Below are positions 1 to 64,000 of a DNA stretch of 64,000 nt, in pieces; position 1 is the stretch's first letter, and every line of letters starts with the position of its first letter. The notes beneath the pieces were generated by a model that did not search any database, had not been told where the DNA came from, and saw only the letters and a program-made list of their open reading frames with translations. A program made the position numbers and the translations under genes. The stretch comes from Felis catus (taxonomy: Eukaryota), in assembly GCF_018350175.1 (NCBI RefSeq), contig NC_058368.1, forward strand, positions 41,852,001 through 41,916,000, in the 5' to 3' direction.

Positions 1-1213
1 GAAGAGGGCACAGCTGGTAAACTTGACATTGAACTTGGGGATAGCTTTTTGGATCCCACCCCAAAGGTAATGGCAATAAAAGCAAAAATAAACAAATGGG
101 ACTATATCAACCTTCTGCACAGTGAAGGAAAACATCAACAAAATAAAAAGGCAACATACTGAATGAAAGAAGATATTTGCAAATCATGTATCCAACAAGA
201 AGTTAATACACAAAATACATAAAGAATTGTTACAACTTTGGGAAACCAAAAGAAATCTTAGGTAGCTATACTTATATCAGATGAAATAGACCTTAAAACA
301 AAGACTGTAATAAAAGACAAAGACAACACAACAAAAATCCAATTAAAAATAGGCAGAGGACTTGAATAGATGTTTTGCCAGATAAGACATACAGATGGCC
401 AACAAGCACATGCATAGATGCTCAAAGTCCCTAAGCATTAGGGAAATACAAATCAAAACCACAAGGAGATATCATTTTACACCTATCAGAATGGCTATTA
501 TCAACCTTTTTCAGATTTGGCAATGATGTGGAGAAAAGGGAACCCTCCTGAACTGTTAGTGGGAATATGAATGGGTGCAGCCACAATGGAAGACAGAGAT
601 TCCTCAAAAACCTAAAAACAGGCATACTATATGATATAGCAATTCCACTTCTAAGTAGTATCTGAAGAAAACAACAACACTAATTTGAAAAGATATATGC
701 AACCCTAATTCACTGCAGCATTATTAGCCTAGCCAAGGTATAGAAACAAAGTTTATGTAGACTACAACTCAGGCATAAAAAATAATGAAATGTTGCCATT
801 TGCAGCAATGTGAATGGAAGTAGAGAGTATTATGCTAAGTGAGATAATTCAGACAAAGAAAGAACCATATGATTTCACTTATATATGGAATCTAAAACAC
901 ACAACAATACAAAATTCATAACTGCAGAGAACAAATTGGTGGTTGTCAGAGGCAAGACGGGTGGGGAGAAATGGAAGAAGGGGGTTAAGAGGCACAAACT
1001 TTCAGTTTTAAAATAAATAAGTCATGGGAATATAATGTATAGTATGGTGACTATAGTCAATATTATATTACATATTATTTAACTTTATATGGTGATGACA
1101 GAAACTAGACTTCTTGTAATTATCAATTCACAATGTATACAAATATTAAATCACTATATTGTAAACCTGAAACTGACATAATGTTATATGTCAATTACAC
1201 CTCAATAAAAAAA
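1..1213 (+). mobile_element. L1 3' portion (ORF2 C-terminal region + 3'UTR), old L1MA/carnivore-type, running off the left edge
   Basis: ORF2-type motifs (aacaaatgggactatatcaa, gcaattccacttct, gtattatgctaagtga). 3' terminus acctgaaactgacataatgttatatgtcaattacacctcaataaaaaa. Multiple frameshifts. Confidence 0.92.
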
Positions 1214-4200
1214 TTGTTAAAAATATTACTGATGAGTATACTGTTACAAGGGACTGTTTCAAACTTTTCATAGTGTTAACCCATATTGTTCCTAAGAATT
1301 AATCTTACTGACATAAACTTACAGATAAAAGGTATTTATAAAAATGTCAAGAAAAGGCAAATCAGCACTTGGGAATTAAAAAAAGGAAAAGAAGACAGCT
1401 AGAGATTATGATATCAAAAAAGCACTATGGATTTGTAAGTTTATTCCAATGTTTTCCTACTCAGATAAAAATAGTGTTATTGGAATTTCTGAAGGATGGG
1501 TGGAAAAAGAGAACCCAAAATAAGGTTTACCAGAAGAAACTAGAATTATCAAAAGTTCTTATAAAGACTTATAAGGAATATTAACATATCCATGCTACAT
1601 CTGAAAAGAATGTTGCTAATTTTCTGTTCCATAGGAGAAAGCACTTTTTATACTTAAGATGAAGCAGGTGAATGCAAATTTCCTTTTGATTCCCTTAGGC
1701 AATGACTAAAAGATCAGGAAATAATATGTTTGTACTAAATGAAAGGATGTTTATGTTGACTATCATATTTAGAAATATTAAAATCATAGAATCTGCTAAA
1801 GGTAGGACCCTTTTCATCTAGTGAAAAGTGAAATTGTGGGCTCTGAAAAATGCAAATCCATATTTTTATTCTGACATTCTGGCATACAATTATTTTTTAA
1901 ATAAATAAACACATAAAAATGCATTTATAAATGAATGACATATTCTGCAAATAAATAGGTAGGGATAAACAAAAGATTCCCTAAAATGTAACTAGGGATT
2001 TGGGCTCTAAAATTACAAAGTTAACATTTTCTTTCTAGCTTGCTGATAAGATTTGTCTGTAAGCATTTTTTTCTTCACTCTAATAGCAAAATTTTTCAAC
2101 AAACATAGGAATACAAACTTTATATTCATCATCTATTTACAATCATAAATATTTAATGAAATCTATGAGGTGCTGCTTTTCTAGCTCTATAAAAATTGTT
2201 GAAAAGGCTAAAATACAGTTTTTAAGTTGCAAAATAGATTTCCTTTATCAATTAAGCCTTTATTTTGCGATATCTGCAACACAACTCTGCTTGAACATGT
2301 GTAGTCAGAGTTAACATAGCTAATAGCCTGGGAGATTTGAGTCTAATATTAGGCTTATAAATTGCACTGTGTTCATAATAAACTGTTAATGCTTAAGAAA
2401 CATAACTGGGAATAATTACCACATATTATGAGTCTATGTCAGAGGAATCTGCCCATACTAATGCAGCTTTTCCCAAGAAATTTACTTGTGACTTTTTTCT
2501 TTCTATAAAAAAAATCATTTCACATTCCTTTCTACTTAATGTTTTAATATTCTGTGCTCAATTAAATCTCTATGAGGTAATCAGAACTCAGTTCCTTTTT
2601 ATCAGTTTGTCACTTATTGTAGTTCTTTAAAAATGCCAGGTACTTAAAGGTTACAGAACTTAATAAAATCAAAACAGAAAGTATGGTTATCTGGGACAAA
2701 GATAATCTGTTATTAGAATTGCTTGAAAAAATAGTAACAAATAAAGTGAATAAAAGTCGTCTTACAATTTTTAAACCTGAGTATCTAACAAATTCAGTTT
2801 AATGTTGCAAGGACAAAGTAAAACATGATTAGATCTTGATCTTTCATGTTCTACAAATCACTAATCAATTTTCAAGTACTGAAAAAATACCACGTAGTGT
2901 GACATTGTATCTGAGTAGTTTCTATTATGTTAGAGAGCAACAACATTCTACCTCTTTCTCATTATATGAACTTCACCTTAGTCATCTATGCCTTAATCAT
3001 TTAGTTATCACACTGTAATTAAGTCCTGATGTTTGGCTGAATTGGTTCCTGTTTTTTCCTCATTAGCCAGTAAAAAAGATAAAAAGCTAGTGAGAAATTT
3101 AGTTATTGACTCTTGAAAAAGGAATTTCTCAGACCAAAATAGACACAAATTCAAGTCCAAGAAAGTGGTGGATTTGAGATGTGAAAATCTATGTCGTGTA
3201 GTATTTATGGATGACCTAATGCCAGAAATTCACATAGCTTTGTGAAAAGCAGCCATAGAAGTATATTTTTGATGGTTCAGACCCACAGAACTCCAATTAC
3301 ATCCCCAGAGACAGAGCCGTACATTGTGTGTAGTGAATGTGTATGCACGGTCCACGTGTAGGTGTGAGATAAACTGAGTGAAAGCTGCATTTCACATCGT
3401 AAGGGTCAGGCCCTAATTGGAGTCCTGTGTTAGTTCTTTTCACTACAGAGCAAAAAGACATTGCAACACTTTAAAGAAAAGATTCCCCAGAATTGTAGCT
3501 AGGTTAATCCTAGGATTAAAGAGACTGAGTTATGAGGACAGGTTAAAAATCTTAGTGTGAAAAGAAAGTCTTTCAAATTGCATGTACCGACCTATCTTGG
3601 AGGTATGTATAAGAGCACATGCAGTTTTGATAATACTACATCAAAGAAACTGGGACAGGATTTAATTGTGGGCTAACAAAGGTAAATTAGACCATATGTC
3701 AAAAGTACCACATTAACGAAAGGAAAATACTTAGAAATACAGCCGAAAGGAACATCTATTGCTTTATAACACAAAGAACTAAGACATTTGCTGCTTACTG
3801 TTTTTGACTTTCAAATAATTTTTTCAGCCAAGTTAGTAGATTTGTTTCAAGGAAATTAATTAAGTTATACTGCAAGACCTTCTTTGAAACATGAAATAAT
3901 TCTAGCTGAAAAAATATCTATCATGGAAATTTATCAGCCACATTTTGGTGCTTTTGGACCTTTTAGCTGTCCAATTCTTAGTTTCAATCAACCTTTCAGC
4001 CCCTAGTAGAGGTGATAAGCCTTTGATATAAAGAAATTTAATAGTCCAGACAGTCCTCTTAATGCAGCTCAGCAAGAGACAAAGGGATAAAATAATCTGC
4101 TCCTCCTAGTGAGCTTATACAGTCTTCTATGAAAAACTGACTGGAACTGAGAAAGGAAAAAAAAAATCAATATTTTAAGGTACTTTAATAAGAAACACCC

Positions 4201-5224
4201 AATTAGCCACTAGTATTTAAACATGTAACCAGGGAAAGGCCTTCAGAATGTTTCAGACAAACAGGAAAATTAACAAGAGTAAAATTTAATATTATTTCAT
4301 GCTTAAATATGCCATCTAACATCAAGGTATAACTTCAAAGTGATTATTTATTCTTCCTTTTATTTCTCACTATTATGTCTTCCTGTCTGCCTTCTTCCCT
4401 CCTATTTCTTCTACTGTATTCGGTTTAGAATGCAGATTTTTTTTGTTGAAAGAAAACAATGATCTGGACTTGGTATTTTTTCTGCTTTGGGACTACAGGG
4501 CCTGTCACCTGAACTTTATCATCTTCCACTGTATTATGGGTATAATAGTGTCGTTAATACTGCCCTGAGCACCTCACATCAGTGTTAAGAAAATCCTATC
4601 TTACAAATATAGTGTAAAGTTAAAGAAAACTTTAATTAATAAAAAAAAATACCAATATCTGTTTGGCAGGTTTTCAAAATGAGTGAAATAATCAAAATGT
4701 ATTTAAATTTATGAATAATACCTTTCTAGAATTTTATCAGACTTCTCTACCCCAATTTCACTTGAGTGTAGGCATATTATAATATTGCTTGAACAAATAT
4801 GAGTACCCTGACTCCATACATGATTCTTTTTAAGGGTTAGAAAAAGTTTTCCTACATGTACTAATTATATTAATTGTACATAAGCAATTATTTGTGACTT
4901 CTAAAACATGGAACAGTTGAATATTCCATCACCTTGATGAGTCTTACCTTCTCTACACAATAGACAGGAATATTGTTTTGAAAATTGCCGTCATAAAATA
5001 TAAAGAAGGCAGTAGAAGTTTAGACTTTAGTACTTCCAATCGTTCCCTTCAAAGGAGTTCATTATTTTCAAAGAATAAAGAAACAATGAAAAATATAGAA
5101 AACCGAATCTGATCCAAGAAAATGTCAGTAGTCATCAGTTGATTTTATTCATAATATTTCAAATTGTACAAAATCTAGATAGTGTGCAAGTAGTTAATAG
5201 CACCATAAACTAATTGTTGTTTTG

Positions 5225-5257
5225 CAACAATTTAACAAAACATAGTTAATGAACACC

Positions 5258-5303
<46 letters not shown>

Positions 5304-5380
5304 TCTTATACAATATGCTATAAGATTCAGACATCACTACCAAGGAGTCCCTGCCTCCAAGAAACTTTCATTCCTACAAA
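5225..5380 (-). mobile_element. L2 3'-end fragment interrupted by (TA)n
   Basis: caacaatttaacaaaacatagttaatgaacacctat ... gtccctgcctccaagaaactttcattc resembles the antisense L2 tail. Confidence 0.5.
5261..5301. repeat. (TA)n microsatellite
   Basis: About 20 perfect TA units. Confidence 0.98.
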
Positions 5381-6041
5381 CATGAGAACACAAGTAACTA
5401 ACGACAATGAATGACAGGATATTTTCCAGAGAATTCTGACTAACAGGCAATGATGAGTCAGAGAAGGGAAAGCACTTTCCTGTTGGCTGGAAGACTCTGC
5501 AGACGCTTTGAAAGAAGATTGAACATTTACAAGGAGGAAGGAAGATCCATCACATTTCAATTGGAAGATACTGGAGAGCGGTAGAGAGGGAGAATAAGCA
5601 TGCTTTTGGACGTACAAGAGCATGCTTGAACACTGCTGTTGGCCCGAGTGTATTCAGAGTTGTGACATTACTAATGTCAAATTGTAATCAATATTTTATG
5701 TAATTTTTATGCCAAAATTTCTGATAGTTTAGGAAATTAATGGCTATTAAAATTCACTCAAAAAACTGTATTTCTAAACCCAGGTCTATTCTACACAAAA
5801 TGAGGGAAGAAAATACTTTTACAGAATAAAATTTAGGAAATGTATAAACCTAATTTACACAACTGTCTATTCTTCATATTTCACAGAATTCTCTCTATTT
5901 TGCCAGATGTGTTTTGATATAGTTTACTTAATCTGGCTTTGGAAAATAGTAAATAGGATCTATTCTTTCAAGTTATAATGTCCCAAGCATGAGCTATGGT
6001 GACATTTTAATATAAACCTGAGCATAAGAATAACTTTGATT

Positions 6042-6258
6042 GGGGCACCTGAGTGGCTCAGTCGGTTGAGCATCTGATTCCAGCTCAGGTCACGATCACA
6101 CAGTTTGTGAGTTCAAGCCCCGCATCGGGCTCTGTGCTGACAGCTCAGAGCCTGGAACCTGTTTCAGATCCTGTGTCTCCCTCTCTCTCTGCCTCTCCCC
6201 TGCTCTCACTCGATCTCTCTCTCTCTCTCAAAAATAAACATTAAAAATTTTTAATAAA
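6042..6258 (+). mobile_element. Can-SINE (SINEC_Fc2-like)
   Basis: ggggcacctgagtggctcagtcggttgag head, (CT)n, AATAAA tail. TSD aataactttgatt at 6029-6041 and 6259-6271. Confidence 0.97.
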
Positions 6259-6434
6259 AATAACTTTGATTAATTTCAACATACCTTTATCTACTAAACT
6301 ATTATTTACTTAATATTTGCAAAGTTATTGTTAATTAGTTTAACAAAACTTTAAAGTAATATTTATATAAAATAATGCTAGCAATTGTTTGTATTCAGTG
6401 CATTTTGTATTCAATATTCATGCACATTCAGAAA

Positions 6435-6545
6435 ACTGTTTACAAATGAGGAATCTAAGGTTTAGAAAGATCACATCAATTCCCAGAAGTCACAAAGCTA
6501 GCAAGTGAGACATGCAAGACTAAAAATCAAGCATTTTTGTAACTA
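6435..6545 (-). mobile_element. MIR fragment
   Basis: tttacaaatgaggaatctaaggtttagaaag...gtcacaaagctagcaagtg is the antisense MIR core. Confidence 0.7.
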
Positions 6546-6582
6546 GGTATCTAGAAAGTGCTCTATTAAAAATGAATGCATA

Positions 6583-6800
6583 GGAGCACCTGGGTGGCTC
6601 AGTCAGTTAAGCATCTGACTTCAGCTCAGGTCATGATCTCACAGTTGGTGGGTTTGAGCCCCACACTGGGCTCTGTGCTGACAGCTCAGAGCCTGGAACC
6701 TGTTTCAGATTCTCTGTCTCCCTCTCTCTCTGCCCCTCCCCTGCTGGCAATCTGTCTCTCAAAAATAAATAAACGTTAAAAAATGTTTTAAAAAGAAAAA
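6583..6800 (+). mobile_element. Can-SINE (SINEC_Fc2-like)
   Basis: ggagcacctgggtggctcagtcagttaagc head, CT tract, aaaataaataaac tail. Degenerate TSD (aaaaatgaatgca / aaaaacgaataca). Confidence 0.96.
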
Positions 6801-7439
6801 AACGAATACACAAAAATCCAAAGTACACTATCAACAAGTGAAAAATTCATCTAGAGTTATAAATTGGAGATCGTATGATATTCTCTTTTCACTAGACCAT
6901 TTAGGAACTTATAATAAATTTACATACTATTAGAGTCCAAAGTTAATAATGACAATTACTATCTTTTGCAATAATTTTGATAATGTTGACAAGATTTCCT
7001 TCAGTGTTTCTGTTTGGTTGTTTGTTTTTAAGCTTGAGCAAAGGTCTCACCTGTCATGGGGCCTCTAATTCTCAAATATTCTTTTGAGGCTTGATGACCC
7101 TTATGTCTTCAATAATCCTCTGGAAGACATGAACATATCACTTTAATGGATAACAACTCCATCTGCTAATATCCAAGAGAAAATATCTTGATATTGTAGC
7201 TGACAGGAAGAATGCAAAATTGCCGCATGTAGGTTGCACAGGGAGAAAATGATGCTTTCTGAGGAGGGGGAAAGGGCTTTTTCATTATTCTAATAATGTG
7301 GCCCATAACTGGTTTTTGTTATTGCTATTAAATTATATTATTTAAAATGCATTCTATATTATGTTTGATAGGTCCAAAGCATAGCTTATTAGCCACCTAC
7401 CTCAAGCAAACTATATTTGGCAGTTTTCCATTCTGCCAA

Positions 7440-7518
7440 TATTTTACCATTTTCCCAACAGGCAAACTCAAAATTTTGGATGGATTTCTTACTGTTCCCT
7501 CTTCATCACCCACATTTG

Positions 7519-7576
<58 letters not shown>

Positions 7577-7810
7577 CCTGGAGATCCTATCTTCAGAGTG
7601 TTCTAGGCCTTGTCTGAACTGCTACGTCCTCACCGCTACTTTTCTGGTCTATGACCTCATTGCTGTATGCTCAGATTACTACAATAGGCTCCTAGTCACT
7701 AGTCTTTCAGTCTGCTCAAATTACTACTTTCATGATGCCACTCTCCTAAGAGCTCTCAATGACTTTTTCAAAGCTTCTTTGGTCAGGTGCAGACTCACAT
7801 CTGTGGCCTC
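7440..7810 (+). mobile_element. L2 fragment interrupted by (TA)n
   Basis: gattactacaataggctcctagtcactagtcttt resembles the conserved L2 motif ttactgcaatagcctcctaactggtct. Confidence 0.6.
7521..7574. repeat. (AT)n microsatellite
   Basis: 27 perfect AT units. Confidence 0.98.
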
Positions 7811-7967
7811 TGAGAAGCGCCATAGATTTCACTTTACCTATACAACCAAATATAGAACTTTAACTAAATATATACTGTTTCAGACAGGATATTGCCCTTT
7901 TACAACTACTCGCTAGGTATCCTTTCTTACATGACTTTGACCAAGTCAATTTTTTCACGTAAAATAT

Positions 7968-8060
7968 ATCCATCCATCCATCCACCATCTATCCATCCAT
8001 CCATCCATCCATCCATCCATCCCATCCCATCCATCTGCCCATCTATCTGTCTGTCCGTCC
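7968..8060. repeat. (CCAT)n imperfect tetranucleotide repeat at an antisense L2 tail
   Basis: catccatccatcc array grading into tcta/tctg, followed by L2-like gtgctaaacactaga...tgtcctcagg. Confidence 0.9.
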
Positions 8061-10875
8061 AGTCAAACAGTCCACATTTTAGGAAGAGATCCCCACACCG
8101 TGCTAAACACTAGAAATGCAGACTAAACCACTGTTCTGTCCTCAGGATATCCCCAGTCAAGTTGGAAGACAGACATTACTTAATTACATGGCAGCATATA
8201 CTACAAATAAGGTGTGTTAGAAGAGAATTTGAAAGGACTTTTAACTCAGCTTGCAAGAATCAGGAAAAGAAGGTGAAACCTAAACTAAATCTTAAAATCT
8301 TCTCTCTTCTTATGTCTGCCCATATAAAATCCTGCCCTGAAAAAAAAAAAAAAATCTGACTCCACTATTTTCAATGAAAATCTCAAGTCTAACTTCCTAC
8401 ATAAAGCTGTCCTCAACAAAGTGAGCTGACCTAGAAAGCTACTCTTTTCACTGGCTGTCAAACACACTTTCAACATAGTAAGATCCTGTCATATTGTTCT
8501 CTAATATTTCCTTTTTGCAAGTCCCAGAACTATAATCTATCCCCAGGAAATCACTAGCTTCATCAAAGGCAGGCTGGTTCTCCTTCTTTGTTCCTCCAGT
8601 GCCTATTATAATGATGAATTACTTTTAAGTGTGCTAACATAAACACTCTTGAAGTTAATTAAATCAGCTCCTCTTCCCAGTAATCCTGCAGCCACTGCGG
8701 ACACCCATTGGGACATCTGTGGAAATGTCATTTTGGAGGCAACCAGTAGCCATGTTTCTCCTGTGGTACAAGGCCCAAGCTGGGCTGAATCAGATTTCTT
8801 TTGAGAATTTGAAATTAGGACATCAATGGATTCTACATTGGTCAAAGTTGGGTTTAATTCCTGAATTATTAAGAATAATAATATTTTTGAATTATTACTG
8901 ATTTGTACATATACCACATTAGTAATAATTCAGGATTAAAAATAAACAAAATAAATCTTTTCACCCCAACTCATCTCATTACCAATAATCAATCCCAAAA
9001 GCACACATGACAGTTTTTTAATTAGAGAAAACTATGATATTTGTCTCTGGAATAATAACTATGATATTTTTACAGCACAATCACTTTATTTTACATACAA
9101 ATGTATAGTCCTGGAACTAAAAACTTTACAAGACCTTCTTTTTTTGGCTTTTCTAATAAGGATATTTCATAATTATAGAATAAAGATAAAATATATCCTC
9201 TAATCTGGGGGAAAAAAGTCTCCAAACAAAGACTTGTTTCTTTAAAAGAATGCGTTTTCTTCCTAAAAATAATATGCAGTTTATGGGATAGTTTAACAAC
9301 AAAAAAACATTATTCTTACAGCTACATAAAAGTTTATATCTGAGCAAATAAAATATAATGAGGTACAATGTAGGAGAAAAAAATAGCAAACTTGAATTTC
9401 CTCACCATCAGATTTTTAATTAGCACTATAATATTTAAGAACATTCATAGATGCACTAAATATACAAATCACAGAACGGTAATAAAAAAGCTCATAAGGA
9501 TCTCTGTTCTCTGTCTATGCAAAACATAAATAACATTTGACCTCCCCAATGCTGTATGATGGACAAACGGAAGCAGTACCAATGCAGGAACTATTCCTTC
9601 CTTCCCATTCAATGGGAATGTATACTAAAGACATATGGGGGGCTGTGATCTTCTTATCCCTTAAAGATGCATTGCCTGAAGTCACAGAGGACTTGAAGAA
9701 AAGAGACCCAGACAAGGTCTTCTCTTGTAGAAGAAGGGGTGAAACATAAAGGTCAGGGGATTGCTGGTAAAGTTTTCTCTCTTCCTGGAAAACATGATCT
9801 TTGCATATCATTTTTTGGCAAAATCTAGGGAAAGTTAATTCTGAGATAGGAGTTTGTCCTCTGAGCTTATTAGTTGATCCTCTTGAATGTGTAATTGTAA
9901 AAATTACCAAGTTTCTATCTTAATATGAGGAAGTCCTGTTGAGGAACAATGAGAATTATTTTTTCCAATGAGATATTTTAGTATAGCAATTATTTGTGTT
10001 AATTTTCTCTGATATGTTTGTGTCTTTTAGAAATGTTTGCTGATTTTCTTTTCACATATTTCTGCAGTTATACAAAAAAGTCACGGTAAGATCATTACCT
10101 ACCCGATTCAATGAGGGGTTTAATGATTTAATTGCAAAATAAACTATTATACTTTTTTCTGTTTATATTTACTCATTTAAATTCTCTTAACCCCAGTCTA
10201 AGGTATTATTCTTTTGTTGACACTGATCAACAATTCCTTGCCTTCTCACTCATATATTTCCATATTTTAAAACCTAAAATGTTACATAAAATAGAATTGT
10301 TTTTTGCATAAATTCTTCTTCCCCCTCACATAAAAATGTTCACTTTTTTATACTAATAACATTTTCACAATAGTTTTTAGTATTTTTATAATAAACACAC
10401 AAAATTCTATTAAGAATATTCCTTGTTGTTCCCATACTGTGCCAGATAGCAAAGGAAAACTAGTATGCTTTAATCTTGGCCCAATATAAGGCACTTACTT
10501 ATTAGATTCCCAATAAATGTTTTTAGACTGAGAGTATTAAAAAAAAAGTGAATAAATTCTGGTTAATTCCAGTTGGGCAATTCTTCCAATTTGGAATTTT
10601 TCTATTTTAAATTGCTCAGTGTGACCATTCATATTTACCAGATATGTATTTTTAGAGCAACAGTGTGCATGTGATGCTGAAGGAGTTTCTCTTCACTTAT
10701 AATATTTAATTTCTTACATTGGTTCCCAAACTTGGAAAGTAATATTTTACCTTTTTAATTATTAGTATTAATCTTAAATGAAAATATCTAATCATTATGA
10801 TGCCTTATGTTAAATTTTCAAATGCTAAAAAAAAAAACAGGAAAGAAAACAAAGACTATTTTCAAGGGTATTTTA

Positions 10876-11102
10876 TAAATTGCTTTAATGTTTATTATTC
10901 ATTTTTGAGAGGGGGAGACAGAGAGAGAGACAGAGCACAAGTAAGGGAGTGGCAGAGAGAGAGGGGGAGACACAGCATCTGAAGCAGGCTCCAGGCTCTG
11001 AGCTGTCAGCTCAAAGCCCAATGCAGGGCTCGAACTCACTAACTATGAGATCATGACCTGGGTCAAAGTAGGGCACTTAACTGACTGAGCCAGCAGGCAC
11101 CT
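10876..11102 (-). mobile_element. Can-SINE (SINEC_Fc2-like)
   Basis: Antisense SINE body. TSD attttcaagg(g/t)tatttta at 10858-10875 and 11105-11122. Confidence 0.96.
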
Positions 11103-11129
11103 TAATTTTCAAGGTTATTTTAGTCTAAA

Positions 11130-11286
11130 GATAAGATACTCAGTTTGGAGCCCATGTAGCAATTGCAGAGTGGTTTACACAAGCTATGAAATTGTATGAA
11201 CAATATTGCATTTTTCTGTGTTGAGGGTCCATTGATTTTCAAATATCTCAAAGAGATCTCTTAACAAAGAGAGTTTAGAACTGCTG
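11130..11286. mobile_element. hAT-Charlie relic (MER103/MER102-like)
   Basis: gagggtccattgattttcaaatatctcaaagagatctc...agtttagaactgctg resembles the recalled MER103 end. Confidence 0.55.
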
Positions 11287-11744
11287 TTAGAAAATATTAT
11301 GAAAAGTTTATAATGAACACATTGTAATATATTTGAATAATCCAAAAACAAAAAATAAAATGTTTTCTATTTGATGGTTGAATATTTACAAAAAATAAAA
11401 ATTTAATAAAGTTATCCAGAAAATTCAAGCCAAAAATTAAGAAAACCCACATTCTAGTAATAAAGAATTGGATAAATATAGATTGGATAAATTGTCTCTA
11501 TTGAGTTTCTTCTTGGTTTGGTTTTACTGTATTAAAATCCGACTCTGAGTCTCAGTTCCCCTATGAAAAGACTGCAGTATCCCAATTCTTTCCCAGCTTG
11601 TTAAATTGTTAAAAATATGTTATAACCGATTCAGTTTAGAATATTTTATTTTTTTCTTCCAACCATCACAACCTAATTTCTTCTTGTATAGTTTAAATAA
11701 CAGTAAAATTGGAAGGAATCTTTCACTTTTTCTATGGAATTTTT

Positions 11745-13048
11745 ACAAATTTATTTATTTTTGACAAGAATGTATATATTTAAGGTATTCACCGTGATGT
11801 GTTGATTTGATTACATTGTGAAATATTTACCATAAGCTAATCAACATATCCATAACTTCTCAGAGTGATCTTTTGTGTATTTGTGGTGAGAACAGTTCAG
11901 ATCTTATCAAATTTCAACTATACATTATTATTAACGATAGTCACCATGCTTTACATTAGATCTCTGAAAGTTTGTAACATTTGATCATATCTTCCTTTTT
12001 TAGCCCCAAACTCCAGTAACCATCATTCTACTCTCTCTTACTAGGAATTTGAGCTATTTTTTAAAAATTATACATGTAAGTGAAATCATGTGATATTTGT
12101 CTTTGTGTATCTGACTTGTTTCATTTAGCACAATATATTCCAAGTTCATCCATGCTGTCATGAATGGCAGGATTTCCCTCTTTTTTAAGGCTGAATAATA
12201 TTCTATTATATATGTGTGAATGGATAAAGAAAATGTGATATACAGCAGTCATCTGTAGATGGATCCTTAGGCTGTTTCCATATCTTGGCCATTGTGAAAA
12301 ATGCTATAAATGAATATGGGAGTTGAAATATCTCTCAGGAATAGTGGATATATACCCAGAAATGGGATTGCTGGATTGTATCATAGTTCTATTTTTAATT
12401 TCTTGAGGAAGCCCCATACTGTTTTCTATAGTAGCTGTACTGTACCCCAGCAACAGTGCCCAGGGGTTCCTGTTTATCTGCCATCATATCAAAAACTGGT
12501 ATCTTCTGATTTTCTGATAACACCCATTTCTACAGGTGTGAGGTGTGATACCTCATTGTGGTTTTGATTCACATTTCCTTGATGATCATCAATGTTGGGC
12601 ACATTTTATATATCTATTGGTCATCTGTATATCTTCTTTGGAAAGATGTCTGTTTAGGTCTTTTGCCCATTTTTAATTGGATTATTTGGGGTTTTTCTGC
12701 AGTTCAGTTTTATGAGTTCTTTATACATTTTGGATATTAACCCTTTAACAGATGGTTTGTAAATATTTTCTAACATCCTCAGGGTTGCCTATTCATTTTG
12801 TCAATTGTATCCTTTGCCTGCAGAAGCTTTAGATTGCTGTAGTCCTGCTTATTTAACTTTGTTTTTGTTGCCTATGCGTTAAATGCCATTTCCAAACATA
12901 TTTTGCCTATGTTTCTTCTAGGAGTTTCATTGGTTTTGGGTCTTATGTGTAAGCCTTTTAATCCTTTTGGATTGATTTTTGTAGACAATGTAAGATAAAG
13001 TTCAATTTCATTCTTTTGCATGTGGTCGTCCAGTTTTCCCAACATCAC
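11745..13048 (-). mobile_element. L1 3' portion (L1MA8/9-like)
   Basis: Antisense 3'UTR (tagtcaccatgctttacattagatctc) and ORF2 C-terminal motifs (ggatatatacccagaaatgggattgctgga, tttcattcttttgcatgtgg...ttttcccaacatca). Confidence 0.93.
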
Positions 13049-13049
13049 T

Positions 13050-13490
13050 AAAGTTATGGAACATGTTAAGTACAGGGAAAACTATAAAGAATAATATAAC
13101 AGACACATATGTATTACCATCAGCCTTGCCAAATCTTATCATTTTGCTGTATTTGATTGGGATATTATTTAAAGGAGTTAAAGATAACAACTGAGTACCC
13201 CTTTATCACTCTATTTCTTCCCACATTTCCTAGAAGTAATCACTATTCTAAATTTAGTGAATGTTATGCCTTTCCATGTGTTTTATGTTTATTACATATT
13301 CTTAAACAAGAACAATTATTTTATATCGTTTTATAATTATATGGATGTTATCATACTATGCCAATGTTTCTTGAGTTTTCCTTCTCTAAAAAGTTTATTT
13401 TGATACTTATCCTCATTAATCCTCATTAATATGTAAGCCTTCAATATGTTCATTTTGAATGCTATATAGAATTTCATTAAATGCATCTGC
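13050..13490 (-). mobile_element. Ancient L1 (L1ME-like) 3' fragment
   Basis: ctagaagtaatcactattctaaatttagtg, gttatcatactatg and ttcattttgaatgctatatagaatttcatt are typical L1ME antisense motifs. Confidence 0.65.
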
Positions 13491-13686
13491 CAGCTGTTGA
13501 CAACCCAAATAACCCGTATTGCTTTTCGAATCCAAGTAGTTAGAAAGCATATCTAATTTTAAAATACAAGGTATATTTACATTTAAATACAATTAAGAAA
13601 GCTGTAAATACAAAGTTACTGCCTATTCAAAAAAGAAAAAAGCCTCTCTGATATATTTCTCTTTTTAGAGGGTATCACATTCATGC

Positions 13687-13863
13687 CAGTAATCCCCCCA
13701 AACCGCTGTACCTCAAAATAGGCTAGGAAGCTTTTGAAAATCCCAGTGCCTAGCTCATACCCCATAATAATCAAATCAGAATGTTGTGAAGTGAAAGCCA
13801 GGCATTAGTATTTTTAAAAGATCCCCAGGTAATTGCAAAATACAGCAAAGTTGGCAACCACTG
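13687..13863. mobile_element. MER5-like hAT-Charlie MITE
   Basis: cagtaatcc...aaatcagaat...ccaggcattagtatttttt...tccccaggtaattgc...ttggcaaccactg. Confidence 0.8.
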
Positions 13864-16794
13864 AGTTATGCTGAGCCATTTTTTATTTTAAGTATTGAGA
13901 TTTCAACATTTTCCTCATAGCCCCAAGCACACTGACTAACTCCCATAACCTTCCTCTACTCTAGGAAGGGTTTTCCCTGAGAAATTTTTATTGGCTCATT
14001 TTCTTTATACATGTTACCCCTAAAACTACCTTCTCTAGTCCCTGAATGATATACCTTAATGTGACTTAACTCATCCTGTTCTCAGTTTTGTTCTTTGTTG
14101 TTGGTAAGTCCTTTATATATGTTTTTATTGTTACCAGTTGTATACCCTAAGGTCCTAAGAATTTGGAAACCATGTCAGTGAATTAGCTCTGTACGGTACC
14201 TAACAAACTGGTACATGCAGATAAACAAATTGTGCTTTTTCTGATAATGATTATCTTGCAGAGAATAAAAATTATAACTCTAAAATCTGGTATCAACTCT
14301 CCTCAATCATATATAATACCTGAGCCGTTTTTTTGTACTTTGTTTTTATTCAACTTTACCTATTATATGCAGTTATAAATAGCTTAAATTTAGTTTTTTA
14401 CTTAACTTCTTTCAGTTCATAATTTTATTCATATTTACTTAAATATAATCACATCTAAATTAAACAGAAACCAGATAGCATGCGTATTTAGAGCTAACAA
14501 TGTATGCTCCCCAAATATTTCATCTTTTGAACAGAGAATTATCTTCAGTACAAAGGAACTTATGTATTGAATTCAACCTAACCTCAGGAAGCCATGACAC
14601 CTCCAGCTGATGCTAAGGTACAAGGAGAACACATCCTTTTCCGTTGTCCTACATTTTGCTGATTTCTACTGCTTTCCTTACTTTCTCCATCTCTCTCCGG
14701 CTTTATCCATCACTTCCAAAGGTAATATAAAGTCTTTAACTTATCTACATGTGGGTAGATAAGTTAATTGATGGAACTGATGGTGTGGTGGAAGGTACTC
14801 AGGCTACATGCATCATCAGTACATTTGGAAAAGCACCCTGACCCCATACAAAATCTTATTTAAGGCAGTTTGGATTATTTACTGAAAGGGCAAATGGTGA
14901 CATTCAAAGACTACAAACTTACTGTGCATTACAATTTCTACATTCCCAAATTTTCCCATGAGAAAAGACTATCATTATACATTAGGCCTAGCCATTTAGT
15001 TTAAAAATGAAATACTCTAATTCAAATTATGTCGGTTGTACGTTGCTGCTCTCGACTAAGGTGACATTCTGCAGGAGGCAGTAATGTTTATGCGGTAGGA
15101 AAGCCCGAAGCTAGTGACAAATATATCAGGGCCATTACATGGAATCAAAGTGATATGCTTTTTGGAGCATAGGGATAGGGGTACTTTAACTCCACAAGGA
15201 CCCAGAGATGCTGCTTCTGACTTTTGAAAATAACAACTTATAATTCAGGGTTGTCTGTTTTCAGTTGAAACTGCAGGAAATACTACTTTCAGGGGCCTGA
15301 TGTTCCAGGTGGAAGATATTAAGCCTGTGGTAAGTTGTTGCCCGCGGAGAGGTTGACCCAGAGGAAAAGAATCCAACCAGCTGAGTCACAGAAGCATGTG
15401 CACTTATGGGGCTCTGCTTCAGGGTTGTTTACAGTGTTAGAGGGTCCAGTTCCTAACCACGACTGTCACCTAGTTCAATAGTGCAGAGAAATAGAGAATT
15501 GACAGCATTTATGACATTGGTATCATCTCTGAATGAAAAATAGAAAGATGTTTATTTCTGCCTTCCATGTGGATGCTATTGATCGAAATGACATGAAGTT
15601 TTATTTTTGAATTGAAGAAAAACAACTCTTGGAGTTTAATAGCTTTTAAGTTCGGGTTAATAAATTGAAAGTCTATTCACTGATGTAAATTTCTGGAGGG
15701 CTTAAAAATATAAAACCATAAAATAGATGACAACCCACAAAAAAATAATAACAGAAAAAAAATAGTTTGTTTTTAGAGGAGTGTGAGAAAGGCAGAAGAT
15801 TTCCACTTCGGTATCTAACCGTTTACCTCACATTCCTAATGAATTTGAAGACAAAATGTATTATCGTGCTTAAAGCTATACACTAATGTTTAACGTTATA
15901 GCATCTAATAAATATCTGCATATCAAATTGCATTCTAGATTCAAAGTTTGTGCTGGGATTGCTTTCGAATCCTTTAACATTTAACATTTATACAAATTAT
16001 GTAAATCATACACAGCACACGAAAATATGGTGAGGAGGTGGACAACTGTTTTGCTTATGCAGAGTGACATTATCTAAACCCCACCTCCACTTTGTAGCTG
16101 CAGTTTGTTTTGTTTATTTAAAGAGGATCTGTATTCCAGTTTAAAGAAGTGAGGAACAACACCAGTAAGAAAACTAACATGACATTTGAACGGTCTCATG
16201 TGTCAAATCAATAGCGCTAGTTTAATATCTTTATCATATACTATTTAATTGTTTTCAGGTTTGGGGCTAGGCAATGACTTACGTCTAGACTTATAAAACA
16301 TATTGTTTGTGTTGCTTGAAATATACAACTGAAATTAGTATGACAGAAAATCAATGACACTATCAAGTAAAATACACTGAGGTATAGACCTAAATAATAG
16401 GAGAGATAAGAAAAATAGGAAAGCAGTTTATAATTTAGGAATATAATATAAATATCTAAATGTAGGACTGTTACCTCTCCTAATTTAAGAGCTTTATCAG
16501 CCTGGAGCTACTTGAACAAGAAATAGGAAAACATGAACTCTAAGCCAGCCCAATATGGCTTACTTAATAAGAATTTTCTCTATCTAAGGTGACAGTAGGA
16601 TGTCAATAATTGTGGAGAGAAATGGTGGGTATTCAGGAGCACTTCCAAGTGAGGGGAAATTCAAATTTCAAAAGTAAGAACATAACTCACAGATAACAAA
16701 AAATTATAAAAAGGCTTGGCCTTTTCTTATGGGGACTGCAAAGTGTTGGATGGATGTTGTACCAAGGTTACTATGAGATGGTTAAATATAAACC

Positions 16795-16895
16795 TATTTC
16801 CTGTTTTAAAGATATCAGAATAAAGAAACCTGGGGTTTTAAGTGACTTTTTCCAAGGTCACATAGATGAGTCAGTGGGAGAGACAGGTATAGCTG
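16795..16895 (-). mobile_element. MIR fragment
   Basis: ttttaagtgactttttccaaggtcacatagatgagtcagtgg. Confidence 0.6.
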
Positions 16896-18150
16896 CTGAG
16901 TGACAGAGACAGCAGGAGCTGTAGACTCTTCTCTCGCTCAACACCTGCAAAATTGCCTAAACTACTCCAGCATGTAAGCCCTTCACTGGTGACACCATCC
17001 TAATCATTATAGAATCTCAGCAGAGATGACAACACTGGAAGCTTCTACCTCCACTCTGGTTGTTACTTCATGTTTAAAAATAATACTGTTTAGATTACTA
17101 ACATTTATGGGGCGAACACCACAAGAGAAAGTGGTCAAAGGTTTTTCATATCCGTTCAGACAAATTATTAGATGTGAAAACAAGGAAGGTTAATGCTGGT
17201 CAACAATTTTGAATGCACCTTGTCTGCCTGCCCACCACTAAGGAATGCCTCAAGAGACTGTCTTCAAAATGCTAAAATAAATTAATCGGGAGTCAGTTTC
17301 TAAGACATCACTACCACATTAAGCCTTCTTAAAAGATTATGCCTGATTCACATACTTCTTTGATTATTCATTCATGTGGAATTGAAGACTACAAATCACA
17401 TTTGTTGCATTTTAGAAAATTCCCGTTGCATAGTTTCAGTTATATCAAAATGAAATAAATCATCTTTAGCCAAAAATACTTTTTAATCTTCAAGTTCCTC
17501 TGGGATACTGTAGGTTTCTATTCTCAGACTTCACTGAATTCAAATTAGTGTTTTGTGTTGAATGGAAAAGAAAATGTTGAGAAGTAATATTGATCTTGAA
17601 ATAATGGGTCAGCAAAATAATGGTTTTAGTTTAAATGACTAACACTGCAAATGCATACCCCTTCTAATCCATGTTAAAACCTGAATGTCCATAAAATCAG
17701 CTATGCCAAAAAAATTAATATGCTTAACATGGATTGTGATTTTGTTTTCCTTGCAGGAGACATCATGACATTAATGCAATATGCACAAAATGTGAGGCCT
17801 ACAATTTTAGTTTATTGTTTTATGTGTATGTATAGTCCTTTTTGTTTCCAAGAAATGTCATACAGCGCCTAGAGAATTAATCAATAGCTACTTTAGGTCC
17901 AACGTCAATTGCATTAAGCTATATGCAATTTTGAGGTAAACTGTGAAGAAACAATATGAGAGTACCAAATGCTAATTTTTCTTTAGTTATTAAATAAATG
18001 AGCATATTGGAATATAAAGTTAAACAATTTAACATACAAGTGAACAGATGTTAATGTCAAAATCCACGTGTAATCAGAGCCCTTGCCCTAGTTTTCCTAT
18101 TCCTCACTCAGTGATCCTATTCAACACCTGTATTTTCTGAGCACCTGATT

Positions 18151-18312
18151 CAGGGGTGCTCTGGAGCCAGCTCACGGCAGCTTGCAAGAGCTGACTGGTA
18201 AGTGTTCTGACTCTCACAAGCCATCATTGCCATCACGGGAGAATTTACACTACGGAAATTGGCAAATACTATAAATTATGTCTCTCCCTAGCTCCTTTAC
18301 TAATACACCACT
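18151..18312. mobile_element. MER63A-like hAT-Blackjack MITE, apparently inserted in an L2 relic
   Basis: caggggtgctctggagccagctc start, internal gggagaatttacactacggaaattggcaaatactataaat, end tactaatacaccact. Confidence 0.8.
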
Positions 18313-18654
18313 ATAAATTATTCAGAAACATCTGTGCAGGAGTGCTACAGGGTAAAAATTAATAACTAAACCCCAGCCCCAATTCTTAACATACTTATTT
18401 GAAGAGACCAAATTAGAGAGATGAGGCATAACACTTAAAAGAGAAAAAGTCAAAGCTAATTTTTGGCAGCTTAAATCTTTATGATTTGGAGAATGAAAGT
18501 GCCATTATCAGAAACACAGAATTCGGGAAGGACATTCATTTGGGAAGTTTTGTTGGGACCCGAGCTGTTTGCCTCAGGATGAAATTCAATGGAAAGATCA
18601 GGGGAACTAAATACGGGAGTTGAAATCATCCACGATAACATTTTTATGCATGAC

Positions 18655-18831
18655 AATAGTTCCCCAAATTGTCTAAACATTAAAATTAGCTAAGAACATC
18701 AAGAAAAAGTTGATGTCTGCATACCACCCCCAGAGACTGTGGCTTAATTGGTCTGGAATGTGGTCTGAGCTTTGGAATATTTTGAAGATGCCAAGTGATT
18801 CTAATGTGCAGACATGTTTGAGAAACTCTGG
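18655..18831. mobile_element. MER5B-like hAT-Charlie MITE
   Basis: ccacccccagagactgtggcttaattggtctgg...caagtgattctaatgtgcag...ttgagaaactctg. Confidence 0.8.
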
Positions 18832-19534
18832 TCTATGATTCAAACATTTAAAAGTCTTTTAATGCCTTAAGTTCCTGAAACACAGAGAAAAATGGAGACA
18901 TCACAAGCTTTAGAGCCTTTCAGATCCGTCCCTCAAAGCATGCTAGTTACTGCCATTACTCAGAGCTAAGGTAAAAAAGCACTCCTATTTTCTACCACAT
19001 AAGAGGAGTTGAGTTAAATGAATTCAGTGGCTTTCCACTACCCCCACACTTTAACAGTTGGTAGTCAGGGAATCGTGAGGAAAAAGTTAGTTGTTCTTGC
19101 TAGAAACTGAAATGTGATGTCACACTTGCACACAGCTATCCAAAATAAAATGTCTCATACCTGGCATAACGCATGTCTAACTCACCAAATATAATTCCAT
19201 AAACATTTTTGAAATTGTGGTGGAAGAAGTAGCTCAATCACTCCTAAGTGACACTTTGTAAAGAAGAGAATTACCTCCATAGGGCTCTCCCCACAGAGAG
19301 AATTCAAGATTTTAAATAATCAGCTTGATTCTACGCTTTGAATTCAAGAGAGTACAACAAACAACAAGTCAGAGAGAGGGCGGAAACAGGTCTGGGAGGC
19401 AAGGATTTCCAGCACTTAATATGCATTTAAAACACAGATTGAGTAGTTTTGGACCTGAGATTTTCCGTTTTTACTATGTTCCCAGGGGAAGTTCTTGCCG
19501 TTAAAGTCTATTGGTACATGCACCTCACTTTGAA

Positions 19535-19750
19535 CGTTTTTTTTTTTTTTTTTTTTTTTTTTTTTGGGACAGAGAGAGACAGAGTATGAATGGGGGAGGG
19601 GCAGAGAGAGAGGGAGACACAGAATCGGAAGCAGGCTCCAGGCTCCGAGCCATCAGCCCAGAGCCTGATGCGGGGCTCGAACTCACGAACCGCGAGATCG
19701 TGACCTGGCTGAAGTCGGACGCTTAACCGACTGCGCCACCCAGGCGCCCC
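19535..19750 (-). mobile_element. Young felid Can-SINE (SINEC_Fc-like)
   Basis: CpG-rich body ending gactgcgccacccaggcgcccc, T29 tail. 20-bp TSD tacatgcacctc(a/c)ctttgaa at 19515-19534 and 19752-19771. Confidence 0.98.
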
Positions 19751-22399
19751 ATACATGCACCTCCCTTTGAATAGCAAGATGGTAAACGCCCAGAATAAAA
19801 AGTTTGTTGGATCCATTGGATTCACCCCCTTTACAGCCTAAAGCGTTCATGGAAATACTGGGCTCAGATGAAGAATATCATAATACATAGTACATGGGAC
19901 TATCTTCCCCGCAACCTTCCTCCAAAATCACCACATTTCCTCAAAGGTACAATTAGTCATTGTTAGCAAAGAATGTTTTTTCAAGTATTGGCTTAAGTTG
20001 GCCATGAATCTACATATGATTCTGTATTATTTATTCATGTGTAAGTAGATGTCTAGGGGGGAAAAGGCAAAACAATCCATCAGCATTAAGAATTCAAATT
20101 TAACTGATGCCAGAATTACAGAGCGTATCTGTTTTACACTATATGCACCAAAGTGATCGATGGCATCCTTTCTGCTCATTTATTTTGTAAATATGAAACC
20201 AAAATATTGAAGTCTCCTCTCCTTATAAGTATTTGCACAGACCACTAAGTAGATTCAACTGTTTAAGCCAGGGCGGACTCCGGTACACAATGAAAATTAG
20301 CCCATTAAGACAAGTGCAGTCACTGACATATGAAGCAAAGCAAATGATTAAAAAAAAAAAAAAAAAAAAAAGTGCTCCTGTGGCAGCTTCATAGTGTGAT
20401 CAATGGTATTCACCTTCCTCTCTCAATGTAACCGGAATGTCTATCAAAACCAGAAAACGGAAGGCTTCAAAAGCATTATGTAGCTAAAAAGGGAGACTAT
20501 TTTACCCATTAGTAATAAATGTACCTGCTGAGCAGAACACAGTTATACCTGAAAAGGTTCCACAATTCTCTTTTGCTTGGCTCTGCCTGCTACGAGGGAG
20601 CCAGTGTGCTAAAGAGCATTTTGTAAAAGCAAAAGATTTTACATAATTGACTTTACTGGAATTAGAAGACAGAGTACAGTATGCTCAAACTGAAGCAGCC
20701 CAACTCTATGATGATGGAAAATTGCACAATTTAATAGCCAGATATAGGGACTGTGCACTAATAGAAGTAATCAAAGGGTGGACATACTTAAAGGAACAAA
20801 TCTCTTACTCTCCCCTTTAGTCCGGAGAGGGGACTGATAGTGGACTATTTGTAAGAGAGTGCTTGGGCACATCTTCCTAAATTTGGGTGGCATTCTTAGG
20901 AAAAAGAGGATTTAGAAAGGGACAAGTGAAAGTATCTTCATGTTAGTGTGTCTCCTGGAAATTTGATTCTTGTGTTCAAAGGTTCTATGTGATATGAAAC
21001 ACTTACAAGAAATATATTTAATTTATTGCAGTTTTTTTCCCATCCTCTTCTACTTGGCCACACCAAATTTCACCTTCATTAAGGATGCCATCTTACTCTT
21101 TCTAACACATATTTTTCTATAGAAAGGCAACAACTAAGCCGTATTTAGGGTGAAAGCATATTAGCCTTTCTTGAACATCTGGTGGAAAGTGAAGTTTCAG
21201 CAGTAGCAATTTATACATCTGTACGATCTTGGGGGGAAATGTGACTTGAGTGATTTAATAGCAAGAAGGAGCACTGATTTACAGTGCAGTTTTCACCCTG
21301 TGAAAACCAAAAGTATCAGGATCACGACCTTGGATGATCTTAACACAATCTTGATGTTACCAGGATTCAAATGATAAAAACAAAAAACAAAAAACAAAAA
21401 ACATTTTATAGCAGACCAAAGTACGTTTGAACAAATCCAGAAAATTAAATATAGAAATTTTGATGGACCCTAAAATGCTTTCAAACTCATTTAAATCTTG
21501 TCATAACCCGAACCTAACAGTATTTATAATGACTCAGACTAAGTAGTTTAGCTTTGGATTATAACTAAATTGCCAGTTAAACACATATAAAATGAATTTT
21601 AGTAAAATGTAAGTATATGTGACAGTTCAATTAGTATGATTTATATACTTCAAAATAATTATACTATTAAGGTAGGCAGGACACCGTCTAGTTTTATTCA
21701 CATCAAAACTCTTTCTCATGCTTTGGTGAGCTTAAACTAACCAGAGCATGATATTAGAATGAACACTCAAGGGCTCTTGCCTTGCTCTAAGACTCAAAAT
21801 GCTGTGTCGTATCATTGTGCTTCAGTTTGTTCATTTGTTAAATTATTATATAAGTATAAATTTATTTTTATCGTCTAAATAATCCCATGGAAATTAAATG
21901 CCTATGTTTATTTTAATAAATGCATAAGTTTTTAAGTAAAAGCTCCTCTGTGTTAGCCAATATAATATTTTATTAAAATGTATAGATATGGTAAATTCAA
22001 GCTAAGCTAAAGAAAAAAGGAACAGTACAAGCCTTTTGGTAAGTTAAGAAAGGCTGCCTTAAATCAAATGTTAATGTCTTACGTTCTTCAAGAAGCACCA
22101 AGTTCACCAAGAGAAATAAAGAACTCTCACAATAAAAAAATATAGACTCTGAATTTTCACTAGAATTACTTTTTTTCCCAAATACTGGTGAATTTATTTT
22201 TCTCACAGAAATGAAACTATAGTTCTTCACAGAATTTTTAATTCAGTACAAAACTAGAAAATTCACTTTCCTCCCTCCATCCTTCCCACTCTGATTCCTC
22301 CGCTCCACCCATTCCCCAACCATGCAGAGGAGAGGAAGAAGAAATGTTCATATTAGAAATATTATCTTGTTCTATCCACTGATGTACTACTTACAGTGT

Positions 22400-22810
22400 A
22401 ACAAATCCATTTCTGAATTTTAATGCTCTCCCCACCTCCCACCTGCCCCATCTCACCAAAAACTCTGCTTTTTATCATGAACCCCGATCTTCATTTATGG
22501 GATCAGCATTCCCTCAAAGCCAGTAATTGAGATTCTTTCAAGCCTTCCATTCCCTCACCCATCAAACATCTGTTGAGTCGCCATGTACTAGAGGGTCTAA
22601 CACCTCTTAAGTATGTCTCAGATCTTATTTGTGCTTTCTATTCCTATTGCCTTGGTTCAAGACTCCTTACTAAGACAAGCAGTGAGTGTAGCTTCTGAAA
22701 GCCCACTCCTACAGAGTGAGTTTATTCTCTCTGGGACTTCAAGGGTAATCTTTCTAAAATGATATCTGATCACCTTTACTTTTCCTTTAATGACTTCCTA
22801 TGAAGCAAAA
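22400..22810 (+). mobile_element. L2 fragment
   Basis: tttctattcctattgccttggttcaagac and gtaatctttctaaaatgatatctgatcac are L2 motifs. Confidence 0.6.
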
Positions 22811-22857
22811 ATATAATTTTCAAACTTTTGTATTCAAGGGGATGATGACTGAACATG

Positions 22858-23054
22858 TTTTATTTACTTTTGAGAGAGACAGACAGAGGGTGAGGAGGGA
22901 GGGGCAGAGAGAGAGGGAGACACAAAATCTGAAGCAGGCTCCAGGCTCTGAGCCGTCAGCACAGAGCCCAATGCGGGGCTTGAACTCACTAACTGTGAGA
23001 TCATGACCTGAACCGAAGTTGGACACTTAACCAACTGAGCCACCCAAGTGCCCC
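22858..23054 (-). mobile_element. Can-SINE (SINEC_Fc2-like)
   Basis: Antisense SINE ending gagccacccaagtgcccc. Short tail, no convincing TSD. Confidence 0.96.
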
Positions 23055-24013
23055 ACATGCTCGAATTTCTTGAAAAGAAAATTCATCTTCATGAATCACA
23101 CTTACACTTCATGACAATACATAGTCTGCTTGCAGTACAGGGATAATGTAAATATTCTCTGTTAAATGTCTCTCAAATACAAGGCATATTACCAGTTACA
23201 TATATTTTTGACTAGTGCCCTACTTTATTCATGAATAAACCATGGATAAAATAATTCTTTGTTCAATGTCTTGTGCACCTAACTTGTTTTGTATTAACAA
23301 TTAGGTTACATACCTTGTTTCCAAATCTACAAGTACCTCACATTGGTCATGAGTTGAATAAAGCTGTGAGTAGACCCTCTCCATAGAGAAAGTTTCTAAG
23401 CATTCTTCTGTATACTTCCCAAAGAGGTTTAAATACCTAAAGATACAAGCTTGCTCACCCTGATATGGTAATTCTGCACTCAAGGAAACAGGATTAAGGA
23501 ATAAAGTTGGGCAAAATATGTAACAGCATTACTCTGAAAACATAATGTAGGTAGGGAAGCTCTCTAAAGGACTCATTTATGCATGCCTTTCAGTGTGCTG
23601 TGTGTGTGCACACACATGCGTGTGTGTGGGTGCTGTGGAGTATATGTGTTTGTGTATGTTTATAGGACCTAAAAGGAAATTGGGTCAAAAATATCCCTAT
23701 TGCCTAATTAATGACTAATAAATGTCCTCCTTAGGTCTTTTCTCAATTTGAGACTGCATTGCTTCCATTTTTTAAGTTCTAGTTATTATTTCTTTTCATA
23801 TTGCTCCAAAGCTGCTTGTAAATTTAATAATTAGATATGCAGTTCAGTTGACAGTTTAATTTGTTTTAATGAGGACAGTACCATACCTGTTTACACACAA
23901 AAAAAACATTTTGCTATGACAAAACCACATTATGTTGTCTTCTCAGATACCTACTTAAATATATATAGTATATTACTATTGACTTACAAAAAGGCATTAA
24001 TTATAGAAAGCTA

Positions 24014-24110
24014 GGGAGAAAGGAAGGAAGAGGAGAGGAAGGAGGGAAAAAGGGAAGGGGAGGAGGGAAGGAGGAAGGAAGGATGGATGAAAGGAAGGAA
24101 AGAAAGATGA
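24014..24110. repeat. Purine-rich low-complexity (GGAA-like) tract
   Basis: agggagaaaggaaggaagaggagaggaagg... Confidence 0.85.
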
Positions 24111-24394
24111 AAATAACTGCTCATAGTGTAACCAAACACTTCAAACTGAATCCATTTTCTCTCCTATTTTCCAGGCTTTTTATAACTAAGAAGATATTGA
24201 TATAATTCCTTCTATACCACTGAGCATTTTTATTATACTTCACTTTTCATATTATTAAATAGTCCTTAAGTTGTGGTGATGGTACACTGAAAATGTGAAA
24301 AATGTAGTATCTCAGAGGGCCTCCTATTTGTACACAGAGCTGTGCTACTTTTCCCATTATGGCTTTCTGCAGGCTTCTCATTCCCTGATAGTTT

Positions 24395-24398
<4 letters not shown>

Positions 24399-24456
<58 letters not shown>
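24399..24456. repeat. (TC)n microsatellite
   Basis: 29 TC units. Confidence 0.98.
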
Positions 24457-24458
<2 letters not shown>

Positions 24459-24942
24459 TTTAGCTTCACCCTTCTCTCTTTTCCCCTTCTATCACGGACA
24501 TTGTATCTGTCATGTCTGTAACTGATAAAGCCACAGCATTTCATGGACAGGGGCACTTTAATCATCCTTCAAAGCTAATGGCAAAGGGGTGATCCTGTGA
24601 ATTACACTGCCTGCCTGTCTTTCTAGACTTTGCCCATTTTCTGCGGTGGTCTCTGGTGAAGCCCTTTCTCTGGTGAAGTTCTATCTTTCTCTCTGTTTCC
24701 TGTGTTTGTGTTTCACAGGAATGTTTCTATTCTTTCTAAGTGATTAGGCAAGTACTGATTAATGCCACTTCTATATTAGTATAATTGCTTCCAGAATTAA
24801 AAGAATATGACAGACCCTTCCTTGCTAGTTTGAGTTGTGGCATCTGTAGGTATGTATATATACATATAGATGAGAATGAGAAAATAACAAGAAAATAAAC
24901 TCCAAAAAGAAACAGTATGACTTAAGATGCTTTTATACTTAG

Positions 24943-24944
<2 letters not shown>

Positions 24945-24989
<45 letters not shown>
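24945..24989. repeat. (AT)n(AC)n compound microsatellite
   Basis: Seen directly. Confidence 0.97.
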
Positions 24990-25449
24990 TCCTTCTGTTG
25001 AATTTTAGTACATGTGCACACCCAACACATGGCTTGCCATATTTATCCAGTGCCTACTCCCTAAAATTCAGGCACTTATATAAGATGCATTAACTCAATT
25101 CCCTAAGTACATTACCACTAGTCACAAAAATAACTGGAAATCTGAAAGTGTTAATGCATCTTTGAAAAGTGCAATATTCCTGAAGAGTATTTGGTGACTT
25201 ACCAGAATCTGGGTCAGTTTAACTGTGAAGAAAAGCTCACCTCAGCAGGGCCACACTCAATAACATACACAAACACATCGCTATTTTCTATTATGAGGTA
25301 CAAAATACTAAAAATGTGAAATCTTAAATACCTAGAGGAAAAAGCCAAGGGGGGTGGATCATGTGGCTTTGTACAGATATGAGCCTTGAAATCCAAAAAT
25401 ACTTTTGGAAACTCATGTAGGAATTAACATTAAAGATTGTATAGACACA

Positions 25450-25670
25450 TGACTGGGTTCAAATCCTACCAATTCTGCTTCTCTCTGTACAACCTGGACA
25501 AGTGTCTTATCTCTCTAAATATAAACTTCCACAGATATAAAATGGAGACACAATATGTGGCCCTTAGGTAACTTAGAAGAATTAACTTTTTAAAATAAAT
25601 ACATGTGAAGTACACAAAGTACATTGGATAGTAAACAGTAAGTACTCAATAAAAGGCAGCCTTTATTAAT
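25450..25670 (+). mobile_element. MIR
   Basis: ctgggttcaaatcc...cctggacaagt...taaaatggaga...cagtaagtactcaataaa. Confidence 0.8.
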
Positions 25671-26204
25671 GTTGTTCAACTGTTAATATCTAGTATGAAG
25701 AAAATACTTCTATTGAGAACCTAGGGGAAATGATTCCTTAATCCAGTAAACCAGACCACCATAGAACCTTACCTAGCACTTAAAAAAATTGCTACTTGCA
25801 CATAAAATTTATCTGTGTTTTCTACTTCATATTTTTAGCTACAGTTTTAAAAGGACTGATCAGTTAGTACATGCCTTTTTTCAGAGGAGGGAGGCAGTGA
25901 GAAAAGGTGACTGTTAAATTGTTACCTTGACAACAAAGAGAACCAATTGTGAAATAAGCAAAGAGACATTCTTAGTAGTCACATAACTCCTACAAGTTTA
26001 GCTAAAAACAGTCCATTTCATTTAATTGATCTTATAGAGAGATTGTTTAAAAAACATTACTGCTGCACATTTACTAAAGAAATGTGCAGAAATAAAAGTT
26101 GGCAATAATTTTAAACCATCATAATGGATCTCAATTTGATCAGCTTGTATATACGTAATGATTCGATATGACTGAAACACGGACACACTTTGAGTTTAGC
26201 ATTG

Positions 26205-26415
26205 TAGTAGCTAACACATATGCCATATTCGATTTGCCAGACACTATTTAAAGCAATTTACTTATGATGAACATGTTTAATCTTCATAACAATTCTATGA
26301 AGAAAATCCTGTTATTGTCCCATTTCACAGGTGAGACAACAGAGTTTAATTAGCTTGCCCAAATTTACATAGCAACTAAGTGATGTAATTAGAATCTGAA
26401 TACTGGTATCTAGTT
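26205..26415 (-). mobile_element. MIR
   Basis: tagctaacac...gccagacactatttaaagc...tttaatcttcataacaattctatga...cccatttcacaggtgag. Confidence 0.8.
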
Positions 26416-28106
26416 CCATCTTGTACCCTCATAACAACCATCCTGCTACTGTCAGAAGAATGTATAAAGCAATAAAAAAGAGAATGTGTGTTGGTTCAAG
26501 ATCTGGATTATTTTATGGTTCCCCAAAATTACATTTCTTTTTTTAAAATTATATTTCTTAATATAACATTTTTACTGATTTAAAATAGAAACATAGTTCA
26601 TCTTTGTCAGAAAGAAAAATGAATCTATGCTACAATTTTGCTTTGTTGATTTTCCTACTTGAAGTTATGGACTATGGACACCTGTCTCAATACTGAAAAT
26701 AATTCCAGAACTCTCATCTTTGAAAACCTTTTTTTCTAGTTAAAAACCTTCTAACTGAGTTTTACAGCTGAAGTGTCCAAGCCTGTTTTATTATTAGAAT
26801 TGTCTCAAACTCAGAAAGCACTAGATGGGAGGAAAGAATTTGAGAGCTACGTATTTATGCACTCCATATATTTTTTATAAATCCTGTGAGGGTTGATAAC
26901 CCTAAATAGTTTCCAAAAGTTTAAAACATCAGTGCATTATTGTTAGCTATTATATTCGAAACTATGATTCCTAGTTGTATTTAGTCCATTTACATACAAG
27001 TATGTGATCATGAACTTACAAATTTTTTTTCAGTATATTTTATACTTTTTTGGTTTTTTGTTTGATTTATTTACAGTAGCCCTTGAGGAACTTAAGCTGA
27101 CAATTGTATAGTCTAAGATATTAAACCACAGCAGCTTATTTAAGCTTCCTTTGGATTTCACAGAGATGCTAAGTCTTATAGAAAAAATCATATAGCTTAT
27201 GATTATTATCTATATGGAAAACTTTTAAGGTTATGTTGGTAGAGATTTTAACAAAAATATAAAGCAGGTATATAGCATAAAATTGAAAAAAATTAGCAGG
27301 CAAAAAGAACTGAAGTATTAACATTTGCCAGTTTTACTTTTAATAATCTGTCTAATATAAATATGAATGATAAATTAATAATAATGAAGGTATTATATGT
27401 TCTTTTAAAATTTCTACTGGCATATATACAGATAATCCACTTAGAAACATAAGTTAGAATTATTACAATGAATACTACTAATAAATGCATACTGAAACTA
27501 TACTTGTATATCTCTATTAAAATTCTATCAATAAGTCCTGCATAATACATTTATTAGAATTCATGTTGCAATGTAACTATTAATTTACTGCACACAATGT
27601 GATAAATGACAAAAGATGAGCCCTTCAAAATCATTCCGTATGTGTCATTAGCAATTCACTTCACATTCTTACCTATACAAAATATCTCCAACCACTTAGC
27701 TTTCTAAAGAGAGCCCAGTTCAACTTATTAATATCTTTATTTAAATGCAGATTTTGACTTTTCCTTGGGGACTAGTAAAGCTTCTCCCATAATGTTGCAA
27801 AGAGAAGAGCAAAGTTTCATTCATATAGTATCCATAAAAGAAACAGATCTGGCTCTTTATCTCCTATGAATATGTAGACTATATGTTTGCATAGGTTTTC
27901 CATTTAGCACTGCCATAAATAAGTGTCTTAATAAAAGATACAAAATCCTTAACTCTTTCATCTCGATGTGCACATACCAATCACAACTTTTAATGACCAT
28001 CCAATCTTAAAAGATCAAAATAAAATTTCCATTTATTTAGCTTTTATTTAACATCAACATTTAAGGAAATTGGATATGACAATCAACATATTCAGCATAT
28101 TACTAT

Positions 28107-28250
28107 AAACCTAGGCATAGATAATCTGTGGATATTTTTATTATCATGACCAAATTTATTATCATGACCAAACCTAGGCATAGATAATCTCTGGATATTT
28201 TTATTATCATGACCAAATTTTTATTATCATGACCAAATATTATCATGCAA
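28107..28250. repeat. Nested tandem duplication: a 63-bp unit x2 containing ~17-bp subunits
   Basis: aaacctaggcatagataatct(g/c)tggatatttttattatcatgaccaaa starts at 28107 and 28170. tattatcatg occurs 5 times. Confidence 0.95.
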
Positions 28251-30534
28251 AACCACAAGTTTGCATCCATTTATCATTTTGGCTTATCCATCTGCATGGG
28301 CAAACATTGTATGACTCAGGAAACACAGCTCCATGGTGCATAGTACATAAAGACAGTCCCCAGGGAATAAGATGGCCCTTATTTCTCTGAGTTCATACAG
28401 ATGTTAGATGTTATGAAGACATGATTTAAACAGATAAAATGAGAAAACCACAGAAAAACATAGAGATTCACTTCTAACATCTGACGTACGTACTAATCTG
28501 AAACTATATATAGTAGACTGAACTGTAAATGATAACATAAGTTATATTAAGCACCAGTACGTATTTGCTGAATTGAAAATTTGAAAGGTCTATGTAGTCA
28601 ATATTTGGCCATAAGGGTCTTTACTATTCATAGAAGAAAACATTAAGTAAAGTAAAAATCATAAAAATTATGGAATAAAATACACCAAAATACAAGCATA
28701 TCAATAATAGTTATTGAGTAGGATTAAAATGCAACATAAATTTAGGTTTAATATGCAGAAATTTTACTTCAATAAATTATTTAAATGACTGGAGTTGAAA
28801 GGTAAATGGGATTGATATTTCTTGGCTCATCACCGTGTATCCCAGAATCAACACGCGATTCTTAGACTAGTAGTTATCACACTTAACCCTCTATCTTTTT
28901 TATCCAGAGTTGAAATTTCAGAGTTCTGAAATGTTTGTCCCTATGGTTTATGTTCTTAGTACTAATGAATTCTGAGGTGGAATGGAAGACATTACCTAGA
29001 GTCTCCTTGAAAGAGTTTCATTGCCATCCCAAAGAATAATTGAAACTTGCCTACATCTACAATTTTTTCCTATGGGTAAATATCATCCTGAAACACTATA
29101 TCACAACAGATAGGTAGAAAATATAACCTACCAAGTTAGATGATGTGTGAAGACTCTCAGACTGCTAAAGAAGATGAATTCTATAAAATTTCGAAGGAAA
29201 GGAGACTGCTGAGTATAACAAGATGCTTTTTTCATTATACAAGTGTTATATGCTTATGGCATAAAGAAACGCATTTGTTGTTGGTTGTGGAGACTATCTA
29301 GATACAAGATTAGCAAATATCTGCCAGTTTTGCTAAAAGAGACCATATGTATAAAGCACACTTGTTGGCACATAGTAGATGCGCAGAATATGTTAATCAC
29401 CTTCTTACACCCCTGCTGTCACTGTGACTTGAAAATAGGTTTGCAAAAAACATGTTTCTTTATAAGGGTTTTTTTATCATGATATTTTACGACATGCTAT
29501 TCAATTCATAAACAATAAGTTTTAAAACTTCTATATTCTCATAGATGTCTAAATTCATCCATTCTGAGATGAGCCATTTGGAACTAGCATACTAGTTTTT
29601 GCAACTTTCCAATTTTTTCTGCATGAATATATTCCTTTTCTCCCATCTTCCCTTTCACTACACTTTCTTATCTTTATTCTACCTACATTCACACAAGGTA
29701 GATGAAAGAGAATGCAATAAACATATATTTGATATGAGCTCTACTTAGTAAGGTGCCCTCAAAATGGCCTCCTGTCAGGATAGAAAATCCTCAGCTCACC
29801 ACTGAAGTCCTAACAGCCGCATGCACAGAAAGGGAGGTTTAATGCTTACTTAGTCACAATGAACTGTGAACATTAGTTCAACTTAAATACTACGATAAAG
29901 CATTAGCACCAGATGGTCTTTCTCTTTCTCTCTCTCTGATTTCAAGTGCCTCAGTTCACCTCCAAGTCTCTTCCACAACTGAGCCCTGTCTCCTGACTCT
30001 TCCCTTTTCCTTTATATTTTACTGTCTTTGAGTTAACTCTTCAAGTGTTCTGCCCTTTTAGGTTTTATGTCGTTTTTTTTTTCCCTTTCGGTCCGCAGCC
30101 TTCTTCAATGAGCCCCTCACTTGCTGAGAACTGGGTTCTCTTTCGGTTTTTAAAAACCTTCTCAAAATTTGTTCCAAAGACAAATGCCCTACAACTTTAC
30201 CGTGACCTCACTTAAAACACACACATAGCTTTATGAAGTCAAAAAATTAGTTCTTTGCTCAAATATTCTTGATGCAGCCCAGGAGTTTGTTCTGCATCTG
30301 TCCACTCTCAGGTACAAATTCAAAATACTATCACTATTTACCCAAAATCTTCTCCCCCCCCCCCCAACAGGAGAGTTGTATTTTTTAAATCACTAAAATA
30401 TTATATACCATTAACATTACCCAAGTTATTAGGCTAGGTTACATAAAGACAGATAAAACATAATTTTGTTATAAAAAGAATTGTCAATAGAATTACTATT
30501 ATATGCATTCAGTGAGATGTTCCAATCTTGTTTT

Positions 30535-30755
30535 TTTAAACAAATTTTTTTAATGTTTATTTTTGAGAGAGAGAGACAGAATACAAATGGGGGAGGGGCA
30601 GAGAGAAAGAGGGAGACACAGAATCTGAAGCAGGCTCCAGGTTCCAGACTCCTAGCTGTCAGCACAGAGCCCCACATGGGGGGATCTCACGAACCGCAAG
30701 GTCATTACCTGAGTTGAAGTCAGACGCTTAACAGAATGAGCCAACCAGGCACCCC
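30535..30755 (-). mobile_element. Can-SINE (SINEC_Fc2-like)
   Basis: Antisense body ending gagccaaccaggcacccc. Partial TSD tcttgtt. Confidence 0.96.
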
Positions 30756-31539
30756 AGTCTTGTTATTATATTTGACAATCCTAATTAATTATAACTATAT
30801 TAAAATATTATCAGATTAAGCAAAATGTTATCATAAATACTTTTTAAATAAAATAAGTATATATTTTTAATATTGGAGATGAGTTATATTTCAAAAATTT
30901 AAAAGATTTTAATAACAACATCTCTGCTGCAAAGTGGATTTAATGTATACCTCTTAGATGTTAGTGCTATGAAACCCAGTAAATGGGATGCTTGCTTCTT
31001 TCTCATATCACCTAAGAAAAGTATTTTTTTAGGGGTTGACATTATATTTTTAATGTAAAACATGATTTTATTCATTAACTTCAATGTCCTTCCTAACTAA
31101 ATCTGTCAGCAAATCCAAAAAGATTAGTTTGACTCAGTAATGATGGACTTATTTTATTATCATAAATTAGGAAACTACAAGTGTCTTTTGGAGACTAATA
31201 CCTGAAAATATTGTCAGGAAAGAAGGTACAACATTAATTTGATGATACCGGTCGATATTACTTCAACCCTCCATTTGTCAGATAAATATCTCTGTGTAAA
31301 ACACCACTTCTTGGATGCAAAGATCCTTAGACCATATCCATTTAAATAAGCAGGTAGAATATGGGTAACTCAGTTTTGTTAGCTTTCTTAAGAGTTATTA
31401 TTCAATGATATGGATTATAGAGCAAATAATTCAGTAGTCATTTTACTGAAATAATTAACTCTATTTCATTTATGTCAGTCATTAGGAAGAAAGCAAAGTA
31501 TGAATTTTGACATGAACAGAGAGGGTCTTCAGTGTGTGT

Positions 31540-31542
<3 letters not shown>

Positions 31543-31584
<42 letters not shown>
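31543..31584. repeat. (TG)n microsatellite
   Basis: 21 TG units. Confidence 0.98.
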
Positions 31585-31587
<3 letters not shown>

Positions 31588-31639
31588 TAAAACAATATCA
31601 TAAGGCCATACATTTTATTAGGAAAGATTTGGTTAGAAG

Positions 31640-31850
31640 CAGATACTCTAGTCAGACACACCTAAAAGCTCTGGATGTCACCTATTTATAAGCTATGTGA
31701 CTTAGACACCTTACTCTCTGAACCTGTTTTCCCATCTATAAAACTAAGTAATAACAATACCTGATTAAGAGGATTAGTGTGCGGATTAAATGGGTTCATA
31801 ACACTCAAGAACTTTACAGTGTGCATTTCATATCTGCTAATGTTGTGACT
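31640..31850 (+). mobile_element. MIR
   Basis: agctatgtgacttag...ctctctgaacctgttttcccatctataaaa...ggattaaatg. Confidence 0.75.
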
Positions 31851-31989
31851 AGTTATGATTATGATCTGATTTATGGGAATTTGTGCTTACCTAAATTAAA
31901 TGAGATTTGATGCTTACATAAATTATATGAGATTGGAGATGGATTATAGGCCAGTTACAGATATGAAAGAAGAGCTAGCCAGCAAATAT

Positions 31990-32445
31990 CCCAGGCTTGG
32001 ATGATCTCTACTGTAACTGGCTATATGACGTTTGGTAAACTGCTTTATTTTTCTGTGCTTTGGTCCCTCATTTGAAAAGCAGGGATAACAATAGTACCTA
32101 TCTGGGGCTGTTTGTGAAGATTAAAAGAATTACCATGTAGGGGCGCCTGGGTGGCTCAGTCAGTCGGGCATCCAACTTCAGCTCAGGTCATGATCTCACA
32201 GTCTGTGAGTTCAAGCCCCGCGTCGGGCTCTGTGCTGACAGCTCGGAGCCTGGAGCCTGCTTTGGATTCTGTGTCTCCCTCTCTCTCTGCCCCTCCCCTG
32301 CTCATGCTCTCTCTCTGTCTCAAAATAAATAAAAACATTAAAAAAAATGTACTCCCTGCAGTAGCATTAAAGATCTACTGTTATTTAAAAAAAAAAAGAA
32401 TTACCATGTAAAACATTAATTATAGCACCTGGCATATAAGTTTTC
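31990..32445 (+). mobile_element. MIR split by the SINE at 32140
   Basis: ctggctatatgacgtttggtaaa...gggataacaatagtacctat...gtgaagattaaa, then after the SINE: aaacattaattatagcacctggcatata. Confidence 0.8.
32140..32393 (+). mobile_element. Can-SINE (SINEC_Fc2-like) with extra 3' segment
   Basis: Full body. Perfect 17-bp TSD aaaagaattaccatgta at 32123-32139 and 32394-32410. Confidence 0.98.
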
Positions 32446-32476
32446 CAGCAAACCATACTGAATCATTTTCCTCCAG

Positions 32477-32531
<55 letters not shown>
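32477..32531. repeat. (TA)n microsatellite
   Basis: Seen directly. Confidence 0.97.
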
Positions 32532-32533
<2 letters not shown>

Positions 32534-33058
32534 CAAAATAACAAGAAAAATCATGCTCCATCCATCCACTTAAAATATAAAAATGGGGCTTATTTTACAT
32601 AAACTTATAATTCTTTTTAGCATGACCTTATATGACCATGAAACTATGAACGGATTATTATGAGAAACTATGTTGTCAGTTAAAACATCTGTTTTGTGAA
32701 ATCAGTTTCAAACAGCACAACACAATGCTGAATTACTCAAAGTTAATTGTAGATCCAATTACAAATGTTTGTCTCTGAAAAAGTAATCAACAATTGTAAT
32801 CTATCTTCTTTTACCCTATGCCTTAAATTAAGCAAAATGTAAAATCTCCACTTCTTTAAGAGAATTGAAAGATATCTAAAGCAATTGGTTACCAATATTC
32901 AGGTCCATCTACAAAGCTACTTTGAATAGTACTTCTATAAATGAAGACTTCAAAACTTGCAGTAGGACCAAAGCCTTTTTTCTCCATCTCAGTTTCATGT
33001 TTATTGAAGCCAAATTGAATTTGCTGATCATATCGGAAATAAATCCTTACTGACTCTC

Positions 33059-33065
33059 AAAAAAA

Positions 33066-33117
<52 letters not shown>

Positions 33118-33121
33118 AAAA
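33059..33121. repeat. (AAAG)n microsatellite
   Basis: About 13 units following an A-run. Confidence 0.97.
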
Positions 33122-33191
33122 GATATCCAAAGCAAAATCCATTAACAAAGACATTTCAGGAAATATTGAAAAAAAATCACAAGTCATTAAA

Positions 33192-33195
<4 letters not shown>

Positions 33196-33243
<48 letters not shown>
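33196..33243. repeat. (AC)n microsatellite
   Basis: About 24 units. Confidence 0.98.
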
Positions 33244-33246
<3 letters not shown>

Positions 33247-33359
33247 TGCAAAATAAAGCACAAATACAAAGTTGATAAGTGACTCAATTCAGTATATAAA
33301 CCAAAATCTGTAAACCCAACTGACGTAATCTTTTCTTCTACTTGCAGATAGTAAGGGGG

Positions 33360-33898
33360 AGATTATTAGTTTGGAATGTTCTCAGCTTCAAGCAATAGCA
33401 ACACAGTTTCTAACTGTGACCTGAGCAATGAAGGCATCAATATCCCACAGAGCAAGATGGCTGGTGAGAAGACAAATGATGGAGCTACAGCTCAACAATG
33501 TCTGCAAGGGCCAGTCTCTTTCTACTTTTCTCTCTGCCATTTTTGGCAGTTGGTCTTTTGACCTGATGTTTGTCATTTTAGTCTCCCAATACAGCTACTT
33601 CAGCTCCAGGAATAGCATCTAAAAGCAGTCTCAGCCACTGCTGTCCATTTCCAGTAGACTTCTCTTCATTCCTTACTGATCTGAAGTGGGTCACTCTACC
33701 ATCCCTAGCTACAGTGAGGCTGAGAAATTAAGTGCCTGACAAAATGAAATCAAATTTTCATGATAATCTTATACAAATCATGATTTATCACATAATTCCG
33801 GGTATACTGCCACCACAAATTGAGTCATGCTCTGCAAGCAAGGAAGAAAGGTACCTATGAGATGGATATTGGTTGTGCAAATCCAAGCATCTACAACA
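33360..33898 (-). mobile_element. Old ERVL-MaLR solo LTR (MLT1K/L-like)
   Basis: attagtttggaatgttctcagcttcaagcaatag start; cagctcaacaatgtc, gtgggtcac...ccctagctacagtgaggctgagaaa; end atggatattgg...gcatctacaaca. Confidence 0.7.
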
Positions 33899-33909
33899 AA
33901 CAGTTATTT

Positions 33910-33941
33910 CAACAGCAGCAGCAGCAGCGGCAGCAGCAGCA
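33910..33941. repeat. (CAG)n imperfect trinucleotide repeat
   Basis: caacagcagcagcagcagcggcagcagcagca. Confidence 0.9.
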
Positions 33942-34848
33942 TTTGTATTACAATGGCATGATTTATTTTCCTCTTACTTTTCTTCTAGTTAGATCTCTCC
34001 AAATACTCAGTTAATTCTGAGAATTTGCCAACACTCTTGGGCAAAAAAATTATTCTTACTAGGACAAAGTCAAGTGAAACATCCAACCTGCATCGTTGAG
34101 GCAAACAATATGAAATAATCTTGAAATACAATTTTATGATGCTTACAGAATAAATGGTTCTGGATAATATTGTAAGGGCCTTCTGGCTGTCTCACTTCTC
34201 CTGGCTGTTGGTATCCTCCCACACATACTAAGCCCCACTGTGTTTCTCTTAAACCTGTGGACACTACAGAGAGTTTTTGCTATAAAGAAGAATATCAACC
34301 AGATGACTGAATATAGAAAAATTGTTCTTTGTGATTCATGTTCTAAAGAGTCTACAATCGATTTGGAAATTGTTAATTTGTCTGAAATGCACAGAAGAGA
34401 GATGTACAGTTACATCTGAATGTTTGCCTTCAAACATTTTTAATGATTGCTTGAAAGTAATTATGAGCCTCTGATTAGAGAATATACTCAAAACTACACT
34501 GCACTGTCACTTTCTTTTATTAAACTTTTGTCTCATGGAAACAATTGTATACCCCACAGGAATTACAGATCAAACATACTATGGGTAGAGAAGGAGATAG
34601 TTGTGTCAATATTTTTATTTAAAAGGACAACTAATGTAGGCAGGTCAAAAGTCAAGTTTATCATTACCATAACTGTGTCACCATAGCAATCTCCTGAAAA
34701 GTGAAGAAAGTTCTATTTTTCTCTCATTAGGAAATTCATTTAATGAAGGAATAAATTTTTACACAAGATTTTAGAGAATAGTAAGAGAGCTAGCATACAT
34801 AATTTGTTACAAGGCTAACTTAACATGATCTAAGCCTCTAGTGTCAGT

Positions 34849-34978
34849 AAAGGAAATTTTAGAGGCCATCTCATTCATGAACATAGATACCTTGATCTTA
34901 ATCAAAATATTAGCAACTCTCACCCAGAAATACATAAGGTTACATCATGACCTAACTGGGTTATTCCAAGAACACAAC
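34849..34978 (+). mobile_element. L1 ORF2 RT-region fragment
   Basis: Degenerate match to [22 protein letters not shown]...HHDQVGFIP (ggccatctcattcatgaacatagatac...aaaatattagcaa...catcatgacc). Confidence 0.75.
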
Positions 34979-35695
34979 ATTATATAAAAAAGAAAAACCT
35001 ATCTGACACCACCTCCAACATAAGAAAACTCTCATCACCAGCACACATATACATATGTTCATTGCATATATATAAAAGCAAGGAAAAAGTCATTTTATTA
35101 AAAAAATACATTTAAAAACTGAACAGCCATATGGTCCAGCAATTCCACTTCTGGGTATATATCTGAAGGAAATGCCATCACTATCTTGAAGAGATATCTG
35201 TACTCTCAGGTTCATTCCAGCATTATTCACAAGGGCCAAGTTATGGTAACATCCTAAGTGTCTAATGAAAGATGAATGGATAAAGAGAAGGTGATAAATC
35301 TGCAGCTGTCAATAGACAGGTTGTTTCCATGCCTTGACTATATATACAAAATGGAATATTATTCAGCAGTATATAATAAGGAAATCCAGCTATTGGTGAC
35401 AAAATGTATGAACCTTGAGGGCATTATGCTAAGTGAAAGATGTCACAAAAAGATAAATTATGCATTATCTCACTTATATGTGGAATCTAAAAAAGTCAAA
35501 CTCAAGACAGAAAGTAGATTGGTGGTCAGGAGCTAGGCAGTAAAGGAAATGAGCAGATGTTGGTCAAAGCATACAAACTTCCAGTTATAAGATGAATAAG
35601 TTCTGGGGATCTAATGTACAGCATGGTGATTATAATCAACAATAATGTATGGTAAATTTGAAAGCTGCTAAGAGGATAGATCTTAATCTTCTCAT

Positions 35696-35803
35696 CACAC
35701 ACACACACACACACACACACAGTGGTAACTTTATTGTAGTAATCATTATATACATATATATATATAATATATATAATATACATGCACATACATGCACATT
35801 ATA

Positions 35804-35861
<58 letters not shown>
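35696..35861. repeat. (CA)n and long (TA)n microsatellites inside the L1 3'UTR
   Basis: Seen directly. Confidence 0.95.
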
Positions 35862-35862
<1 letters not shown>

Positions 35863-35881
35863 GGCCAGGTTATACACTTTA

Positions 35882-36056
35882 TTTTTTTTTTAATTTTTTT
35901 TCAATGTTTATTTATTTTTGAGACAGAGAGAGACAGAGCATGAACGGGGGATGGGCAGAGAGAGAGGGAGACACAGAATCGGAAACAGGCTCCAGGCTCT
36001 GAGCCATCAGCCCAGAGCCTGACGCGGGGCTCGAACTCACGGACCGCGAGATCGTG
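35882..36056 (-). mobile_element. 5'-truncated young felid Can-SINE (SINEC_Fc-like)
   Basis: CpG-rich body stops at ggaccgcgagatcgtg, lacking the A-box head present in the copies at 19535, 39347 and 60964. Confidence 0.96.
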
Positions 36057-36414
36057 TATACTTTAAACTTTCCCAAGGTCATATGTCAATATTAGATGGG
36101 AAAAAATTCCTCTTCTAAAAGTACTTTGGTATCTACATTTCTAACAGGAAAGGGCAATACAGTGCATTATTCTTAACCAGTATTCTCCTATAAAGTAACC
36201 CAAATTAGAAGAGAAAAAGAAAATTCCAGAAAAGTATATTTCTGGGTAGTTTTTAGCAACATACATGCAATCTAAGTAATTTTTTTATTAAATTACAATT
36301 ATTCCCCAGCTGTCTTGCCAATGATATTGAGAAACTCTCATGTAGACACCTATGTAGGATAGTTATATACTGCCTGGAAAATTTTACACCATGCTAATAT
36401 GCATGTACAGTGAC

Positions 36415-36620
36415 AGAGCACTAGGGTCATAGTATGGGAAGAGTGTGATCCGAATCCAGATATGGCTTTGGATTCAAATTCTGCCCTTGGGAGTATCACT
36501 TAACTCCTCTGAGACTTTTTTCTTTAACTATAAAACAACAACAATTATGTGAATATTTCATTCACTTGTTGTAAAACTCAAGTAGAATAAAACATATACT
36601 AGTGCTTTTTAAGATAAGAG
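36415..36620 (+). mobile_element. MIR
   Basis: ggattcaaattctgcc...tcacttaactcctctgagac...gttgtaaaactcaagtag. Confidence 0.6.
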
Positions 36621-37144
36621 GAGGTATAAAATATTTGTAATGTTTGAATAAAGGATGTATAGACATACACAGGTACCCTTTAAAGTTTTGCTCTAGTATT
36701 AAAAAATAAAATGTACCTGCAATTTGGATTATTTATGTGTTCACAAAATCAATTTTAAAACACTGATATCTGTCACTTTTTTTTCCCATTCTGCAAGAAA
36801 GTGAAGTAGAAGGGTGGATGATAAATTCTAAGGTGTTCAGCTCTGACAGTTAAATAGTATTCTTGAAAACCTGAAGTATAGCTTGGGGAAAATTTGAAAC
36901 TACTTTTGTTTTCTATTTCTTTAAAAAAGTAAAAAGCTGTGCCATGGAAACATGTCTAAAACTCATGGAATAACCTCGTCAAGACTAATTCTCTGCCTAA
37001 TTTCTTTATGTACTAGTCACTCTGAAATTCATTTTTAAAAGCTTATTCTTGAGGTGCAGAATTATTTTCATGCACCTGATGACTTATTTTGAGATTATGA
37101 ACCATTAGATTTACAAAATAATATGCTAGATGGTTTGAAGTAAA

Positions 37145-37275
37145 TTTCTTCATTTGGGAAACATTTACTGGATATCTACCATGTGCATATATTAGCCAAT
37201 CAGTTCTGAGTTCAAATTTAACAATATTAAATAAGACTTGGTCTTTGCATTCAAGAGCTCCTATATTCAAAAGAC
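37145..37275 (-). mobile_element. L2 3'-end fragment
   Basis: aaacatttactggatatctaccatgtgc...aataagacttggtctttgcattcaagagctc. Confidence 0.65.
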
Positions 37276-37289
37276 AAATAGGGAAAGGA

Positions 37290-37388
37290 GAGATGTATGT
37301 ACATATGAGTGTATATGATATACATGCATATGAATATATGTATATGTTATATATGTTTGCGTGTGTATGTATGTGCATGTGCATGTGC

Positions 37389-37434
<46 letters not shown>
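37290..37434. repeat. TA/TG-rich tract ending in perfect (TG)n
   Basis: Seen directly. Confidence 0.95.
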
Positions 37435-37436
<2 letters not shown>

Positions 37437-37702
37437 ATCAACCTGACAACCTCTAGTGATTGGATTGCCAGCCAATCAAATAAGGTTGGCACTGGCAACA
37501 TGTGTGTGGCTCATAATAACCCACTGGATTTTTAGCTAGTAGTGAAATGTCGTAAATGACCTAGAAAGCACGTATATGCCAGTAACCGCACATTATTAAA
37601 AACATTCTTTGGAATCATTAATGGTGTGCATATATATAAAAACTTTTCACAAGACTAATTTAGAAATTAATTAAACTTTATTTGTCTGATAGATGTATTT
37701 TT

Positions 37703-37814
37703 TCTTTTAAAGATTTTATTTTTTAAGTAATCTCTACACCCAACATGGGGCTTGAACTTAACAACCCAAGATCAAGAGTCGCATGTTCTACTGACTGAGC
37801 CAGCCAGGCACCCG
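37703..37814 (-). mobile_element. Short ancestral Can-SINE (SINEC_old-like, tRNA-like head only)
   Basis: aagtaatctctacacccaacatggggcttgaact...agatcaagagtcgcatg...gagccagccaggcaccc. TSD tgata(ga/tg)tgtattttt. Confidence 0.9.
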
Positions 37815-38895
37815 TGATATGTGTATTTTTAAACAGAACATTGAACATATTACCACATTCTTAATAGTAATATATCATGTTAGCACTAAATATACACATT
37901 TGCAAAGATTTTGACAATTATTCATTTGTCTTGCCAGGATGTGGTGCCAGGAATTTCCTTTGTGAATCAAGTTGGACTGTGAATGTTTAGAGAATAATTT
38001 TAGGCTCTCAATATATACTCTAAGTATATGAACAAGCTAACTGTATAAACTACAATGTACAAAGATGAGATGTGTTTGTGACATTTAATAATCCCTCAAA
38101 GCATTGTCTAATTTGGCACACATTTAGTTTTGTATGACCTAGAAAAAAAAAAGGATAATTTCCATTTTATGTCAAAAGGCTTAGTTTATAGTTATCAAGT
38201 TACAAAAAATACGTATGTGTCTCTCACTAAATTTCCTCCTACGGATGTTTTCATTTTTAAAGAAATTGTGCCTGTAAAGTCAATAGAGCCTGCATATTTA
38301 TAGTATAGATATGATAACATGTTTTTTCCATCATTTGCCAAACTTACCTTGTCAATATTCATAACATAAACTGTTTAGGGATGTATATAAAGACAGTGAA
38401 ATGGCTTGTTGTATGAATAATCGAAAATATTCTCTCTCTATGAGAAATGAGCTATTTCAAAATCTGTACCAAGGATAGTTTTATTGGGTGAATTCTAAGA
38501 ACACACCTGAAAAAGTCTCATTTCTCCTCCAAGACCAACTCTAATTTTGCCTCTCTGGAGTCAACCTGATAGCTAGGCCAGCTGGATGCAATGAGGACCA
38601 AAGATCTATGCAGGGAAGTTGATTAGAGAAGCTTTTAGGCCAGGATCAGGAGAGCCACTGGTGACTACCAAAAAGTGCCACTTCTTGAGAAGATAGTGAC
38701 CGGCAGAAATCGGTGTGGCAGAAGTTTCAGCGCCGAGCTGAGTGGGAGCTGAGGACTCCAATGTAGGAGGCTTGCGACATAGAGCCACAGCAGCCCTGCA
38801 GCAGAACCACAGCATCCAACAGGTTTCATGACCGAGGACGGACATTTGTTTTGTTCTGTTTTGCTGTTGTTTTTATTTTATCTTATTTTATTTTT

Positions 38896-39107
38896 TATTT
38901 TTTTTAATGTTTATTCATTTTTTGAAAGAGAGAGACAGAGCGTGAGTGGGGAAGGGGCAGAGAGAGAGGGAGACACAGAATCTGAAGCAGGCTCCAGGCT
39001 CTGCACTGACAGCACAGAGCCCGACACGGGGCTCAAACTCATGGACAGTGAGTTCATGACTTGAGCTGAAGTCAGACACTTAACCGACTGAGCCACCCAG
39101 GCGCCCC
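38896..39107 (-). mobile_element. Can-SINE (SINEC_Fc2-like) inserted in the A-rich tail of the next SINE
   Basis: Ends cccaggcgcccc. Flanked on both sides by ttattttattttt. Confidence 0.96.
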
Positions 39108-39315
39108 AATTTTATTTTATTTTTAAGTTTATTTATTTATTTTGAGAGAGAGAGAGTACACATGTGAGCACGGGGAAAGGGCAGAGAGAGAATCCCAAGC
39201 AGGCTCTGCACTGTCAGCGCAGGGCCCCATGCGGGGCTCGAACTCATGAGTGAGGTCATGACCTGAGCTGAAACCAAGAGTTGTATGTTTAACCAACTAA
39301 GCCACCCAGGTGCCC
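39108..39315 (-). mobile_element. Older Can-SINE (SINEC_Fc3-like)
   Basis: gagagaatcccaagcaggctctgcactgtcag...gaaaccaagag...gccacccaggtgccc. Confidence 0.95.
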
Positions 39316-39346
39316 GTGGCACTTGTTTTAAAACCACTGAGGATGA

Positions 39347-39569
39347 GGGGCGCCTGGGTGGCGCAGTCGGTTAAGCGTCCGACTTCAGCCAGGTCACGAT
39401 CTCGCGCTCCGTGAGTTCGAGCCCCGCGTCAGGCTCTGGGCTGATGGCTCGGAGCCTGGAGCCTGTTTCCGATTCTGTGTCTCCCTCTCTCTCTGCCCCT
39501 CCCCTGTTCATGCTCTGTCTCTCTCTGTCCCCAAAATAAATAAACATTGGAAAAAAAAAATCTTTAAAA
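39347..39569 (+). mobile_element. Young felid Can-SINE (SINEC_Fc-like)
   Basis: CpG-rich. Tail has AATAAA...TCTTT plus an A-run. Perfect 17-bp TSD aaaaccactgaggatga at 39330-39346 and 39570-39586. Confidence 0.98.
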
Positions 39570-39959
39570 AAAACCACTGAGGATGATTTATACTGCAGCC
39601 AAACTGCTGACGCTGAGGAAGTCCAACCACCGCTTCTGATCTAGGAGCCACCATTGAGCAGTAAAACTCATGCTAATGTAGTAATGTCATATCTGGAGGT
39701 GGATCAGTCCAGAGAGACACAGACAGACGCAGTGAGCCAGAATTACACAGGGGGAGAGGTGGCCTACAGAGATTCAAATATAACATCAAGGAGAATTCTG
39801 GACCTAATAAATCTGATTTCCCAATTAACGGTTGAGTGTGTGAACTGATAAAGTGATGGTCACCAGGGCGGACCAAATGAGTGCCTGGAGAACACATGCA
39901 AGAGATGTCATGAAGCAGAGATTAAAAAATAAATACTCTTAACAAGTGGTAAATTATAA

Positions 39960-40390
39960 TGAAAGGATAGAAGACTTTAAGGAGTAATTGTGTAGCACAA
40001 ATATAAAAACCCAGAAGTTTATATGGAAAACTAAACACCCCAAAGAGTCAAGAGTAGGAAGAGAAAAGAATGAAGTTGCTTTAACAGATACCACAAGATT
40101 CCGCAGACTCACTGTAATAAAAGTAACGTTGTATTGGTTGAATAATTTATAGAAATAAAATAGAATATATGTACATATACATACACATACATATGAGAAT
40201 TTATATACCTGTGAGAATTGAATGTATGATACTGGTAATAGTTCAATTCTGTGTGAGTAGGATCAATTATTTAATAAAAGTTGCTGGCATAAAAAGTGCT
40301 GGTAATCCATCTTGAGGAAAATAAAATTGAATCCCTATATTGTGTTACATAAAAATGTTTCTCAGATGAATTAGACACTGAAATAAAACT
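39960..40390 (+). mobile_element. Ancient L1 ORF2 fragment (L1M/L1ME-like)
   Basis: ctgtaataaaagtaacgttgtattgg; ttatttaataaaagttgctgg; aataaaattgaatccctat...cagatgaattaga. Confidence 0.65.
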
Positions 40391-42949
40391 AAGCAATAAA
40401 AGCAGTTTATTAATTAGTTTAGTAATTAGTTCCCACAGGTGAGTGTACCAGAATATACAAAATGTAAAATATATAAAAATAAAATGTTTGTGTATGGACA
40501 CTGACATAGCTGCATGTTAGTTGCATTGTAAATTATTTGTATTTATTAGTGGTTTTAAAATTTTAACAACTTGTAAAGCTTTTAATCCACAAAATCATGC
40601 AGGTAGATGCTTTTCAAACTAAGTATAGATGGTTTTAATTTTATATTTTGTCCTTTTGAGTTAGTCATGATACTTCTTAATTGTGGCATGACTAACAGCT
40701 GATGCCATATATTGAATATTCCTGTGTGACTGCACTGAAAAACCATTTTAATGCCTACTCCCAAAGGAGTCCATCCCAAACTGGGCTTTTTGCTCCTTTT
40801 TCTTATTCTAAAATTCCCTTAGCATATTTTTTATTAGTATACAATTACATATCCACTATGTATATATCCATGCACTCCACTGCAAATCCCTTCAGGAAAA
40901 TTCCATTTTGTAGGCCCAGTGCTTTGTGTAATTTTGTTGATCCCAGTGAACACATACATAGAGAGAAAATCAGTGAAGGATACTCACCAATTACACACAT
41001 TATCACTAGCTTAAAGGATAACCAGTTTCTGTCATGACCATAACTCGGAAAGCTACAGTCGAAAAATTTTCGGTTTTTATTGTCCTCAAACAGGAAAATC
41101 ATTTTCATTACAAACTGTCAGCAACCGAGTAAGCTAGTGATTTCCTGGTTCCTGTCGAAACACAAAAACTCAAGCACTGGGTTGAAATCTTTCTAAAGCT
41201 TGCATCCGCTTTCCTGATTCTTAAGGAGACTATGTTGAAAATAATGCCCAGTGTTACATTAGCAATAGAAATGCTTGTCCTCTGCTGAAGGACATCGATG
41301 CCATTAAGGCCTCATGAGTTTTTCAGTTTTTTTTTACCTTTTTACCAAAAGTCCTAAATGGTACTTTCAAGCTTTCTCTGTAGATGAGCTGGGTCCTGTC
41401 ACCCTGTCACGCTAGCGGCCTTACTGGTCCTGTTCTCAGTGTATCAGCTGCAGCTAACCATTTCTCCTAAGTTGCTTCTTTGATCATTGTGCACTTTAAA
41501 ACCAGATAACTGAGCTGGTAAGAATATGGACACATCTTTTGTGGGTGTAGCTCATGAGATTTAGCACAGGTTTTAGATGTGTTTGTTTGTTTTAGATCTA
41601 TTACATGTATTTCTGTGACTTACGGTTTTGTTTTTATTTGGGAGGGATTGTTTTTGGTCAGCTTGTGATGTTAAACTATTTTTAATGGATGAGGTGTTGG
41701 CCCAAAAGAGTGTTTCAAGCAAGAAAATTGTCGACTGTGTGAATCTATAACTTGCTTAACTATTTCGTGATAGACAAATTAGAGGACATAAAACACAAAA
41801 CAATTTCCTGACACAAAGAACTCTGAGCAAAGCTAGGGCCATTATCTTCCTGCACCTGATCCAAATAAGCTTTTCTCTTACAGATAAAAGTTGAATATGT
41901 ATAAAATTTATTTCTTTGGTCAGAACTTTCTGTGGCTTTTCTCTACGCAGCATGCCCGTCCCTGCTTCAGGCTACCCTGTAGAGAATCACAGCTGGTCTG
42001 GAAGCCAGCCTACTTCTTTCAGCTAATTAAGCCCTCAGTTTATAGAAATGAGATATCCTCCCACTTTGGGGTATTAGCTTTACAGCCTTCTCAGCTTCTC
42101 CTCAACATCTATTTTACACTGAAACTAAACCTCACTAAACGCTTCCAGGGCTCCTAACAAAACGGACACTTCCTTTGCCTTTTGGTTTCTTTGTTTTAAT
42201 AAATACACTCTTGGATAGGACCCAGGTATCTGGATTGAGTTTAATTAGTCCATAGTTCTTTTTTGTAGACAATGGTTAAGGATCATTTGGCCTAACATGC
42301 AAATAGGGAAATTTAATGAGAAGCTAGCTTTTATTGAAATTTTCAGGTAAATTTTGCTGCCTAGAACTAAATAGGTTTGAGACAAAAAAATGGGGTGTGT
42401 GTGGGGGGGGGGGTTCAGTCAGAAAATATTTAGTGAGGACCAACTATGATCCAATAGAGAATACAAACATTTTTTTATCTAGTACCAATTAAGGACTCCC
42501 AAATACACCACACTAGTGAATGAAATAATGTGTCGGTTTCCAACTTCAATGTCTGAGAAGTTTTTTGTTTCTTCTTTAGTAGCTACCCTTTCAATAAAGT
42601 AAGATACCAAAAACAATCTGGTTCCTCTTAAGGAATTGGCATTGTTTTTGAATTATTCCACATAATGTGTAGACACTTGAGGACTTAACTCGTATACTGT
42701 ATCATATAAATATAATTATTTTATCACAATATCATTTGCTCAGATAATTGCAACATAATGTATCTGTTTGCTTTTATATGGCATTTTTTCTCATAAGGCA
42801 AGATAAATGTTCATTACAGTAATTTTTTTTATAATTGTTAATTATATTCCCTTTCCCCCTTTTGAAAAACATGTTTTATTATCCATGTCTTCCTTCTGTA
42901 GTTCGTGTGCTTTGATTTAGGCTGATTTCACATCAAGGGAATGTATATT

Positions 42950-43190
42950 GATATGTCCCATTCCTTATTCTATATAACTTGGGTTAAAGGGATTGATACA
43001 GCCACACATGCATGCCATTCTTCTAGTCATTAGTCTGGTTTTCAAATGGGCATACAAAACCCAACCTGGATCAATAAAATGAGAGAGAAGACTCATCTCA
43101 GGACTTCTGAGAAAGAAGTTCCCTTAAAAGAAATATCCTGGAGAGAAACATAGAAGAGACACTTTCTGTCTTCTCTATTGTAGTATCACT
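42950..43190 (+). mobile_element. Old LTR fragment (MLT1J/K or LTR16/33-like)
   Basis: catgccattcttctagtcattagtctggttttcaaatgggcatacaaaaccc...ggacttctgagaaagaag. Confidence 0.45.
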
Positions 43191-43239
43191 CTCTCATGGT
43201 ATTTATTCTTAGATTCCTTGATTTGCAGTTATTTGCTTT

Positions 43240-43475
43240 CATGGCTATACTCCCTTATAAGACACTAAGGTCCTTCAGCTTAGGAGGCTTGTCTTGTATA
43301 TGCATATATCTCCATACCATCAAATTTTCTCAAAGCAGTAAAGAGAAAACTAAAGCTTCCTGAAGGTAAGGAGATATCTTGTTGATCATTCTATCCTTAG
43401 CATTAAATAGATGTTCAATATCTATTTCTTTAAAGCTAGGTTGAACAAATGGGTGATGAATAGATGGGTGGATGC
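43240..43475 (+). mobile_element. L2 3' tail(s)
   Basis: ctaaagcttcctgaaggtaagga...atccttagca...tagatgttcaata...gaatagatgg. Confidence 0.6.
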
Positions 43476-45619
43476 TTTGCAAGTAGCAGAAAGCATGATG
43501 CTAGGAAAGTAACACTGCAAACTGTCAGAGAAGATAGATGGCTTTGCTGGTCATGCTATAAATAACCACCAGGTGCCACTCAGAGCAGATGGAAGCCTCA
43601 TTCTGCATGACAGTCATTGATCTGCAGCTCGACTAAGATGCAACCTTTTGTGACACCACTTGAGGAGAAAAGGTTATGTTTCACATTTAAGCTTTGAATA
43701 ATAAGGTCATGATCAAATTAAATGAATTTCTCTGGTGAATACATGAAATATATACAAATTAATACAACAAATTAGAGACATTATTTCAAAGAAAAGGTGA
43801 GCAGGCTAGAGCTAAGTGTGATCCTGGAACTCAGTGCTACTGAATGTTTTATTAATGAAGTGAAAATCCTGCCTCATTAAAAATATCCTGAGTTCTCACC
43901 ACCTATGGGGTAACCCTAAACTCCAATCTTGACTAGAATACTATACAATAAATAAATAAAATACTAGATATGTTTCCTAAGTGACTGTAAATTTCTTAGA
44001 GCATATTCCACACACACAAGTGAAATGTTCAGAGGAAAATAATGTATATAAATGCTCACATTTACATCCTTTTGCAGATTTGTAGTAAATCTCACATTTG
44101 GTATTTAGAGGAAAAGTTCAATTGTACTTTACATCAGTTTGGCAAATATATTCCTGTGAAATTTGAATACTAGCTAGCAAGTCTTCCTTTATGAGACAGA
44201 GCAACAAATTATGTCCCTAACTTCAACTTCTAAAGCTACTGCAAACTGTTCTCTTTGCCCCCCTTCTAATAATCAAGTCTTCTGTTACAACAGTTGTGTT
44301 AGTAAATTTAGCACACACATATATATTTATTACTTGGCATACTTGAGCAAATCACAATAATTTCATTCTTATACAAGCAAAATTGTCCACTTATGTTTCA
44401 TACAACCTTGGTAATTTAATTGATTAGCATAAAAAGTATTTTACACTCCTAAGTGTGAGTGGTAAAAAAACAAAACAAAACAAAACAAAAAAAACAACTT
44501 AATTCCAGGTTTCTCAAATGCAAATAACTTTAATGTCTAAGTATGCACAGTTATCAAGGAATTGCCACACCAAGGAAAATGCCATAACTTATATTGAAAA
44601 CACTGTTGTATTATCAAAACTATGCACTCACTCATTCAACAAATATTTATTAACGTCCTACTCTGTAGTAGCCACTGATGAAGGAATTTGACAGATTGGC
44701 TAATTTATAAAAACAGCTCATTTTGTCAATACATTTGCCTTTTTATGTATTCACATTATGGTATACCACATGATGGAACATAATTATTAATGATAATTGC
44801 AATGCTTAAAAGGTTTAATAACATTTTTCACTATAACAGTAAATATTTATGATGATATAATATGTCACTAATAAATAACAATGGCAGTAATGTCCAGGAT
44901 CACTGAGTAATTGGTTGAATTTAATTTGTAAGACCTATGAGTTAAAAATCATTTTGTTAATTTATAGAGGAGAAAAGAAATTGTAGCAAGTGAAAGGAAA
45001 TGGAATGTAAACTTTCTGTGGATGAGAATGCAGAGATGTGAAACATTACTAGAATATGAATCTGATTGGCTAAGGAACAAGGTCAACAGAGCTACTTACC
45101 CAATGAATTTTCTATTCAGAGACTTACACATGCTTTTAGGTTGGCAGACATTCAGTAAACAGCAAGCTCTCAGCTTTCAGGGCATGAAATTGTACTAACT
45201 GATAACAGTCAAGATACTGAGACATTTCATCATAGCATGAAATATTAGGTCTAGATGATCCTGACATGGACAATAATCCACCAAGCCCGACAAACAATGA
45301 AGTGGCAAATCTAGTGGAGGTGGTTTTTGATTTTGTAAATAAACAATTAGATAATCAAAACAGCTCTCAAATTTGCCATGAGTTTGAGGAGATGAATATA
45401 TCCTGACCATACATAAGAATTATTTAAGTATATATGTGTGTCTGTCTACCTATCTATTTATCCATCCATCTATCCTCTATCTATTGACCATTACTCTCCA
45501 TCATCCTCTACTTCTTCCAACAATTAAAGCAGAAAACAAAAAGTCTGGGGTTATCAGCCTTTAAGATATATACACATTAAAGATATTTATATAATTTTTT
45601 TTTCATTAAGAGCAGGGAA

Positions 45620-46145
45620 CCATAACCAGATTGTGGGAGATTTCATAGGAGAATTGGCTTGGTTTCTTCAACATATTCATTACATGAAAAAATCATTTAA
45701 AATGGGTGGGGGGATTGCTTTAAATTTAAAAGGACTTATTACATATTATACTTGTTATACATAACAACCAAAAGCAATGTCTAAATTTTGTTTGATCCTT
45801 CGTTAAAAAAATGCACAAACACTCTTCTTCAAACAAGTGTGAATGTTTCAATATAAATTATAGTAATGAGGCATTGTAAATTTTATTAGATGTGATAATG
45901 TCATTGAGTTATATAAGAAAATAACCACATTTTTAACTATGCACATTAGAGTATGTAATAAGAAATGACATGATGTCTCGGATTTGCTTTAAAGTACTTC
46001 AGTGAAAGATAACAAGGAAGAAAGAGAGGTAGAAAGAGAAGAATGAAAAAAGATGGTAAAACTTCAATTTTTATACCTGTTGAGCTTAGTAGATGGGTTG
46101 ATAGAGGTTCATTAAACCTATGACTATGATTTTTCATCACTAAAA
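45620..46145 (+). mobile_element. L1MC/L1ME-type 3'UTR
   Basis: cataacaaccaaaagcaatgt; ttagatgtgataatg; gaaatgacatgatgtctcggatttgctttaaagtacttcag; gatgggttgatagaggttcatta. Confidence 0.8.
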
Positions 46146-46466
46146 GAAGCAAAGAAAAAGTTTCTGGCCAACAACTAGAGATTCTTATATATTCGCTGTC
46201 AGGATTTGATTTCTAATTCTTGTTTGGGCCAGAAACCTGTATTTTAAAAACACACCAAATACTTTTCATGGCACCTGGCACCCCTTCATGGCCAGGTATG
46301 GATTGGGAGGAAGTTAACCGTGGTCCAGTTCTTCCCTGCTAAGCATGAAGGTGATGCTACAGATTTAACATAGTGTTTTGGAAACAGCTGGCACTCAATG
46401 AATGACTGCCTGCCTGCTGAGAAAAACTCTGAGTTCACAAGTGATCAGTCTAAAACCTTGCTTCTT

Positions 46467-46517
46467 TTTTCATTTTTATTATTTAAATTTTTAAAAATAT
46501 TTATTCATCTTTGAGAC

Positions 46518-46550
<33 letters not shown>

Positions 46551-46714
46551 ATGGGGGAGGGACAGAGAGAGAGAGAGCAAGACACAGAATCCGAAGCAGG
46601 CTTCAGACTCTGAGGTGTCAGCCTAAGCCTGACTCAGGGCTCAAACCCACAAGTCATGAGATCATGACCTGAGCCTAAGTCGGACTCTTACCGACTCAGC
46701 CACCCAGTCACCCC
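46467..46714 (-). mobile_element. Can-SINE (SINEC_Fc2-like, diverged)
   Basis: Antisense body with long GA tract. TSD taaa(a/g)cctt(g/c)cttctt at 46451-46466 and 46715-46730. Confidence 0.96.
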
Positions 46715-46911
46715 TAAAGCCTTCCTTCTTAAAATAGAACATTATAAAAGGACAGAATTGTTGAAGTTAGGACTAGCTAGTGATCATAATCATGACTCTT
46801 TTTCCTCCTCTATTGGCTGCATTTCTACTTCCTAAACAGAGAATGTGTAGTAAGCCACTCAATGCAGACCTTGACCTCTGTAGGATCCACTAGACACTAA
46901 TAGTACCTAGA

Positions 46912-47152
46912 AATTAAGAGCTTACACTCTGTAATCAGACTACCTGGTTTCAAATCCTGGCTACCATTGATTTAGTATTCTTGAACAGATTGCTTTACTC
47001 TTCTTCTCTGGGACGCAGTTTCCTCTCTGTAAAATAGATGTAATAGTGATACACTGCCTTGCTAAGGGGATTATATGGTTTATATGTTTAAAGTGCTTAA
47101 GATTGTGTCTGACCCCCAATAATAAAACTTTGATACTTACTATTGTTATTAT
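46912..47152 (+). mobile_element. MIR, near full length
   Basis: ttaagagc...cagactacctggtttcaaatcctggct...cagtttcctctctgtaaaat...taaagtgcttaaga...ctattgttattatt. Confidence 0.88.
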
Positions 47153-50100
47153 TCCTCAGGGCATTAACACTCAAAAATCTATCTTTAATACTGTCTTCAT
47201 TCATTCTTCCCTGACCAGGAAAAATGTTAACTTGGTGGGTACATGTTAGCTGGCCCATATTCAAAACAGTACTCTTCTACTTAAACTAGATCACATTTTT
47301 GAAAACTTAACATCTGTCCAGTAAATTAAGTGAATACATTAACCCCCCTAACCAATTTTTATCTTTGTTCACCATAGTCAAACTATCTTCCTGTCTTCTA
47401 TATTATGTATCTCAGGTCTTTTTTTTTTTTTTTTCTTTTTATGCTCTCCAAATCCCGAAGTTCATTCTCTTCTAGATAACAATTGTCCTAATGTTCCATT
47501 CTTCCATTCTTTAAGTATTTCTTACACCTCACACTGGTACATTGATTTCCTTCCCTCATTGCTAACATTGAGCCCCCAGTACAAACTATTACATTGGTTG
47601 AATACGTTCTCTATGTCAATTAGATACTGTGAATATTGGTTGACAGAATAAATGTTCTATCAATCAGATATCGTGAATATCTGTCATAAGATGACCTATA
47701 CAGGTTTAAACAAGTTGGTAATTTGGAAAAATGGAACCCCAGTATCAATAATTCCACAGTGTGATACAATATCATACTTGTACCAACAATTAACTACTTG
47801 TAACTTATTTAATAGTGAACATGGCCTCATATCACAAGCAATTAAGTTCTTAATAGTCAATTAGTGGCAAGACCAAATGCAAGCAAAATAAATGTTTTTC
47901 TTAACATTAAAAAAAATTTAAATCCCAAGGCAGTGTGGGATTATTTATCTATATTCTATTAAGGCTCTTATATCCAGTGTGTAACTGGCTGTAATTAGTT
48001 ACCTGCTTTCACATAATTCATGTATTATCTTTGATTCTTCTTCTCTTGACACCTGACAACCACAAGCCTTTTTTTCAACACTTTTACATTTGCAAAGAAT
48101 TTTTTAAAGTTTCTGCTTCTCAATAATTTGAGAATCATATCAAGAAGAGCAATACTCACAAATCATCTGTATTTAACAAGCAAGGCTTTGTTTTACTTAC
48201 CAGAATTTTAACTGAATTCCTCACTTATCTTAAAGTCCAGTAGTCAATATAAATCTGAGTTTATGCTGAAAGAAAAAAAAAAACCCAGCCATCTCTCTTC
48301 CCTTCTTTCTCCAGTTGTGTTTATAACTGAGAGGGATGTTAGAGATCACATTTCAAATGCCACATACTAACAGTTAGAAATTTGAGACCAAAAAAGTTTA
48401 GAAACATTTTTGGCATTGCTAGGCAGTAGTAAAAGCCATTGATAATCCACGTTCCCAGACTTAGAAGCAGGTGTTCCTTACACAGCACCAATTTCATCCC
48501 CATAAGGGACCAAAAGCTAAGAAAGTGTGCAAAGAAAAACTGCTATAGTCACTCTCTTTGTTTTTGACACTCTCATCTCCCTAAATTGCAACCTCCTAGT
48601 CCAATGTCCCCTCTCTCAAGTTGGAAGAACATAGACCAGACGTGTCATTAGGGAATACTCTTGCATTAACTACTAAGCTACACTACTAACCGACTCACTT
48701 CCTAAACATGCCTGTGGTCGGAAAAGAAACAACTTTTGGAACTTGTTCCCTATACATAATAATGTAATGTCACATCTCCTTCCCAACCCCTACAAATATT
48801 CAAATTTTCAAGTAGAACATGCTATAGTTTAAATTCAAGAAATATTGTTACAATTTAAATGGATGTTCTAACAATAAAATGCTGATATCTTATTCCATAT
48901 GATGTGGGGAAAGAGAAGAACTAAAGGAGCAGAGAAGTAGTTTTCATCTTGCCTTTGGATAAATTCGTTCTTACAGTTGAGCCTTGAGTTTGGCTCTTAG
49001 GTCGGTTGGCAGCTACACCAAAAGTTGATTTCCATCAGCAGAATCAAAATAAAGAGCAATTTTTAGATTTAAAAACATAGAATGCCATTCTCAAATGCCA
49101 CATGGCCATAGTTCATTTAAAGAACAGCAAACAGAACGAAGTGTTAAAGAAATATTTTACTTTTCATCATTGCTTATTTATATTCTGATGGATATGTTAG
49201 ACCTGAACACCCAAAGGCAAATGTAGAAGAGAGAGAGACAAAGTAAAAGCTTACAGAATTGGGGCTAGAAGAATCTTTATGCCATATATATTTTATCCCA
49301 GTATTATGTTTAAAATATAATACTTCTACAACAAGGAAGGAAATATTTGAGTGAAAAGAGGAAAGATTGATGTGGAAGAGATTTATCTTATTTATTCTTT
49401 TCTTCATACCAAATCTTTGAAACAGATATTTTTATTTCAAAAATGCTCATTTGTGAAAAAAATCAATTTCCATGATTATATATTTGAATAATGATGGAAG
49501 AATATAATACACAGTAACTCATTTTTAAAACGTGTCCAAAGCAGTATGTCAGGATGTAAAGAACACTATAGTTCCAGTTAACCAGCTATATGATCTGAAC
49601 ATCTCTGTGACTCAGCTAGAAGTCATAATTCTCTAGTTGGTGGTGATGGAGGCAGTGTTGATGGTGGATTTCAGAATCCAGTTCAAACCACATAGCCCAT
49701 GGGGGTGGATGGTGAGTCAGAAGAGTCATTAATCATTTCCTCTGAAATGTACTGAGTGCAAAAGCACTGATAGAAATATGCTAACTGTGTGAATACCATA
49801 ATGACACATAAAAGGTGGGCAACCTACTAAGATAATCTTCTCTCATTCTATTTTGTAGAATTAATAAATTATTAAATGTATGACATAAAAGAGAGTAATT
49901 ACATTGTTAAAATAATTCTAATTCCAGCTTGTAAGTCCTGTGTATGTTTCAGGGATTTCTTTTTCGTTTCTTTTTTTAAAAAAATATATAAGACAGGAAA
50001 AATAAAATTTCCTACCAGGGTAAATTTCTAATGAGATAGTGCGTATAAACCATTTATCAGGGTAATTGACTCTCAGAAAGAGATGGTTATTGTTATTTTC

Positions 50101-50518
50101 ATCGGTACTATCCAAAGTCTGAAATGCCAAGGTTTTTATATCATGAAAATTACAACTTTAACATACTTTATTGCTGATAAAACTGGTAAGTTTCAAAAAA
50201 AAACTGTTAATTCACTTGAAAGACTACATTATACTCTTGGTGTTCAGGCTTTCCTATATGTTTCCTACTCTTATTTTCTACTTTGTTTCTGTAGACTATA
50301 TTTCGTTAATTTCTAAACTAATATTCTAATATCACCATTTCTATTATGAAATCTACTCCTTGTACAACACGAAAATTACTTGTTCCTTTTTTTCTTCTTT
50401 CCACATAGCATTTTCTATTTGGTTGAAATTAATAATAAAAAATACTAGAAATAGCTAATACCTGAAATATAATAATTCACCTTTCCAAAACTTTATTAGG
50501 TTTAATTATATTTCTAAT

Positions 50519-50525
50519 TTTTTTT

Positions 50526-50577
<52 letters not shown>

Positions 50578-50699
50578 CTTAAGAAGGCTCCACACTCGGC
50601 ACTGAGCCCTAATGGAACTCGATCCCACCACCCTGAGACCATGACCTGAGCCAAAATCAAGAGTTAGACACTCTACCTACTGAGCCATCCAGGCACCCC
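50519..50699 (-). mobile_element. Older Can-SINE with long (GA)n
   Basis: gagaatcttaagaaggctccacactc...aaaatcaagagt...aggcacccc. 21-bp TSD aggtttaattat(a/g)tttctaat at 50498-50518 and 50700-50720. Confidence 0.95.
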
Positions 50700-50806
50700 A
50701 GGTTTAATTATGTTTCTAATAGCTGAGTTAACTGATTAGCTGTTATTTTCTTAGGGAATATTTCATAGAAGAATAACAGAAACTTTCAAATTTAATGCAA
50801 AACATA

Positions 50807-50907
50807 AGAAATCTCTTATACATAGTGGTAAAAACATAAATTGGTACAGCTACTATGGAAAACAGTATGAAGATTCTCTAAACAATGAAAAATAGACCTA
50901 CCATATG
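50807..50907 (+). mobile_element. L1 ORF2 C-terminal fragment
   Basis: taaattggtacagctactatggaaaacagtatgaagatt...aaaatagacctaccatatg. Confidence 0.85.
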
Positions 50908-51340
50908 TAACTATATCTATCTCACAGATCTCAAGGGAACTCTTTTGCCTCTTAACCCCTATGTCACCAGGGAATGTGCTGAGAGACAGCTGGTAGAGCT
51001 GACTCACACCAAGTGTCTCTTGCTAGCACATGGCCGACAGGGGACTGGTTCCTGACACTCTGAGTCAGGAATGTAGTGCAACAGGTGGTGGGATTCCAGG
51101 GTTCTCTAGGTCTGTGGGGACACGTCCATCTAAATCCCTGGGATACTGTTCTGAGTAAAAGGGGACCCGCACAATACAATCTGAAACTAGGGCTGCAAAG
51201 GTGGCCATAATCAGTCTCCATTTAGTCCTGCTGTTGATGGGGTCCCCGGCCTCTCAGGTGTCTCCTAATCCACATCACCCCAATCATTCCAATAAAGGCT
51301 ACAGGTTCTGGCAATATTTGGCTTCTTGGTGCATAGGGAA

Positions 51341-51407
<67 letters not shown>

Positions 51408-51628
51408 GAAGGAAGGAAGGAAGGAAGGAAGGAAGGAAGGAAGGAAGGAAGGAAGGAAGGAAGGAAGGAAGGAAGGAAGGAAGGAAGGAAGGAAGGAAGA
51501 AAAGAAAAGAAAGAAAGGAAGAAAGGAAGGAAGAAAGGAAGGAAGAAAGAGGGGGAGGAAGGAAGGAAGGAAGGAAGGAAGGAAGGAAGGAAGGAAGGAA
51601 GGAAGGAAGGAAGGAAGGAAGGAAGAAA

Positions 51629-51693
<65 letters not shown>

Positions 51694-51701
51694 TGCTAAC
51701 A
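50906..51701 (+). mobile_element. Putative ERV-derived segment (ERV1 LTR-like) with a compound STR inside its 3' end
   Basis: Abruptly GC-richer than flanks. Begins TGTAAC, has AATAAA at 51291, a U5-like cttcttggtgcatagggaaaaga, and ends ...TAACA after the STR. No matching TSD. Confidence 0.45.
51335..51692. repeat. Compound (AAAG)n(AAGG)n...(AAGG)n(AAAG)n STR, 358 bp of pure purine
   Basis: Seen directly. Confidence 0.98.
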
Positions 51702-52629
51702 AGGAGATCTTGTTTAATTTAAAACTGAAAATGCGCATTCTTAACAGTATTCCATGTGTTCCTTGTAAGGTTTGTGCCCAGTTTCCCTATGAGAGCCATC
51801 TCCTTCCTGAGAGATTCAGGAACCTGAGTATTTTACATACCATTTTTCCATCAGGGATAAAGCAGTCTTCGACTCTAAGGTATTTCACCACGTGGTGAAT
51901 CATTATTAAACATTTTGCTGACTCTCAAATGTCAAACATAATCTCTTGTGTCATAAAGAATTTCATTAAACAACACAGAAAAAAAGAACAGAGTGATTTT
52001 AGGAAATTTTCCTCCTCTGTATTCATTCATTATGAGCCTTATTATTCCTTTTCCATCCTCTGTTCTCCTGCCAACTATAAATCATCTCTTCCTCATCCAA
52101 ATGCTTCTACCCCAATTGTCCATTTATATATTTAAGAAAAATGTACCTAGACTTAAAAAGTCACTTTTTCAATAGTCAGCAACAATCATCATACTAGTGA
52201 ATTCTAACAGGTTCAAATATTGAACAATTAAAATAAATGAGAATCCCAAGAAGTATTCACCATCGTAGTAATATGCATCGTAAAGAACTGAAAAATCAAA
52301 CTGACCCCCCAAAATCTCCCCTCCACCAGTCAGTAGCACACTCACTTTCAAGGACCTTTAAATAAGCTACGTGCATTTTACTTAAAGGCATTAAGCTCTC
52401 CAGAAAGGATAAAGCAAATAGAGTCAAAGTGACTTCTGACACAGCACTGTCATCTAACAGGAGGTAGAGTTATAAAATAATTCATACAGTCTGAGAACCC
52501 TTCAGTGCTTTCTGTTCTAAAGTTGTGTGTTAGGCATCCAGAAGGTGATATAAAGGTTTAATTAATATATAGGTGAGAAACAGCAGTATTTTGCAATTTT
52601 GCCGATGGCTAGCTTTGATAGTCTTTCTC

Positions 52630-52917
52630 TGCGCTCGCTATCCAATAAGGTGCCTATGACACACATGTGGCTATTGAGCACTGGAAAGGTGCCTAGAGGC
52701 TAAATTTAATTAATTAAATTTTTACTCCACAAACTGAAGTAAAATATTTTTCTGTTAAACAGACTATTGTTCTAGGAAAACTTCATTTCACATTAGCTGT
52801 CACATTGCATAAGGTGTTATTGTAGTACACATACACTCCTTACCTTTATCTTAACACAGCTACTAGAAAGTTTAGAATTTCATATTTGGCTCACATACGT
52901 CTATTCTACAGGGCTGC
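52630..52917. mobile_element. Charlie1-derived hAT MITE (MER3/MER33-like)
   Basis: ctatccaataagg...cacatgtggctattgagcactggaaa start; gctactagaaagtttagaatttcatatttggctcacat...cagggctg end. Confidence 0.8.
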
Positions 52918-54482
52918 TCTATTAATAGGCTACTTAAAAATTATGGTCTTTAATATGATCAAAATATTTTTTCTTAAAGTTTATTAGATTTTTAAATACA
53001 AATGTGATTTATTCTTGATAAAAACTGAAACTATATAAAAACTGAAACTATATAAAAACACATTTAAGTAACATAACAATCTCCCAAGGCTAGCAATTTT
53101 AATTGCCAAAATTTTAAAACAATGTTCCCCTTGTATTGCAAAAGGATAAGAATATGGAAGTATATGCATGTGAGGAATGTCTAGATATATAAATAGAAGT
53201 TAACTGAATGAAGATAAAACTTTTAATAAAATAGAAGTAAACACTCAAGGCAGTTTGTAGAAATATTGATAGAGTAAAAATCCCACTGTAAAATCTTCCT
53301 TTAAGAACCAGTCAATTCCTTCCACAAAAATGCTTGTTATCTACAACTTGGAATTGCACTAAATCTTACTGCTAACTTATCTTCATAAATGTGTACTTAA
53401 TTGCTAATATCACATAATTCTTGTTTTATGCCATAATTATTAAGCAATGGAATAACTCATTTCCCAAAAGTTTTCAGAATATACGTCTTTATCCTGTGAA
53501 GAAACATGAAGACATTGTTTTCCAAAATATAGTGTAGGTAATATCAGTGTTTCTGGAGAGAGGTTAAAAATCTGTATTTCCAGAGTCTCCACGGGAACTG
53601 TTTGATTTAGTTAGAATCAACATATAAAGAGATGATTCTCTTTCATGATTAACCTAAACAATAATTTAGAATTGTTGTAAGAAAATACTAGTGTGTAATT
53701 TTTTTCTCCTTTACTGATATAATCTCCTTGTTTTATTCTTTGAAGAAAAAGAGGCATGAAAGGTCAGATAGTGTATTGGATAAGGGTAATTAGATCCACT
53801 GATAATTTCTGAGGGAATGTGAGCAAGCAATTTGATTTATTCAAGCTTCATTTTTCTTATCTTTACAAAAGCGATAATAATTGTATCGATCCCATCTTAT
53901 TTTAAGATCCAAAAGATCATAAAGCGATGTACATCTTTCAATGACTGATTTAAATCTTAGTATTTCCAAGTTATTGTTGTTATCTATTCCCCTACCTCTT
54001 TCACTCAGATTACATCTATTGACCACCCTTTATGTGCAAAAATTAGGTAGGGCCTTGTTAAATGAAGGAATATAAGATATCATCATATCCCTATAAATCT
54101 GTAAAGTCAAGAAAAGAGACAAATAATGTGTGAGACACGCCAAAACAAAAGTTTAAAACTTCTTACCATCATGCACAAATCCATGAAGCAGAATGGATGG
54201 TTCCCAACTACAAATCCAACTTCATTTCAAGCCACTTGGCCCTTAGAGCTCACTGTTCCTCAGACACACTGACCTCTTCTCTGCTTCTCAAATACCCTTT
54301 CTTTCCTGCATCTGCAAGATGAGCCATTGTACTTGTTGACTCATTTTGTTTTTCAGGTTGCAAATTAATACAATCTTCCTAAAAAGGTCTTGGCTGATTC
54401 TTTTTTCTAAGGTGATCTGCTCGATTTATGTCCTTCTCATGACAACATCTATTGCCTTCAAAGTATTTTTTGATATTTGTCA

Positions 54483-54500
54483 TTTTCTTTTTCTTTCTTT

Positions 54501-54568
<68 letters not shown>

Positions 54569-54632
54569 TCCTTCCTTCCTTCCTTCCTTCCTTCCTTCCT
54601 TCCTTCCTTCCTTCCTTCCTTCCTTCCTTCCT

Positions 54633-54692
<60 letters not shown>

Positions 54693-54696
54693 TTCT
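54483..54696. repeat. Compound (TTTC)n(TTCC)n(TTTC)n STR, 214 bp of pure pyrimidine
   Basis: Seen directly. Confidence 0.98.
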
Positions 54697-54704
54697 AACT
54701 CCTC

Positions 54705-54955
54705 CTATGGTCAGATACCCAAACTTCTTTTCAGCTTCTCCCTTCAAAGGATGGAGTCTATTTATCTATGCTTTAATCTGGGCCAGCCATGTAAGACTAG
54801 TATAGATCACCAAGTCCAGCTAATTGCCATTGAATGCAGCCCCAAGTGTAAACCCAGATTAGACCAGTAGAATATTTCAGAGTGAACCCACAGAATTTTG
54901 AGAAAGAAAAATGGCTATGGTTTGAATGGTTTGTTTATAGGTAATTAATATATAT
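54705..54955 (+). mobile_element. MaLR LTR relic (MLT1F/H-like), internally deleted
   Basis: ctcccttcaaaggatggagtctattt...aatctgggccagcc; tgaacccacagaattttgagaaa...aatggtttgtt. Confidence 0.65.
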
Positions 54956-55199
54956 ACCCTCAAGAAATTAAACTTTGAGCACAGAGATTGTCAACATTGG
55001 CTATTTCTGTGTTCACAGAGCCAAGAGCTATGGCTAGAATAATGTTTAACAAATACATGTGGAGAGAGGTGGCCAGATAAAAAAGTGGACTAATAAATTT
55101 TGACTTCTAGGAAAGGTATCAGGGGCACTTCACACATGATCTGAAACAGGATAAGTAATGCTTACGAGGTAAAACACTTTCCAAGTAAACATTTATTCC

Positions 55200-55730
55200 C
55201 TTGGTTATCTTTCCTTAAATAGTCTTAACAAATCACTTCCCTCCAATGGCTTCTAATTTCATCAGGATAAATGCAAACTCCTCAGCAGAGTAAACATGAT
55301 CCTTCAAAAGCTGGCACTTGTATTCTGTTCCATAGTTATCTTCAGAAATTCCATCTTTACACATCCTACACTCTTTCCATATCAGATTATGTCCCATTTC
55401 CAGACACACTTCCAACTTTGAGGATGATGAACCTCTCTTAGAATGCCCTTTCTACTTTTCTGAGTATGGGCTAACTCTACAGAGCTTTCAAAGCCTATTT
55501 TTAGTTTCATGTCTCATGAGATGCATTTACTAAGGCAGGAGAGTAATCTGTACTCCGCATAGTTCGTGACATACGTAGAGTATATTTCTTTTAGTAAGCT
55601 TTAAAAACTTCTTATTTTCTCTCTTTTAAGATTACATATTCCTTGAGGGTAGACATCTTACCTATTGTCTTCCCTATCTTTGGCAGATAGATATTCACTA
55701 CAAACAGTTGTGAGGTGAACAAATAAGGCT
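55200..55730 (+). mobile_element. L2 3' fragment
   Basis: cctccaatggcttc...caggataaatgcaaactcctcagc; tagaatgcccttt; ttccttgagggtagac...tggcagatagatattcac. Confidence 0.7.
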
Positions 55731-57149
55731 TAGAAGTATTTGGTGAGGGACAGCAATCCAATATTCATGCTGTGAATTTTACGAGCCTGTAAGCTTACAC
55801 ATATTTTGTTTATAGATGGAGTTGAATAGTCCCACAAAACAAGACTGGAAAATTTCTATGATCATATTTCCCTAACTCAAAACTTAAAAAGCTGTAGATT
55901 CCTGCTATTTCTCACTCTTTCCTCCCACCCTGGAAGATGGACATAATAAGAGTCTATTTCAAGGTTCCCTGGAAACAGAAAAACATGTCAGAAATGAGAA
56001 AATGCTTGTGGATCATAATAAGAAAGAAGACCAATTTATAAACATCATTACTAGAAAAGACCAGGCTGTTACAGTCATTATTCTTTAACTCAGTAAGTAA
56101 AGACAGTGAGTGGGCTTAAGTCCATTCTGTGGTTATAGTAGGTTATAGGCCGCTCTCTTCTAATGGACAGAGACCATGTCTGTTTTAAATCCTAGTTATG
56201 GCGCCAAGCAACAAGGAAGCTTAATAAATGCTTAATGAGGATAAGATACCGTCTATTGCATTCAAAGCGATTTGATTTTAAAACAAAAATGCAAATTAGT
56301 TTTAGAAGCTAACTTGAAAAAGTGTTCTATGAAAGCACCTATGCTTTGGTAAATAATAGCCAAAAGGAAGAAATACTTTTTCAATATCTTTAAATGTCTA
56401 TGCCTCGCTTTATAACACTAGATTAAATACATGGAAAATTCTTTGTTGTGTCGGAAAAGCTGCAAGGCTGTAACAAATGATGGACAAGTTCTCATTCTTA
56501 GGCATTGCCTATAGCTAGGGACTTGCATATTTTTATTGTTATGATGGTATTGATTGTTAAGTCAACAGAAAGCTATCACAAGGGATTGCAAATTTCTATA
56601 CCAATACTCTGTTCTGTAACATTAAAATGTCATTACTGAATCACCAACTTTTTACCCTGCTGTAATATTATTCTCTGTTGATTGCCTGCCTGAGCTGAAA
56701 TTTGAAACTGTCACCCTCAGACTTGCAAAAGTGATTCAACTTCACTTATAAGGAAAGTGAAATTAAATATTCATTCACAGGCTGCATTTCAAGTTCAAAC
56801 TGTCTGAAGCTCCTTAAGGCAAAATGTATTTAAGTTGAAACACATTTTTTCTTCATTTTTATGCAGCAAAAATTCAGAATGGGTATCATGGGTGGACAAA
56901 TTGCAAAATAATAATTTATTTTGAACTTTACATGGGGAGAGGGTCAGGCTTTCTTTCTTCCTTATGCAACCTCTTTACTGTTTCTGGCCTAAGCCATCTA
57001 TCTCCTTTGTCAGAAAAACTGCATGTATTTGTGGGTGTTGTTTATTGTTTGATTTTTTTTTTTTGTATGTGTCATGTTCTAGCATTAATCAAGTTGTAAA
57101 GCATCTAAGGATTCAATGAAAGCATAGCTGGGTCTATGCCTGCCACAGG

Positions 57150-57345
57150 GACATTGGATTACCTGGTCCTAAGTGTGCAGACCAAATGGGTACAAACCTG
57201 GCTCTATTTCCTGTTACCTATGACAGCTGTTTAACCACTATGATTTGACTTGTCTACAAGGCTGCTGTACAGATAAAATAAGTTATTTGATATAAACCAT
57301 TGAAAATAGTGCTTGGGACATGGTACTTTCTGAATAAATGTTGCT
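57150..57345 (+). mobile_element. MIR
   Basis: cagaccaaatgggtacaaacctggctct...atagtgcttgggacatggtac...aataaatgttg. Confidence 0.65.
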
Positions 57346-57415
57346 CTAAAGGAGTGTTACCTATTATTTGGACACTTCGTGATGGTAACCATTTGCATTT
57401 GAAAAAGACCTGACA

Positions 57416-58451
57416 CAAGAGAATTAAAAGCAAAAAGGAACTATTGGGACCTCATGAAGATAAAAAGCTTCTGCACAGCAAAGGAAACAATCAACAAAAC
57501 TAAAAGGCAACCAATGGAATGGGAAAAGATATTTGCAAATGACATATCATGACAAAGGGCTAGTATCCAAAATCTATAAAGAACTCACCAAACTCCACAC
57601 CCAAAAAACAAATAATCCAGTGAAGAAATGGGCAGAAGACATGAATAGACACTTCTCTAAAGAAGACATCCAGATGGCCAACAGGCACATGAAAAGATGC
57701 TCAACGTCACTCCTCATCAGGGAAATACAAATTCCCACCTCATGCCAGTCAGATGGCTAAAATGAACAAATCAGGAGATTATAGATGCTGGCGAGGATAT
57801 GGAGAAACGGGAACCCTCTTGCACTGTTGGTGAGAATGCAACCTGGTACATCCACTCTGGAAAACAGTGTGGAGGTTCCTCAAAAAATTAAAAATAGATC
57901 TACCTTATGACCCAGCAATAGCACTGCTAGGAAGTTACCCAAGGGATATAGGAGCGCTAATGAATAGGGGCACTTGTACCCCAATGTTTATAGCAGCACA
58001 TTCAACAACAGCCAAATTATGGAAAGAGCCTAAATGTCCATCAACTGATGAATGGATAAAGAAATTGTGGTTTATATATATGATAGAATACTACTTGGCA
58101 ATGAGAAAGAATGAAATATGGCCTTTTGCAGCAACGTGGATAGAACTGAAGAGTGTTATGCTAAGTGAAATAAGTCATACAGAGAAAGACAGATACCATA
58201 TGTTTTCACTCTTATGCGGATCCTGAGAAACTTAACAGAAGACCATGGGGGAGGGGAAGAGAAAAAAAAAAGAAAGGGAGGGAGGCAAACCATAAGAGAC
58301 TCTTAAAAACTGAAAATAAACTGAGGGTTGATGGGGGTGGGAGGGAGGGGGTGGTTGGGTGATGGGTATTGAGGAGGGCACCTCTTGGGGATGAGCACTG
58401 GGTGTTGTATGGAAACCAATTTGACAATAAATTTCATATTAAAAAGAAAAA
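57416..58451 (+). mobile_element. Young 5'-truncated felid L1 (L1_Fc-like): ORF2 C-terminus + 3'UTR
   Basis: ORF track gives the L1 ORF2 C-terminus ([70 protein letters not shown]). G-rich 3'UTR, AATAAA. Perfect 15-bp TSD gaaaaagacctgaca at 57401-57415 and 58452-58466. Confidence 0.98.
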
Positions 58452-58552
58452 GAAAAAGACCTGACATTTTAGGGACTTCTCACACATTATCTCTTTCATG
58501 ATCAGAACAAGCACATAAAATAGTCACAAACAGTAAAACTTACATACAAATT

Positions 58553-59013
58553 TGTGGTGGATGTTGTACATTGGCTGTTTAAGATCCATTCTACCCCCTT
58601 CTCTGTACCTTCCTGTACTACAGAAGGTGGAAAGGTAAAACTACATTTCCCAAATGTCTTTGCAACCATGGTCTCCATTAAATTTAGGTTTTCACCAATC
58701 AGATGAACTTACATTTATATTCAGAACTGAGTTAAGTGAAGGACAGGCGAAGTGCCAAGAATCAATTCTGCTGGTGTGGATTCTAACAGCGTCTCTCTTT
58801 TTGTTAGCAGCTTTGTAATTCAATGGCTCCTTACAAAGTCAGCAGGAGTTTTCCCAATCCAGGACAGGGTTAGTGTCTCAGAGGGCCTGGTAATCATTAT
58901 TGGAAGCTGAGCCTAGAGCCTGCCCCTACAGTTCATTCACTGATTCTGTAAGCCACCTTTCTATTTAAATAAGTTAAAGGGGTTTTGTTTGCAAATGAAC
59001 CTTAACCTATTCA
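58553..59013 (+). mobile_element. ERVL solo LTR (LTR16-like)
   Basis: tgtggtggatgttg start; ctacatttccca...tttaggttttcaccaatcagatg; end gaaccttaacctattca. Confidence 0.75.
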
Positions 59014-59503
59014 GCATCAAAGCCAAATGGACTTGGATAGAATTCTTATTTCTGTTTCTTAAAGGTATGAACTTGGGCAAATGGTCAAGATGATTTTTTA
59101 CTGTAATTTAGTCATCTATAAAATCTAGATCTAAAAGGGAAGAACATATTTAGGGGAAGAAAATAAGGCTCAGTTTGTTAATTGGCTGATACAAGGGGCT
59201 ATTTTGTGGTAGATTCAGAATAAGAATCCCCATCATCAAACACCTAGTCAAATGCTCTTTTCCATTATACCATGCTGCTTTCCAGAAGGAGTAAATATTG
59301 CTCAAATTATTCTCTGCTTGTAGGAAGGGATGCAATATTGAAGAGATGGCTTGTTTTGACAAAATACTTGGAATGTCTAAGACTATGAGCTTTCACACAG
59401 AAATGACAAATTGTTAGCTATATCCTTATACTCCTGACCTGAGACAGATGGGTTAATGTTTGCGTGTGTTTATTCGTTTTACCATCAACTATGAGGATAC
59501 AGA

Positions 59504-59678
59504 GCAATGGATCTCAATTCTAATATTAGAATCACCTGGGAAGATTTCAAGGATTACTGAAGCCCAAACTCCACCCAGTCCAAATGAACAAGAATTTCTA
59601 GAGGGGCACCTACGTAAATGTATCCTTAAAAGGTCCTCAGGTAATTTTAAAACAGAGTCATGAATCTTTGGTACCGAG
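59504..59678. mobile_element. MER5A-like MITE
   Basis: attagaatcacctggga...gaatttctagagg...tcctcaggtaattttaa. Confidence 0.75.
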
Positions 59679-59777
59679 CAACATTCTATTGCCATCTGAG
59701 CAAAGGCATATGTGGAAGTAGCTTCTTTACCCTTCTTTCTGAAAACTAAGGCTATTATTCTAGAAAAAAAGGGGGGG

Positions 59778-60006
59778 TTATTTATTTATTTGTTTATTTT
59801 CAAGTGTAGTCATTTATTTTGAGAGACAGCATGCACACATGGGGTGCTGGGTAGGGACAGAGGGCGGGGGTGGGGAGAGAATCTCCCAAGAGAGAATCTG
59901 ACAGTGCAGAGCCGGGCATGGGGCTCAATACCACCAACTGTGAGATCATGATCTGAGCTGAAATCAAGAGTTGGACGGTTAACTGACTGAGCCACCTAGG
60001 CACCCC
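59778..60006 (-). mobile_element. Older Can-SINE (SINEC_Fc3-like)
   Basis: gagagaatctcccaag...gagctgaaatcaagagttggac...gccacctaggcacccc. Confidence 0.95.
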
Positions 60007-60684
60007 TCAAAATAAAGGTTTTACATCACAGAGTAGTAAAGACCTTTTTAGAGCATTGTATCTCAGCACTCACTCCCAGGGAACCGAATGACTTCCCCAT
60101 ACCATCCTGGTCTCTCAGCCACATGCTGAGAGGAGAAATATATCGCTTTGTGTACCACCTTCAGGCTGTGGGCCTGGATGCCACATTTCCAAAGTACTGA
60201 TTTACATGCTTCTCAAAACATGTTTGTGTTTTCTCTTTTCCATGTGCTTTTCTCTAATGCAACAGTTCATTGAAACGTGTGCTAATCAGATAACAGACGT
60301 TGAATTCTTAATTTTTGTGTTGCTCACTACTAATCATAATATAGAAGTATCAACAGGTACTTTGAAATGCAGATATCAAGTAAGTACACAAGAACTTTGT
60401 ACTCAATTAATCAATTTTTCACAAGCACTGAACTTCATTAGACAGGGAATCTTGACACCCCAGAGATATTCACAAAAAGCCCACATCAAATAATGTTACT
60501 CAATACCATCCATCATATTAGCCAGTCGTCTTACTCACTCCTACTGTCTTGCACCGTATGGCAAGACTGAGTAACAGACGTCGTGCCATCCAATCTACTT
60601 TATGAAAACACGTTTATGTTTGTAATGAAGAAACGGGTAGCTACTTTCTTTTGAAAAACTCTTGGGGAGGTAATACTGTGAAAC

Positions 60685-60890
60685 TGCTATTTGGTGTCAG
60701 ACAGAGCTTGATTCAAATCCCAACCCCGTCACTTACGGACCTCCCAAGCTTCCTCCCTCATAGGTAAATTGTGACAATGAAAAAAAAAAAAAAAAACTTC
60801 TCAGGATGTTGTGAGGACTTGAGATCATAAACATAATGGCTTTGAATTCTGCTTGGCATATTGTACGTATTTATAAATGTGCCTATTGTA
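60685..60890 (+). mobile_element. MIR
   Basis: gtcagacagagcttgattcaaatccca...ggatgttgtgagga...gcttggcatattg. Confidence 0.7.
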
Positions 60891-60963
60891 AAAGATTATT
60901 ATAGAATATTAGGTGTAAAAGAGGTGGAGGTCTGTGGAGGTAGCAGTCAAAAAGAAGCCAGCA

Positions 60964-61190
60964 GGGGCGCCTGGGTGGCGCAGTCGGTTAAGCGTCCGAC
61001 TTCAGCCAGGTCACGATCTCGCGGTCCGTGAGTTCAAGCCCCGCGTCAGGCTCTGGGCTGATGGCTCAGAGCCTGGAGCTTGTTTCTGATTCTGTGTCTC
61101 CCTCTCTCTCTGCCCCTCCCCCATTCATGCTCTGTCTCTCTCTGTCCCCAAAATAAATAAATGTTGAAAAAAAAATTAAAAAAAAAAAAA
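60964..61190 (+). mobile_element. Young felid Can-SINE (SINEC_Fc-like)
   Basis: CpG-rich head ggggcgcctgggtggcgcagtcggttaagcgtccg. TSD aagccagca at 60955-60963 and 61191-61199. Confidence 0.98.
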
Positions 61191-61222
61191 AAGCCAGCAG
61201 ATTCTCAAATCCGACTCTATAG

Positions 61223-61795
61223 TGTAACTGAGTTCTGACCAAGGGCCCCTCAGCCTGACTAAATTTCCGATGTGTTTCTTCCTGACTCTAGACCCCTGAA
61301 CTCCCTGCTCTTAGAGCATTTACTTTAGAAAGCTTGAAATTGTGAGTTCATTCTCTATTTCTCTGAAATATTTGCAAATCTTCTCCCAGGCTCTTATCAG
61401 TTTTACAACCCAGGAAATGCCTTTCTCAAGGACCTGGGAACCATGTCTTTTAAATGTAAACTTTGGAGGAGGGAGCATCCCTATATCCCACTCTCTGTGG
61501 GAGCCTAGGAGCCCAACTTCTTAGATGGGTGGCAATTAGCAAACACAGTTGCCTCAGTCAGAGGAAAACAACAAAAAAGTCACCCGCAGACTCAGGAGTA
61601 CCTAAAGTAATTTAACAGCGCCCACTGATCCACCTCTCCTACAGTGGCCTCCAGTGCTTGCCTATGGCGCACCCAGGGCTTCAAACTCCCCTCAACTTTT
61701 GTTTCCTCAGTCAGTCTCTCCCCTGTGCTGCAGTAATCTTGAACAAAGTCTTCCTTGCCTGTTTAATTTTAGCTGGTGCAATGTCTGCTTTGACA
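61223..61795 (+). mobile_element. ERV1 LTR (MER34/MER39-like)
   Basis: TG...CA ends; cttagagcatttactttagaaa; agttttacaacccaggaa...tttctcaaggacctggga; aattagcaaacacag; aaagtcttccttgcctgtttaa...tttgaca. Confidence 0.88.
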
Positions 61796-62839
61796 GTTCG
61801 CGCGGAGCCCGGTGACATCTTCCTGGAACTCACAAATTCACACGAAGATCGGGAAGAAAAAAAAGCAGCTTACCTGGACACTTAAGACATTGTTCTATGA
61901 AAACCAACATGTGCATGTTATGGAGAATTCAATTTTCATATGTACTTATGAGGTAAAGAAATTTCACTGCATTTCCAAATGAAGACTGATCAATTTGGTC
62001 TGGACTTGCAGGTTCCCCTTGTTTTCTGTTCACTCTTCTCCCCTCACAAAAGTACAGCAGACAATTTTGAAAAGTTCTGTCTCAAGGTATCTCTCAGGAT
62101 TATAAGTGGTGGAGCCAGGACCCAACAGCTACACTGAACTACGAGTTATTAATATGCATCATTATTTCTATATCTTCAATGAAAGCATTTTTCTTAACAA
62201 AACTATTGAGTGTTTTGCATTTTAATGGGCCTCGTTTAAAAAAAATACATGCATTGCCATGCTGTTCAGGGATTTAATAATTTTGTTTTTGTTTTCCACT
62301 TATAAAGCAGCCAAGTCCTGAATTGCGTACTTTGATTTGAAAGGCATATTTTTAACATCTTTACATTACATCCTCTACTTACAGACTAGCTGTGTTTGAA
62401 TTTTTAAGAGGATGAAATGTATGCAAAAGTAGACCTTTCAGATGACCCCTGAAATTTCTCATCAGAGTGCTGTTAAATTTTTGTTAGCTATAAACAACTA
62501 GGTGAAATTTGGAAGCCAAGAAATTTGTTGTGGCAATGCTTCCTTTACTTACTAAAGAAAACCACTCTTTCCAATAAACATGCAGGATAAATGGTGTCAA
62601 TGAGGCCTGAAATTGTGATGAGCTTTGAACGTTCCAATGCTCCTCTCAGGATTAATATCCAGAAAGATTCTGATATTAAATCTGTCGCGTCGCAATTCCT
62701 GAAGTATTTATGTAACATACAATCACTGTAAATTGGAGTACTGTTCTGAATAAATATGAAAATGCTTACATTATTTGCATTGTTGTTGTTTTTCATTGTA
62801 TATATACAATATAGGATAGTGTCCTATTGAATTTCATTG

Positions 62840-63045
62840 ACTCTAAATCCCTATAAACTTGAATTGGAATTTTTATTCCTCCATTTACTAGCTGCATGCT
62901 CTGGGGCATATGATTTAACCTCCTCGGGTATTAACTGCCTCATCTCTAAAATGCAGATAAGAAGATCACACATGCTCATAGCCTTCTTAGGAGAATTAAA
63001 TGAGATCATGAACGCCAAGTACTTGTACAGCTTCTGCCACAGTTG
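62840..63045 (+). mobile_element. MIR
   Basis: catttactagctg...tttaacctc...cctcatctctaaaatg...attaaatgagat. Confidence 0.8.
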
Positions 63046-63176
63046 TAACTGCTTTGTCACTGCTCCGTGGATGACGGTAGAGGTGGCCGTGGTATAGACT
63101 GGTCAAGTTATCATAACTGATGGGTCTTACCTACGTTTGATAACTTTTTAGCTCCACTCCATTTTGAAAAGAAATG

Positions 63177-63344
63177 CAGGGGCAAGTTTGCCATGAAGTT
63201 CACGAAGCTTAACTTTTAGGGATTCTCCCTTGTATAGGTCTCTTTCTAATTCACACTTACAAATATCCACATTTATAATTTTAGATACTATCTTTAAAAA
63301 GGGTCCCACGACTTTTATGGTATTTAGGGCTGGATCCATGGCTG
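63177..63344. mobile_element. MER96B-like hAT MITE
   Basis: caggggcaagtttgccatgaagttcacgaagcttaa start; ctggatccatggctg end. Confidence 0.65.
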
Positions 63345-63439
63345 CCTACTTTTTGACTGAGCTTTTAGTGAAACAGAAAACAGTGTAATTTATCCAACAA
63401 AAATCTATATATAGATACATTAAGAACTAGATGTATATA

Positions 63440-63630
63440 AGAGTACGTGGGTGGCTGAGTCGGTTAATCATCCTACTCTTGATTTGGATTCAAGTCATAA
63501 TCTCATGGTTTGTGGGTTCCAGCCCTGAATCAGGCTCCATGCGATCAGGACAGCTCCTGCTTGGGATTCTCTCTCTCCCTTTCTTCCCGTCCCCCACTCT
63601 CTCTCTCAAAGTAAATAAATTAATTTAAAA
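63440..63630 (+). mobile_element. Older Can-SINE (SINEC_Fc3-like)
   Basis: gggtggctgagtcggttaa...actcttgattt...cctgcttgggattctctctctc. Outer TSD aagaa(c/t)tagatg(t/c)ata at 63422 and 63867. Confidence 0.93.
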
Positions 63631-63641
63631 AAAAAGAATTA

Positions 63642-63863
63642 GGGGCGCGTGGGTGGCTCAGTCAGTAAAGCGTCTGACTTCGGTTCAGGTTATGATCTCA
63701 CGGTTTGTGAGTTCCAGCCCTGCATTGGGCCGTGCGCTGACAGCTCATGAAGGCTGTTTTGGATTTCTGTGTCTCCCCCCTTCTCTGCCCCCTCCCCGGC
63801 TCGTTTTCTCTCTCTGTCTCTCTGTCTCTCTCAAAAATAAATAAATGTTAAAAAAATTAAAGG
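63642..63863 (+). mobile_element. Can-SINE (SINEC_Fc2-like) inserted at the tail/TSD of the preceding SINE
   Basis: TSD aaaaagaatta at 63631-63641 and 63864-63874. Confidence 0.96.
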
Positions 63864-64000
63864 AAAAAGAATTAGATGCATACAATGAGAATGATTCATA
63901 GAAAAGAGGCATTACTCATTGCCAAATGGATTTTATCAATCGTGTATAAAGACTTGTACTTGATAACATCTATGTGGCATTTAAACAACTTTATTTCACG

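Follow-up and report, generated by a model that had tools for sequence, protein, structure and literature searches.

A cat Can-SINE with a 39-nt tag in its tail: a candidate Pol III 3′ transduction of parental flanking DNA

How does a short stretch of complex DNA come to lie between two A-runs in the tail of a SINE? The question is raised by a locus near the middle of the 64,000-nucleotide stretch of Felis catus DNA that we analysed (hereafter the window), where a full-length feliform Can-SINE carries extra non-element DNA before its final A-run, within one target site duplication (TSD). A preliminary description of this DNA had reported the order SINE body, AATAAA, A-run, 39 bp, second A-run and a 17-bp TSD. 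We confirmed this order, and the 39-mer proved to be exactly as quoted. The same description proposed that the 39 nt were flanking DNA carried off from a parent copy by read-through transcription. In our view the locus is best explained by Pol III transcription that ran past the end of a parent without a terminator, followed by polyadenylation and retroposition, with a probability of roughly 0.65.

The insert is enclosed by 17-bp direct repeats at positions 32123–32139 and 32394–32410, both on the plus strand as are all features of the element given below. The two repeats are identical, form a perfect TSD pair and cannot be extended at either end. TT precedes the 5′ copy, giving TT/AAAA, an L1 endonuclease-type site and the consensus given for this enzyme in PMC9599045. 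According to the alignment with in-window copies, the insert begins at nucleotide 1 of the family (32140). The Can-SINE body, delimited by alignment with 11 in-window copies, extends over 32140–32321 and consists of a tRNA-type head with A and B boxes followed by a CT-rich motif; a terminator scan of this body found no TVTTT or T4. The family tail at 32322–32347 contains overlapping AATAAA hexamers at 32324 and 32328, ATTAAA at 32337 and an A8 run at 32340–32347, with no terminator remnant in that interval. The 39-nt tag, a candidate captured flank of a parent copy, occupies 32348–32386. It contains ATTAAA at 32366–32371, a variant polyadenylation signal (PAS) located 15 nt before the second A-run, and ends in TATTT at 32382–32386, a moderate Pol III terminator that abuts this run. 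The internal ATTAAA is a feature absent from the preliminary description. The second A-run (A11, 32387–32397) has seven A residues outside the TSD and four within it.

The element is a Can-SINE: the head, the CT motif, the AATAAA repeats, the A-tail and the TSD are all present, and the mean column identity to 11 in-window copies over the head and CT motif was 83%. Can-SINEs are of tRNA-Lys ancestry (PMC9599045), and feliform subfamily II is distinguished by a T in the B box and a GGCTCGG motif (PMC4084570). Matching positions from the text of the latter paper, we found the B-box T and six of the seven motif bases. The young subtype IIB (SINEC_Fc1-like) is marked by a T to G change in the A box and a one-base T indel (PMC4084570). 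In the copy studied here the A-box position is T, and a T that is absent from three young in-window copies is retained; the copy therefore lacks the IIB diagnostics and is IIA-like. Against a leave-one-out consensus of eight older copies it differs at 2 of 88 non-CpG columns and 12 of 43 CpG-prone columns, and some of these differences may have been inherited from its parent. Of the nine older copies it is one of the least diverged, yet it is not evidently recent: its A-runs are short, and six CpGs remain where the three young copies have 11–14. The suggestion that the tag marks an active source locus is thus unsupported, because the copy that bears it is not young.

The host is a MIR-like repeat, presumably a MIR. 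To detect its 5′ part (32023–32139, plus strand, left boundary approximate), we masked the host and derived a profile from the MIR-like copies of the window; the match had E 3.8e-08 and ended 11 nt before the junction. Its 3′ continuation (32411–32440, plus strand, right boundary approximate) was in register in five of six comparators, at marginal significance. A second MIR-like copy lies in the same orientation at 31609–31912 (+), about 0.1–0.4 kb upstream of the host. When the reconstructed empty site was aligned with the six in-window MIR-like copies, the junction was crossed without a tag-sized gap in five; the significance of these alignments was marginal (17 of 1000 shuffles for the best, 69 of 1000 pooled), and in three of the six comparators the tag-containing version outscored the empty site. 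We traced the higher score to the comparator at 31609 (+), with whose 3′ part the tag aligns in register (16 of 1000 shuffles and 12 of 1000 random 39-mers). Pooled over the comparators, the tag did no better than 419 of 1000 shuffles and 429 of 1000 random 39-mers, and the tag alone on the 31609 (+) copy gave 296 of 1000. These alignments offer a weak hint that the tag may be MIR-derived. Used as a single query sequence in nhmmer, the empty site gave no hit better than E 1.7. The preliminary description held that the host is contiguous without the insert and that the tag must hence have arrived with the SINE. Contiguity is plausible from the alignments; co-insertion does not follow from it, because a later insertion into the A-tail would also fall within the TSD. 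It is instead the TSD pair, which encloses the tag, that shows it to be foreign to the host.

What kind of sequence is the tag? Within the window the 39-mer occurred once at up to three mismatches, with no further occurrence expected, and the next best match was 11 nt. No in-window source locus, with a SINE directly upstream of this sequence, was found. Apparent Alu transductions have been resolved to mutated tails (bioRxiv 2024.04.29.591526), and the tag might likewise be a decayed A-tail, or else an assembly error. However, its G+C content is 14 of 39 (36%), it has only 10 A residues and 29 distinct 3-mers among 37, TRF detected no tandem array at the tag, and the TSD is perfect. The complex composition and the lack of a TRF array rule out decayed poly(A) or a microsatellite, and the broader explanation by tail decay or misassembly is barely credible. 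A small-RNA origin was rejected because an Rfam search at E≤1 left the tag unmatched; the sole match between 30000 and 35000 scored 15.6 bits at 31473–31609. An L1 3′ end was likewise rejected as the origin of the tag, which does not match the in-window L1 copy near 58150–58460. That copy (57834–58460, plus strand) is a 5′-truncated L1-like element with a 130-aa open frame followed by a 3′ UTR and an A-rich tail; the frame resembles the end of ORF2. Open reading frames of at least 110 aa in the window appeared to be repeats or this L1-like fragment, and we recognised no coding context there. The window also contains two compound tetranucleotide arrays of the AAGG/AAAG type, at 51341–51689 (87 units) and 54490–54693 (51 units).

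The tag could also have been acquired in the insertion reaction itself. Reverse transcriptase would have begun with a different polyadenylated RNA before jumping to the A-tail of the SINE RNA, or filler would have been captured during repair. A single TSD and the ATTAAA would fit such an event, and most of the tag lies between short repeats (TGT at 32348 and 32379, TACT at 32350 and 32376); the tag also forms a small hairpin. However, repeats of 3 and 4 bp are expected by chance. The hairpin (−7.4 kcal/mol) was insignificant (z −1.67; 14 of 200 shuffles), so that we also rejected a hairpin or inverted-repeat element. A local template was rejected as well: within 100 bp, 143 of 266 other test windows and 203 of 500 shuffles scored equally well, and within 300 bp the score of the tag was matched by 90 of 99 other test windows and 397 of 500 shuffles. 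We regard a chimera or filler as improbable.

TATTT at the last five bases of the tag is the only TVTTT or T4 in the 258-nt element. Among 127,922 random 39-mers from the window, 2.8% end in TVTTT or T4, and such a motif precedes 6 of the 79 window runs of at least seven A residues (7.6%, including the one studied here). Because T-rich ends are commoner before A-runs than the random rate, the weight of the terminator argument is limited to about 13- to 35-fold. From a random position in the window, the median distance to the first terminator is 47 nt, a scale comparable to that of the tag. Under the T+ model, a tag should end at the first terminator in the flank of the parent. In B2 constructs, TATTT terminates Pol III transcription with an efficiency of 42% and is hence leaky; it tends to survive in daughter copies (PMC8466645). 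Can transcripts are polyadenylated via AATAAA and the CT motif (PMC9599045). Mouse B2 transcripts that read through to flank terminators 28–97 bp away are also polyadenylated, less efficiently with distance, and lengthening the spacing between PAS and terminator by 25 bp lowered polyadenylation 2.5- to 3-fold in HeLa cells (PMC12101331). In the cat copy, 53 nt separate the end of the last AATAAA from the junction of the tag and the A-run, a spacing within the B2 range. ATTAAA acts as a PAS on Pol III B2 RNA at one third of the AATAAA level (PMC8466645), so a flank containing both a PAS and a terminator would be favoured for capture.

The ATTAAA within the tag can also be read in favour of Pol II. 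An mRNA PAS typically lies 15–25 nt from the poly(A) (PMC12101331), and the 15 nt found here suit an mRNA 3′ end equally well, a point against the read-through reading. ATTAAA occurs in 2.5% of random 39-mers, and ATTAAA or AATAAA in 5.6%. One such possibility is that the SINE was part of a Pol II transcript that was cleaved and polyadenylated at this canonically spaced ATTAAA; dog SINEs have been reported as PAS donors to 3′ UTRs (PMC11699766). However, a Pol II transcript would have to be truncated by coincidence exactly at SINE nucleotide 1, whereas this 5′ end fits a Pol III start. In addition, two stronger AATAAA signals upstream would have been passed over, and the insert happens to end at a Pol III terminator. 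We consider this explanation very unlikely.

A second possibility is that the tag is a later, tiny retrocopy of a polyadenylated RNA, for instance of an mRNA 3′ end, inserted into the A-tail of a resident SINE at TT/AAAA with an all-A 8-bp TSD. Besides the mRNA-like spacing of ATTAAA, with a chance of 2.5–5.6%, A8 is present on each side of the tag, and another Can-SINE in the window (5′ end 39107, minus strand) is nested in the A-rich tail of a further copy (39316, minus strand). Yet A8 is the only direct repeat that flanks the tag, and if it were a TSD just three residues of A11 would be left for the poly(A) of the retrocopy itself. The terminal TATTT would be an unexplained coincidence, the tag has no similarity to the in-window L1 3′ end, and insertion of a 39-nt piece into a target of 8–12 nt should be rare per copy. 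On balance we think a later retrocopy unlikely, though worth keeping in mind.

The read-through reading can be stated as a series of steps. The tail of the parent Can-SINE would have lost its terminator, so that transcription from the internal promoter would have continued through A8, the parent's own TSD and the flank until it came to a stop at the first motif resembling a terminator, either TATTT or TAT with further T residues behind it. The RNA would then have been polyadenylated via the AATAAA and CT motif of the SINE, possibly with help from the ATTAAA of the captured flank, and inserted by L1 ORF2p at the TT/AAAA site in the MIR, generating the 17-bp TSD. A small part of the probability given above belongs to a variant in which the flank of the parent already contained the second A-run, and priming took place there. 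Since TATTT tends to be copied intact, the tagged copy could also be a granddaughter of the capture event. Termination at TATTT and polyadenylation of read-through transcripts have been published for related SINEs and by analogy would apply here; the parent locus, the single insertion event and the de novo polyadenylation of the second A-run are what we infer. The read-through mechanism put forward in the preliminary description thus fits the sequence in its TATTT end and its 53-nt spacing, while the single co-insertion that it assumed is not established by MIR contiguity. Judged from the sequence, the locus is a probable candidate for Pol III 3′ transduction of the flanking DNA of a parent copy.

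Comparison with the other Can-SINEs in the window put the tail in context. BLAST identified 16 copies, including the one studied here, and a script called a TSD for 13. The called TSDs span 9–21 bp, and some of the calls, at 9 bp, are weak. Three copies had no TSD within 130 nt, one of which (6583) has a degenerate TSD. The 72-nt tail of the tagged copy is the longest among the 13 TSD-bearing copies (11–48 nt in the other 12), and it contains 15 G+C, compared with 1–4 in the others apart from one doubtful call with 11. Several neighbours have the arrangement A-run, short T-rich terminator remnant, A-run and TSD; in the tagged copy the slot of the remnant holds 39 nt. A candidate flank-carrying tail was found in 1 of the 13 TSD-bearing copies. 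The bodies of 11 of the 15 other copies contain TVTTT or T4, which, like the leakiness of TATTT, counts against the read-through reading.

Several further features of these neighbours were observed. TGTTT lies within the body about 115–120 nt from the 5′ end in six copies (39347, 60964, 36056, 6042, 6583 and 63642). Three of these six are young, so this weak Pol III terminator is evidently no bar to amplification. The copy at 22840–23054 (minus strand) lacks an A-run after its AATAAA region, and no TSD match follows in the next 3 kb; a 3′ deletion is the probable cause. Another, at 30545–30755 (minus strand), has a 7-bp internal insertion after the B box that appears to be a local duplication. 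Three Can-SINEs form a cluster at 38870–39590, in which an IIA-like copy (5′ end 39107, minus strand) lies within the A-rich tail of an older copy whose 5′ end is at about 39316 (minus strand), and a young IIB-like copy (39347, plus strand) with a perfect 17-bp TSD stands head to head with this pair at a distance of about 30 bp.

The closest precedent comes from the same SINE family. Kosushkin et al. 2022 (PMC9599045) proposed that TSDs supply dog Can copies with terminators, which daughter copies then inherit, and the cat copy shares with that scheme the two-module tail and, on the read-through reading, a newly gained heritable terminator downstream of the A-tail (Figure 8 of that paper, events 2a and 3). 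In dogs, however, the captured terminator lies inside the TSD and the modules are of the form T2-3A6-14, whereas the capture considered here is in a feliform copy and involves a complex sequence whose 39 nt exceed the length of the TSDs called in the window (9–21 bp). A second parallel is provided by mouse B2 'category C' transcripts (PMC12101331), in which transcription of a T+ SINE lacking a terminator runs on into the flank, ends at a terminator no more than about 60 bp away and yields a polyadenylated RNA. Such an RNA is the intermediate that the read-through model predicts for our locus. Category C is known as RNA in mouse, whereas a retroposed DNA copy with its flank is not described in the accessible text of that paper.

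The anatomy itself, with an element, a unique tag, poly(A) and one TSD, is that of L1 and SVA 3′ transductions, in which the tag traces the parent (PMC13103737, PMC12458276, PMC13756887, PMC9311842). Those arise by Pol II read-through of a weak PAS, whereas the cat tag would have arisen via Pol III termination. The canine transduction analyses among these papers (PMC13103737, PMC12458276, PMC13756887) were, in their accessible text, directed at LINE-1 only, and PMC6934888 gives counts of primate mobile-element transductions with no split by family in the text available. Proposed Alu 3′ transductions likewise place additional DNA within the TSD of a Pol III SINE (bioRxiv 2024.04.29.591526). Alu, in contrast, is a T− SINE that lacks a PAS and is not polyadenylated, and for this reason its flank is normally lost. 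A screen of 118,489 AluY copies, in which tags had to exceed 70 nt, confirmed no transduction (bioRxiv 2024.04.29.591526); a 39-nt tag would have gone uncounted, because tags of up to 70 nt were ignored. The same preprint cites a single Alu-monomer case of Kojima and AluSx-WaluSat. A Can-SINE 3′ transduction beyond the TSD was not described in the literature that we searched, although supplements and subscription papers may hold cases. The word 'transduction' does not occur in the main text of PMC9599045 or in the searched text of PMC8466645, PMC11240701, PMC12984919 and PMC12358842.

Each step of the proposed transduction has thus been anticipated in print, and as a single unverified locus the tagged Can-SINE is a modest find, of a sort that published mechanisms lead one to expect; we saw no sign at the locus of a host function for the insertion. 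The wider proposition is that, since polyadenylation can follow read-through in T+ SINEs such as Can, these elements routinely take 20–60 nt of flank with them, and that copies ending in TATTT or TCTTT pass the tag on. We hold this to be a serious possibility, though somewhat short of an even chance. Its interest lies in the difficulty of identifying SINE source copies; for Alu, genome-wide screening confirmed no transduction tags. Should short tags prove common among T+ SINEs, source loci would become identifiable and the T+ model would be testable at the DNA level. Carnivore genomes, unlike Alu-bearing ones, would then hold many built-in barcodes that tie SINE copies to individual parent loci, and parent–offspring trees of SINE source elements would be readable directly from existing assemblies.
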